A stretch of DNA of 4,739 bases from a virus (lineage: Duplodnaviria > Heunggongvirae > Uroviricota > Caudoviricetes): the IMG/VR virus record IMGVR_UViG_2778261686_000005. The stretch is one strand, 5' to 3'. Shown one piece after another: positions 1 through 4,739 of the stretch. Position numbers and translations under genes: made by a program. The notes beneath the pieces are model-generated. The model did not search any database, was not told the DNA's origin, and saw only the letters and a list, made by a program, of their open reading frames with translations. The number at the start of each line of letters is the position of its first letter. Within the stretch, counting starts at the first letter, position 1.

Positions 1-897
1 ATGCTTCCATCGGAAACGATGATCTGGCAGCCTGAGTTCACAGATAAAACACTCTCCAGGAAACCCGGGGCGGTTCACCTCCATGCTGATCCAAATAGTT
101 ACTTTAGTGTTCAAGAGAAGCAGCAAGGGCAGAGCATTGCACAGCAGAACGCAGATACATCTGCATATAATGCTCAGGTTAATGCGGAACAGGGTAATCG
201 GCGTCTCGATATGGAGCAGTTCAAAGTCCTATCCGATAACCAACTACGCACGAGAGAAATGGTTCTGAAAGCACGACTTGGACGTGCTCAAAATGACATC
301 GAGAGAGACAAGCTCAATGCTGAACTGAGCAAGGTACAGCAGGCGAAAGTGGAGAAGATGAACGATAAAATTAATACTGTTACAGGTAACATCGACTCCT
401 TGAACTCTGCGCTTGAAGTGGGTCATGAACTGGCGGGAATTGTAGGGAAACATCCTTCGGCCGTTACCCGCTCGCAGAACTATAACCCCCTGACGCTGGG
501 GTTTGGATTCCTTCCTGATGTAGCAGAAGACACACGAAGCCTACGCGCCAAAGCTGATGAATACAACCTAAAGGTTATTCTGCCTAGCCTCAAAGGGACT
601 TTTGGCTCTAACCCAACCGAAGGGGAAAGGGCTGCCCTTATGCAATCTCAAAATGGCATTAAGTCAGCAACCAGCAATGAGGCATTTTTGCGAGAGTTGA
701 ATAAAGCGCAGGACGTAATTATTCGAATGCAGAAACGACAGATTGCCGGGCTCGGTATTCCTGTAACCAAATCAAAGGACGAAGAAACTGATACCAAAAT
801 GCTGTTGCAGGATCCTTCACTGGTTAAGGATTATGTGACCGCACATGGCTATCTGCCGGAAAGTTACTATCAGGCAAAACTTAAGGGATGGCAATGA
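1..897 (+). CDS. Phage internal virion / ejection (DNA-transfer) protein, C-terminal portion; probably 5'-truncated by the window edge
   Basis: The frame is open from base 1 to TGA at 895-897 (298 codons) with coding-like composition. It contains a charged helical, coiled-coil-like stretch (LKARLGRAQNDIERDKLNAELSKVQQAKVEKMNDKINTVTGNIDSL). Its stop overlaps the start of the next gene. The ATG at 1-3 is probably internal, with the true start upstream of the window. The product is inferred only from its position immediately upstream of the SLT-domain protein (the gp15/gp20-like position in podovirus ejection-protein operons); I see no catalytic motif. Confidence 0.7.
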   Translation: MLPSETMIWQPEFTDKTLSRKPGAVHLHADPNSYFSVQEKQQGQSIAQQNADTSAYNAQVNAEQGNRRLDMEQFKVLSDNQLRTREMVLKARLGRAQNDIERDKLNAELSKVQQAKVEKMNDKINTVTGNIDSLNSALEVGHELAGIVGKHPSAVTRSQNYNPLTLGFGFLPDVAEDTRSLRAKADEYNLKVILPSLKGTFGSNPTEGERAALMQSQNGIKSATSNEAFLRELNKAQDVIIRMQKRQIAGLGIPVTKSKDEETDTKMLLQDPSLVKDYVTAHGYLPESYYQAKLKGWQ

Positions 898-3614
898 TGG
901 CACAACTGACAGAAAAACAGAAAGCCTATTCCCGTCATCTCGATGAAAAATATGGTTTCCCATCAGGGACGATGGAAACATTAGTTGGCAATGAATCTAG
1001 TGGTAACGGAAGTGCCGAGTCACCGAAAGGAGCTAGAGGATTTGCTCAACTGATGCCCTCAGTAATGAGTGATGCTGGTTATCGTGGAACTGATCCGCGC
1101 TCACTGCCATTTGAAAAGCAAATGGATATCGCAGCAAACCATCTCAATAAAGGAATGAAGCGATTTGGTGATATAGGTATGGCATTGGCTGGGTATAATT
1201 CTGGCTATGCTCGTATTAATGCCGTCAGAAACGGTAAATCTACACTGCCAGATGAAACGGCTAATTACGTAAGTAAATTTGCAGATGCCGGAATAATCCC
1301 TGATGACAGTGAAATCTTGCAGTTTGCACAAACCAGTCAACATCGCAATCTTCAGCAGCCTGACTACTCGGAGCTGGATAAAGAAATCTCTCAGGTGGGA
1401 GATATTTCTGCATGGGAAGCAAAACGTCAGCAATTTAAGAACATAGAAGCAGGACTACCAACAGCCAGTTCATGGGAGCAGAAAAGAGCTCAGTTTCTCG
1501 CCGATGAAAATGCCGGGGAACCGCAGCAGCAAGTAGCCAAGTCTAACCTTAATCCTGAGATGGAATATCTTTCGCCAGGACTGAAAGCTGCGCCAGAGCA
1601 GATGGCCAGAGGGATTGCTAATATACCGTTTGATGTAATGGACGCAGGCGTGGGGGTAGTCAATGCGGCGCAATCAGCCGGAGCATGGGCAGCTCAGAAG
1701 CTTGGTGTGGGTGATGGCACATACACGCCCATATCACCTGTCTTTCGCCCAGTAGACCAACCTACAGATCCATACGCGCAGGCTGGTGAGCAGCTAGCAC
1801 CTTACCTTATTACAGGATTAGGCGCAGGAAAGGCAGCTACCGCAGCTTCTTCAGTTGCCAACGCTCCACGTGCTGAACGTGCGGCCACAAAGGTGGCTAG
1901 TATGTTGGCAGAAAACCTGCCAGGTACATTGGTGAACGCCCAAAAGAACGGGCAGATCAGCCCAGAAGACCTAGCAAAAGAGACAGGTATTGGCCTAGCA
2001 GGATCGCTAGGAGCACGCGCTTTAATAAAGAGCGGACAGACAGCCAGTGACGTAATGCGAGATGTATTGCGGAGTAATACAAATCAATCAGGCCATGTGT
2101 TAGGGGCAGCAAATACTCTGGAAACCGCCAATGATGTATCGAAAGCAGCGCGTTCTGCCGTAGGCCGAGAGCATATCGCATCGCAGGCATCAAACGTCAG
2201 AGATGATGTCGCTAAGGCGGCGAAAATCACTGGTATTAATATCAACACCCTGACGCCTGGAATGCGCTCAGGTAGTCGTGGAATTGCCCAAGCAGAAGGT
2301 GTTCTGGCATCAACTCCTGGGAATGTTCAGGATGCTCACCTTACGGCCTTCAATGAAATATCCTCAAAGTTGAATAAGCAGTTGTCTGATTTCGGTGCTG
2401 AGTCTGGAAGCGCATCAGAAAAAAGCGCAGCAATTAAAGAGCGCATCATCGCGAGCCTCAGTGATATGAAAACAGCAGAGAATATGGCATGGGCAGAACT
2501 GCGAAGCACGATGCCACGCGAAAGGATGAAAATGAGTAATGGGATGGCTGTCGTCCAAGCAGAAAAAGCAGCCAATGTTCCACTCAGCCCGGAGATGAAA
2601 CAGTTTCAGGCTGCCAACAACCAAGGTGGCGGCATAACCTTCGACGGGATGAAGGCATGGCGTGCTAAGTTTGCTGATGCTGAACAAGCAAACACCCGGG
2701 CAGGTAAGGCCAATGCCGCCCGGATTGCCGGAGAAATGCGCAGAGCTATCACTGATGACATGCGCATCATGGCTGAAAAAGGAAACTTCCTCACAGAATG
2801 GCAGAAAGCTAACGATCTCTCTAAAAGTTACATTATCGCCAAACAAAATGCCGAATCTGTTTTTGGTCGAGATCTCGCATCAGACGCTATGGTAAGAAAA
2901 GGTGCCGATACGCTTAAGGCATCCGCAAATACTGGAACGGGAGCTTTTCACCGCCTTATCTCCGCGCTGCCGGAAGCAGAACGCCAACCAGCAATAGCAT
3001 CTATTCTTCAGCATGCTGTGGCGCAGGGAGAGAAGGGAGGAATCGGTGAAGAGTCTGGTATCCAGTATTTTGCCAAGCTCATGACCCAGCAGAATGTAAA
3101 CGCCATCAGTCGTCATGCGCCAGATCTCGGTAGAATGATGAAAGAGTTCGGTGTACTCGCTAAAGCCAGCACCAGACCGCAGCGATACGTAGAGCGCACG
3201 GGAAGAACAACTGAGGCTCTCAAAACGCTCGATTCAGGCCTTCCAAAGATCGTCGGTGTGATTATGAACGGAGTTCAACAGTCAGGTGCGATCGCTGGAG
3301 GCTTTGGCGGTGGTGTAATTGGTTCGATTAGTGGTTTGGTTGCTGGTGGCGCACTGAGAAATACTGTGGCTAAGATTGGGGCGACAAGAAGTGGTCGATA
3401 TGCGATAGAGAAAGCCGTTCAGGAAGCTACAAAAGCAGTGCGCGCAGGGGCATCACCAGCAGCGATCGCCGCAGCAGAGAAACGATTTTCGGCCAATAAA
3501 ATTGCCATGAAAGCAATTCGTGATGCCGTTGGGGCTGAAGAATTCGTGAAACTGACAAGGGCCGGGATTGTAGCTACCCTCAGTGGCATGAAAGATGTTA
3601 GCGAATGGGAATAG
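888..3614 (+). CDS. Phage internal virion / DNA-injection protein with N-terminal lytic transglycosylase (SLT) domain
   Basis: 908-codon ORF ending at TAG 3612-3614. The N-terminus carries a family-1 lytic transglycosylase signature: a Glu-Ser pair (E36-S37, nt 993-998) in VGNESSGNGSAESPKGARGFAQLMPS, followed by ALAGYNSGYARI (the A-Y-N-x-G motif, Y103-N104 at nt 1194-1199). The body is Ala/Gln/Glu-rich and probably helical. Gly-rich hydrophobic segments occur mid-protein (PYLITGLGAGKAATAAS, GIGLAGSLGARALI) and near the C-terminus. Start is ambiguous: the SD-like AAGGG at 883-887 abuts ATG 888 but is well spaced for ATG 894 or 897, so the true start is more likely 894 or 897. Confidence 0.88.
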   Translation: MAMMAQLTEKQKAYSRHLDEKYGFPSGTMETLVGNESSGNGSAESPKGARGFAQLMPSVMSDAGYRGTDPRSLPFEKQMDIAANHLNKGMKRFGDIGMALAGYNSGYARINAVRNGKSTLPDETANYVSKFADAGIIPDDSEILQFAQTSQHRNLQQPDYSELDKEISQVGDISAWEAKRQQFKNIEAGLPTASSWEQKRAQFLADENAGEPQQQVAKSNLNPEMEYLSPGLKAAPEQMARGIANIPFDVMDAGVGVVNAAQSAGAWAAQKLGVGDGTYTPISPVFRPVDQPTDPYAQAGEQLAPYLITGLGAGKAATAASSVANAPRAERAATKVASMLAENLPGTLVNAQKNGQISPEDLAKETGIGLAGSLGARALIKSGQTASDVMRDVLRSNTNQSGHVLGAANTLETANDVSKAARSAVGREHIASQASNVRDDVAKAAKITGININTLTPGMRSGSRGIAQAEGVLASTPGNVQDAHLTAFNEISSKLNKQLSDFGAESGSASEKSAAIKERIIASLSDMKTAENMAWAELRSTMPRERMKMSNGMAVVQAEKAANVPLSPEMKQFQAANNQGGGITFDGMKAWRAKFADAEQANTRAGKANAARIAGEMRRAITDDMRIMAEKGNFLTEWQKANDLSKSYIIAKQNAESVFGRDLASDAMVRKGADTLKASANTGTGAFHRLISALPEAERQPAIASILQHAVAQGEKGGIGEESGIQYFAKLMTQQNVNAISRHAPDLGRMMKEFGVLAKASTRPQRYVERTGRTTEALKTLDSGLPKIVGVIMNGVQQSGAIAGGFGGGVIGSISGLVAGGALRNTVAKIGATRSGRYAIEKAVQEATKAVRAGASPAAIAAAEKRFSANKIAMKAIRDAVGAEEFVKLTRAGIVATLSGMKDVSEWE
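960..1262 (+). other. Lytic transglycosylase (SLT, family 1-like) catalytic domain within the 888..3614 CDS (approximate boundaries)
   Basis: Motif order E-S ... G-A-x-G-F-A-Q-L-M ... A-G-Y-N-S-G matches the conserved order of family-1 LT motifs (catalytic Glu-Ser, a G-L-M-Q-like block, A-Y-N-x-G). Boundaries were estimated by eye, not from an alignment. Confidence 0.7.
3249..3356 (+). other. Glycine-zipper-like hydrophobic segment (putative membrane-insertion region) near the C-terminus of the SLT-domain protein
   Basis: Residues ~788-823 read IVGVIMNGVQQSGAIAGGFGGGVIGSISGLVAGGAL. This is a long uncharged stretch with repeated small-x-x-x-small spacing, typical of membrane-inserting or channel-forming helices. 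Confidence 0.5.
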
Positions 3615-3764
3615 ACGCTCTAACTAACAAAACCATAATAGCCAAGGACGGCATACTGATATTGAGCCAACTATAAAAATTCCATATCACATTACGAGCC
3701 TGTGGCTTACATTCGCTTACAGTGATGATAATTTATAACCACGCAATTCTTAGGTGAGATTGTC
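3615..3764 (+). promoter_or_regulatory. AT-rich intergenic region with putative promoter and ribosome-binding site for the lipoprotein gene
   Basis: 150-bp non-coding spacer, visibly AT-richer than the flanking structural gene. A strong SD AGGTGA at 3752-3757 sits 7 nt before ATG 3765. Candidate -10-like hexamers are GATAAT (3727-3732), TATAAC (3734-3739) and TATAAA (3672-3677); a weak -35-like TTGAGC (3662-3667) lies 17 nt before TATCAC (3685-3690). I could not find a -35/-10 pair with a convincing consensus match, so the promoter position is uncertain. Confidence 0.3.
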
Positions 3765-3815
3765 ATGATTAAAAATCTTCTTTTAATATTATCCCTGTCA
3801 TTATTGGCTGGATGC
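3765..3815 (+). other. Type II (lipoprotein) signal peptide with lipobox LAGC
   Basis: Lys3 supplies the positive n-region, followed by a hydrophobic h-region (LLLILSLSLL) and the lipobox L14-A15-G16-C17. Confidence 0.8.
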
Positions 3816-4463
3816 GTACAAAAACCGTTAGTAACGGTCAATGCTTTATCCTCCGGGCAATCTGTCGGTAAGAAGTTCTTGATCATCCCCGCAAGCCAAG
3901 AACTTTGGAACACCAAACAGATTGAATACACTCAAATAGCTACGGTAGTAGCCGCCAGTTTATCAAGCCAAGGATATATACAAGTTAAAGATGAAAAATT
4001 GGCTGACCAGGTAATTCTCTTGAACTTTTTGAGAAGCGGGGCCATTTCAAATACTCGTAATGTAACCATCCCAATATACGGGCAAACTGGTGTGAGCTCA
4101 GCAACAACGTACGGAAACTCGAACACCACGTTCAATAGTTATGGTGGTGGCTACGGTACAGCTAATACCACTGGAACGGCAACAACAGTTTATACGCCTA
4201 CTTATGGAATTACTGGCGCGTATAACACAACTGTGACGGACACGTTCTACGGCGCAGGGGTGATACTCCAGTCGTTTGATGCCAAGGCTTATCTCAATAA
4301 TAGGCAGATTAATATGTTATGGAAAGTTGGTAGCTCAGTCGTCTCGCAACAGTCTGATGGAATTGCTGATTACAAAGGGTTGGCGAGAATAGCCGCTAGC
4401 TATGCCGGGAAAAATACAGAAGGTGATATAACTTTTAATGTTGACCCTAAAGCACCAAATTAA
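3765..4463 (+). CDS. Lipoprotein of unknown function (probably outer-membrane), phage accessory/moron gene; candidate superinfection-exclusion or defence factor
   Basis: 232-codon ORF with a good SD. The N-terminus MIKNLLLILSLSLLAGC is a signal peptide ending in a lipobox (L-A-G-C, Cys17 at nt 3813-3815). Residue +2 of the mature protein is Val, not Asp, which under E. coli Lol sorting rules predicts outer-membrane localisation. The gene has lower GC and AT-rich codon choice (ATA, TTA, AAA) compared with the upstream genes. A GC-rich hairpin follows the stop. I do not recognise a characterised family. Confidence 0.85.
   Translation: MIKNLLLILSLSLLAGCVQKPLVTVNALSSGQSVGKKFLIIPASQELWNTKQIEYTQIATVVAASLSSQGYIQVKDEKLADQVILLNFLRSGAISNTRNVTIPIYGQTGVSSATTYGNSNTTFNSYGGGYGTANTTGTATTVYTPTYGITGAYNTTVTDTFYGAGVILQSFDAKAYLNNRQINMLWKVGSSVVSQQSDGIADYKGLARIAASYAGKNTEGDITFNVDPKAPN
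4077..4259 (+). repeat. Low-complexity Thr/Gly/Tyr/Asn/Ser-rich segment inside the lipoprotein CDS (protein-level quasi-repeats, not a DNA tandem repeat)
   Basis: Residues ~105-165 read YGQTGVSSATTYGNSNTTFNSYGGGYGTANTTGTATTVYTPTYGITGAYNTTVTDTFYGAG. By manual count roughly 30% are Thr, with recurring T-x-Y-G / Y-G-x-T units and no charged residues except one Asp. The flanking sequence has ordinary composition. Confidence 0.6.
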
Positions 4464-4470
4464 CTAATAA

Positions 4471-4486
4471 GCCCGGTACGCCGGGC
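4471..4486 (+). terminator. GC-rich hairpin 8 nt downstream of the lipoprotein stop; possible intrinsic terminator
   Basis: GCCCGG-TACG-CCGGGC forms a perfect 6-bp all-G:C stem with a 4-nt loop. The sequence after it (ATTCATGCCCCTATTATTC) is T-containing but not a clean U-tract, so it may act as a weak terminator or an RNA-stability element. Confidence 0.35.
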
Positions 4487-4739
4487 ATTCATGCCCCTAT
4501 TATTCATGAATCGCTTTTTCTGGAAGGTATGCGACAAACGTTAAGTGACATTGCCTACACATTCGGGGCGGGATTTCAAATCCGCTCCCAGTTGATGGGG
4601 CCGTTACAGTACGCGCATATCCGCTTTATGTGAAACAGGAAGATTTTTCTGATATCACTGCCTGGATTTGCCCCTATATTTCCAGACACCTGTTATCACT
4701 TAACCCATTACTGGCCTGCTGCCGCAGATATTCCCGTGG

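Follow-up and report, generated by a model that had tools for sequence, protein, structure and literature searches.

The gp16 protein of phage P22 is packaged in the virion (~12 copies), is ejected before the DNA, and associates with the inner membrane. In P22-like phages, which lack a core stack (review, PMC8954989), the sets of ejection proteins (E-proteins) can be swapped as whole cassettes and still assemble into the virions of other P22-like phages; gp16 has to be matched with its cognate gp20, whereas gp7 is exchangeable (PMC10461980). T7 gp16 (internal virion protein D, PHROG 342; PDB 7K5C, 7EYB) carries a family-1 lytic transglycosylase (LT) at its N-terminus. A further described system, in E. 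coli MP1, is the phage-inducible chromosomal island EcCIMP1 (Pick, Stadel & Raivio, ISME J 2025; GenBank OR778291; PMC11773190). It excises only in the presence of the podovirus vB_EcoP_Kapi1, which also transduces it, and a Kapi1-like prophage was found in only 2 of 21 EcCIMP1 strains (PMC11773190). The EcCIMP1 paper regarded the cassette genes discussed below as hypothetical and possibly packaging-related, and described the element as having no phage structural genes (PMC11773190); that they are ejection genes went unnoticed.

The stretch of DNA analysed here (the window; 4,739 nt) contains a fragment of such an element, very probably a satellite of the phage-inducible chromosomal island (PICI) type belonging to the EcCIMP1 lineage. 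Its main gene encodes a protein that we call LT-gp16. The features of the window are as follows:

1–80, no strand assigned: terminal ~75–80 nt of IS629 (IS3 family), from identity to IS629 ends
76–897, plus strand: 3′ part of a P22 gene 20 homologue, encoding the gp20-like ejection protein, from BLASTP
888–3614, plus strand: LT-gp16 fusion ejection protein gene, 908 aa
936–1244, plus strand: LT (SLT) domain, aa 17–119, from Pfam SLT, motifs, AF2 and Foldseek
993–998, plus strand: predicted catalytic Glu36-Ser37, from the motif and its invariance in homologues
1308–1592, plus strand: Gln/Glu/Ala-rich linker joining the LT to the gp16 body, aa 141–235, from composition
1452–3479, plus strand: P22 gp16-family ("DNA transfer protein") body, aa 189–864, from phrog_770 and PF26808
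3249–3356, plus strand: Gly-rich hydrophobic ("glycine zipper") segment, aa 788–823, from composition and conservation
3765–4463, plus strand: predicted lipoprotein, 232 aa, with lipobox L-A-G-C17, in a low-GC patch (GC 0.385)
4655–4739, no strand assigned: end of an IS3-family insertion sequence, the downstream break in the element

The LT-gp16 ORF has no internal stops. The RefSeq start at position 894 would give a protein of 906 aa and an ATGA overlap with the stop of the upstream gene (895–897). The protein is 99.8% identical to the copy in NC101, and at the nucleotide level the locus matches that of strain 214-4 with 100% identity. Its features belong to a strongly conserved protein family, and chance is excluded as their source.

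An earlier note on this DNA had read the ORF as a modular, podovirus-type ejection (internal virion) protein, and the family profiles and the cassette gene order both agree with that. The N-terminal LT that the note proposed is borne out by Pfam SLT (PF01464), which matches aa 17–119 with E = 1.1e-12 (48 bits against a gathering cutoff of 21.3), and by Foldseek. The Glu-Ser pair placed near residue 36 is seen as Glu36-Ser37 and is invariant in 24 of 24 LT-bearing homologues, as are the "GA.G..Q.MP" and "YN.G" motifs. The AF2 model is confident in this region (pLDDT 84–93 over aa ~10–150); its Foldseek matches in the PDB are lytic transglycosylases only, including T7 gp16-N (7k5c_B, 7eyb_I, 9jyy_I), and it also resembles MltD, Slt, MltE and MltC. 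By profile, Glu-Ser motif and modelled goose-lysozyme-like fold, the domain is classed as a family-1 lytic transglycosylase with predicted activity. Its dN/dS is 0.049, and LT-gp16 has no signal peptide; we infer that a catalytic LT under such selection would reach the peptidoglycan only if it were injected.

Downstream of the LT, the linker (13.7% Q, 10.5% E; pLDDT <50) is predicted to be flexible, with low model confidence, and the alignments of LT-less gp16 homologues begin at aa 158–237. The body matches phrog_770 with E = 1.8e-120 over profile positions 55–665 of 668; PF26808 (Phage_P22_gp16), together with PF01464, comes from the precomputed annotation of a 100%-identical cluster representative (P0001). 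The body had been described as Ala/Gln/Glu-rich, which is right for Ala (16.8% of the protein) but not for Gln and Glu, whose enrichment is confined to the linker. In the AF2 model the body is all alpha-helical, with low confidence across about half of the protein (mean pLDDT 56.9), and structure searches, including Foldseek against the PDB, returned no solved structure matching it. The proposed C-terminal glycine-zipper segment was readily recognised: the 36 residues at aa 788–823 contain no D, E, K or R, are 27% Gly, and include the highest Kyte-Doolittle window of the protein. Gly800, 804, 807–809, 812 and 816 do not vary among 34 homologues, and the dN/dS of the segment is 0.042. It is a candidate inner-membrane insertion element; lesser hydrophobic stretches lie at aa 243–261 and 306–324.

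How does this protein compare with T7 gp16, the relative to which the note had likened it? The likeness holds for the LT domain, in both homology and position. The predicted catalytic residue is Glu36, compared with Glu37 in T7; aa 9–217 match phrog_342 at profile positions 13–210 of 1,235 (E = 2.5e-16), and an HMM of the LT-gp16 family matches T7 gp16 residues 17–150 (E = 2.6e-11). It fails for the rest: beyond the LT (from residue ~217 on), there was no BLASTP match to T7 gp16 at E < 1e-3 and no HMM match. Furthermore, T7 gp16 is longer (1,318 aa versus 908 aa) and has T7 gp14 and gp15 as partners, whereas those of LT-gp16 are P22-type gp7 and gp20. The idea of a compact lineage of T7-gp16-like proteins must therefore be given up, as the body is a complete P22-gp16-family protein; judged by sequence, LT-gp16 is an enlarged P22-type gp16 (908 aa versus 609–722), not a shrunken T7 gp16. 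Nevertheless, by analogy, its working logic could be similar to that of T7 gp16, with the LT going to the periplasm and the C-terminal parts to the inner membrane.

LT-gp16 is thus almost certainly, from family and domain matches, a podovirus-type protein of the P22 gp16 family with an N-terminal LT. It shares with that family the last-gene position in the 14-7-20-16 order, the Gly-rich segment and the C-terminal tail. The gp16 proteins of HK620, CUS-3 and epsilon34 are 48–52% identical to its body (aa ~177–901), HK620 and CUS-3 gp16 (48–51% identity, from aa 177) being the closest characterised relatives, whereas P22 gp16 itself resembles it over about 170 residues only. P22, HK620, CUS-3 and Kapi1 gp16 all lack the ~186-residue N-terminal module of LT plus linker, and no SLT domain is present in the Kapi1 gene-16 protein (Kapi1_058). 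The closest sequenced full-length relatives are CDS0014 of Escherichia phage Dewey (875 aa; 46% identity over the full length) and LT-bearing Serratia prophage proteins (53–57% identity), one of which (P0025) lies inside a complete P22-like prophage. True P22-like phages and prophages (Dewey, Serratia and Tatumella) also carry the fusion in their gene-16 slot, and only in these distant homologues is it found in a late-operon setting, between the tail-needle and tailspike genes. The "transglycosylase" Sf101_0013 of Shigella phage Sf101 (911 aa) likewise has an SLT N-terminus in the gene-16 slot, at the matching cassette position. However, its LT is of another sequence subtype and its C-terminal body of another type, BLASTP aligning only the N-terminal ~300 residues (33% identity over aa 21–312 of LT-gp16).

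The outcomes that would have spoken for a different kind of protein were also looked for, and none was found. Tape-measure, T4SS and conjugative VirB1-like families were absent among the Pfam, PHROG and NCBIfam matches of LT-gp16, a comparison with plasmids gave no match, and the genes on either side belong to the ejection set and the satellite, not to tail-chaperone or transfer functions. LT-gp16 is, then, a member of known families, and the interesting part is that the ejection set is, unusually, encoded by a probable satellite and not by a phage.

In 17 of 17 intact contexts, LT-gp16 ends a 14-7-20-16 cassette on an integrase-AlpA-Ash-primase backbone, and no portal, coat, capsid, terminase, gp4, gp10, gp26, tail or tailspike gene was found within 10–20 kb. 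The elements of NC101 and 214-4, which sit at two chromosomal sites and have different integrases, read int-AlpA-AntA-Ash-primase(TOPRIM-DUF927)-cassette-lipoprotein-PerC and lack morphogenesis and lysis genes in Pfam and PHROG searches. A matching backbone was found in Citrobacter, in Leclercia, in three IMG/VR contigs of 17–23 kb, and wherever the exact protein occurred (8 of 8 contexts). The temperate podovirus genome that had been suggested as the carrier is thus replaced by a PICI-type satellite of a temperate P22-like podovirus. Window positions 79–4662 are 99.7% identical to the E. coli MP1 chromosome, with shared gene order; the helper dependence is that reported for this MP1 element (PMC11773190), the window itself showing only a 4.6-kb piece bounded by insertion sequences, in which the gp20-like gene is truncated, compared with the full element of EcCIMP1.

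The damage to this copy comes from insertion sequences. Positions 1–79/82 match the IS629 ends of many Stx phages at 98.8–100% identity, one matched feature carrying the label "inverted repeat from right end of IS629", and homology to the element in E. coli genomes begins at 76–79 and ends at 4662. The IS629 end truncates the gp20-like gene and supplies a spurious ATG at position 1. The resulting 298-aa ORF aligns by BLASTP to residues 143–439 of the 439-aa full-length protein; with the 5′ third of the gene, about 166 residues have been lost from the N-terminus, including most of Pfam Inj_translocase, for which this ORF gave no match. On the other side, 4655–4739 matches, at 96–98% identity, sequence ends that about 2,500 plasmid records label "IS3 family transposase". 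Because its gp20-like partner is truncated, the window copy is most likely a recently disabled remnant in which the LT-gp16 ORF is still intact, and LT-gp16 may be non-functional in this copy.

Intact copies have the gene order of P22: a gp14-like gene (DUF2824), P22_gp7, Inj_translocase (gp20) and LT-gp16, the three neighbours of LT-gp16 matching PF11039 DUF2824, PF25688 P22_gp7 and PF16928 Inj_translocase. The intact gp20-like protein has PF16928 at aa 34–196 and matches phrog_917 and phrog_2534. All four genes show dN/dS of 0.04–0.10 (dS ~1), which indicates that the cassette is under strong purifying selection and is functional rather than decaying. Across three genera, the cassette proteins are 82–89% identical in amino acids, compared with 65–68% for the primase. 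The satellite gp14 is 83% identical to Kapi1 gp14, and this is the sole DNA-level homology between the EcCIMP1-type element and Kapi1. The satellite carries the whole E-protein set, as the requirement for a cognate gp16/gp20 pair would fit.

Could the satellite use these proteins to deliver its own DNA? The best explanation overall is that LT-gp16 is a virion-internal ejection protein, the last gene product of a satellite-borne P22-type ejection cassette, and we consider this probable. That the satellite delivers its own DNA by having the cassette proteins packaged into helper capsids is only somewhat favoured. In this scheme, a ~186-residue module (family-1 LT plus linker), homologous to the LT of T7 gp16, would have been fused in front of a P22-type gp16. 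The cassette would be expressed during lytic growth of the helper, which for EcCIMP1 is Kapi1, and its proteins would enter the helper-built capsids. At the next infection they would be expelled through the tail; the LT domain would cut the peptidoglycan locally, an activity that the gene-16 protein of Kapi1 would not supply, gp20 would build a periplasmic tube, and the gp16 body with its Gly-rich hydrophobic segment would insert into the inner membrane, completing the DNA conduit. Against a delivery role, the transduction of EcCIMP1 is very inefficient (~4.8e3 per ml), and its deletion leaves Kapi1 titres unchanged (PMC11773190). Particles that combine gp16/gp20 from satellite and helper might also be poisoned, yet interference was not seen, which counts against packaging. 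Further points against the overall explanation are the rarity of Kapi1-like prophages among EcCIMP1 strains (2 of 21) and, for the protein, the low AF2 confidence and the absence of a structural match to the body.

The cassette might instead be the leftover of a defective P22-like prophage, LT-gp16 being its ordinary gene 16 and the primase/AlpA backbone an adjacent, unrelated island. Its homology and synteny with P22 genes 14-7-20-16 and the visible IS damage in the window would fit, and the EcCIMP1 authors at first called the region an incomplete prophage (PMC11773190). On the other hand, the intact backbone plus cassette recurs in three genera, at several sites and with different integrases, never with portal, coat or tail genes; the 19,963-bp unit that excises helper-dependently includes the cassette (PMC11773190); and strong purifying selection acts on all four genes. 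This reading is largely refuted, and we regard it as very improbable. Equally improbable is the suggestion of the EcCIMP1 paper that the cassette is the DNA-packaging or capsid-redirection module of the satellite. The cassette does lie downstream of the primase, the usual location of PICI packaging genes (PMC11773190), and the PHROG to which the gp14-like protein belongs has the label "head morphogenesis". However, three of the four genes match curated P22 ejection families (PF25688, PF16928 and PF26808), and Pfam and PHROGs showed no homologue of a terminase, Ppi/Rpp-like protein or scaffold in intact copies. Moreover, P22 particles with a non-functional E-protein set form in normal numbers (PMC10461980), indicating that E-proteins act at delivery, not packaging.

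A role in exclusion or interference, in which the satellite E-proteins (resident or in helper particles), perhaps with the lipoprotein, block or spoil injection by superinfecting P22-like phages, is unlikely, but less so than these two. It would account for the superinfection immunity to Kapi1 that EcCIMP1 adds in lysogens (PMC11773190), for which PADLOC and DefenseFinder found no defence system in EcCIMP1. P22 SieA acts on gp16 and gp20, and non-cognate gp16/gp20 pairs yield non-infectious particles (PMC10461980); the lipoprotein occupies the slot held by sieA in P22. However, Kapi1 titres from induced lysogens are the same with or without EcCIMP1 (PMC11773190). A decoy role would also leave unexplained the conserved gp14 assembly factor and the selected LT catalytic motifs; LT-gp16, lacking a signal peptide, has no such route to the envelope from inside the cell; and the cassette is retained in Citrobacter elements that have no lipoprotein. 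The satellite-borne ejection cassette thus remains our preferred reading.

For the lipoprotein itself, a role as exclusion cargo is plausible. It has no homologue in phage records and no PADLOC model match, and its Pfam matches are sub-threshold only. As conserved cargo, it directly follows the cassette in all eight E. coli contexts, and a copy at 88% is found in L028.

The open reading frame at 888–3614 runs uninterrupted for 908 aa. RefSeq starts the same gene at the ATG at 894 (906 aa), which overlaps the upstream stop codon (895–897) as ATGA, an arrangement typical of translational coupling.

Features of the window
1–80: right end of IS629 (~75–85 nt)
1–897: upstream reading frame, gp20-like
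888–3614, plus strand: LT-gp16 gene; lytic transglycosylase (LT; Pfam SLT) domain at aa 17–119 (Pfam E=1.1e-12, 48 bits against a gathering score of 21.3)
3765–4463, plus strand: predicted lipoprotein, 232 aa; lipobox LAG/C17, low-GC patch (38.5%)
4655–4739: end of an IS3-family element (last ~85 nt)

The earlier note had described the product as a modular ejection protein with an LT domain carrying a Glu-Ser pair near residue 36, an Ala/Gln/Glu-rich body and a C-terminal glycine-rich hydrophobic segment, and this observation was confirmed with a minor correction on body composition. The LT domain contains Glu36-Ser37, and among 34 aligned homologues the Glu-Ser pair is retained, like the motifs GA.G..Q.MP and YN.G, in all 24 LT-bearing proteins. 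AlphaFold2 modeled aa ~10–150 with a pLDDT of 84–93, and a Foldseek search of the PDB matched only lytic transglycosylases (MltD, Slt, MltE, MltC) and the N-terminal part of T7 gp16 from ejectosome and virion core structures (7k5c_B, 7eyb_I, 9jyy_I), at E-values (≥0.02) that were weak because the query was a full-length, half-disordered model. Only the LT domain was matched in this search, with no structure matching the body, and a PDB sequence search with the protein returned nothing at E≤0.01. Full-length matches in BFVD superposed at an rmsd of >20 Å and are informative only as "phage LT-containing internal proteins". The body after the LT domain is predicted to be all alpha-helical and is indeed Ala-rich (16.8%), whereas the Gln/Glu enrichment is restricted to the linker (aa 141–235). 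The glycine-rich segment (aa 788–823) is strongly hydrophobic, with 36 residues without charge and 27% Gly, and its glycines are invariant in 34 of 34 homologues.

To which family does the protein belong? Residues 189–864 match the PHROGs "DNA transfer protein" family phrog_770 near full length (E=1.8e-120), and the 100%-identical database cluster carries both PF01464 (SLT) and PF26808 (Phage_P22_gp16). By tblastn, the body is 48–52% identical to gp16 of HK620, CUS-3 and epsilon34, with alignments beginning at aa 177–213. As these gp16 proteins (719–722 aa) start where the linker ends, the LT-gp16 protein consists of a complete HK620/CUS-3-type gp16 preceded by ~186 residues of LT domain and linker, and it is almost certainly an ejection protein of the P22 gp16 family. 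Likeness to P22 gp16 itself is restricted to ~170 residues, which fits the known mosaicism of P22-type ejection proteins (PMC8954989, PMC10461980). The T7 gp16 profile, phrog_342, matched aa 9–217 at positions 13–210 of 1,235 (E=2.5e-16), the family HMM matched T7 gp16 at residues 17–150 (E=2.6e-11) with nothing significant farther on, and pairwise BLASTP against T7 gp16 was marginal. We therefore rejected membership in the T7 gp16 family, the match being confined to the LT domain. The T7 comparison of the earlier note thus holds for the enzymatic head and the general logic but not for the remainder, which is a P22 gp16 body; rather than a compact lineage of T7 gp16, the protein is a long member of the P22 gp16 family. 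Homology to tape-measure or T4SS/conjugative-transfer proteins, which the same note had named as contrary outcomes, was looked for and supported by no match, and the searches gave no support to a plasmid origin.

The LT-gp16 fusion is not unique to this locus. In the complete P22-like Escherichia phage Dewey, the gene-16 slot, immediately upstream of the tailspike, holds an 875-aa homologue with 46% full-length identity (L003, the Dewey locus, 8962–11589), and the corresponding slot of Shigella phage Sf101 holds a 911-aa "transglycosylase" (L004, the Sf101 locus, 6962–9697). Serratia and Tatumella prophages carry the fusion alongside P22-type portal, coat, gp4, gp10, needle and tailspike genes. 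The LT domains on gp16 N-termini in P22-like phages and prophages, Sf101, Dewey and three further loci (L011, L012, L014) among them, fall into at least three sequence subtypes. Among 80 IMG/VR relatives, 72 adjoin P22-type morphogenesis genes, 3 are satellite contigs and 5 are unclassifiable. At the protein level the finding is thus ordinary, the combination of the P22 gp16 family with an SLT domain being present already in Pfam, RefSeq and sequenced phages.

The carrier is a different matter. Window positions 76–4662 recur at ≥99.7% identity in 72 complete E. coli chromosomes, and in the two that we inspected with 20-kb flanks the gene lies in an element of ~18–20 kb, not in a prophage.

Gene order of the element
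Backbone: tyrosine integrase, AlpA, hypothetical gene, AntA/B, DUF4222, Ash, small ORFs, 918-aa TOPRIM-DUF927 primase
Cassette: DUF2824 (P22 gp14-like), PF25688 (P22_gp7), PF16928 (P22 gp20 "injectosome translocase"), LT-gp16
After the cassette: lipoprotein, reverse-strand AlpA-like gene, PerC

Neither of these two elements, flanks included, contains capsid, portal, terminase, tail or lysis genes, so that the temperate podovirus suggested in the earlier note gives way to an element of the PICI type. The two copies are inserted at separate chromosomal sites, one at tRNA-Thr beside proA and the other between yicC and dinD, and their integrases are unrelated. The same unit of backbone and ejection cassette (genes 14-7-20-16) is present in Citrobacter and Leclercia, with LT-gp16 proteins 85% and 84% identical, respectively, and on three IMG/VR contigs of 17–23 kb. 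The exact protein sequence is indexed in 1,799 blocks of an assembly collection, and all 8 distinct contexts retrieved hold this unit; a genome-representative scan gave 15 loci, a count not reliable as prevalence. In the Citrobacter elements, SSB and ProQ-like genes lie between the primase and the cassette.

One of the 99.7% matches is E. coli MP1, whose 19,963-bp element EcCIMP1 was described by Pick, Stadel and Raivio (ISME J 2025, PMC11773190). According to these authors, EcCIMP1 excises and circularizes only in the presence of the temperate podovirus vB_EcoP_Kapi1, depends on the integrase and alpA that it encodes, moves by Kapi1 transduction at low frequency and confers added superinfection immunity against Kapi1 (PMC11773190). 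The LT-gp16 gene is therefore very probably carried by a satellite. The describers list EcCIMP1_017–019 as hypothetical proteins with a possible packaging role (PMC11773190); judged by their sequences, these and the LT-gp16 gene are a full P22 ejection-protein module. A published, experimentally mobilized PICI thus carries a full, selectively maintained ejection cassette that its describers did not recognize. Intact elements end with the reverse-strand AlpA-like gene (25460–25645 on the minus strand of the E. coli satellite locus L001) and the PerC-family gene (26321–26602, plus strand), both outside the window; in EcCIMP1 the former can replace the Kapi1 excisionase and the latter represses LEE (PMC11773190).

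The window copy itself is damaged. Satellite homology spans 76–4662 only, and the ATG at position 1 of the reading frame 1–897 derives from IS629; this frame is therefore a chimera and does not begin at a real gene start. Of the gp20-like protein, ~166 residues are missing at the N-terminus, and with them most of the Inj_translocase domain. Since the cognate gp20 is truncated, the window copy is probably inactive. The LT-gp16 frame is intact and identical to functional-looking copies, indicating that the disruption is recent. Among complete E. coli genomes, none has the junctions with the two IS ends. The IS fragments are of k-mer-like length, and in many assemblies the protein lies on contigs of 2–10 kb; these two facts suggest that a short-read assembly produced the window as a contig bounded by repeats.

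Is the cassette kept by selection? Comparison of the E. coli, Citrobacter and Leclercia satellites gave dN/dS values of 0.04–0.10 for all four cassette genes at dS~1 (0.049 for the LT domain and 0.042 for the Gly-rich segment), and the cassette proteins are 82–89% identical, compared with 65–68% for the primase and 42–51% for Ash. These results indicate that selection maintains the cassette, which is a mosaic relative to the helper, Kapi1.

Identity of satellite cassette proteins to their Kapi1 counterparts
gp14-like: 83%
gp7: 57%
gp20: ~26%, N-terminal part
LT-gp16 against Kapi1_058: ~24%, partial

Kapi1_058 (722 aa) was searched for an SLT domain, and none was present. The sole DNA-level homology is the gp14 gene with the first 135 nt of gp7 (81% over 596 nt; blastn, L001 18371–18960 against Kapi1 7547–8135), which suggests either a need for this assembly factor to fit the helper or a recent recombination between the two. 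A helper pac-like sequence was not found in the satellite by blastn, which covered Kapi1 up to its last ~2.5 kb and showed only the gp14/gp7 region as shared. The nearest phage relative of the satellite LT-gp16 is a Serratia prophage, whose LT domain is 72% identical and whose portal and coat are Kapi1-like (91% and 89%).

Could the satellite use these proteins for its own delivery? Passages in PMC8402733 and PMC10461980 describe roughly 12, 12 and 30 copies of gp7, gp16 and gp20 in the P22 virion, which leave ahead of the DNA and build a trans-envelope conduit. Gp16 is described as membrane-associated, with the inner membrane as its location (Perez et al. and Wang et al., as cited in PMC10461980), and the T7 gp16 LT activity as required for peptidoglycan with a high degree of cross-linking (Moak & Molineux, as cited in PMC8954989). 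Leavitt et al. found that complete foreign E-protein sets of P22-like phages assemble into functional P22 virions. They also found gp7 to be exchangeable but gp16 and gp20 to work only as a cognate pair, the same two proteins to which they mapped escape from SieA exclusion (PMC10461980). It is plausible that, in the late growth phase of the helper, the satellite would express the cassette and the cassette proteins would enter helper-built capsids, with gp14, closely matched to that of the helper, as a possible assembly adaptor. In the next infection they would be expelled through the tail; the LT domain would cut peptidoglycan, gp20 would form a periplasmic tube, and the gp16 body would insert its Gly-rich segment into the inner membrane. 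Such a mechanism fits because the satellite carries all four genes, matching the cognate-pair requirement, because the catalytic motifs are under strong selection, and because the protein has no signal peptide, so that the LT domain could reach peptidoglycan only if delivered from outside.

We lean slightly towards this reading, in which the cassette proteins are packaged and serve the satellite's own delivery. Against function, EcCIMP1 is transduced inefficiently, the element leaves Kapi1 titres unchanged, and most EcCIMP1 strains lack a Kapi1-like prophage (PMC11773190). In the main text of the MP1 transcriptome paper we did not find gene-level data for the cassette. A plain defective-prophage remnant is contradicted by the recurrence, mobility and selective maintenance of the backbone and cassette as a unit. 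The packaging role proposed in the EcCIMP1 paper (PMC11773190) is unlikely, since delivery is the step at which these families act and P22 hybrids whose E-protein pair is non-functional still yield particles in normal numbers (PMC10461980). A role in exclusion or interference, which could involve the lipoprotein, seems improbable to us, as it would leave the conservation of gp14 and of the LT catalytic site unexplained.

Extending the delivery reading, we propose tentatively, and at rather less than even confidence, that EcCIMP1-family satellites encode a complete "ejectosome" of their own with which they re-equip the capsids of P22-like helpers. The functions that known satellites hijack or supply themselves are those of capsid, packaging and connector. 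If the proposal is true, DNA delivery, beyond packaging or capsid size, would be a new stage of the phage life cycle taken over by a satellite, and the proposal is specific and testable. The satellite set adds a peptidoglycan-cutting domain without counterpart in the helper gp16 and replaces the gp20/gp16 pair, the target of injection-blocking exclusion such as SieA; consequently, satellite particles could enter helper lysogens or stationary-phase cells that are closed to helper particles. The cassette genes are concrete candidates for the unexplained packaging and immunity phenotypes of EcCIMP1, and the ejection set could also underlie its superinfection immunity. We found ejection proteins encoded by a satellite described neither in the literature searched nor in the 2023 satellite census, and the matter would bear on the >6,000 "Type C" PICI-like elements that this census set aside.

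Regarding SieA, mapping of the P22 escape residues (gp16 G532 and P546) onto the Gly-rich segment failed: P22 gp16 aligns to the LT-gp16 family at residues 37–206 only, plus a marginal C-terminal stretch, and it has no counterpart of the Gly zipper. The SieA preprint gives CUS-3 and HK620 gp16 as only 26% identical and ascribes the partial SieA escape of HK620 to this difference (PMC10461980), but the GenBank sequences (CUS-3, L117 1432–3591; HK620, L118 1432–3600) are 77% identical. The 26% was not reproduced, and we set aside the argument that HK620-type gp16 escapes SieA. The differences between the two proteins cluster around the Gly-rich segment (HK620 aa ~598–650).

The predicted lipoprotein had no homologue in 50,697 phage records and no PADLOC match, and its Pfam matches were sub-threshold (DUF4136, E=0.39). 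Because it occupies the slot held by sieA after gene 16 in P22, it is, by analogy, a candidate for the superinfection immunity of EcCIMP1. It directly follows the LT-gp16 gene in 8 of 8 E. coli contexts and on one IMG/VR contig (88%), and in the Citrobacter elements two small reverse-strand genes stand at its position.

Follow-up and report, generated by a model that had tools for sequence, protein, structure and literature searches.

A segment of 36 residues near the C-terminus of a P22-like ejection protein carries an unbroken ladder of six glycines, and we consider it most likely that this segment is where the P22/HK620-type 'DNA transfer' protein enters the inner membrane. It lies at 3249..3356 on the + strand of the window (the whole analysed stretch of 4,739 nucleotides, IMG/VR virus record IMGVR_UViG_2778261686_000005) and corresponds to aa 788-823 of a 908-aa protein. 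The five invariant glycines at positions 800-816 offer a precise, cheaply mutated candidate for the membrane-crossing element of the HK620/CUS-3/epsilon34 subtype. Our reading refines what is expected of this protein family and does not describe a new kind of system. In our estimate the odds are even that this segment is what the HK620-type gp16 ejection protein inserts into the membrane.

The glycine ladder and its conservation

The translation of 3249-3356 (+ strand) is exactly IVGVIMNGVQQSGAIAGGFGGGVIGSISGLVAGGAL, in which 12 of the 36 residues are glycine (33%, vs 9.7% in the whole protein). It is the sole run of at least 20 residues in the 908-aa protein that is free of D, E, K, R and H. 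The earlier note had described an uncharged, Gly/Ala/Ile/Val-rich segment of ~36 residues here with repeated G-x-x-x-G/A spacing; the segment is real, and its spacing proved stricter than claimed. G800, G804, G808, G812, G816 and G820 follow one another with a period of four and no break (3285..3347, + strand), giving GxxxG five times running and containing the (G,A,S)xxxGxxxG / GxxxGxxx(G,S,T) transmembrane glycine-zipper motif. Among 20,000 composition-preserving shuffles of the whole protein, an uncharged run of at least 36 residues arose 306 times and a six-step ladder 9 times, while shuffling of the 36-mer alone produced the ladder in 114 of 20,000 trials.

No DNA tandem repeat was detected at the segment by TRF, and the ladder glycine codons show synonymous differences between relatives; the periodicity is therefore a property of the protein and not of the DNA. 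On the same grounds we rejected a 12-nt slippage repeat as the origin of the ladder. We also rejected a pore stem built as a beta-hairpin on the central GGG, as inspection of the query and its relatives revealed no alternation of polar and apolar residues. On the opposite strand no ORF of at least 40 aa overlaps the segment, and Rfam gave no match. In hmmscan searches of Pfam-A (E up to 10), neither the segment with flanking sequence (62 aa) nor the final 208 aa matched any family, Gly-zipper_Omp, Gly-zipper_OmpA, Gly-zipper_YMGG and Rick_17kDa_Anti included, and NCBIfam and PADLOC returned no glycine-zipper or defence family.

Conservation was counted over 91 distinct HK620-type relatives, in which the segment is 36-38 residues long. 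The glycines at 800, 804, 808, 812 and 816 are invariant and G820 is present in 84 of the 91, while the positions between them are occupied by small or apolar residues alone. No charge occurs at positions 795-823, bar D809 in four sequences, and position 824 is a basic K or R in all 91. The earlier note had proposed conservation across homologues as a check, and the invariance of the five glycines and of K/R824 agrees with its reading. As judged from the alignments, this pattern fits a packed apolar helix and not a loose linker, and gp16 proteins can be sub-typed by the ladder, which marks the sequence clearly. In distant gp16 relatives (20-30% identity), a stretch of 18-35 small, uncharged residues mostly lies equally far from the C-terminus.

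The segment is under purifying selection (dN/dS = 0.04, dS about 1), as is the whole gene (dN/dS = 0.07 vs the Citrobacter copy). Relative to the Citrobacter copy, which is 85% identical, the segment has a dN of 0.053 vs 0.074 for the rest, i.e. no extra divergence; relative to a Serratia phage copy, dN at its non-glycine positions is 0.67 vs 0.33 for the rest, about twice as high. We considered a hot-spot of arms-race divergence and did not retain it, the excess in one comparison and its absence in the other being suggestive but not decisive.

The faster divergence of the non-glycine positions would also suit a flexible Gly-rich hinge between the central helical and C-terminal domains, with no structure of its own, that aids unfolding and threading through the portal and tail channel and subsequent refolding. 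Ejection proteins do pass a narrow channel and then refold (PMC8954989), and two independent AlphaFold2 runs modelled aa 784-822 as coil with very low confidence. Linkers, however, tolerate polar and charged residues as well as changes in length, whereas here a five-glycine register is invariant within 36-38 residues devoid of charge, and the ladder is improbable even given the local composition. We regard a hinge as distinctly unlikely.

The ejection protein and its relatives

The gene that carries the segment (888..3614, + strand; ORF list, profile and alignment matches) encodes a fusion of an SLT domain to a gp16-like protein. Its product matches phrog_770 at 1.8e-120, with aa 189-864 aligned to positions 55-665 of the 668-position profile, and it is 49% identical overall to HK620 gp16, so that the injection-protein identity put forward in the earlier note holds. 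Identity to the gp16 proteins of CUS-3, epsilon34 and HK620 is 54-57% over the last 309 aa. Both PF26808 and PF01464 are present in cluster representative P0001, which is 100% identical to the protein within the region searched (aa 189-908). By these profile and alignment matches, the protein belongs to the HK620/CUS-3 type of the P22 gp16 family of 'DNA transfer' or ejection proteins and has an N-terminal SLT domain.

The SLT lytic-transglycosylase domain occupies aa 17-119 (936..1244, + strand; PF01464 at 1.1e-12, AlphaFold2 pLDDT >90) and was the sole match in a Pfam scan of the whole protein. Foldseek searches of the AlphaFold2 model placed the N-domain of T7 ejectosome gp16 first (7k5c_B, E 0.036), with further matches to chain I in the T7 core-protein entries 9jyy and 7eyb. 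All matches with a probability of about 1.0 were lytic transglycosylases or T7 gp16, the other listed matches being of low probability.

Downstream of the SLT domain, aa 237-325 form a family-wide conserved block (1596..1862, + strand; IPFDV...RPVDxPTDPYAQAGE...YLxxGxG) that is 46% identical to aa 73-137 of P22 gp16 and lies within a region of low AlphaFold2 confidence (206-408). The two shorter mid-protein Gly-rich segments that the earlier note had mentioned are present, at about aa 303-325 and 366-381, and belong to the N-proximal block most conserved in the family, the first inside aa 237-325. A basic helical domain (aa 824-908; 3357..3611, + strand; delimited by conservation, flank charge and AlphaFold2) follows the segment and contains the TRSGRYAIEKA motif. 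K/R824 and R834-S-G-R-Y-A-I are 100% conserved in the 91 sequences, and AlphaFold2 models helices here with a pLDDT of 57-91. We propose that this domain lies on the cytoplasmic side.

The gp16 proteins of HK620, CUS-3 and epsilon34 are homologous to the query from aa ~190 to the end and share with it the glycine ladder, the TG motif discussed below and the TRSGRYAIEKA motif, and their genes occupy an equal position, after gp14-gp7-gp20. Unlike these proteins, the query is encoded on a phage satellite and not in a phage, and the N-terminal SLT part of about 190 aa is missing from the gp16 proteins of HK620, CUS-3 and P22. Fusions of SLT to gp16 also occur in real phages, for example in Escherichia phage Dewey and in a P22-like prophage of Serratia. 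P22 gp16 is more distant (22-24% identity overall): it shares the TG motif and its C-terminal helices align, but its aa ~548-570, which align to the segment, are charged and not a glycine zipper. T7 gp16, an inner-membrane ejection protein, is similar in overall plan: it begins with a lytic transglycosylase, its body is long and helical, and a putative transmembrane region lies near its C-terminus (PMC8954989). At 1318 aa it is larger and has two proposed transmembrane regions, and neither PDB sequence searches with the protein and the family profile nor Foldseek revealed homology to its body or C-terminus.

Proposed membrane entry by the segment

The highest Kyte-Doolittle 19-residue window of the protein starts at aa 801, inside the segment, and scores 1.55 (the cut-off for a transmembrane helix used here is 1.6), and the summed Hessa scale gives +3.9 kcal/mol; both values are borderline and fall short of the thresholds usually set for a transmembrane helix in monomeric form. 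They are close to those obtained for what we take to be the sequence of the N-terminal channel-forming glycine zipper of VacA (1.84 and +3.2). The concept of a transmembrane glycine zipper in homo-oligomeric channels, e.g. the VacA N-terminus, MscL and MscS, reportedly goes back to Kim et al. in 2005. Our segment has the (G,A,S)xxxGxxxG pattern in common with these channels, extended to six glycines, together with a weak hydrophobicity like that of VacA. This is an analogy and not membership of a homologous family, the membrane location and oligomeric packing of the segment being putative.

The net charge is +1 in the 15 residues upstream of the segment and +4 in the 15 downstream, which suits a periplasmic N-terminus and a cytoplasmic C-terminus and would place the SLT domain in the periplasm. 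That domain needs a periplasmic location, which supports the same topology. In the published picture of the family, gp16 proteins are located at or in the inner membrane, are described as 'membrane-bound' and are required at the inner-membrane step (PMC10883804, PMC8954989), and putative C-terminal transmembrane helices were assigned to all gp16-like homologues, including those of CUS-3 and HK620 (PMC8954989).

Structure prediction was uninformative for or against a helix. In the full-length AlphaFold2 model (alignment of 64 rows) the segment appears as coil and short helices with a pLDDT of about 25-45, and in a model of the last 208 aa (48 rows) it is likewise below 50 with no stable helix. 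In sequence searches of the PDB, neither the 908-aa protein nor P22 gp16 nor a family profile built from 12 sequences found a relevant structure, and confident Foldseek matches in the PDB were limited to the SLT domain, leaving the segment uncovered by any solved structure. The GenBank annotation of gp16 of the helper phage Kapi1 cites DeepTMHMM and gives no transmembrane helix.

Overall, insertion into or spanning of a membrane, as the earlier note had suggested, is plausible: conservation, flank charges and the family literature speak for it, while borderline hydropathy, the coil in the AlphaFold2 models and a P22 gp16 that has no comparable segment speak against it. In P22 and Sf6 gp16 the aligned position is charged and much less hydrophobic, with the hydropathy maxima elsewhere. 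P22 gp16 is experimentally membrane-associated and needed for inner-membrane passage (PMC10883804). As quoted in the same source, Perez 2009 found that membrane association in vitro does not require its residues 476-609 (the C-terminal 134) and maps to aa 1-475.

The in vitro mapping in P22 would suit a different role for the ladder, as a packing zipper in a water-soluble part of the machine outside the bilayer. It would then bring together helices of two gp16 subunits, or of gp16 and the C-terminus of gp20, either within the periplasmic tube wall or in a virion-internal state, with membrane contact made by the conserved N-proximal hydrophobic block at aa ~237-325. GxxxG ladders pack soluble helices too, and the segment's hydrophobicity is borderline. 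The hydropathy of P22 gp16 peaks in the N-proximal block. To function, gp16 and gp20 need to match, and escape from SieA requires changes in both (PMC10883804). In the 91 sequences, however, about 29 positions admit no charged or strongly polar residue and an invariant basic residue comes next, which is unusual for a solvent-exposed tube wall, and AlphaFold2 did not pack the segment on the adjacent well-modelled domains. Moreover, hydrophobicity in HK620-type gp16 proteins is highest in the segment. We consider a soluble zipper unlikely, if by no means negligible.

The segment could also act in the manner of a fusion peptide, entering the inner membrane's outer leaflet at an oblique angle, so that local destabilisation and not a stable span opens the conduit. 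Its uncharged, weakly hydrophobic Gly/Ala/Ile/Val/Phe composition resembles that of viral fusion peptides, and the energetics of a full span are borderline. A ladder of 21 residues with a positive downstream flank, on the other hand, fits a full span, and the P22 channel extends into the cytoplasm according to the abstract of PMC13622523, a 2026 preprint on the in situ P22 channel. This alternative strikes us as very improbable.

Under the preferred reading, in which the segment inserts into the membrane, we infer the following course of events. The segment would be unstructured or shielded during its time in the capsid and its passage through the tail. After ejection, the N-terminal SLT domain would cut peptidoglycan, and the central helical domain (aa ~410-770) would join the periplasmic gp20 tube. 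Residues ~799-823, proposed as a 25-residue helix that contains the ladder, would then pack side by side with those of several other gp16 copies through the period-4 glycines. The resulting bundle or ring may span the cytoplasmic membrane, with the N-terminus periplasmic and the basic C-terminal ~85 residues cytoplasmic, and would anchor or line the last stage of the DNA conduit. About a dozen copies of a gp16-type protein are contained in each virion, and the protein is thought to form a channel. Weak hydrophobicity may be what allows one polypeptide to be soluble in the virion and membrane-embedded once oligomerised, and a dual behaviour of this kind is seen in glycine-zipper pore formers and SAR-type domains. 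The SAR domains of phage endolysins are Gly/Ala/Ser-rich, weakly hydrophobic helices that reside in or out of the membrane, and by analogy a capsid-soluble ejection protein would need a matching property. SAR domains, however, are N-terminal, Sec-inserted and leave the membrane, whereas our segment is C-proximal and would enter from the periplasmic side.

SieA-escape sites and the satellite setting

The earlier note had named the segment as a natural target for a host- or prophage-encoded exclusion factor. Substitutions that allow P22 to escape SieA include G532W and P546S in gp16 (PMC10883804), and both align just upstream of the segment. G532 shares a column with G772 of the T771-G772 motif (3198..3203, + strand), both residues of which are near-invariant in three family alignments, and the alignment is ungapped from there to P786 (3243..3245, + strand), which corresponds to P546. 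G772 and P786 stand 16 and 2 residues ahead of the segment; at position 786, 45 of the 91 HK620-type sequences have P and 43 have S. The escape sites flank the segment with none inside it, and the gp16 subtype in which they were identified lacks a glycine zipper; they lend the exclusion-target idea indirect support. The conserved TG...P stretch would lie at the periplasmic face of the membrane, at the edge of the segment, and provides a concrete hypothesis for the site of SieA-type exclusion. In placing the SieA determinant we left unused an argument based on 26% identity between the CUS-3 and HK620 gp16 proteins (PMC10883804), as the GenBank proteins are 77% identical. A hybrid with CUS-3 gp16 is sensitive to SieA, and one with HK620 gp16 is partly resistant. 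The preprint on the in situ P22 channel (PMC13622523) mentions SieA three times and contains neither 'glycine' nor 'transmembrane helices'.

The gene sits in an EcCIMP1-type phage satellite (PICI) that carries a whole ejection-protein module. Intact islands and the Serratia prophage have the order DUF2824, P22_gp7, Inj_translocase and SLT+gp16, i.e. gp14-gp7-gp20-gp16, with the gp16 gene as the last of these internal-protein genes.

A broader and quite improbable extension of our reading can be drawn from this setting. In it, the inner-membrane DNA pore of HK620-type ejectosomes would be the six-glycine zipper, arranged as a ring of about 6-12 single-pass helices, and the zipper and the TG...P stretch would form the surface read by SieA-type exclusion proteins. 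EcCIMP1-type PICIs would keep their own gp14-gp7-gp20-gp16 either to re-equip helper capsids with a different entry apparatus or to interfere with the conduit of a superinfecting helper. If such interference is true, it would account for the unexplained superinfection immunity of EcCIMP1.

Directly upstream of the gp16 gene, and overlapping its start, is the 3' part of a gene for a P22 gp20-like ejection protein (Inj_translocase; 1..897, + strand), at whose position intact islands encode a 439-aa 'phage DNA ejection protein' with PF16928. Window positions 1-79 match the right end of IS629 and homology to intact islands begins at position 76; the gp20-like gene is fused to, and truncated by, the IS629 end (window position 1 to about 78). 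Since its partner gene 20 has been cut by IS629, this copy of gp16 is probably non-functional in the virion. A whole ejection module kept by a satellite under purifying selection may be of greater consequence for the biology of satellites than the zipper is for that of ejection.

A gp16-like protein in a satellite island

The + strand of the window contains three ORFs, the second of which (888..3614) encodes the 908-aa protein with the glycine-rich segment. Pfam identifies an SLT lytic-transglycosylase domain in this protein (aa 17-119, 1.1e-12), aa 189-864 match the PHROGs family phrog_770 'DNA transfer protein' (1.8e-120), and PF26808 (Phage_P22_gp16) is present in database relatives, some with SLT and some without. 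Its identity in a 12-sequence alignment is 49% with HK620 gp16 and 22-24% with gp16 of Sf6 and P22; over the final 309 aa, identity to gp16 of CUS-3, epsilon34, SEN22, HK620 and Sodalis phiSG1 is 54-57%. On the family profile and these identities, the protein is a gp16 of the HK620/CUS-3 subtype that carries an additional transglycosylase at its N-terminus (SLT part at window 888-1450, + strand, aa 1-188). This fusion is not unique to the locus, as it also occurs in phage Dewey and in a complete P22-like Serratia prophage. Unlike the query protein, gp16 of the reviewed P22-like phages (P22, Sf6, HK620 and CUS-3) lacks the SLT domain; T7 gp16 also has a transglycosylase domain and shares the overall plan. 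A Foldseek search with the AlphaFold2 model returned the T7 gp16 N-domain (7k5c_B) as best match and nothing beyond the SLT domain.

A stretch matching the window at 99.7-100% identity is found in 72 complete E. coli genomes. In one of them, strain MP1, this stretch lies within EcCIMP1, a phage-inducible chromosomal island that the P22-like phage Kapi1 mobilises and that confers a superinfection immunity so far unexplained (PMC11773190). The window genes are part of an island of this type, whose integrase, regulator and Toprim/DUF927 primase genes precede genes resembling gp14, gp7, gp20 and gp16. In intact islands (L001 13371-18539; L009/L010 7550-12709) the P22-type ejection module is complete (DUF2824=gp14, P22_gp7, Inj_translocase=gp20, SLT+gp16), and capsid/coat, portal, terminase and tail genes are all absent. 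A Citrobacter island has the same architecture, with 85% protein identity and a dN/dS of 0.07, indicating strong purifying selection. The island literature remarks only on 'DNA transfer' similarity (PMC11773190), and it seems that a satellite conserving a complete ejection-protein module has not been discussed past that remark.

The first ORF (1..897, + strand) is the 3' part of a P22 gp20-like ejection protein, intact copies of which are 439-aa 'phage DNA ejection protein' (Pfam Inj_translocase). Its first ~78 bases (window 1-78) are an IS629 end, which produces a fusion ORF beginning at base 1, and the match to intact copies starts at position 76; this genome therefore has a truncated gp20-like gene. 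At the 3' side lies an IS3-family end (from about 4663 to 4739), which we take to be IS2 or IS2-like. Because IS ends bracket the window and IS629 truncates the gp20-like gene, the ejection module of this genome is probably defunct, damaged by IS insertion, with the gp16 gene itself intact.

Sequence and conservation of the glycine ladder

An earlier note described window 3249-3356 as an uncharged, glycine-rich segment with repeated glycine spacing. Its translation was exact (aa 788-823), and the segment is real: it is the sole charge-free run of at least 20 residues in the protein, is 33% glycine and contains the top Kyte-Doolittle window (1.55), while the spacing forms an unbroken period-4 ladder (G800, G804, G808, G812, G816 and G820). 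An uncharged run of this length arose in 1.5% of whole-protein shuffles and a six-step ladder in 0.045%, or in 0.6% when the 36-mer alone was shuffled. No DNA tandem repeat, Rfam match or competing opposite-strand ORF was found.

The segment is present in all HK620-type relatives. Among 91 distinct C-terminal sequences the first five ladder glycines are invariant and G820 is retained in 84; the residues in between range freely over A, V, I, L, T, S, M and F. Segment length ranges from 36 to 38 residues, residues 795-823 are charge-free (except for D809 in four sequences), and the residue at 824 is K or R in every sequence. This pattern fits a packed apolar helix. Compared with the copy of the same island in Citrobacter (dS about 1), the gene has a dN/dS of 0.07 and the segment one of 0.04, with synonymous differences in the codons of the ladder glycines; selection therefore preserves the ladder in the protein sequence.

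Only 75 relatives emerged when 1.84 billion representative proteins were scanned exhaustively with HMMER. At 20-30% identity, most of the distant full-length relatives carry, some 80-120 residues before the C-terminus, an uncharged stretch of 18-35 aa that is rich in Gly/Ala/Val/Ser/Thr and lacks the strict ladder. P22 and Sf6 gp16 are exceptions: the 23-residue P22 stretch aligned to the segment is charged, neither protein has a hydrophobic C-terminal Kyte-Doolittle window, and their top windows fall in the first third of each. The general claim of a C-terminal membrane segment in gp16-like proteins is already known; we found no description of the glycine ladder itself in the literature. Our contribution is a further gp16 family member and a sharper description of the motif.

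Evidence bearing on membrane entry

The best single explanation is that the segment enters the membrane as an oligomeric glycine-zipper helix, to which we give an even chance. The proposal of membrane insertion gains from the conservation, from a core of about 25 residues, from the flank charges (+1 upstream and +4 downstream of the segment), from the family role and from a hydropathy close to that of the channel-forming glycine zipper of VacA. These charges agree with the positive-inside rule and a periplasmic SLT domain, the periplasm being where this domain must act. The gp16 family is regarded as the part of the conduit that belongs to the inner membrane (PMC10883804, PMC8954989, PMC13622523).

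Against insertion, the Kyte-Doolittle value of 1.55 and the Hessa sum of +3.9 kcal/mol fall short of what is usually required of a monomeric helix. In both AlphaFold2 runs aa 784-822 had a pLDDT of 25-45, in contrast to values of about 90 in the SLT domain and over aa 410-770, the central helical domain. PDB sequence searches gave no solved structure for the segment, and there was no match to Pfam glycine-zipper families. Gp16 of the helper phage Kapi1 (24% identical) is annotated with a DeepTMHMM result of no transmembrane helix, and P22 gp16 aa 476-609 are reported, in work quoted in PMC10883804, not to be needed for membrane association in vitro.

Window 1503-2111 (aa 206-408) holds the block that shows the strongest conservation when all gp16 subtypes are compared (IPFDV...RPVDRPTDPYAQAGE...YLxPGxG). 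The 200-residue region around it is disordered in AlphaFold2 (pLDDT about 25-35), and the most hydrophobic windows of P22 gp16 fall in this N-proximal block, which could represent the part, mapped by P22 truncation, that binds the membrane or a partner.

Exclusion and the SieA escape sites

SieA, an inner-membrane protein, blocks DNA injection by P22-like phages, and escape requires two gp16 substitutions, G532W and P546S, together with a change in the gp20 C-terminal region (T338I, T341I, T348I or G350D) (Leavitt et al. 2024, PMC10883804). In our alignment P22 T531-G532 corresponds to query T771-G772, two of the few columns that are almost invariant throughout the gp16 family; the following 14 residues are gap-free, and therefore P546 pairs with P786. 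The gp16 escape sites thus map 16 and 2 residues ahead of the segment, at its periplasmic edge if the segment spans the membrane. This mapping gives real, though indirect, support to the suggestion that the segment is the target surface of an exclusion factor: the sites adjoin it, but they lie outside it and were found in a subtype without the zipper.

The segment is one of the most divergent stretches between CUS-3 and HK620 gp16 (L006 1262-3421 and L005 4145-6313, the loci compared), which could be relevant to the difference in SieA sensitivity between these phages. By BLASTP the two proteins in the database share 77% identity, in disagreement with the 26% stated in PMC10883804.

The third ORF (3765..4463, + strand) encodes a lipoprotein-like protein of 232 aa with a signal sequence (MIKNLLLILSLSLLAGC) and an LAGC lipobox; it sits in a stretch of lower GC, 150 bp past the end of gene 16. 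Its middle is rich in Gly/Thr/Tyr/Asn, it has no match to defence families, and among its relatives DUF4136 (PF13590) occurs only in distant ones. In P22, sieA follows gene 16 directly. This ORF is a conceivable candidate for the basis of the superinfection immunity that the island confers.

Follow-up and report, generated by a model that had tools for sequence, protein, structure and literature searches.

The window, the whole stretch of 4,739 nucleotides analysed here, carries the gene of a 232-amino-acid lipoprotein that may exclude incoming phages at the cell envelope; this is our best guess for its role, and we give it a probability of about 0.4. The protein would also be the best candidate for a published trait of the element in which its gene lies. 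EcCIMP1 is a phage-inducible chromosomal island (PICI) of Escherichia coli MP1 (Pick, Stadel & Raivio, ISME J 2025; PMC11773190); its excision and transfer are helper-dependent, and it provides additional superinfection immunity against Kapi1, its P22-like helper, by a mechanism left unexplained (PMC11773190). PADLOC and DefenseFinder detected nothing in EcCIMP1 (PMC11773190), and our scan with the PADLOC-DB v2 HMMs gave no match to a defence protein at E <= 1. It is the published immunity of EcCIMP1, taken together with the failure to find any known defence system in the island, that makes envelope-level exclusion our best guess. We searched the EcCIMP1 paper and its supplements for a mention of the lipoprotein and found none.

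Positions 79-4662 of the window are 99.7% identical to the E. coli MP1 chromosome within EcCIMP1, and positions 76-4662 are 99.7-100% identical to 20-kb islands of the EcCIMP1 type. The gene order of these islands in strains 214-4 and NGF1 is integrase, AlpA, antirepressor, Ash, primase, ejection module, lipoprotein, AlpA_1 and PerC; both islands thus have the size (~20 kb) and the integrase, AlpA and primase genes, and the window has the near-identity to the published element, by which a PICI of this type is recognized. The EcCIMP1-type island carries a P22-type ejection module but is without capsid, terminase and tail genes, and lysis genes were not seen in the islands of strains 214-4 and NGF1. 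The strains that harbour such islands are gut and extraintestinal isolates. Judging from these nucleotide matches, the window is a copy of an EcCIMP1-type PICI disrupted at both ends by IS3-family elements, and not part of a temperate-podovirus prophage, as had been supposed in the preliminary description.

Homology to the island starts at position 76-79 and stops at 4662. On the left, positions 1..78 are a terminus of the IS3-family element IS629 (positions 1-80 match IS629 ends in ~180 phage records), which truncates the gene for a gp20-like DNA ejection protein. The C-terminal ~274 codons of this gene remain (76..897, plus strand); the intact gene encodes 439 amino acids, and its counterpart in strains 214-4 and NGF1 bears the annotation 'phage DNA ejection protein'. 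The open reading frame listed at 1-897 is a chimera that begins within the IS629 end. On the right, the 5' part of the next island ORF (4630..4662, plus strand), which in strain 214-4 encodes a 104-amino-acid hypothetical protein (L001 feature 21016-21330), is cut by the end of a second IS3-family element (4663..4739). The sequence of the latter matches, at 100%, regions annotated as 'IS3 family transposase' and is found in 3,542 of 5,426 E. coli genomes.

Between the truncated gene and the lipoprotein gene lies the gene for a gp16-like DNA transfer protein of 908 amino acids (888..3614, plus strand), with an N-terminal SLT lytic transglycosylase domain (PF01464, residues 17-119, E = 1.1e-12). 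This protein matches phrog_770, 'DNA transfer protein' (E = 1.8e-120), and is 46-52% identical to gp16 of Dewey, CUS-3, epsilon34 and HK620; homologous loci encode PF26808 P22_gp16 and PF16928 Inj_translocase. The lipoprotein gene is therefore directly preceded by DNA-injection genes, as first proposed.

The lipoprotein gene (3765..4463, plus strand) encodes a 232-amino-acid precursor whose translation begins with MIKNLLLILSLSLLAGC. The predicted signal peptide comprises residues 1-16, the precursor starting with MIKNLLLILSLSLLAG followed by C17-V18; the lipobox is LAGC (LLAG, then C17), with Cys17 and, at position +2, Val. The protein thus has both the [LVI][ASTVI][GAS]C lipobox and the non-Asp +2 residue that define the lipoprotein class, and the lipobox Cys is present in 165 of 165 aligned relatives. 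According to the +2 rule of E. coli, a residue other than Asp at this position predicts Lol sorting to the outer membrane; since the residue here is Val, outer-membrane sorting is predicted, and the product is best described as a putative outer-membrane lipoprotein to which no function is assigned. Compared with island versions that are 86-88% identical, the gene has a dN/dS of ~0.04, which points to a real, strongly conserved gene under strong purifying selection. Purifying selection of this strength, together with motifs that are invariant phylum-wide, is unusual for an arms-race protein and counts against an exclusion role.

The disrupted state of the island raises the question of whether the gene is a hitch-hiking leftover that now serves no purpose in this genome, its decay being recent; IS629 truncates the gp20-like gene, and another IS cuts the downstream ORF. 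We regard this as improbable. The lipoprotein ORF is intact and matches at every nucleotide (100%) that of strain 214-4, where the island is free of such IS insertions, and the low dN/dS holds across the island variants. Moreover, decay would bear on this copy only, and not on the family.

The intergenic spacer upstream of the gene (3615..3764, plus strand) is AT-rich (38% GC), with the proximal ~70 nt conserved among island variants, and a Shine-Dalgarno sequence, AGGTGA, is located at 3752-3757, 7 nt 5' of the ATG. The lipoprotein ORF has a GC content of 42.3%, compared with 49.6% in the upstream 908-amino-acid gene, but GC3 is equal in the two genes (0.40 versus 0.41), and the lower GC is mostly due to amino-acid composition. 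Seven nucleotides past the stop codon is a GC-rich hairpin, GCCCGG-tacg-CCGGGC (4471..4486, plus strand), with six G-C pairs and a 4-nt loop; its local fold has a free energy of -16.4 kcal/mol (z = -3.2). Because the 3' tail has no clean U-tract, the hairpin is a weak terminator candidate at best, and possibly a weak or bidirectional terminator. The ribosome-binding site, AT-rich spacer, lower GC and hairpin noted at the outset are thus all present, whereas the different codon choice noted with them stands for the Leu codons and not for GC3. A search of the spacer for sigma-70 promoters gave three matches, compared with 3.2 expected by chance.

The protein was assigned to no significant family in Pfam, PHROGs, NCBIfam or PADLOC, and a PDB sequence search gave no meaningful matches with either the single sequence or a profile. 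Its score against DUF4136 (PF13590) is 11.6 bits (E = 0.39), which does not reach the gathering cutoff of 32.8 bits. However, it is connected to DUF4136 via intermediate sequences and shares the fold of the solved member BT2437 (4f54), and these links and the structural model show it to be a divergent DUF4136-type protein. The statement that it belongs to no characterised family therefore holds for the database assignments, but the DUF4136-type subfamily contains thousands of relatives, mostly non-phage, which spread over the diderm phyla in >3,800 sequence clusters. Among the papers that a full-text search for DUF4136 turned up, none gives the domain a function.

The AlphaFold2 (AF2) model of the lipoprotein (pLDDT 85.6) consists of an alpha/beta core and a hairpin spanning E82-124 and E132-172. 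The central insertion is all-beta, helix-free and rich in Thr, Gly and Tyr. The long beta-hairpin (residues ~96-165) bears the family-invariant residues P103, G106-Q-T-G109 and P145-T-Y-G-I-T-G151, and residues 99-163 are essentially charge-free across the family. When the hairpin was compared with the classical pattern of transmembrane beta-barrels, a Thr face was seen to alternate with a Tyr/Ile face in strand B, and the outward face to be only weakly hydrophobic, a point weighed against the exclusion reading. According to the model, the alpha/beta core has the fold of the ring-forming outer-membrane lipoproteins PelC, TraT, CsgG and LptE. Foldseek gave TraT probabilities of 0.82-0.90, and the hairpin also draws the stems of beta-pore-forming toxins; a fold search of BFVD gave no match with E <= 0.001. 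An LptE-like core with an extending beta-hairpin, as in TraT, is predicted, and amphipathic transmembrane alpha-helices of the TraT type are not seen in the model. Membership of the TraT family itself was rejected, the hhalign probability of 85% being a signal-peptide artefact that fell to 14% after trimming, with no match to PF05818. A reading as a spanin was likewise rejected: the 232-amino-acid protein is globular and has no C-terminal hydrophobic segment, and the islands lack lysis genes.

In the PICI and in three different types of podovirus module, members of the close subclade of the lipoprotein always come 3' of the final gene for an ejection or internal virion protein. In a Serratia P22-like prophage, a 62%-identical homologue occurs in the order gp16, lipoprotein, arc and tailspike, a position that is the sieA slot of P22-like prophages; the slot between gp16 and the downstream genes is empty in phage Dewey. 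The accessory locus that had been postulated after the ejection genes is thus corroborated. Two further ejection-module types, phrog_992/1145/684 and phrog_1044/342, have a homologue in the equivalent place. The PICI and the P22-like prophage have a spacer of 77-167 nt ahead of the lipoprotein gene. In a Serratia nevei prophage, the start codon of the homologue and the stop codon of the last virion gene overlap (gap -1 nt), and in two contigs with a T7-like module it lies 11 nt past the last virion gene, with the Shine-Dalgarno sequence conserved. Such an overlap or 11-nt gap implies co-transcription with late genes in those phages, and translational coupling to late virion genes implies lytic rather than lysogenic expression there. 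Late-gene coupling of this kind (-1 and 11 nt) in some phages counts against the exclusion reading. In every island found, the lipoprotein gene adjoins the gp16-like gene, and the two co-diverge across island variants. A self-contained moron, as claimed originally, does not accord with this constant company and these short gaps; of the moron layout, the variable slot, lower GC and hairpin stand, but promoter matches are no more numerous than chance, GC3 is unchanged, and the gene is coupled elsewhere and fixed in the islands.

The same arrangement might indicate a late-expressed factor for the lytic cycle of the phage or satellite itself, which would either hide the surface or receptor of infected cells and their debris, in the manner of T5 Llp, or help to destabilise the outer membrane at lysis. 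The start/stop overlap, the 11-nt gaps, the co-divergence with the gp16-like gene and the similarity of the hairpin to beta-pore-forming toxin stems are consistent with this role. However, PICIs depend on a helper for lysis, the PICI and the P22-like prophage have the longer spacer, and downstream in locus L005 there are holin and lysozyme genes (Pfam) and then small ORFs that carry no annotation, which suggests that lysis functions are supplied separately. The variant in which masking keeps progeny from ejecting into dead cells or debris is really a subtype of exclusion. We consider a late lytic factor quite unlikely.

All three of the preceding ejection modules contain a peptidoglycan-hydrolase domain, namely SLT in the gp16-like protein, transglycosylase/endolysin in the phrog_992 protein and endolysin in the phrog_342 protein. 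This co-occurrence would suit an inhibitor that faces the periplasm and acts on the lytic transglycosylase domain in injected proteins, for which the action of T4 Spackle on gp5 is a precedent, but it says little, because such domains are common in podovirus ejection proteins. Among the structural matches listed, none is named as a lysozyme or transglycosylase inhibitor, which tells against the inhibition suggested earlier, and what is most conserved in the protein is not an inhibitor loop but a long hairpin of the kind typically seen in oligomeric barrels. Inhibition of this kind is very improbable.

Beyond the phage clade, most family members are chromosomal and without conserved neighbours, which implies that the ancestral role was not phage exclusion. 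All-versus-all neighbour clustering of 50 viral and genomic loci recovered no conserved operon partners outside the phage clade. By tblastn, homologues were found neither in sequenced plasmids nor in 50,697 sequenced phages, and the latter result counts against the exclusion reading. A distant homologue adjoins Drt2 in a Vibrio integrase island, an association counted in favour of that reading.

This distribution bears on a further explanation, namely that the lipoprotein is a lysogenic-conversion or host-fitness factor that alters outer-membrane properties, is unrelated to phage entry and is retained by the island for the benefit of the host; it could affect, for example, resistance to complement or serum, as TraT and lambda Bor do, or else barrier function or vesiculation. 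That family members are mostly chromosomal, occur phylum-wide and are highly conserved suggests an envelope role of the housekeeping type. The fold resembles that of TraT, itself also a complement-resistance protein, the host strains are of gut and extraintestinal origin, and EcCIMP1-type islands bear host-directed cargo, such as a PerC-like regulator (PMC11773190). However, loss of EcCIMP1 by deletion caused no growth phenotype, whether in laboratory media or in media that mimic the gut, and its fitness benefit was Kapi1-dependent (PMC11773190). A host-fitness role would also leave unexplained why, in three types of podovirus module, the gene recurs right after the ejection genes, and we judge it rather unlikely.

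Under the exclusion reading, the lipoprotein would oligomerise into a ring at the outer membrane, and the hairpins would form a beta-barrel-like collar in or on that membrane. In a cell that carries the satellite or prophage, such a ring would hinder DNA delivery by incoming short-tailed phages at the outer membrane or in the periplasm; the blocked step could be penetration by the needle or ejection proteins, or assembly of the gp7/gp20/gp16 conduit. In P22, sieA sits in the slot after gene 16, and SieA blocks the gp16/gp20 conduit (PMC10883804). The lipoprotein would be to the outer membrane what SieA is to the inner membrane, and would correspond in function to TraT, the surface-exclusion lipoprotein. 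EcCIMP1 leaves the infection of non-lysogens by Kapi1 unchanged and does not lower the titres of the helper (PMC11773190), which makes it unlikely that Kapi1 is simply blocked in a constitutive way. It is doubtful, though conceivable, that a widespread ring-forming family with a lipid-anchored GQTG...PTYGITG hairpin barrel has one branch repeatedly co-opted by temperate podoviruses and a PICI family as an exclusion device at the outer membrane, directed at the building or passage of the ejection-protein conduit of incoming short-tailed phages, which would explain the immunity of EcCIMP1.

If the exclusion reading is true, the lipoprotein would represent a new family of envelope-level anti-phage proteins that counter DNA delivery by podoviruses at the outer membrane, would provide a gene-level account of EcCIMP1 superinfection immunity, and would give the DUF4136-type subfamily its first function. 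Whatever the function, an LptE/TraT-like core with an invariant, charge-free hairpin of 60 residues is a good structural target, and satellites with an ejection-protein module of their own are poorly understood.

Compared with EcCIMP1, the window has the same island sequence, cut on both sides by IS3-family elements. The likeness to P22 SieA is positional only: the homologue in the P22-like prophage occupies the same slot, from gene 16 to the tailspike, whereas SieA, of ~19 kDa, resides in the inner membrane, lacks a lipobox and has no sequence relationship to it. The phage-encoded lipoproteins T5 Llp, phi80/N15 Cor and TP-J34 Ltp counter incoming phage from the envelope, and they are encoded near tail or receptor-binding genes. 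Llp and Cor, both of them small, block FhuA, whereas no receptor is implicated for the window lipoprotein, and no likeness to Llp, Cor or Ltp was found in PHROGs, by tblastn against the 50,697 phages or in BFVD. PelC, CsgG and LptE are ring- or plug-forming outer-membrane lipoproteins that resemble it in fold without sequence homology; its relatives have no associated secretion or transport partner genes, and its ring state is hypothetical. TraT of F-like plasmids (PDB 9e2v, 9fs5 and 9fsm), a surface-exclusion and complement-resistance lipoprotein, is alike at the level of the fold only, and its decamer is anchored by transmembrane alpha-helices, whereas the window lipoprotein has an uncharged all-beta hairpin instead. 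Within DUF4136 (PF13590), the subfamily is set apart by the invariant GQTG...PTYGITG motifs of this hairpin.

The lipoprotein is encoded by an ORF of 232 codons (3765–4463 on the plus strand of the window), and the N-terminus of its product, MIKNLLLILSLSLLAG followed by Cys17, represents a textbook signal peptide and lipobox. In E. coli, the residue after the lipobox cysteine sets sorting (the +2 rule), and the Val found at +2 thus predicts transfer to the outer membrane. An AGGTGA sequence precedes the ATG by 7 nt, and a hairpin with six G–C pairs follows the stop codon at 4471–4486, although it does not end in a clean U-run. The G+C content is 38% in the 150-nt spacer and 42.3% in the ORF, compared with 49.6% in the preceding 908-codon gene. 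These features were confirmed as first described. The different codon choice also reported is evident in the Leu codons, but GC3 is practically the same in the two genes (0.40 versus 0.41), so that it is mostly an effect of amino-acid composition. Promoter-like matches in the spacer showed no excess over shuffled sequence. In comparison with the spacers of L009 (a Kluyvera locus) and L014 (another homologous locus), the 70 or so nucleotides nearest the start (3695–3764; …cttacattcgcttacagtgatgataatttataaccac…) are kept among island variants. They contain no strong sigma-70 consensus, and their conservation, despite saturated synonymous sites in these variants, suggests a regulatory element. 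The 272-aa versions in NCBI from Kluyvera and other Enterobacteriaceae (P0002 and P0003; L009 10001–10819) are probably mis-started, because Met41, which corresponds in the alignment to the first residue of the window protein, gives a canonical signal peptide and an LAGC lipobox.

The 232-aa protein itself showed no significant family match, and the preliminary description had recognised no characterised family. However, homologues at 29–35% identity carry PF13590 (DUF4136), which was matched by 14 of 29 aligned homologues (best E = 1.3e-15), and we assign the lipoprotein to the DUF4136 type as a divergent member whose fold is TraT/PelC/LptE-like. Its central Gly/Thr/Tyr/Asn-rich region looks like low-complexity sequence, yet is the most conserved part. 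Invariant residues are P103, G106-Q-T-G109, T115, G117, G127, T141 and P145-T-Y-G-I-T-G151, and residues 99–163 are essentially without charged residues in an alignment of 165 sequences. The AlphaFold2 model (pLDDT 85.6) has an alpha/beta core and a very long projecting beta-hairpin (strands 82–124 and 132–172), with the two invariant motifs placed opposite one another across it. Foldseek agrees with this picture, the predicted core fold being that of ring-forming lipoproteins; for the hairpin it also returned beta-pore-forming toxin stems in the pore state, with low TM-scores. The phage/PICI clade has about 9–10 residues at the hairpin tip (122–125 and 129–133) that are extra relative to most of the family (column occupancy 0.12–0.22), possibly a clade-specific, surface-exposed specificity region.

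The lipoprotein gene had been placed in a prophage, but the window belongs to a different kind of element. Positions 76–4662 match E. coli 214-4 at 100% identity and some 70 further complete E. coli genomes, MP1 among them, at 99.7%. In 214-4 and NGF1 the matching segment lies inside an island of approximately 19–20 kb, which encodes, in order, an integrase, an AlpA-type HTH protein, an AntA/B antirepressor, DUF4222, Ash, small ORFs, a TOPRIM/DUF927 primase, DUF2824, gp7-like, gp20-like and SLT-gp16-like proteins, the lipoprotein, a reverse-strand HTH protein and a PerC-like regulator, and lacks genes for capsid, terminase, portal, tail and lysis functions. By its sequence, this island is EcCIMP1, a PICI (phage satellite) for which Pick, Stadel and Raivio showed excision and transduction by its helper Kapi1, a P22-like phage (PMC11773190). 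The copy in the window is decayed, with IS3-family ends on both sides: an IS629 end (1 to ~78) truncates the gp20-like gene and a second end (4663–4739) cuts the next ORF after the lipoprotein. The listed ORF 1–897 is chimeric, with its start inside IS629. These junctions were found in none of 5,426 complete E. coli genomes, and the DNA probably comes from an IS-rich strain outside that set. That the lipoprotein gene is an inert remnant in this decayed copy is improbable, and the gene is under strong purifying selection (dN/dS ~0.04, compared with ~0.08 for the adjacent gp16-like gene).

The genes upstream of the lipoprotein are, judging from domain matches, ejection genes, as had been proposed: ORF 888–3614 encodes an SLT domain (PF01464) and its product hits phrog_770 ('DNA transfer protein'), and homologous loci carry P22_gp16, Inj_translocase (gp20), P22_gp7 and DUF2824. 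The SLT lytic transglycosylase domain is N-terminal in this gp16 homologue (residues 17–119). Among the sequenced-phage matches listed, those starting within or just after it are Dewey and Huey (46.7% identity), whose alignments begin at residue 21, and CurroJimenez_Bas106, whose alignment begins at residue 133; CUS-3, epsilon34, HK620 and others listed align only from residues 177–271 onward. Inhibition of such a transglycosylase domain by the lipoprotein, suggested at first, is highly improbable, its sole evidence being that the gene occurs together with hydrolase domains, a common feature of podovirus ejection proteins. EcCIMP1-type PICIs have a complete P22-type ejection module (DUF2824/gp14, P22_gp7, Inj_translocase/gp20 and SLT + P22_gp16), read at window 76–3614, at 14832–20000 in both L001 (the 214-4 locus) and L002, and in the homologous loci L008–L012, and they lack capsid, terminase and tail genes; this combination suggests that the satellite brings its own DNA-delivery proteins into helper virions. 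The EcCIMP1 authors treat the genes as possible packaging genes (PMC11773190). Alternatively, their products may replace the ejection proteins of the helper, for example bypassing SieA-type exclusion.

Searches of 50,697 sequenced phage records and of PLSDB plasmids yielded no homologue of the lipoprotein. A Serratia surfactantfaciens homologue (62% identity) lies in a true P22-like prophage ordered coat, gp4, gp10, gp26, gp14, gp7, gp20, gp16, lipoprotein, arc (reverse strand) and tailspike. P22 holds sieA in this slot (PMC10883804), which is empty in Dewey, a phage with one of the closest full-length gp16 relatives. In Serratia nevei and an IMG/VR contig (34–38% identity) the lipoprotein follows a different ejection module (phrog_992, phrog_1145 and phrog_684) and precedes the tailspike, and in two further viral contigs it comes after a T7-like internal-virion protein that carries an endolysin domain (phrog_1044 and phrog_342). 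Degraded prophages retain it beside remnants of the same virion genes. In enterobacterial islands (E. coli, Kluyvera, Pluralibacter and others) the gp16-like gene is always followed by the lipoprotein, and genes farther downstream vary. The two genes occur in equal numbers of E. coli genomes (73–74 with the window's gp16 allele, 74 with the lipoprotein), and they co-diverge, with amino-acid identities of 88/84, 86/83 and 62/53%. A Vibrio fluvialis relative (29% identity; L007 8536–10708, JAHUCC010000032.1) is preceded, 185 nt upstream, by a Drt2 defence reverse transcriptase (PADLOC E = 3.5e-207), in an integrase-bounded island with KilA-N, RNase H and resolvase genes.

The distance to the upstream gene is −1, 11, 62, 77 or 150–167 nt according to lineage, with AGGTGA or GGGTGA before the start in most lineages compared. 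In the S. nevei prophage (L005 10001) the start overlaps the stop of a 921-aa virion protein gene (TAATG), and the gap is 11 nt in the two T7-like-module contigs (L017 and L019, 7989–8001), implying that the lipoprotein gene is translationally coupled to, or co-transcribed with, late structural genes. The variable slot fits the self-contained moron originally proposed, but promoter matches are at chance and in some phages the gene belongs to a late operon. Such late expression would agree with a role late in the lytic cycle, including the shielding of progeny from debris, although we regard this as less likely still than the envelope role considered next. The wider family comprises 3,843 clusters at 50% identity (profile search, E ≤ 1e-3), with members in Desulfobulbus, Nitrospirae, Akkermansia, Kiritimatiellia, Planctomycetes, Leptospira, Photobacterium, Nitrosospira, Chlamydiae and others; it is mostly chromosomal and showed no conserved neighbouring gene. 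A host-fitness envelope factor, conferring for example serum resistance, is an unlikely reading of the gene.

We favor, at a probability of roughly 40%, a role in exclusion: the lipoprotein would oligomerise into a ring, its hairpins together building a barrel or collar at the outer membrane, and would hinder outer-membrane penetration or ejection-conduit assembly by incoming short-tailed phages. The gene has a fixed place at the end of ejection modules in podoviruses, the sieA slot being one such place. EcCIMP1 raises superinfection immunity against its P22-like helper in experiments, and neither its authors (PMC11773190) nor our PADLOC scan found a catalogued defence gene in it. Against exclusion, EcCIMP1 has no effect on Kapi1 infection of non-lysogens or on helper yield (PMC11773190), the family is chromosomal in its ancestral state, some phage copies, from their gene arrangement, must be expressed late, and constraint is very strong for an arms-race gene. 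The observation in the preliminary description is confirmed, and its interpretation partly supported.

The exclusion of incoming DNA by lipoproteins of the envelope is already known. TraT, which has an LptE-like core with transmembrane helices and a long extending beta-hairpin, assembles as a decamer (PMC12658005, PMC11733297). The likeness lies in architecture and in the logic of co-option by mobile elements, at the fold level only, and the modeled lipoprotein lacks the transmembrane helices. An hhalign match to TraT fell from 85% to 14% once signal peptides were trimmed, and membership in the TraT, Llp, Cor, Ltp and spanin families was rejected. P22 SieA is matched by position, and DUF4136 is related by descent. 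EcCIMP1 is already published; the lipoprotein gene is not discussed there, and provides a concrete, cheaply testable candidate for the unexplained superinfection-immunity phenotype. If it does act in exclusion, this candidate would be a new version of such DNA-excluding envelope lipoproteins, with an unprecedented hairpin architecture.

Follow-up and report, generated by a model that had tools for sequence, protein, structure and literature searches.

Positions 3615–4489 of the 4,739-nt stretch of viral DNA analyzed here (the window) probably hold an old moron-type lipoprotein cassette, which lies behind a DNA-ejection module on a genomic island and would act in superinfection exclusion; we put the probability of this reading at about 0.68. 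The cassette would open with an AT-rich leader that carries a good ribosome-binding site, continue with a gene for a 232-aa outer-membrane lipoprotein, and end in a closing hairpin. Its slot, which other small envelope proteins appear to fill in sister islands, would directly follow the 3′ end of the final gene in a P22-type gp14-gp7-gp20-gp16 module.

Architecture of the window

The window begins and ends in insertion sequences (Table 1), and its match to the intact island starts at position 76 and stops at 4662. The IS629 end cuts off the gp20-like gene, and the open reading frame from the ATG at position 1 is therefore a chimera. The intact gp20-like gene in L001 encodes 439 aa under the RefSeq name "phage DNA ejection protein"; the gp20-like product of the window matched phrog_2534 weakly, and its relatives match PF16928 (Inj_translocase). 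The RefSeq start of the gp16-like gene corresponds to window position 894, and its product matched PF01464 (SLT) at residues 17–119 (E = 1e-12) and phrog_770 (DNA transfer protein, E = 2e-120), with relatives matching PF26808 (Phage_P22_gp16). On the right, the GTG start (4630) of a 104-aa open reading frame falls inside the flank segment at 4565–4662, and the IS2 end interrupts that frame.

Table 1. Positions of the features in the 4,739-nt window.
Feature	Position	Strand	Remarks
IS629 copy end	1–79		about 180 phage records have IS629 ends that match positions 1–78/90
P22 gp20-like DNA-ejection protein gene	80–897	+	3′ part, codon ~167 onward
gp16-like ejection (DNA transfer) protein gene	888–3614	+	N-terminal lytic transglycosylase (SLT) domain
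AT-rich spacer/leader	3615–3764	+	GC 0.38
Conserved 12-mer GCCAAGGACGGC	3641–3652	+	family pattern GCCAWGGANGGC; left border of variable slot
Candidate weak promoter CTTACA, 17 nt, TG-n-TAATTT	3706–3734	+	putative, read by eye; conserved in L002/L003/L023
Shine-Dalgarno AGGTGA	3752–3757	+	7 nt ahead of ATG; GGTGAG conserved in relatives
232-aa lipoprotein gene	3765–4463	+	signal peptide, lipobox LLAG/C
GC-rich hairpin GCCCGGTACGCCGGGC	4471–4486	+	closing element of cassette
Right-flank segment	4565–4662	+	95–99% identity to cassette-less sister islands
IS2 copy end (IS3 family)	4663–4739		100% matches annotated "IS3-like element IS2 family transposase"

The final ~60 nt of the spacer is its best-conserved part among cassette-bearing islands. 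A consensus promoter scan returned only 9/12 sites (3612–3639 and 3760–3789), no more than shuffled sequences gave, and the candidate in Table 1 was not among them. In the relatives L002-5 and L023, the closing hairpin is followed by T8, a canonical intrinsic terminator. In the window and in E. coli 214-4, other sequence takes the place of the T-tract after this hairpin, and in the window a second, overlapping hairpin (4483–4496) precedes CTATTATTCA.

Base composition

The preliminary description of this DNA had placed the structural genes at ~50% GC, citing 1801–1860, with lower values in the spacer and the first 120 nt of the lipoprotein gene and a shift starting right after the TAG at 3612–3614. 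Base counts over the window bear this out. GC content was 0.500 at 1801–1860, 0.496 in the gp16-like gene (888–3614), 0.466 in the gp20-like fragment (80–897), and ~0.49 in the ejection genes, falling to 0.380 in the 150-nt spacer (3615–3764) and to 0.375 in the initial 120 nt of the lipoprotein gene, with 0.423 for that entire gene. Successive 60-nt windows gave 0.50 (3555–3614) and then 0.40, 0.35, 0.28, 0.43, and 0.50. For 3615–4463 overall the value was 0.416, below all 849-nt windows of 80–3614 (lowest 0.438; chi-square P = 1.3e-4). The trough was confined to about 3615–4100, where it was deepest; the second half of the lipoprotein gene had a GC content of 0.44, with local 200-nt windows up to 0.46–0.475. 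Five of the nine other intergenic regions in the same island were comparably AT-rich (GC 0.35–0.42).

When sliding-window GC and codon usage were compared, total GC dropped but GC3 stayed the same as in the ejection genes. GC3 of the lipoprotein gene was 0.403, versus 0.413 (gp16), 0.451 (gp20), and 0.421 (ejection genes combined), which is the 20th percentile among 233-codon windows of the gp16/gp20 genes. GC1 fell from 0.595 in the structural genes to 0.425 in the lipoprotein gene, below the structural-gene minimum of 0.541. Of three codons said to be frequent, TTA (7/20 Leu codons versus 4/82 in the structural genes, P = 8e-4) and ATA (7/17 Ile codons versus 10/59, P = 0.049) were indeed enriched, but AAA was not (38.8 versus 39.8 per 1000 codons). 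Of the seven TTA codons, five lay within codons 1–28, mostly signal peptide. Recoding the lipoprotein with the synonymous usage of the structural genes gave an expected GC of 0.448 ± 0.011, between the observed 0.425 and the 0.489 of the structural genes, and the codon effect left after this amino-acid correction was small (P = 0.023). Amino-acid composition accounts for ~60% of the drop and TTA/ATA codons for the remainder. The sources are mainly a protein rich in Thr, Tyr, Asn, and Ile and poor in Ala, Glu, and Arg, together with an ordinary AT-rich leader and signal-peptide stretch, to which TTA and ATA add little. Because GC3 is unshifted and most of the drop is amino-acid-driven, the GC dip is weak evidence of foreign origin, and the argument for horizontal insertion that had been drawn from it is not supported.

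Borders of the slot

In a Leclercia sister island (L009), which has the same ejection module (gp16 84% at the amino-acid level), blastn homology to the window stops at the gp16 stop codon, and by alignment it runs ~40 nt further, through the common 12-mer, after which the slot is filled by two small minus-strand envelope ORFs unrelated to the lipoprotein. The 12-mer occurred once per locus, 9–35 nt past the gp16 stop, in nine of nine loci whose gp16 is of this type; two Serratia prophages and the Leclercia island without the cassette are among them. It was not found elsewhere in the 42 loci examined. An RNA consensus fold around it had an invariant 3-bp stem only and no covariation. On the right side, homology with the cassette-bearing islands (L002-5, L023) stops at 4489, just past the closing hairpin. 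Approximately 450 E. coli genomes match the right flank (4565–4662) and no other piece of the window. In the E. coli ACN001-type island, a different gp20/gp16 pair precedes the gene for a 130-aa polytopic membrane protein, after which come the shared right flank and AbiD; the flank segment in E. coli ACN001 directly follows the slot of a different ejection module, and compared with this island the entire gp14-to-lipoprotein block acts as a single exchange unit. AbiD was found downstream in the sister island L038 with PADLOC-DB. The lipoprotein gene was absent from L009 and from 13/13 other gp16 relatives examined.

These comparisons support an accessory modular cassette, apparently at about 3653–4489 (3615–4489 with the leader), in a variable slot. 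They agree with the earlier proposal of a discrete accessory unit bordered near 3615 and 4486, as homology breaks at the gp16 stop or ~40 nt on and at 4489. The presence/absence pattern suggested in the preliminary description was found in part: each flank is conserved in relatives that lack the cassette, but no single relative with both flanks conserved around an empty site was found, and the comparison did not show a clean indel.

Age of the linkage to the ejection genes

Across island lineages, nucleotide identity was 0.80 for the cassette versus 0.74–0.81 for gp20/gp16, and synonymous-codon identity was 0.52–0.53 versus 0.50–0.56. Serratia P22-like prophages carry the lipoprotein in the same place (62–63% amino-acid identity; gp16 is 59% identical), in the order gp16, lipoprotein gene, Arc/tailspike. 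Among E. coli genomes with the element, 74/74 have the cassette, and none has this gp16 but no cassette. Because its divergence equals that of gp20/gp16, a recent insertion was rejected, and the link between the cassette and the ejection genes appears to be an old one; equal divergence, Serratia synteny, and the 74/74 E. coli carriers speak against separate acquisition as a recent event. The cassette probably entered the island together with the ejection genes from a P22-like phage. In Serratia phages, the lipoprotein gene adjoins or overlaps the late gene ahead of it (gaps of 0–40 nt), an arrangement that suggests late co-transcription and not prophage expression.

The lipoprotein and its family

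The lipobox of the window protein is MIKNLLLILSLSLLAG/C, with Cys17 encoded at 3813–3815, and this cysteine is nearly invariant, occurring in at least 90% of 27 aligned family sequences. By the Lol rule of E. coli, a +2 residue other than Asp directs a lipoprotein to the outer membrane. The +2 residue is Val in the window protein and Val or Ala in the family, never Asp, and on this basis the protein is predicted to be bound for the outer membrane. Residues that are 88% identical in the face of only 53% identical codons at conserved positions point to purifying selection.

The lipoprotein had no match in Pfam, PHROGs, NCBIfam, or PADLOC; tblastn against 50,697 deposited phage genomes found no homologue; Foldseek against BFVD viral structures gave no meaningful match; and the family profile searched against PDB sequences returned one spurious cytochrome match only (E = 0.016). 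The PF13590 (DUF4136) score of the window protein was 11.6 bits, below the Pfam gathering threshold of 32.8 bits, and papers that name DUF4136 give no function. The protein is best described as a remote relative of DUF4136 whose model combines a PelC/TraT/CsgG-like fold with a long β-hairpin, and family members have a large conserved insertion (GQTGVSS...TYTPTYGITG) that the DUF4136 core lacks. Fold searches showed likeness to TraT and HpaA and none to known lysozyme or transglycosylase inhibitors. The TraT profile (PF05818) did not match the window protein, and its best result among 27 family members was one at E = 0.035; membership in the TraT family was rejected because there was no profile match and the membrane element differs.

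The family comprises 3,888 cluster representatives, and many of its distant members may be ordinary chromosomal genes; the genomic contexts examined were those of close relatives of the lipoprotein. All of the close relatives examined lie in mobile elements, most beside DNA-delivery genes. Homologues follow internal-virion or transglycosylase proteins in other podophages and gpK (an NlpC/P60 protein) in a lambda-like tail cluster, and a myovirus homologue is near, just upstream of, the tape-measure gene. Upstream modules in other phages contain proteins annotated as "tail injection transglycosylase" or "internal virion protein with endolysin domain", but the neighbor gene lacks a hydrolase domain in L007 and L029. 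Other homologues have no ejection genes beside them and lie in small integrase/primase islands or next to a reverse transcriptase. Sources include environmental Serratia, Rouxiella, Vibrio, and metagenomic phages, and homologues in unrelated phages are strongly AT-shifted, with GC3 lower by 0.20–0.39.

The carrier island

In E. coli 214-4, a 19.3-kb island lies between yicC and dinD, with 22-nt flanking direct repeats and no tRNA at its ends. It encodes an integrase, PF05930 AlpA, PF10554 Ash, and a Zn-ribbon/Toprim/DUF927 primase, and its sole P22-type content is the gp14-gp7-gp20-gp16 module; coat, portal, terminase, tail, and tailspike genes were found neither there nor in L002-5 or L009. 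The ejection genes had been taken for the structural operon of a prophage, which does not fit a 19-kb island without coat, portal, terminase, or tail genes. The island has the architecture of PICI/P4-like satellites (an integrase, an AlpA-type regulator, a primase-replicase, and most virion genes missing), and by gene content the carrier appears to be satellite-like and not a full prophage. Searches of the accessible literature found no description of satellites or PICIs with ejection-protein genes. The island was present in 74/5,426 complete E. coli genomes, human and animal gut isolates among them, and the sister type in about 450. True P22-like prophages with the cassette occur in Serratia.

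Discussion

Phage morons are accessory genes between conserved late genes, a concept that comes from lambdoid HK97/HK022. The cassette resembles them in being one accessory gene set between conserved modules, with a closing hairpin and total GC under that of its neighbors, sporadic among relatives, with other cargo in the same slot of sister elements. It differs from a moron in that GC3 in the window is unshifted, the consensus scan revealed no convincing private promoter, linkage to the neighbors is old, and the carrier is a satellite-like island and not a complete phage. Llp (T5) and Cor (phi80/N15) are phage exclusion lipoproteins encoded beside receptor-binding or DNA-delivery genes. Another lipoprotein, Ltp (TP-J34), targets the tape measure, according to a reference listed in PMC10461980. 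The window family is like these superinfection-blocking lipoproteins in position and class, including the homologue upstream of a tape-measure gene, but no sequence or fold likeness to them was detected.

P22 sieA adjoins gene 16, the slot position that the cassette occupies here. SieA is a superinfection-exclusion protein with escape mutations that map to gp16/gp20 (PMC10461980); the Figure 4 legend of that paper states that the location of sieA is marked on a genome diagram. Keeping an exclusion gene beside gp16/gp20 would make sense because SieA targets these ejection proteins (PMC10461980). Both systems have an envelope-protein gene beside ejection gene 16, but the SieA protein is small and sits in the inner membrane, in contrast with the 232-aa predicted outer-membrane lipoprotein of unrelated fold, and the two have no PHROG or Pfam family in common. 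F-like plasmids encode TraT, a surface-exclusion lipoprotein that assembles as a decamer (PMC11733297; PDB 9fs5, 9fsm, 9e2v). TraT spans the membrane by an α-helical barrel, where our model of the window protein has a ~90-residue β-hairpin, and it acts on conjugation, not on phage. From DUF4136 (PF13590) lipoproteins such as BT2437 (PDB 4f54), and from the ring lipoproteins PelC, LptE, and CsgG, the window family differs by its large insertion.

By analogy with these systems, envelope-level superinfection exclusion is the most likely function of the lipoprotein. The protein would be exported via Sec/Lgt/Lol to the outer membrane and would oligomerize through its PelC/TraT/CsgG-like domain and long Thr/Tyr/Gly-rich β-hairpin, the hairpin oligomer being an extrapolation from a monomer model. 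The changed envelope could then block incoming podophage-type DNA delivery, either at the trans-envelope channel of the ejection proteins or at their murein hydrolase, and superinfection exclusion would benefit the resident element. It is rather unlikely that the lipoprotein is the founder of an uncharacterized ring-forming outer-membrane exclusion family, with a PelC/TraT/CsgG-like fold and a β-hairpin barrel, that would block the podophage DNA conduit or murein hydrolase and would travel with private P22-type ejection genes on satellites.

An old accessory cassette has to be weighed against there being no separate unit at all, with the lipoprotein an ancestral ejection-operon partner in envelope penetration or virion release and the GC drop a pure amino-acid by-product. 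The unshifted GC3, the ~60% amino-acid share of the drop, co-divergence with gp20/gp16, a position directly behind ejection genes in several phage lineages (0–40 nt gaps in Serratia), and the gene's presence in all 74 E. coli carriers agree with such a partner. We nevertheless consider it quite unlikely, as the gene is missing from L009 (whose gp16 is equally similar), from the 13 other gp16 relatives, and from all 50,697 phage genomes searched; in relatives it ends in a hairpin terminator of its own, and some homologues lie apart from ejection genes (a reverse-transcriptase neighbor, small primase islands). Given what is established about lipoprotein export, moreover, a Sec/Lol-exported lipoprotein cannot enter capsids with ejection proteins, and a role as a virion component was rejected on the same ground. 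Highly improbable is the literal reading of the preliminary description, in which a foreign AT-rich gene entered this element recently and on its own by horizontal transfer: the cassette's nucleotide and synonymous divergence is that of the flanking ejection genes across island lineages, the same synteny recurs in Serratia prophages at comparable protein identity, GC3 is indistinguishable, and zero E. coli genomes have this gp16 without the cassette, even though total GC below any equal-sized window of the upstream genes, enriched TTA and ATA, and sharp breakpoints would all suit such an event.

Exclusion also competes with other functions. A host-interaction or virulence conversion factor of the same kind as TraT, Bor/Iss, or HpaA, which would confer adhesion or serum/complement resistance and exclude no phage, would account for the fold shared with HpaA and with TraT (which is a complement-resistance protein too), the predicted outer-membrane location, and the human and animal gut isolates among carriers. 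Homologues across environmental Serratia, Rouxiella, Vibrio, and metagenomic phages, their placement by DNA-delivery genes and not virulence loci, and the failure of TraT membership at the sequence level make this factor unlikely. T4 Spackle, which inhibits gp5 lysozyme, is a precedent for a periplasmic-face inhibitor of virion murein hydrolase that would neutralize the SLT domain of gp16-type proteins, whether incoming or self. We regard an inhibitor of this kind as very unlikely: the lipoprotein is found in 8/9 loci of the SLT-gp16 type and elsewhere behind transglycosylase/endolysin-domain modules or NlpC/P60 gpK, but the SLT-gp16 loci L009 and L010 lack it, the neighbor gene in L007 and L029 has no hydrolase domain, it is also present in islands without a nearby phage hydrolase, and fold searches revealed no resemblance to known lysozyme/transglycosylase inhibitors.

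A GC dip over an accessory gene is ordinary biology, and its chief use here is as a caution. Total GC can fall 7 points mostly for amino-acid reasons, which makes GC3 and breakpoints in comparisons with relatives the right tests. The lipoprotein family is large and uncharacterized, and it is a candidate for a new envelope-level exclusion mechanism because the close relatives examined are all in mobile elements, mostly beside DNA-delivery genes. If the island is indeed a satellite that supplies its own ejection proteins, it would represent a new piracy strategy.

The window as a fragment of a satellite-like island

Both ends of the window are ends of insertion sequences, and the window is an assembly fragment of 4,739 nt in which positions 76-4662 are 100% identical to the chromosome of E. 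coli 214-4; more than 80% of it is present in 72 complete E. coli genomes. We rejected the ORF starting at position 1 as a true gene; it is a chimera in which IS629 has removed approximately the first 167 codons of a gp20-like P22 ejection-protein gene (439 aa when intact), so that only its 3' portion, beginning near codon 167, remains. Because the two IS ends truncate this gene and the 104-aa ORF, the island is decaying in the source strain, with the lipoprotein gene still intact. The gp16-like protein matched PF01464 (E = 1e-12) and phrog_770 (E = 2e-120).

In E. coli 214-4, these genes lie within a 19.3-kb island (L001 7790-27127) between yicC and dinD, flanked by imperfect direct repeats of 22 nt (TGTACATAGAGGTGTACATAAT). 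Its gene order is integrase, AlpA-type regulator, AntA/B, Ash and Zn-ribbon/Toprim/DUF927 primase, followed by gp14 (DUF2824), gp7 (PF25688), gp20 and gp16, and finally the lipoprotein gene, small ORFs, and PerC. The preliminary description had assumed the structural operon of a prophage, a carrier that we rejected, as the 19.3-kb island lacks genes for coat, portal, terminase, and tail. Its architecture is that of an enterobacterial phage satellite with a P22-like ejection-protein module only, and it resembles a satellite that brings its own ejection proteins; a literature search found no description of satellite-like islands with a P22 ejection module. The island is present in 74 of 5,426 complete E. 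coli genomes, and similar islands occur in other Enterobacteriaceae (L002-L005), in Leclercia (L009), and in an IMG/VR contig (L023). A 23-nt motif, ATTTCGTGACCAGTACGCGCGCG, occurs three times in the E. coli 214-4 cargo region 3' of the cassette (L001 24602-24624, 24888-24910, and 26858-26880), and similar strings lie 3' of the cassette in L002 and L023.

Features of the window and of the compared islands
Feature	Locus	Position	Strand	Description
IS629 end	window	1-79
gp16-like gene	window			'DNA transfer' protein, 908 aa; N-terminal SLT lytic-transglycosylase domain
Spacer	window			150 nt, between gp16-like gene and lipoprotein ORF
12-mer	window	3641-3652		GCCAWGGANGGC
12-mer	L002-L005	9984-9995
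12-mer	L023	9819-9830
12-mer	L009	12738-12749
12-mer	L006	9971-9982
12-mer	L039	7932-7943
Lipoprotein ORF	window	3765-4463		232 aa
Hairpin	window	4471-4486		GC-rich
104-aa ORF	window	start at 4630		disrupted by IS2
IS2 end	window	4663-4739
Slot cargo	L009 (Leclercia)	12749-12973	minus	73-aa lipoprotein, lipobox LLASC, phrog_9924 of unknown function
Slot cargo	L009 (Leclercia)	12990-13310	minus	105-aa secreted protein with signal peptide
Slot cargo after gp16	L038 (E. coli ACN001)		minus	130-aa polytopic membrane protein

Amino-acid composition as the main source of the GC drop

The preliminary description put the structural genes near 50% GC, with a fall in the spacer and at the start of the lipoprotein gene (first 120 nt), and these figures held. 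GC content was 0.500 at 1801-1860 and 0.496 in gp16, and the gp20 fragment had 0.466. The spacer stood at 0.380; the lipoprotein gene had 0.375 over its first 120 nt and 0.423 over its full length, and 3615-4463 as a whole had 0.416. The drop also begins where it had been placed, directly past the TAG, with 60-nt windows falling from 0.50 (3555-3614) to 0.40, 0.35, and 0.28. Every 849-nt window within 80-3614 has a higher GC than 3615-4463 (minimum 0.438; chi-square P = 1.3e-4). The shift is therefore genuine and beyond chance, yet modest, and it is concentrated in approximately 3615-4100, the second half of the lipoprotein gene having returned to 0.44-0.475.

The drop is driven mainly by amino-acid composition. 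GC1 falls from 0.595 to 0.425 (structural-gene window minimum 0.541), whereas GC3 is 0.403 in the lipoprotein gene versus 0.413 in gp16 and 0.451 in gp20, at the 20th percentile among 233-codon windows of the gp16/gp20 genes. Thr, Tyr, Ile, Val, and Asn are abundant in the lipoprotein, whose content of Ala, Glu, Arg, and Met is low. When its amino-acid sequence was fixed and synonymous codons were drawn from gp20/gp16 usage, the expected GC was 0.448 +/- 0.011, so that about 4 of the 6.6 points of the drop reflect amino-acid composition. The residual, about 2.3 points, is small but significant (P = 0.023); GC3 by itself does not differ significantly (P = 0.26). Of the codons reported as frequent, TTA (7/20 Leu vs 4/82, P = 8e-4) and ATA (7/17 Ile vs 10/59, P = 0.049) are enriched, with most of the TTA codons (five of seven) among the first 28, which encode the signal peptide, but AAA is not enriched relative to gp20/gp16 usage. 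The spacer value of 0.38 is ordinary for the island, in which several other intergenic regions are at 0.35-0.42. Given unchanged GC3, a mostly amino-acid drop, and an ordinary spacer, composition alone is not proof of separate acquisition.

Elsewhere in the island, a hypothetical 281-aa gene adjoining the integrase (L001 9224-10069) has the lowest GC (0.397) and GC3 (0.351) and is a stronger GC3 outlier than the lipoprotein gene; it had no Pfam or PADLOC match.

A variable slot 3' of the ejection genes

Sister islands delimit the cassette. L002-L005 and L023 align continuously with window positions 74-4489, and the alignment breaks off directly past the hairpin; in these loci a T8 run follows the hairpin and completes a canonical intrinsic terminator. 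The E. coli version has other sequence in place of the T-tract, beginning exactly at the end of the hairpin stem (window 4487-4500 vs L002 10843-10851); the role of the lost T8 may be taken over by a second, overlapping hairpin (4483-4496) with CTATTATTCA after it. The boundaries originally proposed, 3615 and 4486, are essentially correct.

The Leclercia island has the same ejection module (gp20 88% and gp16 84% aa identity) without the lipoprotein; its homology to the window ends at the gp16 stop by blastn and about 40 nt later, past a common 12-mer, by alignment. The sister island of E. coli ACN001 (L038 839-12629) occupies the same yicC/dinD site, with a DUF5906 primase and a different gp20/gp16 pair. 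Its post-gp16 cargo is followed by a segment 97% identical to L001 24490-24975 and then by AbiD and PerC; compared with this island, the entire gp14-to-lipoprotein block is one exchange unit. The first 98 nt of the common segment correspond to window 4565-4662, the only part of the window matched by about 450 E. coli genomes. The lipoprotein was also absent beside 13 more distant gp16 relatives (Tatumella, Pantoea, Arsenophonus, and others). These loci show the site directly 3' of the last ejection gene to be a variable slot in which small envelope proteins accumulate.

On its left the slot is bounded by the 12-mer, GCCAWGGANGGC. Each SLT-gp16 gene, from E. coli to Serratia, has a single copy 9-35 nt past its stop, where the rest of the intergenic DNA cannot be aligned, and the 42 loci contain no other copy. 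A search for covarying structure at the 12-mer found none. In L002-L005 (10001-10120), an in-frame upstream ATG, preceded by AAGGAGG inside the 12-mer, adds 40 codons to the lipoprotein ORF, for a total of 271-272 aa (P0002-P0004, P0010). This extension would bury the signal peptide, and the window has stop codons there; a start-calling error or a leader may account for the upstream ATG.

Age and selection of the linkage

The preliminary description took the cassette for a separately acquired, horizontally inserted moron. Between the E. coli island and L002/L003/L023, nucleotide identity is 0.80 for the lipoprotein gene, 0.78-0.81 for gp16, and 0.74-0.79 for gp20, and identical codons at conserved residues make up 0.52-0.53 in the lipoprotein gene and 0.50-0.56 in the ejection genes. 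The cassette has therefore co-diverged with its neighbors. In bona fide P22-like prophages of Serratia, the lipoprotein gene is in the same place, between the SLT-gp16 gene and Arc/tailspike, the region in which P22 carries sieA and immI; identity to the window is 62-63% (lipoprotein), 59% (gp16), 45% (gp20), and 56% (gp7) at the amino-acid level. Recent foreign insertion, to which the GC drop had pointed, is highly improbable in view of this co-divergence and shared position; the linkage to the ejection genes is old. The simplest reading is that the island captured gp14-gp7-gp20-gp16 and the lipoprotein gene jointly from a P22-like phage.

The cassette is present in all 74 E. coli carriers of the island. 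The lipoprotein gene is under purifying selection, as 88% aa identity is retained with just 53% codon identity at conserved residues. It is a discrete, conserved, and selected unit. The lipoprotein gene is a moron-type accessory gene. The modular and accessory character originally proposed stands, and composition as its evidence does not. Overall, the earlier observation was confirmed in part and its interpretation supported in part.

A mobile lipoprotein family and its possible function

Homologues of close or intermediate similarity are present in E. coli, Kluyvera, Pluralibacter, Salmonella, Serratia, Rouxiella, and Vibrio, and a profile search recovered 3,888 cluster representatives, of which 664 reached E<=1e-30. 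PF13590 (DUF4136) was matched at E<=1 by 19 of 27 aligned members; the window lipoprotein scored 11.6 bits, below the 32.8-bit threshold. Every context examined was a mobile element. In a second podophage lineage (L007, L026, L028, L029), the gene follows three large internal-virion proteins, including a 'tail injection transglycosylase' and an 'internal virion protein with endolysin domain', and precedes the tailspike. The tail cluster of a lambda-like Rouxiella prophage has a homologue after gpK (NlpC/P60) and before the gpJ region (L040 8001-8699), and in a myovirus (L024) one lies directly upstream of a tape-measure gene. A Vibrio fluvialis island has one next to a reverse transcriptase (L041 8001-8708), and a metagenomic integrase/AlpA/Toprim island has one at its cargo end (L042 8001-8651). 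The gene stands out strongly in composition in several of those phages, its GC3 being 0.20-0.39 below that of its neighbors. The family does look like mobile AT-rich cargo, a signal that has almost vanished in the window, since the GC3 of the ejection genes is low too.

The lipoprotein was modelled with AlphaFold2 from 27 sequences (mean pLDDT 86.6), giving an alpha/beta domain split by a beta-hairpin of about 90 residues (82-172), which contains the invariant GQTG...PTYGxTG motifs and was aligned by Foldseek to the membrane stems of beta-pore-forming toxins. The model suggests that the lipoprotein could form an oligomeric ring with a beta-barrel. Under the Lol rule, the lipobox LLAG/C with Val at +2 predicts sorting to the outer membrane.

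We tentatively propose, at a probability of roughly 0.4, that the lipoprotein would serve at the outer membrane as an exclusion factor directed at the delivery of incoming DNA, on the grounds of its SieA-like position, the other occupants of the slot, a TraT-like fold, and the consistent mobile-element context. In P22, the exclusion gene sieA adjoins gene 16, and here the lipoprotein gene follows gp16. SieA targets gp16/gp20 (PMC10461980). A role as a serum-resistance or adhesion conversion factor, for which outer-membrane sorting would also be apt, is unlikely. That the lipoprotein is an integral partner of the ejection operon is quite unlikely; the old linkage is on its side, and the Leclercia module without the lipoprotein is on the other. 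A Spackle-like inhibitor of the virion murein hydrolase is very unlikely; the SLT domain of the gp16-like protein is in its favor. A consensus promoter scan gave no more sites than shuffled sequence, and in Serratia the gene abuts late genes, making late co-transcription possible. Beyond the exclusion proposal, the more interesting leads are the satellite-like island with its own ejection genes and the uncharacterised lipoprotein family.

Follow-up and report, generated by a model that had tools for sequence, protein, structure and literature searches.

A predicted, strongly conserved beta-hairpin in a lipoprotein with a TraT-like core, encoded beside phage DNA-ejection genes

Ring-forming and exclusion lipoproteins as points of comparison

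Several envelope proteins share a core fold and differ in what they build from it. PelC assembles into rings of 12 subunits. CsgG rings have nine, and each CsgG subunit adds to the core two short amphipathic beta-hairpins, from which a barrel is built; LptE, with the same core, is the monomeric plug of LptD. TraT (PDB 9e2v, 9fs5), the mobile-element-borne surface-exclusion and complement-resistance lipoprotein of F-like plasmids, combines an LptE-like core with a long beta-hairpin; in the decamer this hairpin and those of adjacent subunits make up one continuous sheet (PMC12658005, PMC11733297), neighbouring hairpins being bonded to one another in the decameric ring (PMC12658005). Homologues of TraT are found on the chromosomes of many phyla, and plasmids have co-opted the protein more than once (PMC11733297). 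A further point of reference is the DUF4136 domain, which has no known function (PMC5192318) and of which one member, BT2437, has been solved (PDB 4f54).

A second point of comparison is exclusion. According to the accounts in PMC10883804 and PMC11493245, small lipoproteins encoded by mobile elements (Llp, Cor, Ltp, Sfx) commonly act in exclusion, and SieA of phage P22 is described in the former as blocking the gp16/gp20 ejection conduit. None of these proteins (T5 Llp, phi80/N15 Cor, TP-J34 Ltp, IncC Sfx and SieA) shares sequence with the lipoprotein described here.

The window analysed, a 4,739-nt stretch of viral DNA (IMG/VR record IMGVR_UViG_2778261686_000005), carries the gene of this lipoprotein near its 3' end, with the following features:

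3752–3757, + strand: Shine-Dalgarno-like AGGTGA, 7 nt 5' of the ATG, a putative site read from the sequence
3765–4463 (stop codon included), + strand: gene for a 232-aa outer-membrane-type lipoprotein, a divergent DUF4136-like member (open reading frame list, homologues, AF2)
3765–3815, + strand: lipoprotein signal peptide, aa 1–17, with lipobox L-A-G-C and putative acylated Cys17 at 3813–3815 (sequence)
4008–4280, + strand: two long beta-strands, aa 82–126 and 130–172, with their inner ends in the core sheet and the remainder forming the protruding hairpin (DSSP, both AF2 models)
4071–4115, + strand: conserved block 1, ascending arm, aa 103–117, P-x-[YWF]-G-Q-T-G-V-S-S-x-T-x-G, with invariant G106 and G109 (two alignments)
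4077–4259, + strand: Thr/Gly/Tyr/Asn/Ser-rich, nearly charge-free segment, aa 105–165, part of the protruding hairpin (composition)
4116–4181, + strand: length-variable distal tip, aa 118–139, with the turn G127-G128-G129 at 4143–4151 (AF2 loop 127–129, midpoint test)
4182–4226, + strand: conserved block 2, descending arm, aa 140–154, T-T-x-Y-x-P-T-Y-G-[IV]-T-G, with invariant G148 and G151 (alignments)
4471–4496, no strand assigned: GC-rich inverted repeats just 3' of the stop codon, terminator-like on both strands (consensus scan)

The lipoprotein call made earlier for this gene is sound. The signal sequence MIKNLLLILSLSLLAGC, with Cys17 in its lipobox, fits the pattern [LVI][ASTVI][GAS]C of signal peptidase II substrates, a lipobox lies within the first 70 residues of 147 of 184 relatives, and Cys17 is nearly invariant in alignments of the family. 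In Lol sorting, an Asp at position +2 is the inner-membrane retention signal; because the +2 residue here is Val rather than Asp, the protein is predicted to be sorted via Lol to the outer membrane. The GC content of the gene is below that of its neighbours. Upstream of it the consensus scan gave no promoter signal above chance, and the terminator-like sites are weak evidence, since their count does not exceed shuffled expectation. An identical protein occurs on 189 contigs, where it is named only 'hypothetical protein' or 'Lipoprotein'.

In the AF2 model the core of this protein matches the folds of PelC, TraT, DUF4136 (BT2437), CsgG and LptE; the globular core is TraT-like or LptE-like, and the same as that of BT2437. 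By sequence, neither family profile matched the PDB even at E = 10, and PelC, CsgG and LptE show no similarity to the window protein. Against DUF4136 (PF13590) it scores 11.6 bits (E = 0.39), below the gathering threshold of 32.8 bits, which two distant relatives exceed (P0034 at 57.3 bits, P0032 at 33.9 bits). The window protein has no match to the TraT Pfam family (PF05818), for which the relative P0126 reaches 24.8 bits (E = 2e-5; cut-off 31). Sequence homology to TraT was considered and rejected, as the hhalign probability of 78% obtained with the signal peptide fell to 7% without it, the high figure having come from the signal peptides. Nor does the window protein match the CsgG profile (PF03783) or have two transmembrane hairpins per subunit. 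PHROGs, NCBIfam and PADLOC yielded no match to the lipoprotein and the BFVD viral fold library nothing significant; tblastn against 50,697 isolated phage genomes and the PLSDB plasmids was likewise without a match, these BLAST searches resting on the flanking domains because the low-complexity filter masks the segment.

What sets the window protein apart from its fold relatives is the hairpin. PelC has no long hairpin at all, and CsgG has two short amphipathic ones where the window protein has a single long one. TraT has its own long hairpin, but this is a shorter (about 26 residues), poorly conserved element nearer the C-terminus; at the site of the window protein's hairpin, after the third core strand, TraT has instead two to three membrane helices, and such amphipathic membrane helices are absent from our AF2 model. 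Our literature search turned up no paper with the motif strings, and no published account of a long GQTG...YGITG hairpin with the four invariant glycines.

Composition, predicted structure and conservation of the hairpin

The segment (4077–4259, + strand, in frame with the open reading frame 3765–4463 on the same strand) encodes aa 105–165, YGQTGVSSATTYGNSNTTFNSYGGGYGTANTTGTATTVYTPTYGITGAYNTTVTDTFYGAG. Thr, Gly, Tyr, Asn and Ser make up 47 of its 61 residues (77%) as opposed to 30% of the remaining protein (binomial tail 8e-14), and not one of 20,000 whole-protein shuffles placed 47 such residues in a 61-residue window (mean maximum 32, largest 42). Its sole charged residue is D159, whereas 16% of residues elsewhere in the protein are charged, and the longest charge-free run in the lipoprotein spans aa 99–158. 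Six Tyr-Gly dipeptides occur in aa 103–165 against 1.5 expected (shuffle p = 3e-4). The original prediction had described an almost uncharged stretch dominated by these five residues, with recurring T-x-Y-G-like units, splitting a protein of ordinary composition, and all of this is real, down to the flanking sequences it quoted; the hairpin is an insertion in an alpha/beta domain. It had also seen no perfect repeat or slippage-prone tract in the DNA, and Tandem Repeats Finder (score at least 30) indeed found no tandem repeat in the gene. That result, together with a uniform length of 232 aa among all full-length E. coli cluster members, rules out a slippage-prone contingency repeat. An Amelotin Pfam match of the protein (E = 0.054) was set aside as a compositional artefact.

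The hairpin appeared in both of two independent AF2 runs, one from 139 sequences (pLDDT 94.6) and one from 31 (pLDDT 85). DSSP assigns strands at aa 82–126 and 130–172 that protrude from the alpha/beta core, and the strands are continuous, with no helix between aa 82 and 172 in the model. An intrinsically disordered low-complexity linker is ruled out by a pLDDT of 79–97 over the segment (94–97 at the base, 79–90 at the tip) and by a conservation that is the highest in the protein. As modelled, then, the segment is beta-rich, as had been supposed, and is the exposed part (about aa 100–157) of one very long two-stranded beta-hairpin between the third and fourth core strands. We consider it very probable that this is a conserved structural hairpin. 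A surface-exposed position and a part in interactions, both raised in the original prediction, may still apply to it.

A sequence-only test points to the same hairpin. Among 130 distinct hairpin sequences of 33–49 residues (G106-to-G151 distance 32–48), only the tip varies in length, and in every length class a Y-G-[G/N] turn falls at the exact midpoint, the geometric midpoint being G in 73%, followed by G or N in 84%; insertions and deletions are therefore balanced between the arms. The register i+j=257 pairs block 1 with block 2 (G106:G151, G109:G148) and also R98 with D159. One face of the hairpin carries Tyr, Val and Ile plus Thr, and the other Thr, Ser and Gly. In such an arrangement the four invariant glycines would face each other beside conserved aromatics ([YWF]-G-Q-T-G-V on the way up, Y-G-[IV]-T-G on the way down), with the tip closed by the Y-G-[G/N] turn and able to change length only by equal amounts on both arms.

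Homologues numbered 37 in a word-seeded search and 3,846 cluster representatives (50% identity clusters) in a profile search, and come from many diderm phyla, including Akkermansia and Leptospira. In an alignment of 139 of them (20–90% identity) the only invariant columns of the protein are G106, G109, G148 and G151, all inside the segment, as are nine of the 14 nearly invariant columns. Among distant homologues, mean column identity is 0.85–0.91 in the two motif blocks (0.85 in block 1) against 0.37–0.39 in the flanking domains, and 0.40 in the distal tip (aa 118–139). Within E. coli, a single substitution out of 13 falls inside the segment. Because neighbouring hairpin residues are conserved in succession, both faces of the hairpin are constrained. 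Judged from the alignments, the segment is the signature of this lipoprotein family and its best-conserved part, so that an apparent low-complexity oddity becomes a defined structural motif marking a large uncharacterised family.

Genomic setting

Upstream of the lipoprotein gene the window holds phage DNA-ejection genes, and both of its ends lie in insertion sequences:

1–76, no strand assigned: end of an IS629 copy (95–100% matches to annotated IS629 ends in many Stx phages; breakpoint in the alignment)
77–897, + strand: 3' part of a P22 gp20-type ejection-protein gene, cut by the insertion sequence (alignment to the intact gene in E. coli 214-4)
888–3614, + strand: P22 gp16-type DNA-ejection protein with an N-terminal SLT lytic transglycosylase domain, the upstream neighbour (Pfam SLT, E = 1e-12; PHROG 770 'DNA transfer protein', E = 2e-120)
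4663–4739, no strand assigned: end of an IS2 copy (matches to sequence annotated InsD / IS2 OrfB)

In E. coli 214-4 the intact counterpart of the gp20-type gene carries the annotation 'phage DNA ejection protein'. The lipoprotein gene also occurs on a satellite-like island in E. coli, and the island-carrying genomes diverge from the window at the IS2 junction (4663); our literature search found no paper describing a satellite that carries P22-type ejection genes. Further carriers are a P4-like island and an island with an integrase and a reverse transcriptase. In a Serratia P22-like prophage the order is gp14, gp7, gp20, gp16, lipoprotein, arc (on the opposite strand) and tailspike, while in a second podovirus type internal virion proteins are followed by the lipoprotein and the tailspike. 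In two prophages the lipoprotein gene overlaps or abuts the last virion gene, which suggests late rather than lysogenic expression there.

Beyond these elements the picture is different. Across 44 genomes of diverse phyla the neighbours of the gene are heterogeneous and include chromosomal genes such as those for fumarase and Hsp33, and no conserved operon partner emerged from an all-against-all BLAST of 614 neighbouring open reading frames at 59 loci or from a Pfam scan of 142 neighbours. Since the neighbours are heterogeneous and no partner gene is conserved, the ancestral role of the protein was probably not phage-related. Taken as a whole, this is a family of stand-alone lipoproteins in the envelope of diderm bacteria, and the clade found here is mobile-element cargo. 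Chromosomal homologues in many phyla combined with co-option by mobile elements are a trait that the family has in common with TraT (for TraT, PMC11733297).

On the P22 map, sieA lies directly downstream of gene 16, in the slot of the lipoprotein gene. [quoted passage not shown]

Possible roles of the hairpin

In the reading that we favour, at even odds (roughly 0.5), the segment is a conserved hairpin through which a TraT-like outer-membrane lipoprotein, possibly serving exclusion, assembles into rings. Each protomer would pair the edges of its hairpin with those of the protomers beside it, closing a continuous ring or barrel much as TraT does with its hairpin in the decamer and as CsgG and the beta-pore-forming toxins do with their stems, and the product would be a ring-shaped lipoprotein complex at the outer membrane. 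The clade has been acquired by temperate podoviruses and the satellite-like island, directly 3' of DNA-ejection genes, and, judging from position and analogy, the phage-borne copy would act as an envelope-level exclusion or receptor-masking factor. Parts of this reading have against them the missing sequence homology to TraT and the missing TraT helices, hairpin faces that are not clearly lipid-like, the empty phage, plasmid and defence searches, the heterogeneous neighbours, the lack of a promoter signal and the likely late expression in two prophages. This last role is proposed because the gene directly follows the DNA-ejection genes, in the position of P22 sieA. As to the separate parts, we rate homo-oligomerization through the hairpin at slightly under an even chance, and an exclusion or anti-phage role, which leans on analogy, as a tentative suggestion with the odds clearly against it. 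Bolder still, and more doubtful, is the idea of a phage-world counterpart of TraT: an unrecognised class of ring-forming lipoproteins, their invariant Gly/Thr/Tyr hairpins joined in a barrel-like collar, that temperate podoviruses and an ejection-protein-carrying satellite would use to block genome ejection or receptor use by rivals at the outer membrane, the same ring serving some envelope function in the chromosomal ancestors across diderm phyla.

If the ring is real, it would be a new solution within the LptE/PelC/CsgG/TraT theme, with a beta-hairpin at the site of TraT's helices. If exclusion holds, P22-like and related podoviruses would gain their first described outer-membrane exclusion factor, a complement to the inner-membrane SieA and a handle on how ejection proteins cross the outer membrane.

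Among the alternatives, one that we think unlikely is that the hairpin works as a monomeric probe, binding a host outer-membrane or periplasmic partner (a porin, OmpA, BAM or Lpt) by strand pairing or channel plugging, and masking a receptor without a ring, as T5 Llp does with FhuA. Conservation of both faces and of the edge residues would suit such a probe, as would the gene's place in the exclusion slot of podovirus prophages; moreover, interference by TraT with phage K3, which is specific for OmpA, has been reported (PMC11493245, citing Riede and Eschbach 1986), and the secondary receptor of the P22-like phage Sf6 is OmpA or OmpC (bioRxiv 10.1101/509141). The motif is, however, invariant from Enterobacteria to Planctomycetes, Leptospira and Akkermansia, which share few specific outer-membrane proteins beyond BAM and Lpt. 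A lone hairpin of two strands, each arm some 25 residues long, would also be unlikely to hold its fold unaided, and the closest folds, PelC, TraT and CsgG, all form rings.

We give a similarly low probability to a structural hairpin with no part in phage exclusion, the protein being a general envelope factor (serum or complement resistance, envelope stability, biofilm) carried as a moron that raises fitness, like lambda Bor, or else the gene being a passenger. Were neither ring nor exclusion to hold, it would be an ordinary conserved envelope lipoprotein, carried as cargo. The chromosomal contexts of the broad family, which lack a mobile-element signal, fit this account, as do the absence of matches in the defence databases, the complement resistance conferred by TraT (so named in its PDB and Pfam entries) and a Burkholderia DUF4136 gene that lies in a biofilm-regulating two-component operon (PMC5192318). 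Against it, two or more podovirus lineages that are unrelated to each other have the gene placed between ejection-protein genes and tailspike, and the gene is carried by P4-like and reverse-transcriptase-bearing islands, sites that, in our own generalisation, often hold exclusion or defence genes; P4-like satellites have defence hotspots (PMC13586616).

Less probable again is a membrane-spanning beta-barrel, in which the hairpins would form an outer-membrane secretion or diffusion pore like that of CsgG or the toxin stems. With the hairpin alone as query, Foldseek returned pore-state protomers of lysenin, epsilon toxin, aerolysin, CDTb and anthrax PA, although these matches are weak and local (TM-scores just 0.11–0.17). 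In these proteins long hairpins of this kind contribute to an oligomeric barrel, so that the matches also count for the favoured assembly reading. The stems of lysenin, aerolysin, epsilon toxin and anthrax PA are, like the window protein's hairpin, very long and two-stranded, and those of aerolysin-type toxins are also Ser/Thr-rich, a composition shared with it; yet the toxin core is unrelated, and the window protein lacks an amphipathic membrane-spanning tip. Gly, Tyr and Thr are typical of outer-membrane barrels, and one face of the base half presents I104, V110, Y116, Y143, Y147, I149 and Y153. On the other hand, there is no alternating hydrophobic belt, the consensus at most outward positions being Thr, Ser or Asn, and because neither face is clearly lipid-like a membrane-spanning barrel is not supported. 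CsgG, moreover, uses a pair of hairpins in each subunit and gave no match through its Pfam family, and an open pore of 16–24 strands would be costly to a lysogen.

Least probable by a wide margin is the flexible, surface-exposed, hypervariable or antigenically variable loop or stalk of the original prediction, which the low-complexity, uncharged composition and the differing tip length of distant homologues would fit, but which runs against a segment that is confidently predicted as structured, forms a protruding hairpin rather than the buried core of a known fold, has no DNA repeat, shows no length variation and almost no substitution in E. coli, and is the best-conserved region of the family, so that of the proposed hypervariability only the distal tip length stands while both motif blocks are invariant among homologues.

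Composition and conservation of the lipoprotein segment

The segment at 4077-4259 is in frame with the ORF of a lipoprotein, of which it encodes aa 105-165, and this ORF follows a gp16-type ejection gene after a gap of 150 nt. The features of the window are:

1-76, IS629 end
77-897, 3' part of a P22 gp20-type ejection gene, cut by the IS629 end
888-3614, gp16-type ejection protein, SLT lytic transglycosylase domain at its N-terminus (Pfam SLT E = 1e-12; PHROG 770 E = 2e-120)
3765-4463, + strand, ORF of the 232-aa lipoprotein
4663-4739, IS2 end (InsD/OrfB)

The lipoprotein N-terminus, MIKNLLLILSLSLLAGC, is a lipoprotein signal peptide with the lipobox cysteine at Cys17. Within the segment, T, G, Y, N and S account for 77% of the 61 residues versus 30% in the remaining protein, an enrichment matched by none of 20,000 whole-protein shuffles (binomial tail 8e-14). 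Its sole charged residue, D159, ends a charge-free run (aa 99-158), and Tyr is followed by Gly at six of the eight tyrosines versus 1.5 pairs expected (p = 3e-4). The original prediction of an almost uncharged stretch with recurring Tyr-Gly units is thus borne out; it was also right that the DNA is not a perfect tandem repeat, as none was detected in the gene.

The same prediction had read the segment as possibly hypervariable. A word-seeded search recovered 37 relatives, with identities as low as 20%, of which the distant ones carry Pfam DUF4136, and the columns invariant in their alignment (P103, G106, Q107, T108, G109, G117, G127, T141, P145, T146, Y147, G148, T150, G151) all lie within or adjoin the segment.

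Mean column identity among homologues of < 50% identity
Region: mean column identity
Block 1, ascending arm, aa 103-117: 0.85
Block 2, descending arm, aa 140-151: 0.91
Tip, aa 118-139: 0.40
N-terminal domain: 0.39
C-terminal domain: 0.37

Searching 1.84 billion representatives with a profile brought up 3,846 family members at E < 1e-3 (660 of these at < 1e-30); in an alignment of 139 of these members, G106, G109, G148 and G151 were the only invariant columns in the whole protein, and of the 14 columns that were nearly invariant, nine likewise fell inside the segment. Within E. coli, 189 contigs encode the exact protein, and of 13 substitutions T135I alone lies in the segment. The two motif blocks, the four glycines and the E. 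coli substitutions argue against hypervariability, and invariance across homologues, the outcome named as contrary to that reading, was found in both blocks when checked. As judged from the alignments, the family is conserved above all in this segment, which is no variable spacer. Length variability held across homologues, in which the tip differs in length (32-48 residues from G106 to G151), and did not hold in the E. coli cluster, where all full-length members have 232 aa.

Several homologues depart from this architecture at their ends. P0123, P0126, P0157 and P0143 are fused to additional C-terminal regions (including an Lcl_C domain in P0123), and P0002, P0003, P0004 and P0010 (267-272 aa; Kluyvera and other Enterobacteriaceae) have an annotated extension of ~40 residues ahead of the signal peptide, which is probably a mis-called start codon.

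A predicted hairpin on a TraT-like core

AlphaFold2 with 31 sequences modelled an alpha/beta core plus a single, very long hairpin (pLDDT 85), and with 139 sequences the same picture (pLDDT 94.6, pTM 0.79), with strands 82-126 and 130-172 and a turn at G127-G129. The earlier description as 'beta-rich or flexible' therefore survives in its first half; flexibility does not fit a pLDDT of 94-97 at the base and 79-90 near the tip. We also compared 130 distinct hairpin segments by sequence only. The commonest G106-G151 distance was 36, the window protein (45) being near the long end, and a turn motif sat at the exact midpoint in all length classes (Gly at position -1 in 73%, Gly or Asn at position 0 in 84%). 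An insertion or deletion in one arm is thus always matched in the other, as a hairpin requires and a loop or linker does not, and this test supports the AlphaFold2 hairpin independently. Together, models and alignments show the segment to be a conserved, length-tunable beta-hairpin, inserted in the models into a DUF4136/LptE/TraT-like lipoprotein core.

The turn position sets a pairing register of i+j=257, which places G106 opposite G151, G109 opposite G148 and the charged D159 opposite R98, and aligns Y-G-Q-T-G-V with Y-G-I-T-G-A in approximate two-fold symmetry. One face carries I104, V110, Y116, Y143, Y147, I149 and Y153 amid Thr and Asn, the other Thr, Ser and Gly; both must be constrained, because consecutive residues are conserved.

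Fold comparison scored highest with PelC (10.4-10.7), followed by the TraT decamer (9e2v, 9.3), DUF4136 BT2437 (4f54, 9.0), CsgG (8.7), an LPHT-ring flagellar basal-body protein (8z5n, 7.5), LptE (6.9-7.5) and TolB (5.9-6.9), and Foldseek with the better model gave probabilities of 0.94-1.0 to PelC, DUF4136, TraT and LptE. The predicted fold places the lipoprotein among ring-forming outer-membrane lipoproteins. TraT is described as combining an LptE-like core with membrane helices and a long hairpin, and in the decamer this hairpin continues into one sheet with the adjacent subunits (PMC12658005, PMC11733297). TraT's membrane helices and the family's hairpin share the same insertion point in the core (hhalign stretch from helix 1 to strand 3). 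At the sequence level, homology to TraT is not secured: hhalign gave a probability of 78% with signal peptides and 7% without; one family member, P0126 (394 aa), has a sub-threshold Pfam TraT match beside its DUF4136 match. The lipoprotein is a divergent DUF4136 superfamily member whose signature hairpin is previously undescribed, and we found no paper containing the motif.

A two-stranded hairpin with arms of ~25 residues, conserved glycines and both faces conserved is unlikely to exist by itself. If TraT, CsgG and pore-forming toxins are a guide, hairpins of neighbouring subunits would most likely pair and so close a ring (a probability of roughly 0.45), and the aromatic-Gly pairs would permit the tight strand packing and curvature needed in such a sheet. 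Through the hairpin, Foldseek reached pore-state protomers of lysenin, epsilon toxin, aerolysin, CDTb, iota toxin and anthrax PA, in which long hairpins of this kind are parts of the oligomeric barrel; these matches are weak (TM-score 0.11-0.17) and serve only as an analogy. One rival is a hairpin that acts as a monomer and binds a host outer-membrane protein. Another, a true membrane pore, is disfavoured, as neither face of the hairpin bears a classical hydrophobic, lipid-facing belt.

Genomic settings and possible role

Members of the broad family come from Proteobacteria, Nitrospirae, Verrucomicrobia (including Akkermansia), Planctomycetes, Leptospira, Bacteroidota, Chlamydiae, Campylobacterota and further groups, where the gene stands alone and no neighbour is conserved (the 142 neighbours contain 147 Pfam families, each at most three times). 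The window's clade is mobile-element cargo, and the lipoprotein had no match among isolated phages, plasmids, PHROG or PADLOC. Its gene has a lower GC content (0.40-0.45) than the ejection genes (about 0.50).

A Serratia P22-like prophage has the order coat ... gp14, gp7, gp20, gp16(SLT), lipoprotein, arc (opposite strand), tailspike, and the lipoprotein's slot there is that of P22 sieA, directly downstream of gene 16. In a second podovirus prophage type it lies between large internal virion proteins (PHROG 342, 684, 992) and the tailspike. Here (L006 9001, L014 6001) its start overlaps the preceding stop or follows it by 11 nt; because the gene overlaps or abuts the last internal-virion-protein gene, late co-transcription is suggested, and expression timing may differ between elements, given the 150-nt gap in the window.

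A ~19-kb integrative element holds the gene in E. coli 214-4, CV839-06 and NGF1, with an extension in locus L067. It sits between yicC and dinD in 214-4, CV839-06 has the same dinD end, and the right-hand neighbourhood differs in NGF1. Its cargo comprises an integrase, antA/antB, ash, a TOPRIM-DUF927 primase, PerC and four P22-type ejection genes (gp14, gp7, gp20, gp16); capsid, portal, terminase and tail/tailspike genes are absent. It looks like a phage satellite bringing its own ejection proteins, of which we found no description in the literature.

The gene recurs after ejection genes, and exclusion lipoproteins of mobile elements are known, including Sfx, Llp, Cor and Ltp; on these grounds an envelope-level exclusion or receptor-masking role suggests itself, as a rather doubtful reading. 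TraT, one such lipoprotein, is also reported to hinder phage K3, which uses OmpA (PMC11493245). A rival is a general fitness function, e.g. serum resistance. The structural assignment is solid; the functional reading draws on context and analogy.

With an IS629 end on one side and an IS2 end on the other, the 4.6-kb segment is flanked by two different insertion sequences, a bracketing seen in IS-rich Shigella or EHEC-like genomes. E. coli genomes with the intact island part from the window exactly at 4663, and since the IS629 end truncates the gp20-type gene, the ATG at position 1 is a chimeric start. The SLT domain spans aa 17-119 of the gp16-type protein, and the Serratia prophage has the same SLT + Phage_P22_gp16 fusion. 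Right after the lipoprotein stop codon, at 4471-4496, two overlapping GC-rich inverted repeats resemble a bidirectional terminator, in a scan whose total was not above chance.

More distant relatives lie in one P4-like island and in Vibrio, where the V. fluvialis homologue (L003 6536-8708) directly follows an RVT_1 reverse transcriptase and an integrase. On viral contigs L019 and L020, homologues lie near ORFs read as putative Dam-like methyltransferases. The settings of L003 and L018-L020 are defence-island-like.
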